DNA of 32,000 nt, from assembly GCF_001306055.1 (NCBI RefSeq), contig NZ_LGHJ01000012.1, forward strand, positions 1 to 32,000, given 5' to 3'. Shown piece after piece: positions 1-32,000 of this stretch; the first letter of the stretch is position 1, and each line of letters opens with the position of its first letter. Origin of the DNA: Bellilinea caldifistulae (lineage in GTDB: Bacteria; Chloroflexota; Anaerolineae; Anaerolineales; Anaerolineaceae). The notes under the pieces are model-generated. The model was not told the origin of the DNA. It ran no database searches and saw only the letters and a program-made list of their open reading frames with translations. Made by a program: the position numbers and the translations under genes.

Positions 1-103
1 AGCCCTCTTGATGGAGATCTCAGAAGAGTGGCAGATCGGCAAACATTATTGCTCTGGCAAGTCATTTGATTGTTAAAGAACGATGGATATTTCTGACTCG
101 AAT

Positions 104-364
104 TTACAGAAAAAAGGTTGCGTAATCTCCTCTGACGTCTCGATTAATCATTTGGTCAATACCATAAATTGCTCCATCATCGGTAACACCTAGTATCAAC
201 TCGGACTCTTTACCCGTAAACCTACTGGTATTGGCAAGAGCGATAATATCCTTGATAAATTCCGCTTTGAGCCTGTTATCCCATAATTTAACATACGCCT
301 TTCGATCGAAGAGAAATCCTTCTTGTTGAGTTATTTTTCTTCGAAAGGATTCGTCACATGCCAT
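104..364 (-). CDS. Small AlbA_2/Schlafen-like domain protein (86 aa), possibly a truncated remnant
   Basis: Track ORF 104..544 was trimmed to the internal ATG at 364. A GGTGAGG SD-like element lies just upstream, and this start is 8 nt after the cas10 stop at 373. The stretch QEGFLFDRK...IIALANTSRFTGKESELILGVTDDGAIYGI resembles the N-terminal core of AlbA_2/Schlafen-type domains. The ORF is much shorter than typical family members. Confidence 0.45.
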   Translation of the reverse strand: MACDESFRRKITQQEGFLFDRKAYVKLWDNRLKAEFIKDIIALANTSRFTGKESELILGVTDDGAIYGIDQMINRDVRGDYATFFL

Positions 365-372
365 AGGGAACC

Positions 373-2916
373 TCACCTTCGCTCGCGGGTGATCAACTCT
401 GCCCAGCGGGCAGCCAGTCCAATCCATTCGATACTGCGGAAGTTCTCCTGCTTCAGCCGGCGGCGAATTTTCTCCACATCGTCCTTTGGCACATCTTTCA
501 ACCGGCTGAGGTGATACTCGGCCAGCCAGTTCCACGGCCCCCACAGCACCTGGATCTGGCCGGCGCGGTTAAGGTCCTCGCCGCTCTTGCGGCGTTCTTC
601 CAGCCTGGCCTGATACAACTCGTGCAGGCGAATCAACTTGCCGATCAGGGCGCGGTTTTCGTGACTTTCCACAATCTGCTTCAGCGTGAGCATCAGCGCA
701 TGGGCAGTATCTTCCTCTTCCTCCGCGTCTGCATGAAAGCCGAAACGTTCCCACGCCAGCGGCATTCTCAGAAAACTGAGCGCGTCCTTCTGCCGCTCTA
801 TACCGTTCTTCGCCCAACGGTGGTGTTTGGCCTGATCCTCGGCCGCGCCGGCTTCCTCAGCCGCCTGATAGAGCGGGTACTTACCACCCACCAGCACAAT
901 CCCTCCGCTGGGGTGAATATCGGGGTGACCGCCGGTAAAGCGGTTCAAATCGTGGCGCAGGCGCATGGCAAATTCCACCACCATATCCCAACTACCGACG
1001 AAGAACAGGTCATCGCCGCCGGAGTAAATTGAATACAGCCGTTGACTTTCCTCCTCGTTCATCTGGCGGGCAATTTCCCCCACCCAACCCTCGAAGAAAA
1101 GACTGACCGCGAAACTGAGCGAGGCAATCCGCGAGAGTGTGGCGCGCTCCTGCAATCCCTCGGCAAAGATCTTGCCAAGGTTGTCCACATCCATGCGCAG
1201 CACACCCAGCCGTTTGATGCCCCTGGCCTGCGCTTCCAGCACATTAAGCGGTTTGACTGAACCGGGCACCGGCAGTTGATCCACCTTGCCGCGCAGACCG
1301 GCATGTTCCCTTTCGCTGAGAATGGGCGTCACATTGACCAGCAGATAGCGCGCCATGGCACACTGCGGGCGGGGCAGACGGTGATTGAAGGCTTCATCGT
1401 TCAGCGCGAAGAGGATACCGGTCGCCTCGTTTTCCAGCTTTTCCAGCACCTGCACGGCATAACCAAACTGGCGGGTGATTGCCTGCCAGCCGCGGCCGGC
1501 CTGCATTTGAATCTGGGCTGGCGGTTCGCCTTCAACCGGCTGCAAAACAAGGTAGCGGGCTTTGCGCAGCAGTTTACCCAAATCCTCATAGGATTCGCAG
1601 ACCGGGCATTTGTTGACGGTTTCCTCAACCCCCTCATCCACCCGCCTGGGTTTGATGCCGGAATGCTCACGACCGCACACGGCGCACTGCTGAGGTGTGC
1701 TGCCGCCCACGCCGTGCGGCTCAAATACCCGGGCAAGGTCGACTTCCAGTCCTTCTAACCGCTTTAATTTGGCAGCGTTGATCTGTCCGATTAGCCCGTC
1801 CCACTGGTGGCGAATTTCTCCATTGAAGAAGTGCCTGCCGCTCAGGAGGCGCGCCTGCAAAATCAACCCCAGTTCGCCCTGATGTTCGTTAAACAGAGCG
1901 CGGCTGACCTGTGCCTGAATTTCAGGCAGTCTGGCAGCGTCCTCGCGCCGGGCAATCAGGTAAAAATTACCACCGCCGACGTAAATCAGGCTGGTTACCG
2001 GCAGGTGAAGTTGATCCAGTACATAACGGGCAATCACCAGCCCCAGCAACTGCAGGTAGAACGAACGCCCGCGCAGGCCACTGGCAGCGCCGCGCGCCGT
2101 AATGGTGTAAAGGAAACTCTGCACACCGGTCAGATCGCCGCCTACCAGGGTCACCAGATCATCCTCCACCCTTTCCGGCTGCTGAGCAAAGGCAGCCAGC
2201 TGTTCATCACTCAACGAGGGCGAATCGTAAAGAGCGACTGCCAGGGCAGCCGTCATGCGGCTGTGGTCATACAGGCTGATATCCGGGCGGCTTTTGTAAT
2301 ACGCCGAAGGCACGCACCACAGAAAGTGCTGCATTTCCGCCAGCAGGCTTTCGAGGTAGTAGGCAATATCGCCATCATTCTGGTAAGCGGTTTTTAATTT
2401 TTCCGCCTGAGCCACAAAGCCGCCGTAAAGTTTTTCATATTCCTTCCATAACTCCCCACCGTAGTCCTTTTCGGGAAAAAGATGGGTTTTGCTCAGTTCC
2501 AGCGTCTTGAGCGGCCAGTAAACCTGCGGCACTTCGTCTTCTCCCGCTTCCAGGCGCACATCGGAGAAAATGGAAAGCAAACGGGCGGGTTGTTTTTCAC
2601 GCTGAGAATCGTCAGACAGGCTGTCCGCTCGCTCACCGGCCGATAGGCGGTCGGCCAGTGCTACGGCGCTGGCCAGCCGGTCGTGCGGGCGATGGTGCTT
2701 GCCGATGGCAAACTTGACCTGCCCCTGCCACTGCGGCGGCAGGTAACGCTCGGCAAAATCCTCACTCAGCAGAGCATGTTTGTATTTGTAGTCCTGCTCC
2801 GCCTGCCTGTCCCAACTGCGGCTGGCACCCTCTGCGCCTCCCCGCAGGGCGAACTTGCCGATGTCGTGCAATAGACCGGCCAGCGCTGCCAGAAAAACCT
2901 GTTCTTTTTGCTCCAT
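373..2916 (-). CDS. cas10: Cas10 (Csm1-like type III CRISPR signature protein) with HD nuclease and GGDD cyclase motifs
   Basis: 847-aa ORF. N-terminal HD motif LLHDIGKF (HD codons at nt 2863-2868) plus GKHH. Palm1-type motifs GGDLTGVQSFLY and LRGRSFYL. Four-Cys module CAVCGRE-(22 aa)-CPVCES. Cyclase motif YSGGDDLFFVG (GGDD = nt 1009-1020). AAGGAGGG SD lies upstream of the ATG at 2916. Confidence 0.9.
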   Translation of the reverse strand: MEQKEQVFLAALAGLLHDIGKFALRGGAEGASRSWDRQAEQDYKYKHALLSEDFAERYLPPQWQGQVKFAIGKHHRPHDRLASAVALADRLSAGERADSLSDDSQREKQPARLLSIFSDVRLEAGEDEVPQVYWPLKTLELSKTHLFPEKDYGGELWKEYEKLYGGFVAQAEKLKTAYQNDGDIAYYLESLLAEMQHFLWCVPSAYYKSRPDISLYDHSRMTAALAVALYDSPSLSDEQLAAFAQQPERVEDDLVTLVGGDLTGVQSFLYTITARGAASGLRGRSFYLQLLGLVIARYVLDQLHLPVTSLIYVGGGNFYLIARREDAARLPEIQAQVSRALFNEHQGELGLILQARLLSGRHFFNGEIRHQWDGLIGQINAAKLKRLEGLEVDLARVFEPHGVGGSTPQQCAVCGREHSGIKPRRVDEGVEETVNKCPVCESYEDLGKLLRKARYLVLQPVEGEPPAQIQMQAGRGWQAITRQFGYAVQVLEKLENEATGILFALNDEAFNHRLPRPQCAMARYLLVNVTPILSEREHAGLRGKVDQLPVPGSVKPLNVLEAQARGIKRLGVLRMDVDNLGKIFAEGLQERATLSRIASLSFAVSLFFEGWVGEIARQMNEEESQRLYSIYSGGDDLFFVGSWDMVVEFAMRLRHDLNRFTGGHPDIHPSGGIVLVGGKYPLYQAAEEAGAAEDQAKHHRWAKNGIERQKDALSFLRMPLAWERFGFHADAEEEEDTAHALMLTLKQIVESHENRALIGKLIRLHELYQARLEERRKSGEDLNRAGQIQVLWGPWNWLAEYHLSRLKDVPKDDVEKIRRRLKQENFRSIEWIGLAARWAELITRERR

Positions 2917-2936
2917 TCATGCCCTCCTTTTTTGGT

Positions 2937-3007
2937 AAAAAAAGCACTGCTGGCAGCCGGGTTCCCCTCGGCTGCCCCCTGCAACCGCCACCGTCTGTCA
3001 GCAGTGC
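2937..3007 (-). terminator. Intrinsic terminator / attenuator between the CARF-HTH gene and cas10
   Basis: On the minus strand, GCACTGCT (3007-3000) pairs with AGCAGTGC (2951-2944). This outer stem encloses an inner 8-bp hairpin GGCAGCCG/CGGCTGCC (2976-2969 / 2959-2952). T7 (2943-2937) follows immediately. The cas10 SD and ATG follow within about 20 nt. Confidence 0.55.
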
Positions 3008-3025
3008 ATTTTGATTGTAGGTCGT

Positions 3026-3910
3026 TCAAGGGGAATTGTCATGCGGGTTTTCCCCTAATTTATTCGCAAAATACAACTGCAACAATGCCACCAACTGAGT
3101 GCGGTTGACACTCTCCATCTCCCAGTGCATGGCGGCTTTGCCGTAAGCAGCACGCAGGTGCTGCTCCACCGTGCGCGGTGAAAGGTACAGGTGAGCGGCA
3201 ATCTCGCGGTCGCTCCATCCGGTGGTGACCAGCGTTTCCACCACCTGCCGCTCGGCTGGGGTTAAGGTCCCCATCACAAAACTGTGAATCTCTTCACGGC
3301 GGCGCTCGAATTGCAGGCGGCGGATGGCTTGCAGCGCTGCCCACGGGTCGGGGATCCCGCGCAGACTCAACCAGGCCGGCGAAAGTTCACCCCAGCGCAC
3401 CACCGGAATGGAAGCCAGCTGCACCGCATCACCCGGCTGGGGGTGCAATCGCTTGCTGGTCAAAAAGTCGCCTGTGGAGTACAAATGCCACAGGCGATCT
3501 TCTTCATCGAACAACATTTGAGCCGCTACCATGCCGAAAATGGACATCGTCTTACGTCCGCCGGCAACCAGCAGGTGAACGGTTTCACCCCTGGATTTGG
3601 CATGGGCAATCCGTTGGTAAATCAAGCGCAGCACAGCCTCTCCGGCAGCACGGCTTTCGGTATCCGCAAAGGGCTTGCCATTCCCCTCCAGAGGGAGGAA
3701 AACAAAGGGGATGGGCGGGCTGGCATAATCGGCCGCAGCCGATTTCAAACGCACCAGAGCCTCCTCAATCGGCGTGCCGGGTGCACTGGTATGGACTATC
3801 TCCACTCGCTGAATGTCAATCCCATCGGCGCGCAGCAAATCCAGCCCGGCGGTGACCACCTGCGGTTCACTGCCCAGCGTTGCAATCAGGATGGGAACTT
3901 GATGAATCAT
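3026..3910 (-). CDS. CARF domain (NE0113/Cas_NE0113-like) fused to a LuxR/GerE-type HTH; putative cyclic-oligoadenylate-responsive transcription factor
   Basis: 294 aa. The N-terminus ILIATLGSEPQVVT and the motif LLVAGGRKTM match my recollection of the NE0113-family CARF signatures (GxSPQVVTE and GGRKTM). The C-terminus LTPAERQVVETLVTTGWSDREIAAHLYLSPRTVEQHLRAAYGK is a classic GerE/LuxR helix-turn-helix. No HEPN R-x4-6-H motif was seen. Confidence 0.8.
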   Translation of the reverse strand: MIHQVPILIATLGSEPQVVTAGLDLLRADGIDIQRVEIVHTSAPGTPIEEALVRLKSAAADYASPPIPFVFLPLEGNGKPFADTESRAAGEAVLRLIYQRIAHAKSRGETVHLLVAGGRKTMSIFGMVAAQMLFDEEDRLWHLYSTGDFLTSKRLHPQPGDAVQLASIPVVRWGELSPAWLSLRGIPDPWAALQAIRRLQFERRREEIHSFVMGTLTPAERQVVETLVTTGWSDREIAAHLYLSPRTVEQHLRAAYGKAAMHWEMESVNRTQLVALLQLYFANKLGENPHDNSP

Positions 3911-3959
3911 CAGATTACCCAGAATGACAGGTTCGAAAGAACACCCCGAAACTTTTCTT

Positions 3960-3986
3960 ATTATACAGGAAATGGTTATTTGTAAA
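3960..3986 (-). promoter_or_regulatory. Candidate sigma70-type promoter for the CARF-HTH gene
   Basis: The minus strand reads TTTACA-aataaccatttcctg-TATAAT, a 15-nt spacer with TG abutting the -10. It can alternatively be read as TTTACA-N17-ATAATA with an extended TGn. It sits about 45 nt upstream of the ATG at 3910. Sequence pattern only. Confidence 0.3.
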
Positions 3987-4085
3987 ACCTTAAAATACTA
4001 AAATCTTACCAGGCTGATGTACCGAAATACACCCTTTGAACCGGTTATCCTGCATTGCTGGGGGTTTGCCAAACTGATCCCATAT

Positions 4086-4907
4086 CGCCCCCTTCTGGAG
4101 TTGGAACCCGCCCAAAAAACAGAGGCGACGACGGGACATCGCCCCCTTCTGGGGGTTTGAACCCGTCCAAAAAACAGAGGCGACGACGGGACATCGCCCC
4201 CTTCGGGGGGTTTGAACCCGTCCAAAAAACAGAGGCGACGACGGGACATCGCCCCCTTGTGGGGGTTTGAACCCGTCCAAAAAACAGAGGCGACGACGGG
4301 ACATCGCCCCCTTCTGGGGGTTTGAACCCGCCCAAAAAACAGAGGCGACGACGGGACATCGCCCCCTTGTGGGGGTTTGAACCCGTCCAAAAAACAGAGG
4401 CGACGACGGGACATCGCCCCCTTCGGGGGGTTTGAACCCGTCCAAAAAAACAGAGGCGACGACGGGACATCGCCCCCTTCTGGGGGTTTGAACCCGTCCA
4501 AAAAAAAGAGGCGACGACGGGACATCGCCCCTTTCTGGGGGTTTGAACCCGTCCAAAAAAAAGAGGCGACGACGAGACATCGCCCCCTTCTGGGGGTTTG
4601 AACCCGTCCAAAAAAAAGAGGCGACGACGGGACATCGCCCCCTTCGGGGGGTTTGAACCCGTCCAAAAAACAGAGGCGACGACGGGACATCGCCCCCTTC
4701 TGGGGGTTTGAACCCGCCCAAAAAACAGAGGCGACGACGGGACATCGCCCCCTTCGGGGGGTTTGAACCCGCCCAAAAAACAGAGGCGACGACGGGACAT
4801 CGCCCCCTTCGGGGGGTTTGAACCCGTCCAAAAAACAGAGGCGACGACGGGACATCGCCCCCTTCGGGGGGTTTGAACCCGTCCAAAAAACAGAGGCGAC
4901 GACGGGA
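4086..4907. repeat. Tandem array of 15 x 55-bp units derived from the tRNA-Cys 3' half (T-arm + acceptor 3' strand) with an inserted GC hairpin
   Basis: Unit starts (cgccccc) are at 4086, 4140, 4195, 4250, 4305, 4360, 4415, 4471, 4526, 4581, 4636, 4691, 4746, 4801 and 4856. The period is 55, with one 54 and one 56. Plus-strand unit: cgcccccttcNgggggtttgaacccgtccaaaaaacagaggcgacgacgggacat. The last unit runs seamlessly into the tRNA-Cys 3' end (shared 17 nt, 4891-4907). A decayed partial copy lies at 4058-4085. Confidence 0.95.
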
Positions 4908-4964
4908 TTTGAACCCGTGATCAGGGTTTTGCAGACCCTTGCCTTACCACTTGGCCACGTCGCC
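4894..4964 (-). tRNA. tRNA-Cys (anticodon GCA)
   Basis: The reverse complement folds as GGCGACG-TG-GCC-AAGTGGTAA-GGC-A-AGGGT-CTGCAAA-ACCCT-GATC-ACGGG-TTCAAAT-CCCGT-CGTCGCC-T. It has a 7-bp acceptor stem, a GCA anticodon and a U73 discriminator, as expected for tRNA-Cys. CCA is not encoded. Confidence 0.9.
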
Positions 4965-4980
4965 TTACCTTGCAACTGTC

Positions 4981-5009
4981 ATTTTACTCAACAACCCGGC
5001 TTTGGTCAA
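4981..5009 (-). promoter_or_regulatory. Candidate promoter for tRNA-Cys (and the downstream repeat array)
   Basis: The minus strand reads TTGACC (5009-5004), N17, TAAAAT (4986-4981). The tRNA 5' end lies 16 nt downstream of the -10. Confidence 0.5.
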
Positions 5010-5017
5010 GCCAAACC

Positions 5018-6460
5018 TTAAATAACCAGCAAGTCCATAAATTCATTCACCGGCAAGCCATTCAACCGCTCGGCATCCTGACAAACTTTTAAAATCAGTC
5101 CAGCCTGTTTTGGTGGGAAGCGCCGCGCCAGGTTGGTTTTGAACTTCTCAATCAACAGAGGCACACCCTCTGCCCGCCGTCGGCGATGACCAATCGGGTA
5201 TTCCACCACGACCTGCTCCGTGTGGCTGCCATCGCGGAAGAACACCTGCACGGCATTGGCTATCGAGCGTTTGGCCGGGTCCAGGTAATCCTTGCTGAAT
5301 TGGGGATTCTCCACCACTTCCATCTTTTCCCGCAAGGCATCAATGCGCGGGTCCGCGGCCACTTCGTCTTCATAGTGACGAGCGGTCAGTTCACCAAAAA
5401 TCAAACCGACGGCGGTCATGTATTGAATGCAGTGATCGCGGTCGGCCGGGTTGTAGAGCGGTCCGCGCTTGTCAATGATACGAATGGCCGACTCATGGGT
5501 GGTGATGACCACTTTCTCCACCTCATCCAGCCGCTCCCGCACCAGTGGATGGAGCTGAAAAGCCGCCTCAACCGCCGTTTGGGCGTGAAATTCGGCCGGG
5601 AAGGAAATTTTGAACAGCACATTCTCCATCACATACGAGCCGAACGGCTGAGGCAGTTTGAAAGGCTGCCCGCGAAACAGGACATCATAAAACCCCCAGG
5701 TTTTTGCGCTCAACGCCGAGGGATAGCCCATCTCGCCCTTAATTGCCATCAGCGCCAGACGTACCCCTCGGCTGGTAGCATCCCCGGCTGCCCATGATTT
5801 CCGTGATCCGGTATTGGGCGCATGCCGATAGGTACGCAGCGGATGACCATCAATGAAGGCATTGGAAAGCGCGTTAATCACCTCATCCCTTGTACCGCCC
5901 AGCATCGCAGTCACCACCGCCGTGCTGGCCACTTTGACCAGAATGACATGGTCCAAACCGACCCGGTTAAAACTGTTTTCCAGCGCCATCACGCCTTGAA
6001 TTTCGTGGGCTTTGATCATGGCGGTCAACACGTCCCGCATGATTAACGGCTTTTTGCCATTAGCCACCGCCGTGCGCGAAAGCCAGTCGGCTGTCGCCAG
6101 AATGCCGCCAAGATTATCCGAAGGATGCCCCCATTCGGCTGCCAGCCAGGTGTCGTTATAGTCCAGCCAGCGGATCATTGCTCCGATGTTAAAGGCAGCG
6201 CTGACCGGATCCAGCACATACGGTGTGCCCGGCACCCGCGCCCCGTTGGGTACAATGGTCCCCGGCACCAGCGGGCCAAGTAATTTTGTACAGGCAGGAT
6301 AGGAAAGCGCCTCAAACCCACAGCCGAGGGTATCCATCAGGCACAGACGGGCCGTTTCGTAAGCCTCCGCGCTGGAGATGGGCGTATTCAAGGTGTAATC
6401 GGCAATTTGTACCAGCACATCATCCGGCTGGGGACGGATATTGCTCACCGTTTCGCTCAT
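5018..6460 (-). CDS. prpD: 2-methylcitrate dehydratase (MmgE/PrpD family)
   Basis: 480 aa. The conserved stretch [24 protein letters not shown] is typical of PrpD. It is the last gene of a prpB-prpC-prpD arrangement. Confidence 0.9.
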
Positions 6461-6484
6461 GGATGGCTTCCGTTCAGAGATATT

Positions 6485-7642
6485 TCAGATGCGCTTTTCA
6501 ATCGGGACATACTCACGCGGATCTGGGCCAATGTAATTGGCTGACGGACGGATGATCTTACCGTCCTGACGCTGCTCAATAATGTGAGCAGCCCAGCCAG
6601 CTGTCCTGGACATGACAAAAAGCGGCGTGAACATGAAGGTCGGTATACCCAACATGTGATAAACCACAGCGCTGTACCAGTCGAGATTGGGGAACATACG
6701 TTTCTGCTCCCACATCACATCTTCAATTTTCTCGGCAATGTCGCACATGGTTTCATCGCCAAAATCCTTGCACAGAGAGCAGGAAAGCCCTTTGAGAATC
6801 TTGGCCCGCGGGTCCGAAATGGTATACACCGGATGCCCAAATCCAAGAATAATCCCTTTATTCTCCAAAATGCGCCGGACATCCTCCGCTGCTTCTTCGG
6901 GAGACTTGTACCGCTCGATGACCTCCATCGCTCCCTCATTGGCACCGCCGTGCTTAAAGCCTTTCAGTGCGCCAATTGCCCCGGTAATTGCCGAATAAAT
7001 GTCCGAACCCGTGCCGGCAATCACCCGGCTGGTGAAGGTTGAGGCGTTGAATTCGTGCTCGGCATAGAGAATCAGGGTGATATCCAATGCCCTTTCATGT
7101 AATTCGCTGGGTTTACGCCCATGCAACAGGTGTAAAAAGTGACCGGCAATCGTATCATCATCGGTTTCCACCTCAATCCGCCGGCCGTGGTGCGAATAAT
7201 GAAACCAGTAGGTCAACATCGAGGGGAAAACGGCCAGCAGACGGTCGGCAATATGGCGCGCACCTTCAACCGGGTGATCCTCCCGCTCCGGAAGGGTCGC
7301 TCCCAAAATGGAACAACCGGTGCGCAGCACGTCCATCGGGTGGGCTGCCGCCGGAATTTGTTCCAGCACAGCCTTGACCGGCGCAGGTAAGCCGCGCAGT
7401 GTTTTCAGCCTCCGTTTGTAGCGCTCGAACTCGTTGGCAACCGGCAATTTTTCATAAATTAACAGGTAGGCTACCTCTTCGAAGGTCGAATATTCGGCTA
7501 AATCATTGATATCATAGCCACGGTAACGCAGGTCATGCCCCAGTGTCCCCACCGTACAGATTGCGGTATTACCCGCCGGCACTCCCGAAAGGGCTACTGA
7601 TTTCTTTTTGACTTCCTTTTTTTCCACCACCTGATCACTCAT
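6485..7642 (-). CDS. prpC: 2-methylcitrate synthase / citrate synthase family
   Basis: Citrate synthase motifs are present ([14 protein letters not shown]; [10 protein letters not shown]). The start was trimmed to MSDQVV at 7642, which overlaps the prpB stop (GATGAGTGA) and follows a GGAGAGGAGAG SD. The methylcitrate assignment rests on operon context. Confidence 0.85.
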
Positions 7643-8531
7643 CGTCTCTCCTCTCCTTGGCAAAAAGTTGATCGAGTTTCTGTTCGTAAGCGTAATAGTT
7701 CAAAACCTCATACAATTCAGCCCGTGTCTGCATCAGGTCCAGCACCGTCTGTTGGGTTCCCTCACGCCGGATGGTTTGATACACCTTGACTGCCGCTGCG
7801 CTCATCGCCCGAAAGGCAGAAAGCGGGTATAAGACAATATCCACACCGACCTCAGCCAGCTGCCGGGTAGAAAACAGGGGGGTTTTGCCAAATTCGGTCA
7901 TGTTCGCCAGAATTGGAACACCGCTAACCCGCTTGAATTCACGGTACATCTCAAGGTCAGTTACCGCCTCGGCAAAAATCATATCTGCGCCGGCTTCCAC
8001 ATAACGCCGGCTGCGCTCCAACGCCGATTCCAGTCCCTCGACGGCCAGCGCATCTGTCCGCGCCATAATCACAAAAGACGGATCGGTGCGCGCATCCACC
8101 GCTGCCTTGATCCGGTCTTCCATCTCCTCCGGCGCAACCAGAGCTTTACCGGGACGATGGCCGCAGCGTTTTGCCTGCACCTGATCTTCCATGTGGATTG
8201 CAGCCGCCCCGGCTTTAATGAGCGAACGAACCGTGCGAGCGATGTTGAAGGCACTCCCAAAACCGGTATCCACATCCACCAGCAAAGGCAACGGGCAGGC
8301 ATCTGTTATACGCCGTGTATCTATCAAAACGTCCTCTAAAGTGGTGATACCCAGATCAGGAACCCCCAATGAAGCAGCTGCAACTCCCCCACCAGAAAGA
8401 TAAATCGCCCGAAATCCAGCCCTTTCTGCCAGCAAAGCAGCATAGGCATTAATCACTCCTACTACCTGTAAAGGTCTTTCATTTTGAACGGCCTCCCGAA
8501 AGCGCTGACCGGCAGAGGGAGATGATGGCAC
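7635..8531 (-). CDS. prpB: Methylisocitrate lyase (PEP mutase/isocitrate lyase superfamily)
   Basis: 298 aa with PrpB-like motifs: [33 protein letters not shown]. The GTG start at 8531 is preceded by AGGAGGT. Confidence 0.9.
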
Positions 8532-8906
8532 GCTTACCTCCTGTGGGCATCAGGTTAATCGGACAAATACAACCATTTAGACGGCTTTTAATTCAACGCC
8601 GTAACTAATTGTATCCCTATGGGTTGTTTTAATGATACCAACTCGATAATTCAAAGTCAATTAATTTCATCGGATTAGTGAGAAATTCACTATTTCGGTT
8701 GAAGTTTTTTAACCCCTTGTCCGACATTTTTGCCTCAGACCGGTCATTTCTAGGCGGCAAATGTCTGACATCTGATAAACGATGGTAAAAGTCGGGATTT
8801 CTTTCACTATCCCTTTCAACCCAATTCATCCTATAATCAAGGTTGGTCAAATCTTCCTGCCAGTTTGATGGCAAATTTTTCCTAATCTCCCAAAAGGACG
8901 GATCGA

Positions 8907-9974
8907 ATGAAAAAGCATAATTTCAATCCCGGACCCTCCATTCTTCCGCAGTACACCGTCGAGGAAACCGCCAAAGCCATTCACGATTTTGCCGGCACCG
9001 GTCTTTCCATTCTGGAAGTTTCTCACCGCAGCAAAGAATTCGAAGCCGTTGTCAACGAGACCGTTGCCCTGTTCAAGGAACTCCTCAACATTCCCGAAGG
9101 ATATGCGGTGATTTTCGTTGGTGGCGGCGCCAGCACTCAATTTTTCCACGTGCCCTATAACCTCTTGGAGAAAAAAGCCGCCTACTTGATCACCGGTCAG
9201 TGGGCGCAAAAAGCCGCCAAGGAAGCCAAACTTTTTGGCCCGGTCGAAGTGGTCGCCTCATCCGAAGACAAGAACTTCACCTACATTCCAAAAGACTTCA
9301 CCATTCCCGCCGATGCCGACTATTTCCACATTACCACCAACAACACCATCTACGGCACCGAAATTTTGACCGACCTTGATTCTCCCGTACCGCTGGTTGC
9401 GGACATGTCATCGGACATTTTCTCACGCCCGGTGGATGTCTCCAAATACGGGCTGATTTACGGCGGCGCACAGAAAAACCTGGCGCCGGCCGGTCTGACT
9501 TTCGTCATCGTTCGCGAAGATCTCCTTGGCAAAGTCAGCCGCCCGCTGCCCACCATGGTGGATTACCGCACCCACATCAAGAACAATTCCCTCTACAACA
9601 CCCCACCGGTGGTCATTATCTACTCGGCCCTGCTTACCCTGCGTTGGATGAAAGAACAGGGCGGTGTAGCCGAAATGGAACGGCGCAACAAAGCCAAAGC
9701 CGAACTGCTTTACAACGAAATTGACCGCAACAAGTTGTTTGTCGGTACGGTTGCCAAAGAAGATCGCTCGCGGATGAATGTCTGCTTTGTGATGGCGCCC
9801 GGTTACGAGCAACTCGAAGCCGAGTTTGCCGAATTTGCCAAAAGCAAAGGAATGGTGGGTATTAAGGGGCATCGTTCGGTGGGCGGTTTCCGCGCCTCAC
9901 TATACAATGCCCTGCCGCTGGAAAGCGTTCAAGCGCTGGTGGACTGCATGCAGGAATTTGAAGCCAGCCACTAG
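8907..9974 (+). CDS. serC: 3-phosphoserine aminotransferase
   Basis: 355 aa. The N-terminus [21 protein letters not shown], and the length are typical of SerC. AAGGACGGA SD lies upstream. Confidence 0.9.
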
Positions 9975-9989
9975 ACCAGCCCATGGGTC

Positions 9990-10019
9990 AAGACCCCCGC
10001 TTGAAGCGGGGGTCTTTTT
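9990..10019 (+). terminator. Rho-independent terminator after serC
   Basis: aagacccccgc (9990-10000) pairs with gcgggggtctt (10006-10016) around the 5-nt loop ttgaa, followed by a T-run to 10019. It lies between convergent serC and the GNAT gene. Confidence 0.7.
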
Positions 10020-10021
10020 AT

Positions 10022-10960
10022 TTACAGGAGGGTTTTCTCGTAGCGGGCACGGGTCAGGCGGCGGCGAAAACCCAGTTCATAAAACCGGCGGATGGCTGCC
10101 GGGTTGTTGACATTTACATGTAAACCGACTTCCCGGTAACCGGTGTGGTGAAACTGACGCAGAGCATGTGCCAGCAGCCCAAACGCCACCCCCTGACCAC
10201 GCAGCTCAGGAACGACACCGGTCTGATTGATCCAGGCCATCTCCCCCACTCGGCCGGCAGTCACAAACGCCACCGGCCGCTCCTCTCCATTGATGGCCAG
10301 CCAGGAGGATTGGGGAAGAAAATCCCTGTCCGAGTCATACTCCCCCACCCACTTTTCCAGCGGATCAAAAGAAGCTGCACGGTCATAAAAAGCATCACAA
10401 TAAGCCCGGTAAAACAGGGGGGCGGTTTCCGCGCTCCAGTTGACCAGCCGATAAGTTTCTGGCAGCAAATCGGCGGGTGGCATCTTTTCCAGCGAACAAA
10501 CCATCATATTTTCCGCAAAAATTGGGGTAAAACCGGACTGCACGTAGATGGAATGCGCATCGGCAGTAAGTGCTTCGTTACGGATTATCAAGCGGCGGAC
10601 ACGCTCATACCCGCTGACCATGTTGGCACGATTTTCCAGCCATTCCAGCAACATTGTCCCTAACCCCTTCCGGCGGTAGAGAGGATGTACCCGCCCGCCC
10701 AGCAGGACTCGCTGCTCGTTCTCGGTGGAGGGCAACAATTGAATCCACCCCACCGCCATCAGGATTTCTTCTCCCACGGCGCAAAAAGTATTATCCACAT
10801 GCACCTGCATGGCTGCCAGGGCATCTCCAACCAGATCACTGACCCACTCCTCGCCGTCTGCTTCTTTACAAGCGCGGTCCAGATCTTTTAGGAGCCGCTC
10901 ATCCTCAGCCTGCAGACCTCGCCACGTCATCCACGCCTGTCCCATATTTTCACTCTTCAT
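10022..10960 (-). CDS. Tandem-GNAT N-acetyltransferase (MshD-like architecture)
   Basis: 312 aa with two acetyl-CoA-binding-type motifs, RRKGLGTMLLEWLE and LRGQGVAFGLLAHAL, in the N- and C-terminal halves. Confidence 0.7.
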   Translation of the reverse strand: MKSENMGQAWMTWRGLQAEDERLLKDLDRACKEADGEEWVSDLVGDALAAMQVHVDNTFCAVGEEILMAVGWIQLLPSTENEQRVLLGGRVHPLYRRKGLGTMLLEWLENRANMVSGYERVRRLIIRNEALTADAHSIYVQSGFTPIFAENMMVCSLEKMPPADLLPETYRLVNWSAETAPLFYRAYCDAFYDRAASFDPLEKWVGEYDSDRDFLPQSSWLAINGEERPVAFVTAGRVGEMAWINQTGVVPELRGQGVAFGLLAHALRQFHHTGYREVGLHVNVNNPAAIRRFYELGFRRRLTRARYEKTLL

Positions 10961-11078
10961 AAGACCACCTCTTCTTCTAATTTTACTCTGCTAACGATTA
11001 CAATAGGGAACATTCCATCCATTAAACCCCATAAGTCATCCAAGGGGTACTCTTAATCCATGAAATAAGGAAACGAAC

Positions 11079-11591
11079 ATGAAAAATCCTGACCAATCAG
11101 CCGCCGATCGTCCACAAATGCCGCAAAGCTACGGGCTATCACCGAACACCTCCGGCCTGCTGGCATGGGAAGAAGTTGAAAATCGGCTGATTGCAGCAAG
11201 AAATTATTGGGTTTGTACCACGCGCTCCAATGGGCGACCGCATGTCATGCCGGTTTGGGGAATCTGGCAGGATGAGTGCTTTTATTTTGGCACCGATCTC
11301 GAATCCATAAAAGGGCGCAACCTGATCCGCAATCCCTATTTGATGGTTCATCTGGAAAGCGGAGATGATGCCGTCATTCTCGAATGCCGCGCCGAACGGG
11401 TTAATGAACCGCAATTATTGAAGCGTGTGCTATTGGCATACAGCGAGAAGTACGGCGTATTTTCGGACGAAAGCGAACTGACCAGCCAAACGGTTTTCTT
11501 TGCTGCCAGACCCCTAAAGGCACTCGCCTGGCGGGAGTCAAGTTTTCCCGTCACCGCAACCCGCTGGCGTTTTAACCAGAAAGAAAACTGA
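11079..11591 (+). CDS. Pyridoxamine 5'-phosphate oxidase-like (PPOX/FMN-binding split-barrel) family protein
   Basis: 170 aa. The segment ARNYWVCTTRSNGRPHVMPVWGIW...FYFGT...K.RNL..NP is typical of PPOX-class proteins. The exact start is uncertain. Confidence 0.65.
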   Translation: MKNPDQSAADRPQMPQSYGLSPNTSGLLAWEEVENRLIAARNYWVCTTRSNGRPHVMPVWGIWQDECFYFGTDLESIKGRNLIRNPYLMVHLESGDDAVILECRAERVNEPQLLKRVLLAYSEKYGVFSDESELTSQTVFFAARPLKALAWRESSFPVTATRWRFNQKEN

Positions 11592-11597
11592 ACCGGT

Positions 11598-12239
11598 CTA
11601 CCCCATTCCTACCAGCGATTTTGCCAGCGCCACTGCCCGGCTGGCATCCGGCGCGTAACCATCCGCACCGATCTGGCGGGCAAAGGTTTCGGTAACCGGC
11701 GCTCCACCCACCATGACCTTGACCTGCTGGCGCAGGCCGGCCTGCTGCAGGGCTTCAATGGTCTGTTTCATGTGGGGCATGGTCGTGGTGAGCAGCGCTG
11801 AAAGGGCGACTAGTTGAGCGCCGCTGGACTCAACCGCTTCGACGAATTTCTCCGGCGGCACATCTGTGCCCAGATCAATGATTTCAAAAGCCGCCCCTTC
11901 CAGCATCATACACACCAGATTTTTACCGATATCGTGCAAATCGCCTTTCACCGTACCTGCCACCACCTTGCCGGAGGAGGTCACCTCAGCCTGCACCAAT
12001 CTGGGTTTGAGAAGGTTCATCCCCGCCTGCATCGCCCGGGCTGCAACCAACATCTCCGGCACAAAATACTCACCCTCTTCAAACAGACGCCCCACTTCCT
12101 GCATGGCCGGCATCATCGCCTGTTTGAGAATGACCTCCGCTTCGAGACTGGCTTCCAGAGCGCGCTGAACGGCCTCCCGGGCAGCGGATTGATTACCTTC
12201 CAGAATGGCCTGGTATATGGGAGAGAGTAAGGCTTCCAT
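11598..12239 (-). CDS. Cobalamin-binding corrinoid protein (MtaC/MtbC-like)
   Basis: 213 aa with B12-binding motifs: DLHDIGKNLV (DxHxxG), SALLTTTM and GGAP. It has an N-terminal helical cap domain. Confidence 0.85.
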   Translation of the reverse strand: MEALLSPIYQAILEGNQSAAREAVQRALEASLEAEVILKQAMMPAMQEVGRLFEEGEYFVPEMLVAARAMQAGMNLLKPRLVQAEVTSSGKVVAGTVKGDLHDIGKNLVCMMLEGAAFEIIDLGTDVPPEKFVEAVESSGAQLVALSALLTTTMPHMKQTIEALQQAGLRQQVKVMVGGAPVTETFARQIGADGYAPDASRAVALAKSLVGMG

Positions 12240-12378
12240 GGGGTTGTTCCCTCACTGTCAGGTTCGTTTCCATCCCTCATTATATTCCCAACTCGACGAT
12301 TAGAAAAACACCAACTTCAAAATCGGTTAAAATTACACCATTCAATCTCCCACCCTTTGTTCAAAAGAGGATCAAAAC

Positions 12379-12807
12379 ATGGAAATTTTGCTTGTTAAGC
12401 AAGTCACTGAGGAAATTGCCGAAGCCTTTCAGCACCTGATCCCCCAATTAAGCACCTCAGCCGAAGTTCCAACCCTTCAGCAAATCCAGGAAATTGCCGA
12501 TCACGAATCCCTCTTCATCGCCCGTGATCCAGAGCAGGGCGGAAAAATCGTGGGAACCCTGACGCTGGTTACTTTCCGCATTCCCACCGGGGTTCGCTCG
12601 TGGATTGAAGATGTGGTGGTAGATGAAAATGCACGTGGAAAAGGCATTGGCGAAGCACTCACCCGCGCAGCCCTGGAACGAGCACGGGAATTGGGCGCCA
12701 AAACCGTGGATTTAACCAGCCGACCCAGCCGCGAAGCAGCCAACCGCCTCTATCAGCGGGTTGGCTTTGAATTACGCCATACCAACCTGTACCGCTTTAA
12801 CCTGTGA
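12379..12807 (+). CDS. GNAT family N-acetyltransferase
   Basis: 142 aa with the motif VVVDENARGKGIGEALTRAALERARELGAK, followed by NRLYQRVGF. Confidence 0.8.
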   Translation: MEILLVKQVTEEIAEAFQHLIPQLSTSAEVPTLQQIQEIADHESLFIARDPEQGGKIVGTLTLVTFRIPTGVRSWIEDVVVDENARGKGIGEALTRAALERARELGAKTVDLTSRPSREAANRLYQRVGFELRHTNLYRFNL

Positions 12808-12811
12808 AAGA

Positions 12812-14152
12812 TTACTCATGCCTCAAAGCATCCAACGGCTGCATGGATGCTGCCCGTAATGCCGGATAAATCCCTGCCAGCGCACCGGTCAGAGTAGTAA
12901 AGGCAATTGCAAAAATCACCAGCCATTCCGGGATAACCAGTATGGCAACCTCGACCATACCGCCAATTCCTGTGCCTGTTGGGGACATTAATCCGTTGAA
13001 TTGAGAAAACCAGTTTGAAGGGCTGTGATTGGCCAGCTCACCCAGGCCAACCGCCAACCCCGCACCCAAGATCCCACCCAGCAGTCCCAAAACAGCCGCC
13101 TCGGCAAGAAATAATTTGAAAATATCCCCATTTTTTGCACCAAGGGATTTGAGTAATCCAATTTCCCGTGTACGTTCATAAATTGCCATAATCATCGTAT
13201 TACCGATGCCGAAGGCTGAAATCAACAAAGCCACGCCCCCAATCCCCCCAAGCATTAATTGAAGGGACATAAAAAAGCGGTTAAACTGCTCAATGATTTT
13301 TCGGGCCGTGCTGATGGAATAACCCGCCGAGGTCAGAGCAGCATCCAAAGAGGCAGAACTACGCGTATCCGCCATTTTGACCACAATCTGGTCATATCCA
13401 TCAACTTCCCGCCGAATCGGACGACCCATCAACCAGCGATTCCAGCGTTCCACTTCATTAATCGGATAATAAATCACGTAATCACTCTGTCCACCCGTTT
13501 CGGCCAGGACACCCGCCACCTGCACACGCAACCTCCGAACTTCGTTTTGCACAAGCCTGTCCGCCTCTTCACGGTTAGATGTTCGTTGAATGTTGAGATC
13601 AACCCACGCTCCCAGCAAATCTAAATCAGGTGTAACAGGTTGATTCTTTCGCAAATCAAACATGTATTCGGCTACTTTCGGCCCCACAACAACCTGATTG
13701 GCAGAAATTTTCAACTCTCCTCGCCCTAAGGGATAACCCAGCGAAGGCAACAAAGCAGGTTCCACCCCCATCACCACAACATTGGTTTCCATATTCTGAA
13801 AACGGAGATAAGTGGGAGAACCTTTCAAAAATACTTGGGCAGCCACGCCTCTTACCTGTGGAGTTTTCCGGATTTTTTCGATCAATCCATCATTCAAAAT
13901 AGCATTCTTGCATTGCTGGGGACGCTGCTGAGGGGGCAGGGTGCACTCTGGTGGAACCTGCACCGTCATTGTGGTCAGATCTCCAATTTTACCGATACTC
14001 TCTGTCATATTTTTCTGCATTCCCAACCCCAGCGCAACCAGTAAAATAATGGTTGTACTACCAATTAGAACGCCTCCCAGCGTCATCAGGACGCGTGTTT
14101 TCCTGCGCCAGAGATTCCCCCGTACCAGATAAATCAAGTCCAGTATTGACAT
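12812..14152 (-). CDS. ABC transporter permease, FtsX/MacB type with a large extracytoplasmic domain
   Basis: 446 aa. An N-terminal TM segment is followed by a roughly 250-aa soluble region, then a C-terminal FtsX-like segment (IAMIMAIYERTREIGLLKSLGAKNGDI). It lies immediately downstream of an ABC ATPase. Confidence 0.8.
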   Translation of the reverse strand: MSILDLIYLVRGNLWRRKTRVLMTLGGVLIGSTTIILLVALGLGMQKNMTESIGKIGDLTTMTVQVPPECTLPPQQRPQQCKNAILNDGLIEKIRKTPQVRGVAAQVFLKGSPTYLRFQNMETNVVVMGVEPALLPSLGYPLGRGELKISANQVVVGPKVAEYMFDLRKNQPVTPDLDLLGAWVDLNIQRTSNREEADRLVQNEVRRLRVQVAGVLAETGGQSDYVIYYPINEVERWNRWLMGRPIRREVDGYDQIVVKMADTRSSASLDAALTSAGYSISTARKIIEQFNRFFMSLQLMLGGIGGVALLISAFGIGNTMIMAIYERTREIGLLKSLGAKNGDIFKLFLAEAAVLGLLGGILGAGLAVGLGELANHSPSNWFSQFNGLMSPTGTGIGGMVEVAILVIPEWLVIFAIAFTTLTGALAGIYPALRAASMQPLDALRHE

Positions 14153-14178
14153 GATCTGTATCCCGCCTGATCGGTAAA

Positions 14179-14904
14179 TTAATTGCTTTCTACAATCCGG
14201 CCATCCTGCAAGCGAACGAATCGGTCAGCCTGTTCAACCAGATTCATGTCATGGGTGACCATCACCACAGTCACCTGATTAATGGACACCAGATTTTTCA
14301 ACAGAGCCACAACTTCCTTTCCAGTGGAATTGTCCAGATTTCCGGTTGGTTCGTCGGCTAGTAACAAAGCCGGCTGGTTGACCAGCGCACGGGCGATTGC
14401 CACCCGCTGCTGTTGACCGCCCGACAATTGATTTGGCCGATGGTGGCTACGTTCCAACAGGCCGACTTCTTGAAGACGCTGCATCGCAATTTGACGGCGC
14501 GCCGATCGCGGCAGATGGTTAAAGATCATCGGAATTTCCACATTCTGCCATGCAGTCAAAGATGGAATCAGATGAAAATTTTGGTAAATAAAGCCAATTC
14601 GCCGACAACGAAACTCTGCCAGTTGATTTTCATCCTGTCGGGCGAGGTTTTGACCCGCAACAATCAGTTCACCCCGCGTGGGGCGATCCATCCCGCCCAT
14701 TAAGTACAATAACGTTGACTTGCCGGAGCCCGACGAACCGCAGATCGCAAAAAATTCGCCAGTGTAAATGGTCAAGTTGATCCCATTTAAGGCGCGCACC
14801 ACTACATTACCCAATCGGTAATGCCGGTGGAGATCCCGGATGATTACCATTGGCTCTGAGAATTTTCTTTCCTTAACCAGTGCACCGCAATCTCCCATAC
14901 TCAT
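14179..14904 (-). CDS. ABC transporter ATP-binding protein (MacB/LolD-like)
   Basis: Walker A GSSGSGKST, signature LSGGQQQRVAIARAL, and Walker B LLLADEPT are present. An alternative start at 14850 (MVIIRDL) is possible. Confidence 0.9.
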   Translation of the reverse strand: MSMGDCGALVKERKFSEPMVIIRDLHRHYRLGNVVVRALNGINLTIYTGEFFAICGSSGSGKSTLLYLMGGMDRPTRGELIVAGQNLARQDENQLAEFRCRRIGFIYQNFHLIPSLTAWQNVEIPMIFNHLPRSARRQIAMQRLQEVGLLERSHHRPNQLSGGQQQRVAIARALVNQPALLLADEPTGNLDNSTGKEVVALLKNLVSINQVTVVMVTHDMNLVEQADRFVRLQDGRIVESN

Positions 14905-15127
14905 CGTACCCAGGCCTTTATTTTAGCGTACCAAATTTTTTTCGGATTGCCTCCTTTTATGGGATGATCGTCTCCTGCCCGTTAGAATTAACTGAAGCTG
15001 ACCAATGGCAGAGCATCCAGATACACCCTTTTGGATAATCCGAATCGATCGAACGACGGATGACTCTTTGGCGCAAGGCTCATATAAGAAATAAAGGCAC
15101 TGCCATAAAACAATTAGGAGATAAAAA

Positions 15128-15541
15128 ATGAAAACCAAGATCTTGATGCTGCTGATCACCGCGTTTCTGACTTTGCTCACTGCGGCTTGCACCCAAAGCA
15201 GCGACCCTCAAACCGTTGGTCAGCCTGCCATTCCACCTGATAAAGTAGTTGAGGCGCTGTATTCAGAATACCTGCAAACCTGGCCTCCCAGACCTTTCAA
15301 CGAAATTGCTCAATTATCCCCTGATTTTGCGGAAAGCCTGAGCAAAAAGCAACAGGAAGGGATGTTTGTGATACCGTTTATTTGCGCTCAGGATTTCCCT
15401 GAAAAGATGGAGGTTCAGTCCACATCATTGGATGGGGATACTGCCAAAGTGATCGTAAAGTCAAGTTTTGGCAATTCCATTGAATTGAGTCTCAAAGTAA
15501 TTGATGGAGAATGGAAGATTGACCAGGCTGTCTGTCAGTAA
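15128..15541 (+). CDS. Putative lipoprotein, unknown function
   Basis: 137 aa with signal peptide and lipobox MKTKILMLLITAFLTLLTAAC. AGGAGA SD lies upstream. Confidence 0.65.
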   Translation: MKTKILMLLITAFLTLLTAACTQSSDPQTVGQPAIPPDKVVEALYSEYLQTWPPRPFNEIAQLSPDFAESLSKKQQEGMFVIPFICAQDFPEKMEVQSTSLDGDTAKVIVKSSFGNSIELSLKVIDGEWKIDQAVCQ

Positions 15542-15612
15542 ACCGACCCTCTCCATTACCTTTTTCAAAAACGGCATGTTTGGCTTAACTTAAGTATTTT
15601 CTTAAAGGTTGC

Positions 15613-15641
15613 TTGAAAAGGTCACCCGGACAGGGTACAAT
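15613..15641 (+). promoter_or_regulatory. Candidate sigma70 promoter (TTGAAA-N17-TACAAT)
   Basis: TTGAAA at 15613-15618, an exact 17-nt spacer, and TACAAT at 15636-15641. It would give a leader of about 108 nt for the ORF at 15756. Confidence 0.5.
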
Positions 15642-15704
15642 AAAAGTACAAAAGTTATCCAATAAACCCCGCAAACCAGAGGCTCATGCCCTGTCGTTTC
15701 CTGA

Positions 15705-15739
15705 CAGAGCCGTTTCCATTCGCGAACGGCTCTGTTTTC
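15705..15739 (+). promoter_or_regulatory. Terminator-like hairpin inside the 5' leader (possible attenuator or riboregulator)
   Basis: cagagccgtt (15705-15714) pairs with aacggctctg (15725-15734), a 10-bp stem, followed by TTTTC. It ends about 5 nt before the GAGGAGG SD of the 65-aa ORF. Confidence 0.45.
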
Positions 15740-15755
15740 ATCAGAGGAGGTTGCT

Positions 15756-15953
15756 ATGTTCACCCTTGAGCTGACCCGCGAAGAACGAGATATGCTCATT
15801 CAGGTACTCGAGTCCAGCCTCGATGACGTGCGCATGCAGTTGATTGCGGCAGACAATATGATGTACAAAATGATGTTGCGCAAGCGCAAAGAGGCGATTG
15901 CCCACTTGCTGGAAGAGCTGAGAAAAGAAGAACAGCTCCCGTTGGCTGAATGA
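15756..15953 (+). CDS. Small predicted all-helical hypothetical protein (65 aa)
   Basis: A strong GAGGAGG SD lies 6 nt upstream of the ATG. The sequence has charged heptad-like composition (LTREERDMLIQVLESSLDDVRMQL...). No family was recognised. Confidence 0.5.
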   Translation: MFTLELTREERDMLIQVLESSLDDVRMQLIAADNMMYKMMLRKRKEAIAHLLEELRKEEQLPLAE

Positions 15954-15971
15954 ACCCCGCTGATTACCCGC

Positions 15972-16011
15972 CAGAAATAAATTCACCTGCCCCTTCTGGT
16001 AGAGCAGGTGA
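15972..16011 (-). terminator. Putative terminator downstream of tRNA-Leu
   Basis: tcacctgc (15983-15990) pairs with gcaggtga (16004-16011). On the minus strand this is followed by ATTTATTTCT. Confidence 0.4.
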
Positions 16012-16032
16012 TGTGGACACACCCCCCATCAG

Positions 16033-16116
16033 TAGGGCGGGTGGGACTTGAACCCACAAGGTGTCACCACCGGCGGATTTTAAGTCCGCTGCGTCTGCCT
16101 GTTCCGCCACCGCCCC
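16033..16116 (-). tRNA. tRNA-Leu (anticodon TAA), type II with long variable arm
   Basis: The reverse complement is GGGGCGG-TG-GCGGAACAGGCAGACGC-A-GCGGA-CTTAAAA-TCCGC-(variable arm CGGTGGTGACACCTTGT region)-GTGGG-TTCAAGT-CCCAC-CCGCCCT-A. The first acceptor pair would be a G1-U72 wobble, so the 5' end is slightly uncertain. Confidence 0.8.
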
Positions 16117-16256
16117 ATTTGCTGTTTATATTGTATCCGATTATCTCAACCCGTCAAGCATTCGCAACTGCATTCCTTTCGGTAAAATCTTTTTTCAAAC
16201 CTGTTCTATAATCAGTTCAAACCGTATCTGGAATTTATCATCTGTAACCCTCTCTC

Positions 16257-18707
16257 ATGCGCCGAGCAATCTACTCACTTATCATCTTTGCCCTGGCGAT
16301 AGGATTTTTCCCAATTCCTCGCTCAATTTCTGGAATTTCCGAGACCATTGTCATCAGTCAGGTTTATGGCGGGGGCGGGAACAGCGGCGCTTGGTATAAA
16401 AATGACTTCATCGAACTGTTTAATCGCGGCACAACGCCGGTCAACCTGAATGGGTGGAGCGTCCAGTATGCCAGCGCTGCCGGCAGTACCTGGCAAGTAA
16501 CGCTACTCAGCGGGATGATTGAGCCGGGCCAGTATTACCTCATCCAGCAGGCTGGCGGCAGCGGCGGCACCCAGGAATTGCCCACTCCCGATGCGGTTGG
16601 CTCAATTAACCTCAATGCATCCAGCGGCAAGGTGGCTCTGGTCAATTCTCCAACCCCACTCAGCGCTCCCTGTCCGCAAAACCCCGGCATTATTGACCTT
16701 GTTGGTTACGGCTCAGCCGATTGCTCCGAGAGTCAACCCGCACCTTCTCTGACCAACACCACCGCTGCAAAACGGGTGCGAGATGGCTGCCACGACAGCG
16801 ATGATAATTGGCTTGATTTTGGTACTGGAACACCCACCCCGCGCAATCGAACCACCACCCTCACCGACTGCTCCCTTCCTCCCCACATTCTCCCAATTTA
16901 TACCATTCAAGGAAATGGGGAGCAAAGCCCCTTTGAAGGTCAAGAGGTAACCACAAGTGGAGTTGTGATCGGCGACTTTGAAGGCAGCGGCAGTCTGCGC
17001 GGCTTTTATTTACAAGACCCTACCGGCGATGGTGACCCGCTCACTTCGGACGGGATCTTCATCTATCGCGGCGACAATTTCGATACCGTCCGTTCAGGGC
17101 AAACCGTACAGGTCAGCGGCACGGTCGTAGAAAATTACAATCAAACCCAAATTACACTTGCCGAATTGATTGTTCTGAGCGAAGAGCAACCTTCCATCCA
17201 TCCGGCTGTGATTCAACTGCCCTTTAGCCACCCCGCTGAGCCCGAGCAGTATGAAGGGATGCTGGTTCGCTTTGATCAAACCCTGAGCGTGACCGACACC
17301 TATTTTCTGGGGCGTTTCGGACAGGTTACGCTTTCTGGCACTGACCGCCTGTACCAGCCCACCCAATTAACCTTGCCGGGCACAACTGCGGTTTCACTCC
17401 AGCAAGCCAATGACCTGAATCTCGTCCTTCTGGATGATTCCCTCCAAATCCAAAATCCCGACCCCATTCCATTCGGGCGCGGTCAACAGCCCCTCACAGC
17501 CGAAAACACCCTCCGCAGCGGGGATACGATTAGTGGTTTGAGCGGAGTGCTGACCTACACCTGGGGCGGCCATTCGGCCAGCCCAAACGCCTGGCGCATT
17601 CGCCCGGTGGGTGCCGGGGGAACAGACCTACCCGACTTCCAACCTGCCAACCCCCGTCCTGACGTTCCACCCGCCATACCCGGACGTCTGCGGATCGTCA
17701 GCATGAATACCCATAATTACTTCAACACCTTTACCAATTGCCGTGCCGGGGTGAATGGCGCGGCAACAGAATGCCGCGGTGCAAATTCGCAAGAAGAATT
17801 GGAACGGCAGGCGGCCAAACTGGTCAGCGCCTTGCAAGCGCTGAACGCCGACATCGTGGCATTGATGGAAGTCGAAAATGATGGACATGGCCCGAATAGC
17901 GCACTGGCCGACCTGACCAATCGTCTGAATTCCGGTCTGCCGCCAGAAAAGAAATATACCTTCGTTGATGCTGATGCTGCGACCGGCAAACTCAATGCGC
18001 TCGGCAGCGACGCCATTAAAATAGCCCTGCTCTACCGCCCGGTGGTAGTTACGCCGCTGGCAACAGCGGTGTTGGACAGCCGCGCCTTTGTGTACGCGGG
18101 CGATTCCGCCCCACGTAACCGCGTCTCATTGCTTCAAGCCTTCGCCGAAAACTCAAGCGGTGAGCAGTTTTTGATCAGCGTCAACCACCTCAAAAGCAAA
18201 GGCAGCCCCTGTGATACACCCGATGCCGGCGACGGGCAGGGTGATTGCAACGCCGTCCGATTGAATGCCATTCAGGCATTGATTGAGTGGCTGGGCAGCA
18301 ACCCTACCGGCATCGCCGATCCGGATATCCTCATTGTGGGCGATTTGAACGCCTACGCAATGGAAGATCCTCTCCGCCAACTGGGGCAGTCCGGTTTTGT
18401 CAACCTCATACCCGCCTTTCACGGTCTGGATACCTACTCCTATGTTTTCGCGGGGCAGGCCGGTTCGCTCGATCATGCCCTCGCTTCTTCCAGCCTTTTC
18501 TGGCAGGTCGGCGGTGCGGGCGAGTGGCACATCAATGCCGACGAACCGGCCGTGTTGGACTACAATCTGGAATACAAATCGGCCGTCCAGCAAACCAGCC
18601 TGTATGCCCCTGAACCGTTTCGTTGCAGCGATCATGATCCGCTGATCATCGGTTTGAACCTCGCTTCCCCAGCATGGTCGGTCTTTCTGCCGCTGGTTCG
18701 GCGTTAA
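16257..18707 (+). CDS. ExeM/NucH-family extracellular endonuclease (lamin-tail domain + endonuclease/exonuclease/phosphatase domain)
   Basis: 816 aa with an N-terminal signal/TM segment (MRRAIYSLIIFALAIGFF). LTD-like region: VISQVYGGGGNSGAWYKNDFIELFNRG...NGWSVQYASA. The C-terminal EEP motifs are GDLNAY and CSDHDPL. Confidence 0.85.
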   Translation: MRRAIYSLIIFALAIGFFPIPRSISGISETIVISQVYGGGGNSGAWYKNDFIELFNRGTTPVNLNGWSVQYASAAGSTWQVTLLSGMIEPGQYYLIQQAGGSGGTQELPTPDAVGSINLNASSGKVALVNSPTPLSAPCPQNPGIIDLVGYGSADCSESQPAPSLTNTTAAKRVRDGCHDSDDNWLDFGTGTPTPRNRTTTLTDCSLPPHILPIYTIQGNGEQSPFEGQEVTTSGVVIGDFEGSGSLRGFYLQDPTGDGDPLTSDGIFIYRGDNFDTVRSGQTVQVSGTVVENYNQTQITLAELIVLSEEQPSIHPAVIQLPFSHPAEPEQYEGMLVRFDQTLSVTDTYFLGRFGQVTLSGTDRLYQPTQLTLPGTTAVSLQQANDLNLVLLDDSLQIQNPDPIPFGRGQQPLTAENTLRSGDTISGLSGVLTYTWGGHSASPNAWRIRPVGAGGTDLPDFQPANPRPDVPPAIPGRLRIVSMNTHNYFNTFTNCRAGVNGAATECRGANSQEELERQAAKLVSALQALNADIVALMEVENDGHGPNSALADLTNRLNSGLPPEKKYTFVDADAATGKLNALGSDAIKIALLYRPVVVTPLATAVLDSRAFVYAGDSAPRNRVSLLQAFAENSSGEQFLISVNHLKSKGSPCDTPDAGDGQGDCNAVRLNAIQALIEWLGSNPTGIADPDILIVGDLNAYAMEDPLRQLGQSGFVNLIPAFHGLDTYSYVFAGQAGSLDHALASSSLFWQVGGAGEWHINADEPAVLDYNLEYKSAVQQTSLYAPEPFRCSDHDPLIIGLNLASPAWSVFLPLVRR

Positions 18708-18729
18708 TTCAACTGGGCTTGGACGGCAA

Positions 18730-19428
18730 TCAGAACGATTCGGGGAGCGGCGTCAGCGGGTTAAAGCGCTGATTCATGCGAATCTCACTCTCGCGGGCCA
18801 GTTCGATGATGTGGTGCATGACCGTTTCAGCCGCCGAGCGTACCAGTGGGCGGTTTTCAACATCGCCCCGAAAATAAAGCGGTCTGCCTACCGTCAGGTT
18901 GTACGGCCCACGGATGTACCAGCGACCGTATTCAACCCTGCCGCGCACGGTTGAGCGGATGGTATGAACACGTTCCCACTGTAAATGCACTCCCACCGGG
19001 ATGACAGGCGCGCCGCTGGCCAGCGCCAGTCGGGCAACCCCGGTGCGCGGTTTTTCAAAGCCGCCGCCTTCCGGGCTGAGCGCCCCTTCGGGGAAGATGA
19101 TCACCGTTTTACCTTCCGCCAGCCGCTGCAAAGCCGTATCAATCGCTTGCTGCCCCTGCCCGGCTGCTACCGGAATATGACCCGAACGTCGCAGATATTC
19201 CCCCAAAATCGGCACCTGAAACAGCAATTCATTAATCAAAATAAACGATTGCTGCCCAACCATTGCCGCCACGTAAAAGGGATCGGTGGTCGCCGGATGG
19301 TTGGCTGCAATAATTTTTGGTCCTGATGGCAAAGGCTGGTGTTTGAAAACATCCATTTTTAACATCGTACCCGTATAGGTACGCACAACCGGGCGGGATG
19401 CCCAGTACATCAATTGGTCCGAAAGCAT
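18730..19428 (-). CDS. 1-acyl-sn-glycerol-3-phosphate acyltransferase-like (PlsC family)
   Basis: 232 aa with the H-x4-D motif NHPATTDP, the FPEG motif (IIFPEGALS), and VIPVGV. Confidence 0.8.
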   Translation of the reverse strand: MLSDQLMYWASRPVVRTYTGTMLKMDVFKHQPLPSGPKIIAANHPATTDPFYVAAMVGQQSFILINELLFQVPILGEYLRRSGHIPVAAGQGQQAIDTALQRLAEGKTVIIFPEGALSPEGGGFEKPRTGVARLALASGAPVIPVGVHLQWERVHTIRSTVRGRVEYGRWYIRGPYNLTVGRPLYFRGDVENRPLVRSAAETVMHHIIELARESEIRMNQRFNPLTPLPESF

Positions 19429-19778
19429 GGAAAAACCTCAGTTAATGATTGCAATTGGGGAAAAACGAAGGGTTCGATCAAGATGTTGAAATTGTACTTC
19501 TCTCTATCGGCTGTCACATCCCCCTCAGGGTAGATCAGGGTCACAGATTGGGTCATACAAAACGCGATTCACAAAACCAATCGGTGTGACCCGGCAGACT
19601 CTGCTTCAATGAGTATGGAAGTGCACTGATTCAAACCCAATCGTACCCCAAAAGTTACGATACTACGGCTGGTTTGCTTTTTTGCAAGGTCAAGGAGCAG
19701 CCGCACTGAAGCCCGGCAGTTTGGTCATCTCGCCCAAATTTGGGGTATTATAGGGGAAATTCTTTACCGGAGGTGGTT

Positions 19779-20081
19779 ATGGAAAAGAAATTTCAAGCAT
19801 TGCGAGTCATTGCAACACTGTTCAAGGTACTGGCGGTCATCATCGTCATCGCTGCAATCATCGCTGCCGTGGCCGGAGTGGTTTCCTTCGCTGTGAGCCA
19901 CCGCGGATTGGGGCTGAGCCGTTTGGGTTTGTTTTCCGGCATTAATTTTCTGATCGGTGGGTTGATCAGCGGCCTGTTTTTATACGGCTTTGGTGAGTTG
20001 ATTTACCTGCTGTTGGCAATTGAGGAAAATACGCGTGCCTATCGTCTGCCGCCCGGCCCGCCCCAAAACCAGCAGTCCTGA
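19779..20081 (+). CDS. Small membrane protein, unknown function
   Basis: Trimmed to the ATG at 19779, which is preceded by GGAGGTGG. Two long hydrophobic segments are present (VLAVIIVIAAIIAAVAGVV; FLIGGLISGLFLYGF). Confidence 0.55.
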   Translation: MEKKFQALRVIATLFKVLAVIIVIAAIIAAVAGVVSFAVSHRGLGLSRLGLFSGINFLIGGLISGLFLYGFGELIYLLLAIEENTRAYRLPPGPPQNQQS

Positions 20082-20136
20082 ATCGCCCGTCCAAACAGCG
20101 GTAAAATCAGTCGGCCCAATCCATCGAGGCAATTTC

Positions 20137-20166
20137 TTGTACAGGGCTGATTTCTTATGATAAAAT
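20137..20166 (+). promoter_or_regulatory. Candidate promoter for the tRNA-Ser pair
   Basis: TTGTAC (20137-20142), an 18-nt spacer, then TGaTAAAAT, an extended -10 with TAAAAT at 20161-20166. It lies about 30 nt upstream of tRNA-Ser(TGA). Confidence 0.35.
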
Positions 20167-20196
20167 GAAGCCTGCTGGAGGGACGACCTCCAATTC

Positions 20197-20284
20197 GGAG
20201 GGATGGCCGAGTGGTTTAAGGCGCCTGTCTTGAAAACAGGTGTGGGGCAACCCACCGTGGGTTCGAATCCCTCTCCCTCCGCCA
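20197..20284 (+). tRNA. tRNA-Ser (anticodon TGA), CCA encoded
   Basis: The sequence is GGAGGGA...CCTGT-CTTGAAA-ACAGG...long variable arm...TTCGAAT...TCCCTCC-G-CCA. The acceptor stem is perfect. One U-U mismatch occurs in the T stem. Confidence 0.85.
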
Positions 20285-20311
20285 GAGATTTTCGTCTCGC
20301 CTTAACAAATT

Positions 20312-20406
20312 GGGGAGGTGCCAGAGTGGTCGAATGGGGCCGCCTGCTAAGCGGTTGTCGGGGCTATAAACCTCGACCGCGGGTTCGAATCCCGCCCTCC
20401 CCGCCA
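20312..20406 (+). tRNA. tRNA-Ser (anticodon GCT), CCA encoded
   Basis: The sequence is GGGGAGG-TG-CCAGAGTGGTCGAATGG...GCCGC-CTGCTAA-GCGGT-long variable arm-GCGGG-TTCGAAT-CCCGC-CCTCCCC-G-CCA. All stems pair. Confidence 0.9.
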
Positions 20407-20506
20407 GCACAACCTTCGACCGCGCGCCCCCATCAGGGGGTGATATTCGCATCCCACCCTCCCCGCCAGCACAACCTTCGATCGCGCCCCCCCATCAGGG
20501 GGTATT
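20383..20506 (+). repeat. 62-bp tandem duplication of the tRNA-Ser(GCT) 3' end plus a downstream GC hairpin
   Basis: Copy A, 20383-20444: gttcgaatcccgccctccccgccagcacaaccttcgaccgcgcgcccccatcagggggtgat. Copy B, 20445-20506: attcgcatcccaccctccccgccagcacaaccttcgatcgcgcccccccatcagggggtatt. Copy A includes the true tRNA T-loop/acceptor end. Copy B is a slightly decayed ghost. Confidence 0.85.
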
Positions 20507-21986
20507 AAGTTTTCACCTGGTTTTGAAACACCTGCCGGAAGTGGTACCCGTAGATGGCAAAGGTGATCGCCAGCGCAAATTTGCGCGGATATTTCCACAA
20601 CGTCCAGAAGAACAAACGCCAGTATTCCTTCCTTTCTTTTCCCAGCACCCCCAAACGCCACATCGAAGCAAAGAAGGCATACACCTCTTCCCAATGAATT
20701 GCAACATTCAAACGAGGAGGGTTGTAGTTTTCGAGGAAGGTCCGCACCCGCTCATAAAAAGCCTTGGGACTGTACAATTCACCAATCAACTGGCGGTAAC
20801 CTGCCCGCAGCGTATCCAACCCCATTTTGGGCAGAATATTGGTCGAGCCGTCCGTGTTACTGCCGCTCATTTCCAACAACAGCCGCCCTTCCTCCTCCAG
20901 ACGCTGATATAACTTTGTGCCAAAAGGAGCCTGCAGCATACCCACCATAGCCGTTACAATGCCGGTTTTCTGAATAAATTCCAGCTGTTGTTGAAAAATA
21001 CCGGGCCGGTCATTGTCAAACCCTACAATAAAACCGCCCATCACCTGCAACCCAAACCGTTGCAACCGCCGAACACTTTCTGCCAGATTGCGCCGCAGGT
21101 TTTGGCCTTTATGACACTCTACCAGGCTCTCTTCGGCTGGCGTTTCGATCCCCACGAATACCGAGGTGAAACCGGCTTCAACCATCATCTCCATCAACCC
21201 CGGATCATCCGCCAGATTGATCGAAGCCTCCGTAATGAAATGACAGCCTTTTTTGCCTTTTCTCCACTCGATGAGCGCAGGCAGAATCTCCTCCTTGATT
21301 TGTTTGCGGTTACCAATAAAATTGTCGTCCACAAAAAAGATATTCCTGCGCCAGCCGAGCCGGTACATTGCGTCCAATTCAGCAACAATCTGATCGGCCG
21401 ACTTGGTACGCGGCCGATGTCCCAGCATGGCGGTAACATTACAAAAGTCGCAGTTGAACGGGCAGCCGCGCGAATATTGAATACTGAGCGAATCATAATA
21501 ACGGGTTTCCAGCAAATCCCAGCGCGGAACGGGAGACTGACTCATGTCCGCAAAGTCGCTGGTGGAATAAACCCGCTGGGGCACACCTCTTTGCAAATCC
21601 TCTAAAAAGAGCGGCACGGTGAGTTCACCTTCATTCAGCACAAAGTGATCCACTTCGGGGAAGTCCTGCCACTCACCCAAGAAAAGCGGGCCGCCTGCCA
21701 CCACGCACTTTCCGGCTGCTTTACAACGGGTGATCACTTCGCGGGTGGATTGGCGTTGAACGACCATGGCCGAGATCATCACCATATCTGCCCAGGCGAT
21801 ATCCTCATCGGTGAGCAGCCGTGTATTCAGATCCACCAGTCGAAGTTGCCAATCCTCAGGGAGCAAGGCGGCCACCGTCAGCAACCCCAACGGTGGAGAG
21901 GAAGCCTTTTTGTGAATAAATTGCAAAGCATATCGGAATGACCAGAAGGTGTCCGGAAACCTGGGATAAACCAGCAAGGTTCTCAT
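20505..21986 (-). CDS. B12-binding domain radical SAM protein (DUF4070-type C-terminus)
   Basis: Trimmed to MRTLLVYPRFPDTFWSF at 21986, with AAGGAAAA SD upstream. It has the radical SAM cluster motif GCPFNCDFCNV (CxxxCxxC) and an N-terminal B12-binding-like Rossmann region. Confidence 0.85.
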   Translation of the reverse strand: MRTLLVYPRFPDTFWSFRYALQFIHKKASSPPLGLLTVAALLPEDWQLRLVDLNTRLLTDEDIAWADMVMISAMVVQRQSTREVITRCKAAGKCVVAGGPLFLGEWQDFPEVDHFVLNEGELTVPLFLEDLQRGVPQRVYSTSDFADMSQSPVPRWDLLETRYYDSLSIQYSRGCPFNCDFCNVTAMLGHRPRTKSADQIVAELDAMYRLGWRRNIFFVDDNFIGNRKQIKEEILPALIEWRKGKKGCHFITEASINLADDPGLMEMMVEAGFTSVFVGIETPAEESLVECHKGQNLRRNLAESVRRLQRFGLQVMGGFIVGFDNDRPGIFQQQLEFIQKTGIVTAMVGMLQAPFGTKLYQRLEEEGRLLLEMSGSNTDGSTNILPKMGLDTLRAGYRQLIGELYSPKAFYERVRTFLENYNPPRLNVAIHWEEVYAFFASMWRLGVLGKERKEYWRLFFWTLWKYPRKFALAITFAIYGYHFRQVFQNQVKT

Positions 21987-22266
21987 TTGATTTTCCTTGG
22001 TCGTGAAATTGACTTTGAATTTGAGTGTACGACATGAACTGCCATTCTGTAATGTACCTCCGGTCATAATCTTTGTCAGCGATAGTAGGACACAGGTCAT
22101 ATCATCAAGATGATTTTCATGCACTCATTTTCCGACTCTACCTTGATTGTTTTTCATCTCTGCTGTCTGTAATTCGAGTTATAATATCGTATATCTCATC
22201 AAAGCATTCTTATATAAAACAAATCCCCTTCTCCCTTCAACGCAAAAGGTTACAGGTGATCTTAAG

Positions 22267-23358
22267 ATGAACATATTGCTCGCATTTGTCACCGGATTAA
22301 CCACCGGAGGGTTGAGTTGTCTGGCGGTTCAGGGCGGTTTACTGGCCAGTTCTCTGGCAGGCCAAATTGAAAAAGACCTCCAGCAGTCTACTGCTCAAAG
22401 CCGCAAACGCTCCCGCCAAAACCCGTCTGCCGGCTCAAAACCTCGACTGGCCAGGCCAATCCTTGTGTTTTTATTGGCAAAGCTGGTGGCTTACACCATT
22501 TTAGGATTGTTTTTGGGCTGGGCTGGGCAGCTCCTTCAACTCTCGCCCTACATGCGCGCTTTTTTGCTGATTGCGGTGGGCATTTTCATGCTCGGTTCCG
22601 CTCTGCGCATGTTGAATGTCCATCCCATCTTCCGCTACTTTGCCTTCGAGCCGCCGCCGGCTTTGCGCCGCTGGCTGCGTCGAAAAGCCGGCAGCAGCGC
22701 CGATTCACCTTTACTTACCCCTGCTCTGCTCGGCGCGGTGACCGTCTTGATTCCCTGTGGTGTCACTCAGGTGATGATGGCAGCCGCACTGGCTACCGGC
22801 GATCCCCTGCAGAGTGCCGCGTTGATGTTTGCTTTTACCCTCGGCACTTCACCACTCTTTTTCGCGGTTGCCTACTTCACAACCCAAATCGGTGCCCGGC
22901 TAGAGCGGTACTTTATGCGCTTTGTAGCCATTGTGGTTTTACTTTTGGCAATCGTCACCATTGACAGCGGCATTGCTCTGGCTGGTTCCCCTGTTTCGCT
23001 GACTCGCTGGTTTAACCAACAGTTGATGGGCAATGTCCAACCCGGTTTGGTTGATTATCAACCGCTGGAAGGCGGAAATTCCCCAGATCAGGTCATCACC
23101 ATTCGGGTCCAAAATTACGGGTATGAACCCACCTTCATCCGTGCCGAAGCCGGCGTTCCCACTCGCTTACGGTTGATTTCAAAAGATGTGTATTCCTGCG
23201 CCCTCGCCTTTACCGTGCCCTCGCTTGGCATCCAGGAATTATTGAAACCCACCGGTATTACCGAAATTGAAATCCAACCTCAACAGGAAGGTACCCGCCT
23301 GGCTTTTTCCTGCTCGATGGGGATGTATGGCGGAGTAATCCTTTTTGAGGATATGTAA
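22267..23358 (+). CDS. Multi-pass membrane protein (DsbD_2/TauE-like, Cys in TM1) with a C-terminal cupredoxin-like soluble domain; probable metal handling
   Basis: Trimmed to MNILLAFVTGLTTGGLSCLAVQGG at 22267, followed by several TM segments. The C-terminal roughly 100 aa (ITIRVQNYGYEP...FSCSMGMYGGVILFE) looks like a small beta-sandwich metal-binding domain. It is followed by a CopZ-like gene. Confidence 0.6.
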   Translation: MNILLAFVTGLTTGGLSCLAVQGGLLASSLAGQIEKDLQQSTAQSRKRSRQNPSAGSKPRLARPILVFLLAKLVAYTILGLFLGWAGQLLQLSPYMRAFLLIAVGIFMLGSALRMLNVHPIFRYFAFEPPPALRRWLRRKAGSSADSPLLTPALLGAVTVLIPCGVTQVMMAAALATGDPLQSAALMFAFTLGTSPLFFAVAYFTTQIGARLERYFMRFVAIVVLLLAIVTIDSGIALAGSPVSLTRWFNQQLMGNVQPGLVDYQPLEGGNSPDQVITIRVQNYGYEPTFIRAEAGVPTRLRLISKDVYSCALAFTVPSLGIQELLKPTGITEIEIQPQQEGTRLAFSCSMGMYGGVILFEDM

Positions 23359-23363
23359 AACCC

Positions 23364-23573
23364 ATGAAAAAGAAAATCACCCTGCAAATTCATGGCATGG
23401 AATGCCCCAATTGTGCCATGAAGCTGGAAAGCATCGAGGACCGGTTGAAAGGCGTTCTCCGCGCCGAAGCCAGTTATCACAAAGCCCTCCTTACGGTTGA
23501 ATTTCAGGATGAACTGACCAGCGAAGAAGCCATTCGGGCAGAAATCGCACGGCTTGGCTATCAGGTCGTCTGA
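23364..23573 (+). CDS. copZ: Heavy-metal-associated (HMA) domain metallochaperone
   Basis: 69 aa with the GMECPNCAMKLE (MxCxxC) motif and a ferredoxin-like pattern of the expected length. Confidence 0.85.
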   Translation: MKKKITLQIHGMECPNCAMKLESIEDRLKGVLRAEASYHKALLTVEFQDELTSEEAIRAEIARLGYQVV

Positions 23574-23723
23574 CCAATACTCCTTGGAAATACTACCCAA
23601 CAGTCCGGGGCAAAAATCAACCTTTTGCCCAATGGCCTATTTCACTTTCGCCGGATGAGTTAAAAACGCTCCTTACTTATACTGGCAAGCATACCTGATT
23701 CTCAGCAAAATGGAGTGTTGTCT

Positions 23724-24644
23724 ATGCTTGCCAGAGTTACAAATCCGAATATCCACGCCGAAACCCACACCATTGAAATTGAACCCAATGCGAACCTGTT
23801 TGTAAAGATTCTCCGTTGCGAGCCGGTCAGCCATCGTACGGCAATTTACATTCACGGCGGCGGAAACGGCGGTAATCACACCCTCATCGAACGACCGTCC
23901 CGCCATCTAATTGACAAAGGTTTTTTTGATACTATCATCCTCCCGGACAGGCGTGGTGACGGCGCCAGTTCACCTTTGCCCCGCAAGTTTTCGGTCAGAG
24001 ATCACGCCCACGATATGCAACGGGTGCTGGATGCGCTGCAAATTAACCAGCCGATTACAGCAATGGGAGTATCGTACGGTGGACCCATTGCACTCGATCT
24101 GGCCGCCATTGATTCACGCATCGAGCGAGTAGTACTGGTAGCATCCTCACCAACCCTCAGTTCCAACAATGGCATTGCCCGCTTTTTGCTCAAAACCGGG
24201 TTGCTGAAAATGATGCTCAATCTGTCTTCGACAATGTATCTGGGTAAATTGCCACCCGCCTATGCCGACTTTGACTCCGCTTATGAGGCAACCAGCCAGC
24301 GTCAACTGGTACAGGCTTATCTCGAAGGACTGAAACGCACACCGAAAACTTACAAGACCTCTTTTCAATACGCATTAGAAGCCACACTGGATGAATCCCA
24401 GGCTGGATTGGACGAAAATATCACTTTGAATATACCGGTCATTCAAATTATCGGTGAAAAAGATGAAGTTTGGGGCAGCGACTTGCTTCCCGAATATTTA
24501 CAGCGCTTTCCTGACTACAAACAATACCGCGTAGCGGGTGGTCTCATACATAAAGACGTATTCCTTAAGGCTGAGTTATTCCAGAAAGTTTTAGAGACGG
24601 CCCTTGTTGAATGCCCGAACAACCTTTCCGCTCCACAACGATAA
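23724..24644 (+). CDS. Alpha/beta hydrolase fold protein
   Basis: Nucleophile elbow GVSYGG (GxSxG) and an HGGG-like IYIHGGGNGG are present. The start is set at ATG 23724, 8 nt after GGAG. The track start at 23715 (GTG) is also possible. Confidence 0.7.
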   Translation: MLARVTNPNIHAETHTIEIEPNANLFVKILRCEPVSHRTAIYIHGGGNGGNHTLIERPSRHLIDKGFFDTIILPDRRGDGASSPLPRKFSVRDHAHDMQRVLDALQINQPITAMGVSYGGPIALDLAAIDSRIERVVLVASSPTLSSNNGIARFLLKTGLLKMMLNLSSTMYLGKLPPAYADFDSAYEATSQRQLVQAYLEGLKRTPKTYKTSFQYALEATLDESQAGLDENITLNIPVIQIIGEKDEVWGSDLLPEYLQRFPDYKQYRVAGGLIHKDVFLKAELFQKVLETALVECPNNLSAPQR

Positions 24645-24680
24645 TTTTTCTGGATGGATCTTCTACGGTGAGGATTTAAG

Positions 24681-25274
24681 ATGAAATCTACATTGTCTCC
24701 GTTTTTCAGAGTAATATTCACACCAGATGATTTCTTTGAGGAAATTCGCCACTTAAATAACTGGAAATTACCTTTAACCCATCTCCTCCTGCTTGCGGTT
24801 TGGCTTTCCCTTGGCTCGGTCATTGCCTGGAGTTTGGGGGTGGATGGCGGAAATCCGATTAATTCATCCCTCGGTGCCCAGATGGATGTATATCCGTACT
24901 GGAAAGATACTCTTTTACCCCAAATGGGGATGTGGTCATATCCGATTGCAATGGGCTTGATCATACTCGAAATGCTGATCATCACTATAATTTTCACCCC
25001 ATTGATATATCTGGTATTTCGATTTTTGGGAGGCAGTCCCCAGTCCCATGGGATGCTTTGCGCTTTTCAAGCCTTTGTCTACGGGTTGACTCCGACAGCA
25101 TTTGGTGGTTTTTTACCAGTAGCAGGCTTAATCACCGGCGTTTTTGCTACTCTTCTTCAATTCCAACGCGGCCCTTCTATCACACTGCAAAACCGTAAGT
25201 GGGGAAGTTATGTGCTTGTCGTTATATTTCTGGCTTATGCCATCTACCGTTACTGGAATCGGGAATTGATTTGA
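24681..25274 (+). CDS. Yip1-like integral membrane protein
   Basis: 197 aa with a short soluble N-terminus followed by about 5 TM segments. The family call rests on overall resemblance only. Confidence 0.5.
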   Translation: MKSTLSPFFRVIFTPDDFFEEIRHLNNWKLPLTHLLLLAVWLSLGSVIAWSLGVDGGNPINSSLGAQMDVYPYWKDTLLPQMGMWSYPIAMGLIILEMLIITIIFTPLIYLVFRFLGGSPQSHGMLCAFQAFVYGLTPTAFGGFLPVAGLITGVFATLLQFQRGPSITLQNRKWGSYVLVVIFLAYAIYRYWNRELI

Positions 25275-25297
25275 GGTTTCCCGGTATAATCTTATAT

Positions 25298-25915
25298 ATG
25301 CCAGATAAAAAATTTTACGTGGTCTGGAAAGGACTGAAAACCGGCATTTTTAGCAATTGGGCGCAATGTGCCGAAGCGGTAACCGGATTTTCGGGGGCGG
25401 AGTTTCTCTCGGTCACAACCCTCACCGAAGCCCACGCCGCTTTGCGTTTTCCGAGCCGCAAAGCTTATCAGACCTACCGTCAGGCGCAAATCTCCGCCGG
25501 GGTGGCGCCTCCCCTGGCAGAAAGCTACTGTGTGGATGCCGCCTGCAGCGGGAATCCGGGTCTGCTGGAATACCGCTGTGTCCATACCTCCACCGGAAAA
25601 GAGCTTTTCCACCAGGGCCCTTTTGAAAATGGGACAAACAACATCGGCGAATTTCTGGCTATTGTGCACGCTCTGGCGCTGCTGAAAAAGAAAGGCATTA
25701 CCAGCCCCATTTACACCGATTCGGAAATTGCTTTGCTGTGGGTGAAAGAGAAAAAGTGCAAGACCAGGCTAAAACCGGATCAGACCAATACCCGCCTGTT
25801 CGAGCTGATCCGGCGTGCCGAAACCTGGCTGCAGGAAAACACCTTTGAAAACCCCCTCCTCAAATGGGATACCGAACACTGGGGACAGATCCCAGCCGAT
25901 TTTGGGCGGAAATAG
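25298..25915 (+). CDS. rnhA: Ribonuclease H (type 1) with an N-terminal hybrid-binding (viroplasmin-like) domain
   Basis: Trimmed to MPDKKFYVVWKGLKTGIFSNWAQCAEAV (HBD signature). Candidate RNase H catalytic residues lie in VDAACSGNPG, NNIGEFLAIVHAL and IYTDSEIAL. Confidence 0.8.
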   Translation: MPDKKFYVVWKGLKTGIFSNWAQCAEAVTGFSGAEFLSVTTLTEAHAALRFPSRKAYQTYRQAQISAGVAPPLAESYCVDAACSGNPGLLEYRCVHTSTGKELFHQGPFENGTNNIGEFLAIVHALALLKKKGITSPIYTDSEIALLWVKEKKCKTRLKPDQTNTRLFELIRRAETWLQENTFENPLLKWDTEHWGQIPADFGRK

Positions 25916-25966
25916 CCCATCGAATGTTATGATTCAAATAGACCTTCTCAAATCCCTTCCAATAAA

Positions 25967-28528
25967 ATGAAAGCCCGTCCTTCTTCCGGCTCAAATCCTC
26001 TGGAATCCCTGTCCCCTGCTCTGCTGGAATTGGTGTTTTCCCAAATTCCCATCGGTGTGGCCATTTTCGACACCGGCTTTCGGCTGGTGCGCTGTAACCC
26101 CGCCTTTGCTCAAATGGCGGAACGTTATACCTCACTCACCCCCGAAGAATTCAAACCCGGACTTTGTCTGCGCGAATACACACCCGGCGGGCGAGGTTTC
26201 TTTGATCTTTCCCTTTCACAGGTTTTGCAGGGTGAAACCTTACGAATTGAGGCTTTTCCGGTCGAAAATGGCGGCATGGTGAGTTGCTGGGATGCGATTT
26301 TGGCCCCCATCTTTCAAGAAGAGCAAGTCATCGGCATTCTGGACATCCTCACCGATGCAACCGAGCGCGCCCGGGCGCTGGAAAAAGAACTCGAAACCCA
26401 GACCGCCCTGAAATTGTTGGTGGAAAATGCCCGTCATTTTGCGCTTTACCGCATTGAACTCGATCCACGCCATCCGCTGGGGGGTAAGGTAATTTTTGTC
26501 AGCCCCTCTCTCAAAGACATTGTAGGCATTGACGATCCATACAATTTCGAGCATTGGTTTGCCGGTATCCACCCTGAGGATTTAGCCCGCGTAAAAGAAG
26601 CCAATCAGCGCTCGATCCGCTTTGGTGAACCTTACGATCAAATTGCCCGGGTCTTTCATCAAAAGAAGAAAGAGTGGGTCTGGCTACATACCCTTTCAAA
26701 TCCCCAGCGGGATAAAGAAGGACGGGTCACTCACTTTGACGGAATGATCATTGATCTGACCAATCAGGTCACCCTCCATGAGGCCGAACGCCGGCAGGCG
26801 GTTGCCGAGGGTTTGCGTGAGATTTTACGCCTGATCAATTCGCATCATCCGCTGGCTGAGGTTTTGCAAGTCATCGCCCGGCAGGCCAAAGAATGGCTGC
26901 ACGCCGATTCCACCATGATTCGTCAGACTTTCGTCGAGGAAAACCGCGTTCGAACGGTGGCACAGTGTGATCTACCGGCAGATTTTGACATCATTGCTGA
27001 AACGCCCTTTTATCAGGGTTTAACCGACCAGGCCTTGATGGATGGGGATGTGGTCATCATTGAAGATATCCCGTCGGTCTACTCCCCCCGGCTGGCACGT
27101 CCGGAATCCAGCGATGACCCGCTTCTCGCCGCCGGCCTTGCCGCCACGCTCAAGTACTATCACAGTCTTTTGAAGACGCCCCTCTTCATTCGTGGGCAAA
27201 TTTTTGGCGCAATTACTTTTCATTTTTCCCAACCCCGCAAGTTCACCGATGAGGACATTCAACTGGCGCGCATGCTTTCCGATCAAACTGCCCTGGCCAT
27301 TGAAAATGCCCGCTTGTTCGAAGTTGCCGAGCGCCGCCGTCAGATTGCCGAAAGCCTGCGCGTCATTCTTTCCATCCTCAACACCGAACGCCCTCTGGAT
27401 GAGGTGTTACACGCCATCGTCTCTCAGGCTCAACAATTACTGGGTGCAAAAGCGGTTGCCGTCCACCGCCTGGATACCGAGAAGAAACTCCTCATCCCCG
27501 AAGCTTCCGTTGGGCTCTCACAGGAATATGTCTCTTCCATTCACCTGCCGTTGGGGCAGGGTGCATTGGGAATTGCCGTGCTGAAGCGTATGCCTGTACA
27601 GGTAAACGACACCACCGCTGTTTTTTCCGGTAAAAGTGTGCAATCCGCCGAGGGAGAAAATATTCGACTGGATGAGGGGCTGGTTTACAAACTTCAACAA
27701 TTTGCCGATCGCTACGGCGCCGTGTTAGCCGTGCCGATGGTGATCAAATCCCAAATTTACGGCGGGCTGGCACTTTATTACGCCAAACCGCGCAATTTCT
27801 TGCCCGAAGAGGTGGAACTGGCCGTCACCTACGCCGATCAAGCCTCGTTGGCCATTGAAAACGCCCGGCTCATTCAGCAGGTCAAGGAAACGGCCGTGCT
27901 GGAAGAACGCAGCCGTCTCGCCCGTGACCTGCATGATGCAGTCACCCAAACCCTTTTTTCCACCACCCTGACCGCCGAGGTGCTCCCGCGCATCTGGGAG
28001 AAAGATCCACAGGAAGGGCAGAAAAAACTGGAAGAATTGCGAGAGCTGACCCGCGGTGCGTTGGCCGAAATGCGCACCCTGCTGGTTGAGCTGCGCCCCG
28101 CTGCAATGCAGGATGCCGAATTAAACGACCTGATCCGTCATCTGGGAAATGCCTTCATCGCCCGTGCCCGCATTCCCCTTTCGCTGAGCATTGAAGGCAA
28201 TCAACCCCTGCCTCTGGAGGTCAAAATTGCCTTTTACCGGGTTGCTCAGGAGGCTTTGCACAACATTGCCAAACATGCCGAAGCTACTCAGGCGTGGGTT
28301 AATTTGAATTACACACCCGCCGGCGTGCATTTGACCATCCGCGATGACGGCATCGGTTTTGATCTGAACAAACTAAAACCAGACCATTTTGGCCTGGGCA
28401 TCATGCGCGAAAGAGCCCTTCAGGCAGGTGCTCAATTTTCAGTGGAAAGCCAGCCGGGCAAAGGCACAACCATCACCCTTTTCTGGCAAAAAGCACAAAA
28501 TAACGAACGAGGGGAGAATCGTTTATGA
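25967..28528 (+). CDS. Sensor histidine kinase: PAS-PAS-GAF-GAF-HisKA_3-HATPase
   Basis: 853 aa. H-box RSRLARDLHDAVTQTLF (HisKA_3 type), N-box EALHNIAKHA, G1 IRDDGIGF, G2 GLGIMRERA. Two GAF-like regions each end in ...ALAIENARLF/ASLAIENARLI. Confidence 0.85.
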   Translation: MKARPSSGSNPLESLSPALLELVFSQIPIGVAIFDTGFRLVRCNPAFAQMAERYTSLTPEEFKPGLCLREYTPGGRGFFDLSLSQVLQGETLRIEAFPVENGGMVSCWDAILAPIFQEEQVIGILDILTDATERARALEKELETQTALKLLVENARHFALYRIELDPRHPLGGKVIFVSPSLKDIVGIDDPYNFEHWFAGIHPEDLARVKEANQRSIRFGEPYDQIARVFHQKKKEWVWLHTLSNPQRDKEGRVTHFDGMIIDLTNQVTLHEAERRQAVAEGLREILRLINSHHPLAEVLQVIARQAKEWLHADSTMIRQTFVEENRVRTVAQCDLPADFDIIAETPFYQGLTDQALMDGDVVIIEDIPSVYSPRLARPESSDDPLLAAGLAATLKYYHSLLKTPLFIRGQIFGAITFHFSQPRKFTDEDIQLARMLSDQTALAIENARLFEVAERRRQIAESLRVILSILNTERPLDEVLHAIVSQAQQLLGAKAVAVHRLDTEKKLLIPEASVGLSQEYVSSIHLPLGQGALGIAVLKRMPVQVNDTTAVFSGKSVQSAEGENIRLDEGLVYKLQQFADRYGAVLAVPMVIKSQIYGGLALYYAKPRNFLPEEVELAVTYADQASLAIENARLIQQVKETAVLEERSRLARDLHDAVTQTLFSTTLTAEVLPRIWEKDPQEGQKKLEELRELTRGALAEMRTLLVELRPAAMQDAELNDLIRHLGNAFIARARIPLSLSIEGNQPLPLEVKIAFYRVAQEALHNIAKHAEATQAWVNLNYTPAGVHLTIRDDGIGFDLNKLKPDHFGLGIMRERALQAGAQFSVESQPGKGTTITLFWQKAQNNERGENRL

Positions 28529-29163
28529 GCGAGCAGAAAAAAATCCGCATCCTGATTTGTGATGACCACAGCGTAGTGCGGGACGGCTTGAAATCGTTTT
28601 TGAGCATTTACGAGGATTTTGAACTGGTCGGTGAGGCTCGCAACGGAGAACAGGCGGTTGCGCTGGTCAATCAGCTCCAACCGGATGTTGTCCTGATGGA
28701 TTTGATGATGCCGGTGATGGATGGCGCAGTCGCCACCCGCCGCATCAAGGAGAAGTTTCCCAAGACGCAAATCATTGCCCTGACCAGTTTCAAAGAGCAG
28801 GAACTCGTCAAAGGCGTGCTGGAAGCCGGCGCCATTGGCTATTTGCTCAAAGACCTTTCCGCCGATGAGCTGGCACGCGCCATTCGACTGGCTTACGAAG
28901 GCAAACCCACCCTTGCGCCGGAGGCAGCCGAAGTGCTGATCGAGGCTTCCCGTCCGCACCAGCGTAAAGTGGGAGACGACCTGACCGAGCGAGAACGCGA
29001 AGTGCTTGCTCTGATGGTTGAGGGATTGAACAATCAGCAAATTGCGGAGCGCCTGGTTGTCAGCCTTTCGACCGCCAAATCACATGTCAGCAGCATCCTT
29101 TCCAAACTGGGGGTAACAACCCGCACGGAAGCCGTCTCGCTGGCACTCAAGCATAAAATCTAA
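28525..29163 (+). CDS. NarL/FixJ-family response regulator (REC + LuxR HTH)
   Basis: ATGA overlaps the kinase stop. REC motifs are ILICDDH and VVLMDLMMP. The HTH is LTEREREVLALMVEGLNNQQIAERLVVSLSTAKSHVSSILSKLGV. Confidence 0.9.
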   Translation: MSEQKKIRILICDDHSVVRDGLKSFLSIYEDFELVGEARNGEQAVALVNQLQPDVVLMDLMMPVMDGAVATRRIKEKFPKTQIIALTSFKEQELVKGVLEAGAIGYLLKDLSADELARAIRLAYEGKPTLAPEAAEVLIEASRPHQRKVGDDLTEREREVLALMVEGLNNQQIAERLVVSLSTAKSHVSSILSKLGVTTRTEAVSLALKHKI

Positions 29164-29187
29164 CCGCGAAGACCTTCGACCTATGCC

Positions 29188-29226
29188 CCTGCCCAGCCCG
29201 GTTTTCCGTGCTGGGCAGGCTTTTTT
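29188..29226 (+). terminator. Rho-independent terminator after the two-component operon
   Basis: cctgcccagc (29188-29197) pairs with gctgggcagg (29210-29219), followed by c + TTTTTT. Confidence 0.7.
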
Positions 29227-29360
29227 AATCCATCCTATCCTTTTGGCTAAGGAAAGTTCCATCCTCCGGGCAGGTTGAATTCCCACTCCTCGCAGGTGAT
29301 TAATCACCGATGATCCGCTACACTGAACCTGAGCAAAATATACCTTTTAAGGAAAATATC

Positions 29361-29786
29361 ATGGATCACATCGTGTATGTAGATACCCAATCGCGAGAGA
29401 TGGAACAATTATTGAAGGGTGAAAAAATCATGATTGTGCGCACCGCCAGCGGCCGAAAAATTCCCTTTAACCGCGTGGAAAACGGAGATCGTTTGTTCTT
29501 CACTCAAAACAACGGTGAGGGGTTGATTCTCGCCTCAGCGCTGGTAAAACAAGTCACTCAGTTTGGCCCGGTCAATCGGGAACTTTCCTTTGAAATCCTT
29601 AAGAACCATCAGTCCCAGCTAAACCTTTCCGAAAGGCAGTTCAACCGTTGGGGTGGCAAAAGATATTTGGTGCTGGTAGAAATGGATTCTTTGCAGAAAA
29701 TTCACCCATTTAAATTCAATCGGAGCGCCTTCCACAACATGGACGATTGGCTGCCGGTTGGAAACATTGAAACGGTGAAAGAGTAG
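29361..29786 (+). CDS. Hypothetical protein (possibly an ASCH/PUA-like small beta-barrel)
   Basis: Trimmed to MDHIVYVD at 29361, with AAGGAAAA SD upstream. The segment KGEKIMIVRTASGRKIPFNRVENGDRLFF is reminiscent of ASCH-type domains. This is weak recognition. Confidence 0.45.
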   Translation: MDHIVYVDTQSREMEQLLKGEKIMIVRTASGRKIPFNRVENGDRLFFTQNNGEGLILASALVKQVTQFGPVNRELSFEILKNHQSQLNLSERQFNRWGGKRYLVLVEMDSLQKIHPFKFNRSAFHNMDDWLPVGNIETVKE

Positions 29787-29788
29787 CC

Positions 29789-30169
29789 ATGAAAATCATT
29801 CTGGCAGATGATAACCCCGAAGTCCGCACGGCGCTCCGGCTGATCCTCGAACATCAGCCCGATCATCAAGTCCTCGATGAAGCGGATAACGTGGTTCGGC
29901 TCTTGAACCTCACCACTCAGTACTGCCCCGAAATTCTGCTGCTGGATACAGACTTGAACGGCCTGAAACCATGCCGGGATGACCGCGGATTAATCGAATT
30001 ACTGGAAACCCTGAAATTGATTTGTCCCAATCTGGTGATTGCCGCCCTGTGCAGCGGTCAGATTACCGGTAAGGAAATCTGGATTGGGCAGGTCAATGCC
30101 GTCTTCTGTAAGAGCGATCCGCCGGATTCACTCCTGAACTGGCTCAAGAACCCGTTTGGCCCCCGTTGA
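29789..30169 (+). CDS. Stand-alone receiver (REC) domain protein
   Basis: 126 aa. MKIILADDNPEVRTALRLILE and ILLLDTDLNG resemble a CheY-like receiver. There is no output domain. Confidence 0.6.
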   Translation: MKIILADDNPEVRTALRLILEHQPDHQVLDEADNVVRLLNLTTQYCPEILLLDTDLNGLKPCRDDRGLIELLETLKLICPNLVIAALCSGQITGKEIWIGQVNAVFCKSDPPDSLLNWLKNPFGPR

Positions 30170-30179
30170 GGCACGAGTC

Positions 30180-30698
30180 CTATTCCAAAAACCGGCTTAC
30201 CTGAGCCGATAAAAACCGGGCAATTTCCGTTTCTTCAAACGGCCAGGCATAAATCAAACGGATTGCGGGAAATTCGGATTGAAGTTTTTGGATTTGGGCA
30301 GGAATCTCATGCTCAGCATGTTCACCGCCGCGGGTCATCATGGGAGTAACCACGGCAATTCGTTGAAAACCCTCTTCCACTGCTCCTTTCACCGCCTCTT
30401 CCAGCGTCGGCGCACAAAACTCGTTGAAACACACCCGCGTTTCCAGCCCGCTTACGGCTTCGAGCTGTTGGGCAAGTGAAAGGCTGGCTGCATGAAAGGG
30501 GTCATTTTCGGCTGTCCGCGGCCAGTTGCGCATTTTTCGATCCAGCTCCGCATAGCGGATTTGGCTGGCTTCGTCCATGCTGTGCGGGGCAGTTTCAAGC
30601 CGCGCGTGGTATCCAAAAAGTTCCGCCAGTTCCCGTTTGGGAAAATCATTAGGTGGTGAGCCGTGCATGGCAAGGATTAATATCGTTTTCATCTTCAC
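30180..30698 (-). CDS. cbiX: CbiX/SirB-type sirohydrochlorin chelatase-like protein
   Basis: 172 aa. The N-terminus ILILAMHGSPPNDFP (catalytic His context) and AVVTPMMTRGGEHAEHEIP are typical of small CbiX proteins. Confidence 0.6.
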   Translation of the reverse strand: MKMKTILILAMHGSPPNDFPKRELAELFGYHARLETAPHSMDEASQIRYAELDRKMRNWPRTAENDPFHAASLSLAQQLEAVSGLETRVCFNEFCAPTLEEAVKGAVEEGFQRIAVVTPMMTRGGEHAEHEIPAQIQKLQSEFPAIRLIYAWPFEETEIARFLSAQVSRFLE

Positions 30699-30714
30699 CC
30701 TTTACAATAAACCT

Positions 30715-30960
30715 GTGATATTACTGAAAATCCTCTTGATCGGTTGGATCATTCTGATTGGGGCAATCATCCTGAACGGATTGGCTGGGGTGCTGGGACT
30801 GACCACCTGGTACACCTTTCTGGGGAAAATCGCTCAGCAAGGCTGGCCTTCCACCTTGCGCCAGACCCCAATTATAAGTCATCTGTTCCTGTTTTTGATT
30901 TATCCACTCCTGTTGGGCGGTTTGGCGTGGCTGGGGTTGAAGTTGTTCCGTTTGTGGTAA
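30715..30960 (+). CDS. Small membrane protein (about 81 aa), start uncertain
   Basis: The track ORF 30577..30960 would overlap the divergent cbiX start. The in-frame GTG at 30715 gives two or three TM helices (ILLIGWIILIGAIILNGLAG...; LFLFLIYPLLLGGLAWLGL). Confidence 0.35.
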   Translation: MILLKILLIGWIILIGAIILNGLAGVLGLTTWYTFLGKIAQQGWPSTLRQTPIISHLFLFLIYPLLLGGLAWLGLKLFRLW

Positions 30961-31000
30961 ACCGGACAAAGCAGGTGCAACCCTGAGGTACAATTCGGAC

Positions 31001-31483
31001 ATGGATGATTTTCTGCCTGAACCCTCTCGAATATCGGAAAACGGCCTGACCGCCGAACAACGCCGGACATTGGAAGGTCTGCTTTTTATCCTGAATCATG
31101 AATCCAACACCCACCTGCGCTTGAAAGCCGTACGCGCCCTCAGTCGTTTCGAAGAGATGAGTGCGCTGCGCACCCTCGCCGAACTTGCGCTTTATGAGGA
31201 AGATCAACCCGTTCGACAGGCAGCTCATCAAGAACTGGTCAACCTGTTTGGCGAGGAAAGCGATGCCTTTTTAGAAAGCATCCGCAGCGAATTTGAAGGT
31301 CAGGAAGAAGCCGAAGATGACCCCTTCCCCTTTTCATCGCCGCGGATGGATCCAATCATCTCCCAACCCGTGTCGGAGTATTCGTTTTCACCGGTCGTAC
31401 AGGAAGAACGGACACCCGTTTGGGTATGGCTGCTGATTGTATTATTCGTTTTTGGAGGCATTTTATTATTTGTTTTGAGATGA
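31001..31483 (+). CDS. HEAT-repeat-like protein with a C-terminal TM anchor
   Basis: 160 aa with HEAT-like helices (HESNTHLRLKAVRALSRFEEMSALRTLAELALYEEDQPVRQAAHQELV). The C-terminal segment is VWVWLLIVLFVFGGILLFVL. Confidence 0.5.
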   Translation: MDDFLPEPSRISENGLTAEQRRTLEGLLFILNHESNTHLRLKAVRALSRFEEMSALRTLAELALYEEDQPVRQAAHQELVNLFGEESDAFLESIRSEFEGQEEAEDDPFPFSSPRMDPIISQPVSEYSFSPVVQEERTPVWVWLLIVLFVFGGILLFVLR

Positions 31484-31494
31484 TAGGAAACCAG

Positions 31495-32000
31495 ATGAAC
31501 AGAGGAACACTCTCAAGAAGGGATTTTTTAAAATGGAGTGCAGCGGCTCTGGCGGGGATGGCTTTTCAGCCCAGGCTGGTCTGGCAGCAACTGACCGGGG
31601 AATGGCCGGATGCCGAACGCTTGGGCCGGGTGACTTCCGGCAGAGTCTCCATCTGGTCAAAACCGTCCGCCGAGAGCCAGCAGCTGAAAACCATCTACGA
31701 CGATCACATTGTTGTGTGGCTGCGCGAGGTCATCGGCGAACCACCCGGCCTGACCCTCAGTCGGCGCTGGGTTGAAACACCGGAGGGTTACATCTACGCA
31801 CCGCGCCTTCAGCCGGTGCGCTACCTGCCCAATGAACCTGTCAGCGACCTGCCAACCGGACCTCTGGGTAGGGGCATGTGGGCAGAAGTCACTGTTCCCT
31901 ATCTGGATGTCACTCTCCACAATCCGCCGGCTCGCGCCCCATGGTTGAAAGAGGCTCAATTCCCGCGTCTGTATTACAGCCAGATTTTCTGGATTGACGA
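31495..32000 (+). CDS. Tat-signal secreted protein, 3'-truncated by the window edge
   Basis: My own reading, not in the track. ATG at 31495 follows AGGAAA. The N-terminus MNRGTLSRRDFLKWSAAALAGMAF is a textbook twin-arginine signal. The frame stays open to position 32000. Confidence 0.6.
   Translation, partial: MNRGTLSRRDFLKWSAAALAGMAFQPRLVWQQLTGEWPDAERLGRVTSGRVSIWSKPSAESQQLKTIYDDHIVVWLREVIGEPPGLTLSRRWVETPEGYIYAPRLQPVRYLPNEPVSDLPTGPLGRGMWAEVTVPYLDVTLHNPPARAPWLKEAQFPRLYYSQIFWID

Follow-up and report, generated by a model that had tools for sequence, protein, structure and literature searches.

What is the 55-bp tandem repeat that follows the tRNA-Cys(GCA) gene of Bellilinea caldifistulae, and how has it come to be built from pieces of that gene? 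The repeat lies in the window analysed here, a stretch of 32,000 nucleotides at the start of contig NZ_LGHJ01000012.1. The array is built from pseudo-copies of a tRNA 3' part, that of the last tRNA gene in its transcription unit; each copy carries the tRNA trailer, and the copies are arranged head-to-tail. Since the copies are split by a stem-loop in the T-loop, they cannot fold as tRNA. Our best explanation, to which we give about an even chance of being right, is that the array is a tRNA-derived repeat comparable to the RtT repeats of E. coli, which would have been amplified by unequal recombination and would serve as a series of terminators.

Structure of the tRNA-Cys array

In the window, Tandem Repeats Finder (TRF) reports a tandem array at 4084-4907 with a period of 55, 15.0 copies, 96% matches, and a score of 1499. 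The 55-bp array itself occupies 4084-4893 on the minus strand. Its first base abuts the last base of the tRNA-Cys gene, in agreement with a sequence-only reading of the window, which had described the array as joined seamlessly to the tRNA. That reading had also counted fifteen units. There are 14 full units and one truncated unit, not 15 full ones (the 15.0 copies of TRF include the last 14 nt of the tRNA), and neither the copy number nor the order of the variant units is to be trusted, because the assembly rests on short reads over 0.8 kb of near-identical repeats. The features of the locus are the following.

4894..4964, minus strand: tRNA-Cys(GCA) gene, 71 nt, no encoded CCA, discriminator U73 (ARAGORN, 4893/4894-4964; Rfam tRNA, 70.4 bits)
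4123..4893, minus strand: 14 complete units, thirteen of 55 nt and one (unit 9) of 56 nt, split in the tRNA sense
4839..4893, minus strand: unit 1 as a worked example, with the trailer at 4883-4893 and the copy of tRNA nt 49-59 at 4872-4882
4839..4871, minus strand: remainder of unit 1, with the hairpin and tail module at 4853-4871 and the copy of tRNA nt 60-73 at 4839-4852
4084..4122, minus strand: truncated last unit, 39 nt, the most diverged, composed of the trailer, GCGGGTTCCAA, CTCCAGAAGGGGG and CGAT; it marks the end of the array
4058..4083, minus strand: possible decayed remnant or ancestral flank (ATGGGATCAGTTTGGCAAACCCCCAG), weakly unit-like (CAGTTTGG-CAAACCCCCAG) as judged by eye

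In the tRNA sense, a complete unit reads CTGTTTTTTGG-ACGGGTTCAAA-CCCCC(N)GAAGGGGGCGATG-TCCCGTCGTCGCCT. It is formed by the trailer CTGT6GG, the 5' part of a pseudo T-arm (ACGGGTTCAAA, tRNA nt 49-59), an inserted module, and TCCCGTCGTCGCCT (tRNA nt 60-73). The module is 19 nt long, has the form CCCCC-N4-GGGGG+CGATG, and sits between A59 and U60. This is the anatomy that the sequence-only reading had given, in which the T-stem 5' strand and six loop nucleotides precede a 19-nt hairpin insertion, and the T-stem 3' strand, the acceptor 3' strand, U73 and a U-rich linker follow it. The segment TCCCGTCGTCGCCT closes 14 of the 15 units, one of which reads TCTCGT... The truncated unit ends after ...GGGGGCGAT and has no tRNA 3' part; the most distal copy is thus the most decayed, as had been proposed. 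The remnant that had been placed beside it resembles a unit only weakly (4058-4083), and the sequence of this segment is conserved in L004 and L126.

Several smaller claims of the earlier reading are borne out. The GGCGATG of the unit differs by one base from the acceptor 5' strand GGCGACG, and the variation between units falls in the hairpin loop (CGAA, AGAA or ACAA in the tRNA sense) and in the length of the T-run. Two substitutions in the T-stem copies, GGACGGG to GGGCGGG in four units and TCCCGT to TCTCGT in one, both yield G-U pairs in the tRNA-sense strand. These pair-preserving variants, with two types of site, are too few as proof of selection on an RNA. Some stem mutations are tolerated, as in unit 7.

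Against 0.06 expected occurrences, the window has 15 of the hairpin pattern CCCCCNNNNGGGGG, 13 in the Cys array and 2 at a tRNA-Ser gene. In the window it is thus confined to two tRNA-linked arrays, unlike a dispersed REP/MITE element. The array is noncoding, since its period (55) is not divisible by 3 and the only protein matches are translated tRNA-Cys genes; in this the earlier reading was right. A 285-aa ORF call overlies the array. On the other hand, the units are not detectably tRNA-like. Searches with RF00005 and ARAGORN find only the genuine gene, and Rfam recognises no tRNA in any unit even at E<=10, where its remaining matches are noise.

A second array and related loci in the Anaerolineae

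The design occurs a second time in the window, after another terminal tRNA gene.

20312..20406, plus strand: tRNA-Ser(GCT) gene, the last of a Ser-Ser pair (ARAGORN, Rfam)
20407..20503, plus strand: second array of the same design (TRF, period 62, 1.9 copies)

The full Ser unit is 62 nt long and reads GCAC + AACCTTCGACCGCG + CG-CCCCC-ATCA-GGGGG-TGATA + TTCGCATCCCACCCTCCCCGCCA, where AACCTTCGACCGCG copies the variable arm and T-stem of tRNA-Ser. The second unit is truncated and ends straight after the hairpin.

Among 117 tRNA-Cys loci of the Anaerolineae, about 20 hold one to seven partial copies of tRNA-Cys, nearly all of them split by a hairpin in the T-loop and at times also in the D-loop, and about 80% of the related loci are without such copies. 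The design has also been found at one tRNA-Val locus (L022) and recurs at L128. The copy number of the arrays varies between genomes, and the neighbouring genes differ.

The hairpins were scored per sequence, because an alignment of 14 type-A units with MAFFT and RNAalifold misaligned the variable hairpins and recovered only 4 pairs. In 23 of 25 independent insertions a hairpin of at least 4 bp opens with the first inserted base, compared with a mean of 3.4 and a maximum of 11 in shuffles. The C-rich arm is 5' in all 25, and a tail of 3-8 nt separates the hairpin from the resumed tRNA sequence. The same 13-nt hairpin, TACC-ATCGA-GGTA, is found in the T-loop in L054 and L116 and in the D-loop in L128. 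These regularities, together with the shared hairpin, argue for a specific mechanism of insertion or for a structure under selection, neither of which our best explanation provides. An origin of the module as a copy of a local terminator hairpin has been considered as well. It is suggestive in L022-Val, L092 and L078 and absent in L016 and L054, and has not been adopted.

Predicted folding and termination

The sequence-only reading had noted an acceptor-like 7-bp hairpin in the unit. The pairing is present, but the helix is really 10 bp long (GGGGGCGAUG/CGUCGCCUCU) and is followed by U6-8, a terminator signature that had been missed.

4828..4862, minus strand: terminator-like element across units 1 and 2, with a 10-bp stem (GGGGGCGATG/CGTCGCCTCT), a 6-nt loop, and then GTTTTTTGG; it recurs in each unit
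4981..5009, minus strand: promoter-like TTGACC-17-TAAAAT, 16 nt upstream of tRNA-Cys, a pattern match with 10/12 consensus positions

The hairpin at 4828..4862 has a predicted free energy of -15.7 kcal/mol at 37 °C and -10.3 kcal/mol at 55 °C. Between 3000 and 6000, where 4.9 ± 2.4 terminator-like sites are expected, there are 27; of these, 25 lie within the array, 11 with the 10-bp stem and 14 with a 7-bp alternative. The same scan finds no other terminator between tRNA-Cys and the array. The minimum free energy fold of a unit combines a T-arm-like hairpin (ACGGG..CCCC), the 10-bp hairpin, and U6-8. An alternative fold with the T-stem and the central hairpin is only ~2-4 kcal/mol less stable, and the folding energy of the unit is not clearly beyond that of shuffled sequences (z = -1.7; 11 of 200 shuffles equal it).

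Judged by their predicted structure, the units have the sequence of intrinsic terminators, a GC-rich stem-loop followed by a U-tract on the transcribed strand. We propose that every Bellilinea unit is an intrinsic terminator, because the GGGGGCGAUG/CGUCGCCUCU pairing precedes U6-8. Roughly half of the related arrays have units that already include a separate canonical terminator. Therefore, termination is not the general reason for these elements.

Proposed origin and role

The gene downstream of the array encodes a Cas_NE0113 (CARF) domain with a LuxR HTH, and both cas10 and the CARF regulator are co-oriented with the array and no more than 1.2 kb away. Beyond cas10, just past the window start, the scaffold has a gap of N.

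In the mechanism that we favour, one partial tRNA copy that carried a hairpin module would first have arisen downstream of the gene. Through unequal homologous recombination between units, or through slippage during replication, the array would then have expanded and would still be resized and homogenised. Transcription from the tRNA-Cys promoter would include the array as a 3' trailer. Within each unit, ACGGG-UUCAAAC-CCCC (its first half) would fold as a T-arm-like hairpin, and the G-arm and tail of the module (GGGGGCGAUG) would pair with the copy of the acceptor 3' strand (CGUCGCCUCU) that lies just ahead of U6-8. The array may thus serve as a redundant terminator and insulator that separates a strong tRNA promoter from the CARF-LuxR/cas10 (type III CRISPR-Cas) genes, which are co-directional. 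RNAs processed from the units may build up, in the manner of RtT RNA in E. coli.

Bellilinea would offer a minimal model for the termination, processing and copy-number dynamics of such repeats. The arrays are also of practical concern, as they break short-read assemblies, yield spurious ORF calls, and mimic att sites, CRISPR arrays and tRNA pseudogenes.

Alternative explanations

A broader reading, which we hold only tentatively and consider somewhat unlikely, takes the GC hairpin and tail modules of 17-21 nt as a discrete entity. A strand-specific mechanism would have inserted them into the elbow loops of tRNA copies, and the split copies would have been kept for a role as RNA, for instance in programmed termination or attenuation or in mimicry of the 'top half' of tRNA. 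The sites concerned are the T-loop (55^56 or 59^60), the border of T-stem and loop, and the D-loop; the modules start exactly at the junction, without target duplication. Their distribution would cover several bacterial phyla and include the RtT repeats of E. coli. If this reading is true, the modules would be a new class of tRNA-derived genetic element, and RtT would finally be explained.

It is also possible, though unlikely, that the units form a selected family of tRNA-mimic RNAs. In this proposal, RNAs of ~55 nt would be processed from the tRNA precursor, with the copy number setting their dose. Their T-arm-like and acceptor-like hairpins would lend them a function of their own, for example as a regulator, as a guide, or as a sponge or decoy for toxins or for enzymes that bind tRNA. 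The hairpin is kept across genera with different stems (TCCCC/GGGGA, TACCCC/GGGGTA, CACC/GGTG, CTCC/GGAG, TTCCC/GGGAA and TCCTC/GAGGA), and it persists in L027, L103 and L016, which have single copies with decayed tRNA-like parts. Within the Bellilinea array, the variants yield G-U pairs in the tRNA-sense strand alone, where the 10-bp helix also has three non-Watson-Crick pairs, all of them G-U. The E. coli analogue is known from the literature to give a stable RNA (rttR, an annotated small RNA). On the other hand, some 80% of the related tRNA-Cys loci do without the design, its copy number ranges from 1 to ~15, and both the insertion position and the unit content differ between lineages. Stem mutations are tolerated in unit 7 and among the L092 variants, and Rfam shows no family and no tRNA-like signal. 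The counts of 'covariation' are not independent, because the modules may share ancestry.

We likewise doubt that the units are scars of a site-specific or loop-targeting mobile process. In one form of this explanation they would be mini att sites, with the tRNA T-loop as crossover or target and the unit (pseudo T-stem, hairpin arm, core) resembling attP or attR. In the other form, the hairpin and tail module would itself be a very small insertion element, with the elbow loops of copied tRNA genes as its targets. The array would grow by repeated integration or by recombinase-mediated unequal exchange. The junctions in the T-loop fall only inside the loop or at its edge (55^56, 59^60), insertions occur in the D-loop too, and in tRNA-Ser and tRNA-Val the insertion takes the place of nt 52-53, the two G that end the T-stem 5' strand immediately before the loop. 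The insertions are clean and of fixed polarity, with no target duplication, and the same hairpin appears in different loops and genomes. Two modules in L054 have the same CAGG tail, L022 has a hairpin-split copy 3.7 kb past tRNA-Cys after cargo genes, and L010 has several decayed 3'-end copies, each after different structured DNA. Moreover, tRNA-Cys is an integration site in the clade and a hotspot for islands: L058 and L077 hold a real island, and type III CRISPR-Cas and NACHT genes lie downstream in Bellilinea.

Against a mobile origin, no recombinase, transposase or reverse transcriptase has been found beside the arrays. In the window, the ten largest ORFs are housekeeping and cas genes by Pfam, with no recombinase or reverse transcriptase among them, and no integrase gene was found either in the window or up to ~3 kb past its start, where a scaffold gap follows. 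The surroundings of tRNA-Cys in 119 related loci were searched for integrases with regular expressions and then with phmmer, using XerD, lambda Int and gamma-delta resolvase. Integrases were found in two of them, L034 and L077 (phmmer). L077 holds a classical attR beside the integrase gene, with 46 contiguous and uninterrupted tRNA nucleotides, which bears out the earlier claim that the Bellilinea array is not a simple att duplication. The 55-bp units are also much too small for integrative elements, and the presence or absence of a module in L114 is explained by recombination with the intact gene.

Searches for a source outside these loci argue in the same direction. Three units have no BLAST match in plasmid and phage collections. 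The 17-nt core CAAATCCCGTCGTCGCC gives two chance matches in high-GC coding regions of viral contigs and no attP, and the 23-mer occurs in one metagenome contig only, at the same locus. In 0.85 Mb of related DNA, every copy of the hairpin with the ATCGA loop lies in a pseudo-tRNA context, so that it is not a dispersed REP/MITE element. When C-arm/G-arm hairpins with typical tails were sought genome-wide under loose criteria, GC-rich coding DNA gave so many chance matches that the search was uninformative. Snap-back, P-nucleotides, bulge-helix-bulge (BHB) introns and IS200/IS605 elements were compared with the junctions by inspection, as were IS91/Helitron elements, integron attC sites and tandem T-arm duplication; none of them fits all three insertion types.

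That the assembler inflated or invented a short repeat is very improbable. The genome of B. caldifistulae GOMI-1 is one scaffold of 3,698,317 bp, assembled with SPAdes from MiSeq 2x250 reads and mate pairs. It is a short-read assembly with gaps, one of them a run of N just past the window start, and no read spans the 0.8 kb. But a Logan assembly of short reads is broken at each of the array's two edges, and a 571-kb metagenome contig of a related strain (L126) terminates within the same array, with the distal junction (GGGGGCGAT|ATGGGATCAG) identical to that of Bellilinea and the same downstream gene. Distinct variants occur among the units, and analogous arrays are present in many unrelated assemblies. 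The repeat exists, supported by independent assemblies.

It is scarcely credible that the units form a CRISPR-like or toxin-antitoxin-like array of RNAs that belongs with the type III CRISPR-Cas genes nearby. A 30-nt 'repeat' (ACGGGTTCAAA, hairpin and CGATG) would alternate with a 25-nt 'spacer' that matches tRNA-Cys in a geometry that ends in a degenerate repeat, and the position of cas10 and the CARF regulator fits this picture, as does the same neighbourhood in L126. All the 'spacers' are identical, however, and the exclusion of a CRISPR array in the sequence-only reading holds; the related arrays adjoin unrelated genes, and the Ser array of the same window has no cas neighbours. A type III toxin-antitoxin system of the ToxI kind has been rejected, as there is no ToxN/AbiQ-type gene directly downstream and the neighbours vary among relatives.

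Comparison with known systems

CRISPR arrays share with the Bellilinea array the regular spacing, a hairpin 'repeat', a degenerate terminal repeat and nearby cas genes. They differ in that the Bellilinea 'spacers' are identical and come from the adjacent tRNA, that there is no leader or adaptation logic, and that the design occurs without cas genes.

Fragments of tRNA genes are also left as attL and attR by the integrases of phages, ICEs and islands, as stated in the passage of PMC9897764 that cites Reiter 1989 and Williams 2002. Such att sites likewise repeat the 3' part of a tRNA directly downstream of the intact gene, and the T-loop is a classical sublocation of the crossover. However, real att repeats have uninterrupted identity and bracket kilobases that include the integrase gene, whereas the Bellilinea repeats are 55 bp apart, number about 15, and are each split by a 19-nt hairpin insertion.

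The short non-canonical tRNA introns of the Crenarchaeota, reportedly described by Sugahara in 2008 and Fujishima in 2010, occupy T-loop and D-loop positions. They too are clean inserts of tens of nucleotides, with related inserts at different positions. These introns lie in functional full-length genes, have a bulge-helix-bulge and are spliced, whereas the Bellilinea host copies have no working 5' half. No BHB motif is apparent in the Bellilinea units by inspection, and the splicing endonuclease is not known from bacteria.

Intrinsic terminators, including tandem ones after stable-RNA genes, are similar in structure and in position. The Bellilinea unit has a GC-rich 10-bp stem, a 6-nt loop, and U6-8 within 2 nt, and it lies 3' of a strongly transcribed gene and 5' of co-directional genes. 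The difference is that the 3' arm of the stem copies the tRNA acceptor 3' strand, and that there are ~15 repeats.

A literature search for bacterial tRNA-linked, tRNA-derived or partial-tRNA repeats returned only att fragments, CRISPR spacers, Entamoeba STRs and RtT. The 178-bp repeats of E. coli tyrT were reportedly described by Egan & Landy in 1978 and by Rossi et al. in 1981. To our knowledge, these repeats and RtT RNA have been known since ~1980, for 45 years, with no accepted origin or function. They are usually seen as an enterobacterial oddity, and termination at tyrT is reported to be Rho-dependent. The RtT RNA made from the tyrT repeats is attributed to Bosl & Kersten 1991 in the citing passage of PMC3318445.

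After E. coli tyrV, the 178-bp unit is repeated 3.1 times and the RtT model RF00391 matches four copies; between genomes, RtT copies number from 1 to 10. Compared with tRNA-Tyr, the E. coli unit consists of the anticodon-stem 3' strand, the variable arm and AAGGTTCGA, a structured insertion of ~60 nt, and AATCCTTCCCCCACCACCA. In both systems the first repeat begins where the terminal tRNA gene of a transcription unit ends, the repeats run head-to-tail in the same orientation, and each unit finishes with the 3'-terminal segment of the tRNA (AATCCTTCCCCCACCACCA in E. coli). By a criterion derived in this analysis, both also have the T-stem 5' strand and the first T-loop bases followed by a structured insertion in the T-loop. 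The copy number is polymorphic in both, and questionable small ORFs have been annotated over both (tpr in E. coli and the 285-aa call in Bellilinea).

The differences are of scale, host gene and mode of termination. The Bellilinea unit is 55 bp long with an insertion of 19 nt, compared with 178 bp and ~60 nt in E. coli; it is present in ~15 copies rather than 3-4, and it follows a tRNA-Cys without encoded CCA rather than tRNA-Tyr. It is itself a predicted terminator with a hairpin and U-run, in contrast to the Rho-dependent termination reported for tyrT. No RtT (RF00391) match is found in 3950-5050 even at E<=10. The kinship with E. coli is architectural, not homologous, because the units of the window fail the RtT covariance model. 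The same design is thus seen in a distant phylum (Chloroflexota, Anaerolineae), at three tRNAs, in many genomes, and in a far smaller 55-nt form. Such recurrence suggests that selection, or a process that has acted repeatedly, is at work at the terminal tRNA genes of operons.

Organization of the arrays

The tRNA-Cys(GCA) gene of Bellilinea caldifistulae GOMI-1 is followed by a head-to-tail array of partial copies of its own 3' part, each split by a small GC hairpin. A shorter array of the same design follows tRNA-Ser(GCT).

Features of the two arrays in NZ_LGHJ01000012.1
4084-4122, minus strand: truncated unit of 39 nt
4123-4893, minus strand (tRNA sense): 14 complete units
4894-4964, minus strand: tRNA-Cys(GCA) gene (ARAGORN; Rfam, 70.4 bits)
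16 nt upstream of tRNA-Cys, minus strand: promoter-like TTGACC-17-TAAAAT (pattern match)
20312-20406, plus strand: tRNA-Ser(GCT) gene
20407-20503, plus strand: 62-bp repeat, 1.9 copies, after tRNA-Ser(GCT) (Tandem Repeats Finder)

The tRNA-Cys gene has no encoded CCA, and the 55-bp repeat begins directly after the discriminator U73 (4084-4907, 15.0 copies, 96% matches, score 1499 in Tandem Repeats Finder). A complete unit consists of CTGTTTTTTGG, which is the trailer of the tRNA itself, ACGGGTTCAAA (tRNA nt 49-59), a 19-nt insertion CCCCC-N4-GGGGG-CGATG, and TCCCGTCGTCGCCT (tRNA nt 60-73). Splitting and comparing the units bears out the description made in the sequence-only reading, including the variant positions. 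The sole correction concerns its count of fifteen units, of which fourteen are complete and the last is truncated, lacking the tRNA 3' part. The context immediately upstream of the tRNA-Cys promoter is ordinary, with methylcitrate-cycle genes (PrpD-like dehydratase, citrate-synthase-family and PEP-mutase/isocitrate-lyase-family) at 5018-8531 on the minus strand.

Where chance would give 0.06 matches to the hairpin pattern CCCCCNNNNGGGGG, the window has 15, of which 13 fall in the tRNA-Cys array and two adjoin tRNA-Ser(GCT). The tRNA-Ser unit is formed by GCAC, a 14-nt copy of the variable arm and T-stem 5' strand, CG-CCCCC-ATCA-GGGGG-TGATA, and the last 23 nt of the tRNA; the second unit ends just past the hairpin. 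This last unit, with TATTAAGTTTT at that point, resembles the operon terminator.

A clade-wide family in the Anaerolineae

Scanning a genome collection with the 24-mer of the tRNA-Cys 3' end yielded 119 loci, and all titled records are Anaerolineae or other Chloroflexota. At about 20 of these loci, 1-7 partial tRNA-Cys copies lie behind the gene, and in nearly all of the copies a small GC hairpin interrupts the T-loop. The copies often bring the trailer and terminator of the tRNA along, giving the layout tRNA-T-(psi-T)n. Insertions recur at T55/C56, at A59/T60 (the window and comparison loci L066, L092, L022 and L128), and in place of the two final G residues on the 5' side of the T-stem (the window tRNA-Ser; tRNA-Val in L022). 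Longer copies additionally carry a D-loop hairpin (L044, L061, L075, L088, L114, L128).

Among 25 independent insertions, a hairpin of at least 4 bp starts from the first inserted base in 23 (shuffles: mean 3.4, maximum 11), the C-rich arm is 5' in all, and a tail of 3-8 nt always separates the hairpin from the resumed tRNA sequence. The stems vary by genome yet remain paired (TCCCC/GGGGA, TACCCC/GGGGTA, CACC/GGTG, CTCC/GGAG, TTCCC/GGGAA, TCCTC/GAGGA). Across 0.85 Mb of related DNA, the ATCGA-loop hairpin is found in pseudo-tRNA contexts only. L054 and L116 carry its 13-nt form TACC-ATCGA-GGTA in the T-loop, whereas L128 carries it in the D-loop; L054 holds two modules (hairpin plus tail) within one T-loop, both with a CAGG tail. 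TACC-ATCGA-GGTA and CCCC-ATCGA-GGGG occupy T-loops of pseudo-tRNA-Cys or, elsewhere, D-loops (L054, L116, L128, L044, L103).

Other repeats are also present downstream of tRNA-Cys. A structured element GTCATCCTGAGC...CGAAGGATC, which in some cases has CCCCC-N4-GGGGG as a hairpin at its centre, is repeated in L010, L070, L084, L089 and L119, and L010 has a repeated palindromic element of ~110 bp, every repeat of which ends at a decayed tRNA 3'-end copy.

The array was implied to be unique, which does not hold given the same design at the window tRNA-Ser and at many Anaerolineae tRNA-Cys loci. It belongs to a clade-wide family for which no description was found in the literature searched; the search returned no account of hairpin-split tRNA 3'-part repeats, whether from Chloroflexota or as a class in general.

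Origin of the hairpin module

The clean, duplication-free insertion, the fixed hairpin-then-tail layout and the restriction to the two elbow loops suggest either a strand-aware insertion process aimed at single-stranded loops of the folded tRNA sequence or selection acting on RNA structure over a long time. The recurrence of the same hairpin across loops and genomes and the two CAGG-tailed modules of L054 point the same way. Snap-back repair, BHB introns, IS200/IS605, IS91/Helitron ends, integron attC and tandem T-arm duplication were compared with the junctions by inspection, and none could be fitted to all three insertion types.

The L022 locus (Bellilinea sp. MAG, reverse strand ~3890-7700) agrees with either view. 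Here, a 3.7-kb stretch of cargo comes after tRNA-Cys, encoding a small HTH protein, two RibD-C/DHFR-like proteins, a Zn-dependent dehydrogenase and a membrane protein, and no integrase. Beyond it lie a hairpin-split tRNA-Cys copy that starts in the anticodon loop, 3.7 kb from the gene, and then tRNA-Val(CAC) with a hairpin-split repeat array of its own. An island could have landed ahead of an older array, or the copy could be the site at the island end.

An origin of the arrays as DNA-level mobile or site-specific elements is unlikely. The window has no recombinase gene, and an integrase lies near tRNA-Cys in only 2 of the 119 related loci. A classical integrated element at tRNA-Cys (L058/L077, both on contig DAOUAC010000008.1) serves as a negative control for hairpin-split copies. 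At its near end, foreign DNA follows the intact tRNA-Cys gene; at its far end, the attR, a tyrosine integrase gene precedes 46 uninterrupted nt of the tRNA-Cys 3' part, with the original terminator behind them. A classical att duplication is therefore rejected for the window, as the true attR looks different. Similarly improbable is a selected tRNA-mimic RNA. The check for tRNA-like matches on the array returned the genuine gene only, and neither ARAGORN nor Rfam scores the units as tRNA-like.

Reality of the repeat and readings ruled out

The B. caldifistulae genome is a single scaffold of 3,698,317 bp assembled with SPAdes from MiSeq 2x250 and mate-pair reads (PMC4574363). Across 0.8 kb of nearly identical repeats, such data cannot fix how many units there are or in what order they lie, and a scaffold N gap of ~1.25 kb lies just beyond the window start. 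The repeat itself has independent support. In the Logan short-read assembly, one side stops at ...ACGGGTTCAAAT and the other starts at the last unit's CGTCGTCGCCTCTG... A 571-kb metagenome contig of a related strain terminates within the array with at least three full units visible, and has the identical truncated last unit, the junction GGGGGCGAT|ATGGGATCAG and the downstream gene as in the window. Its unit variants differ from those of the window, as expected if the array turns over. An assembly artefact is thus very improbable.

The sequence-only reading had excluded a CRISPR array, a coding repeat and a simple att duplication, and these exclusions stand. The inter-hairpin segments are all identical, so the array is no CRISPR array; it is also highly improbable that it is a CRISPR-like or toxin-antitoxin-like RNA array linked to the adjacent cas genes. 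A coding repeat is rejected, since with a period of 55 the ORFs are frame-cycling artefacts and protein searches match translated tRNA genes only. All three tRNA-sense frames are open over 3990-4975 on the minus strand (L001 7606-8463; ORFs of 251-325 aa), and the public gene call of a 285-aa protein without a Pfam match is spurious, comparable to the doubtful 'tpr' ORF in the E. coli RtT repeats. A dispersed REP or MITE, also raised earlier, is rejected by the pattern count in the window, by 0.85 Mb of related DNA, and by metagenome, plasmid and phage searches.

Proposed function and growth

The genes directly downstream of the array belong to a type III CRISPR-Cas locus (373-3910, minus strand).

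Genes co-directional with the array
373-2916, minus strand: Cas10 with HD domain
3026-3910, minus strand: CARF (Cas_NE0113) and LuxR-HTH regulator

A NACHT gene lies past the N gap (L003). Because of these neighbours, tRNA-Cys may mark a defence island.

Folding a unit in tRNA sense gives a predicted minimum-free-energy structure with two hairpins. The first is T-arm-like (GGG-UUCAAAC-CCC, lengthened by its flanks), and the second is a 10-bp stem, GGGGGCGAUG/CGUCGCCUCU, that closes a 6-nt loop and precedes GUUUUUU. A consensus scan finds 25 terminator-like sites in the array and 27 in the scanned 3-kb region, where 4.9 +/- 2.4 are expected. No other terminator for tRNA-Cys was seen in the window sequence or the terminator scan. 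From the two-hairpin fold, these sites, the lack of another terminator and the co-directional next genes, we infer that the array would act as a stack of intrinsic terminators, made from the copied acceptor 3' strand and the U-rich trailer of the tRNA, which may shield the type III CRISPR-Cas genes against a strong tRNA promoter. The structural description given in the sequence-only reading was largely right, except that the dominant predicted fold is that of a terminator. On the other hand, the fold is barely better than shuffles (z = -1.7), and a rival fold with the T-stem and a central C5/G5 hairpin lies within 2-4 kcal/mol. Furthermore, about half of the related arrays already have a canonical terminator per unit, so termination cannot be the family's general reason.

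The growth of such arrays is conventionally attributed to slippage or unequal recombination between units. Growth of this kind would fit the differing copy numbers and the mosaic arrangement of variant units.

Comparison with the RtT repeats of Escherichia coli

The RtT repeats (Rfam RF00391) were compared at the tyrT-tyrV locus of E. coli K-12 (NC_000913.3 1286000-1288200; L127). This locus has a 178-bp repeat in 3.1 copies after tyrV and four Rfam RtT matches, one in the spacer between the two tRNA genes. In the textbook view, an RtT unit holds 19 nt of the tRNA-Tyr 3' end. Alignment to tRNA-Tyr extends this, with similarity from the anticodon-stem 3' strand onward. The order is anticodon-stem 3' strand, variable arm, AAGGTTCGA (T-stem 5' strand and T54-A58), a structured insertion of ~60 nt, and AATCCTTCCCCCACCACCA; relative to tRNA-Tyr, one insertion is in the variable arm and the ~60-nt one in the T-loop. 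Among 4,738 E. coli genomes, RtT copies number 1-10 per genome, and therefore such arrays expand and contract.

The T-loop-split tRNA 3' part is the design of the Bellilinea unit as well. However, the Bellilinea units fail the RtT covariance model, which argues for a kinship of kind and not of descent. Taken together, an RtT-like repeat amplified by recombination and serving as serial terminators is a model that we hold to be evenly poised between right and wrong. As a repeat, the array is a very compact new form of the known but poorly understood RtT-type tRNA-linked repeats.
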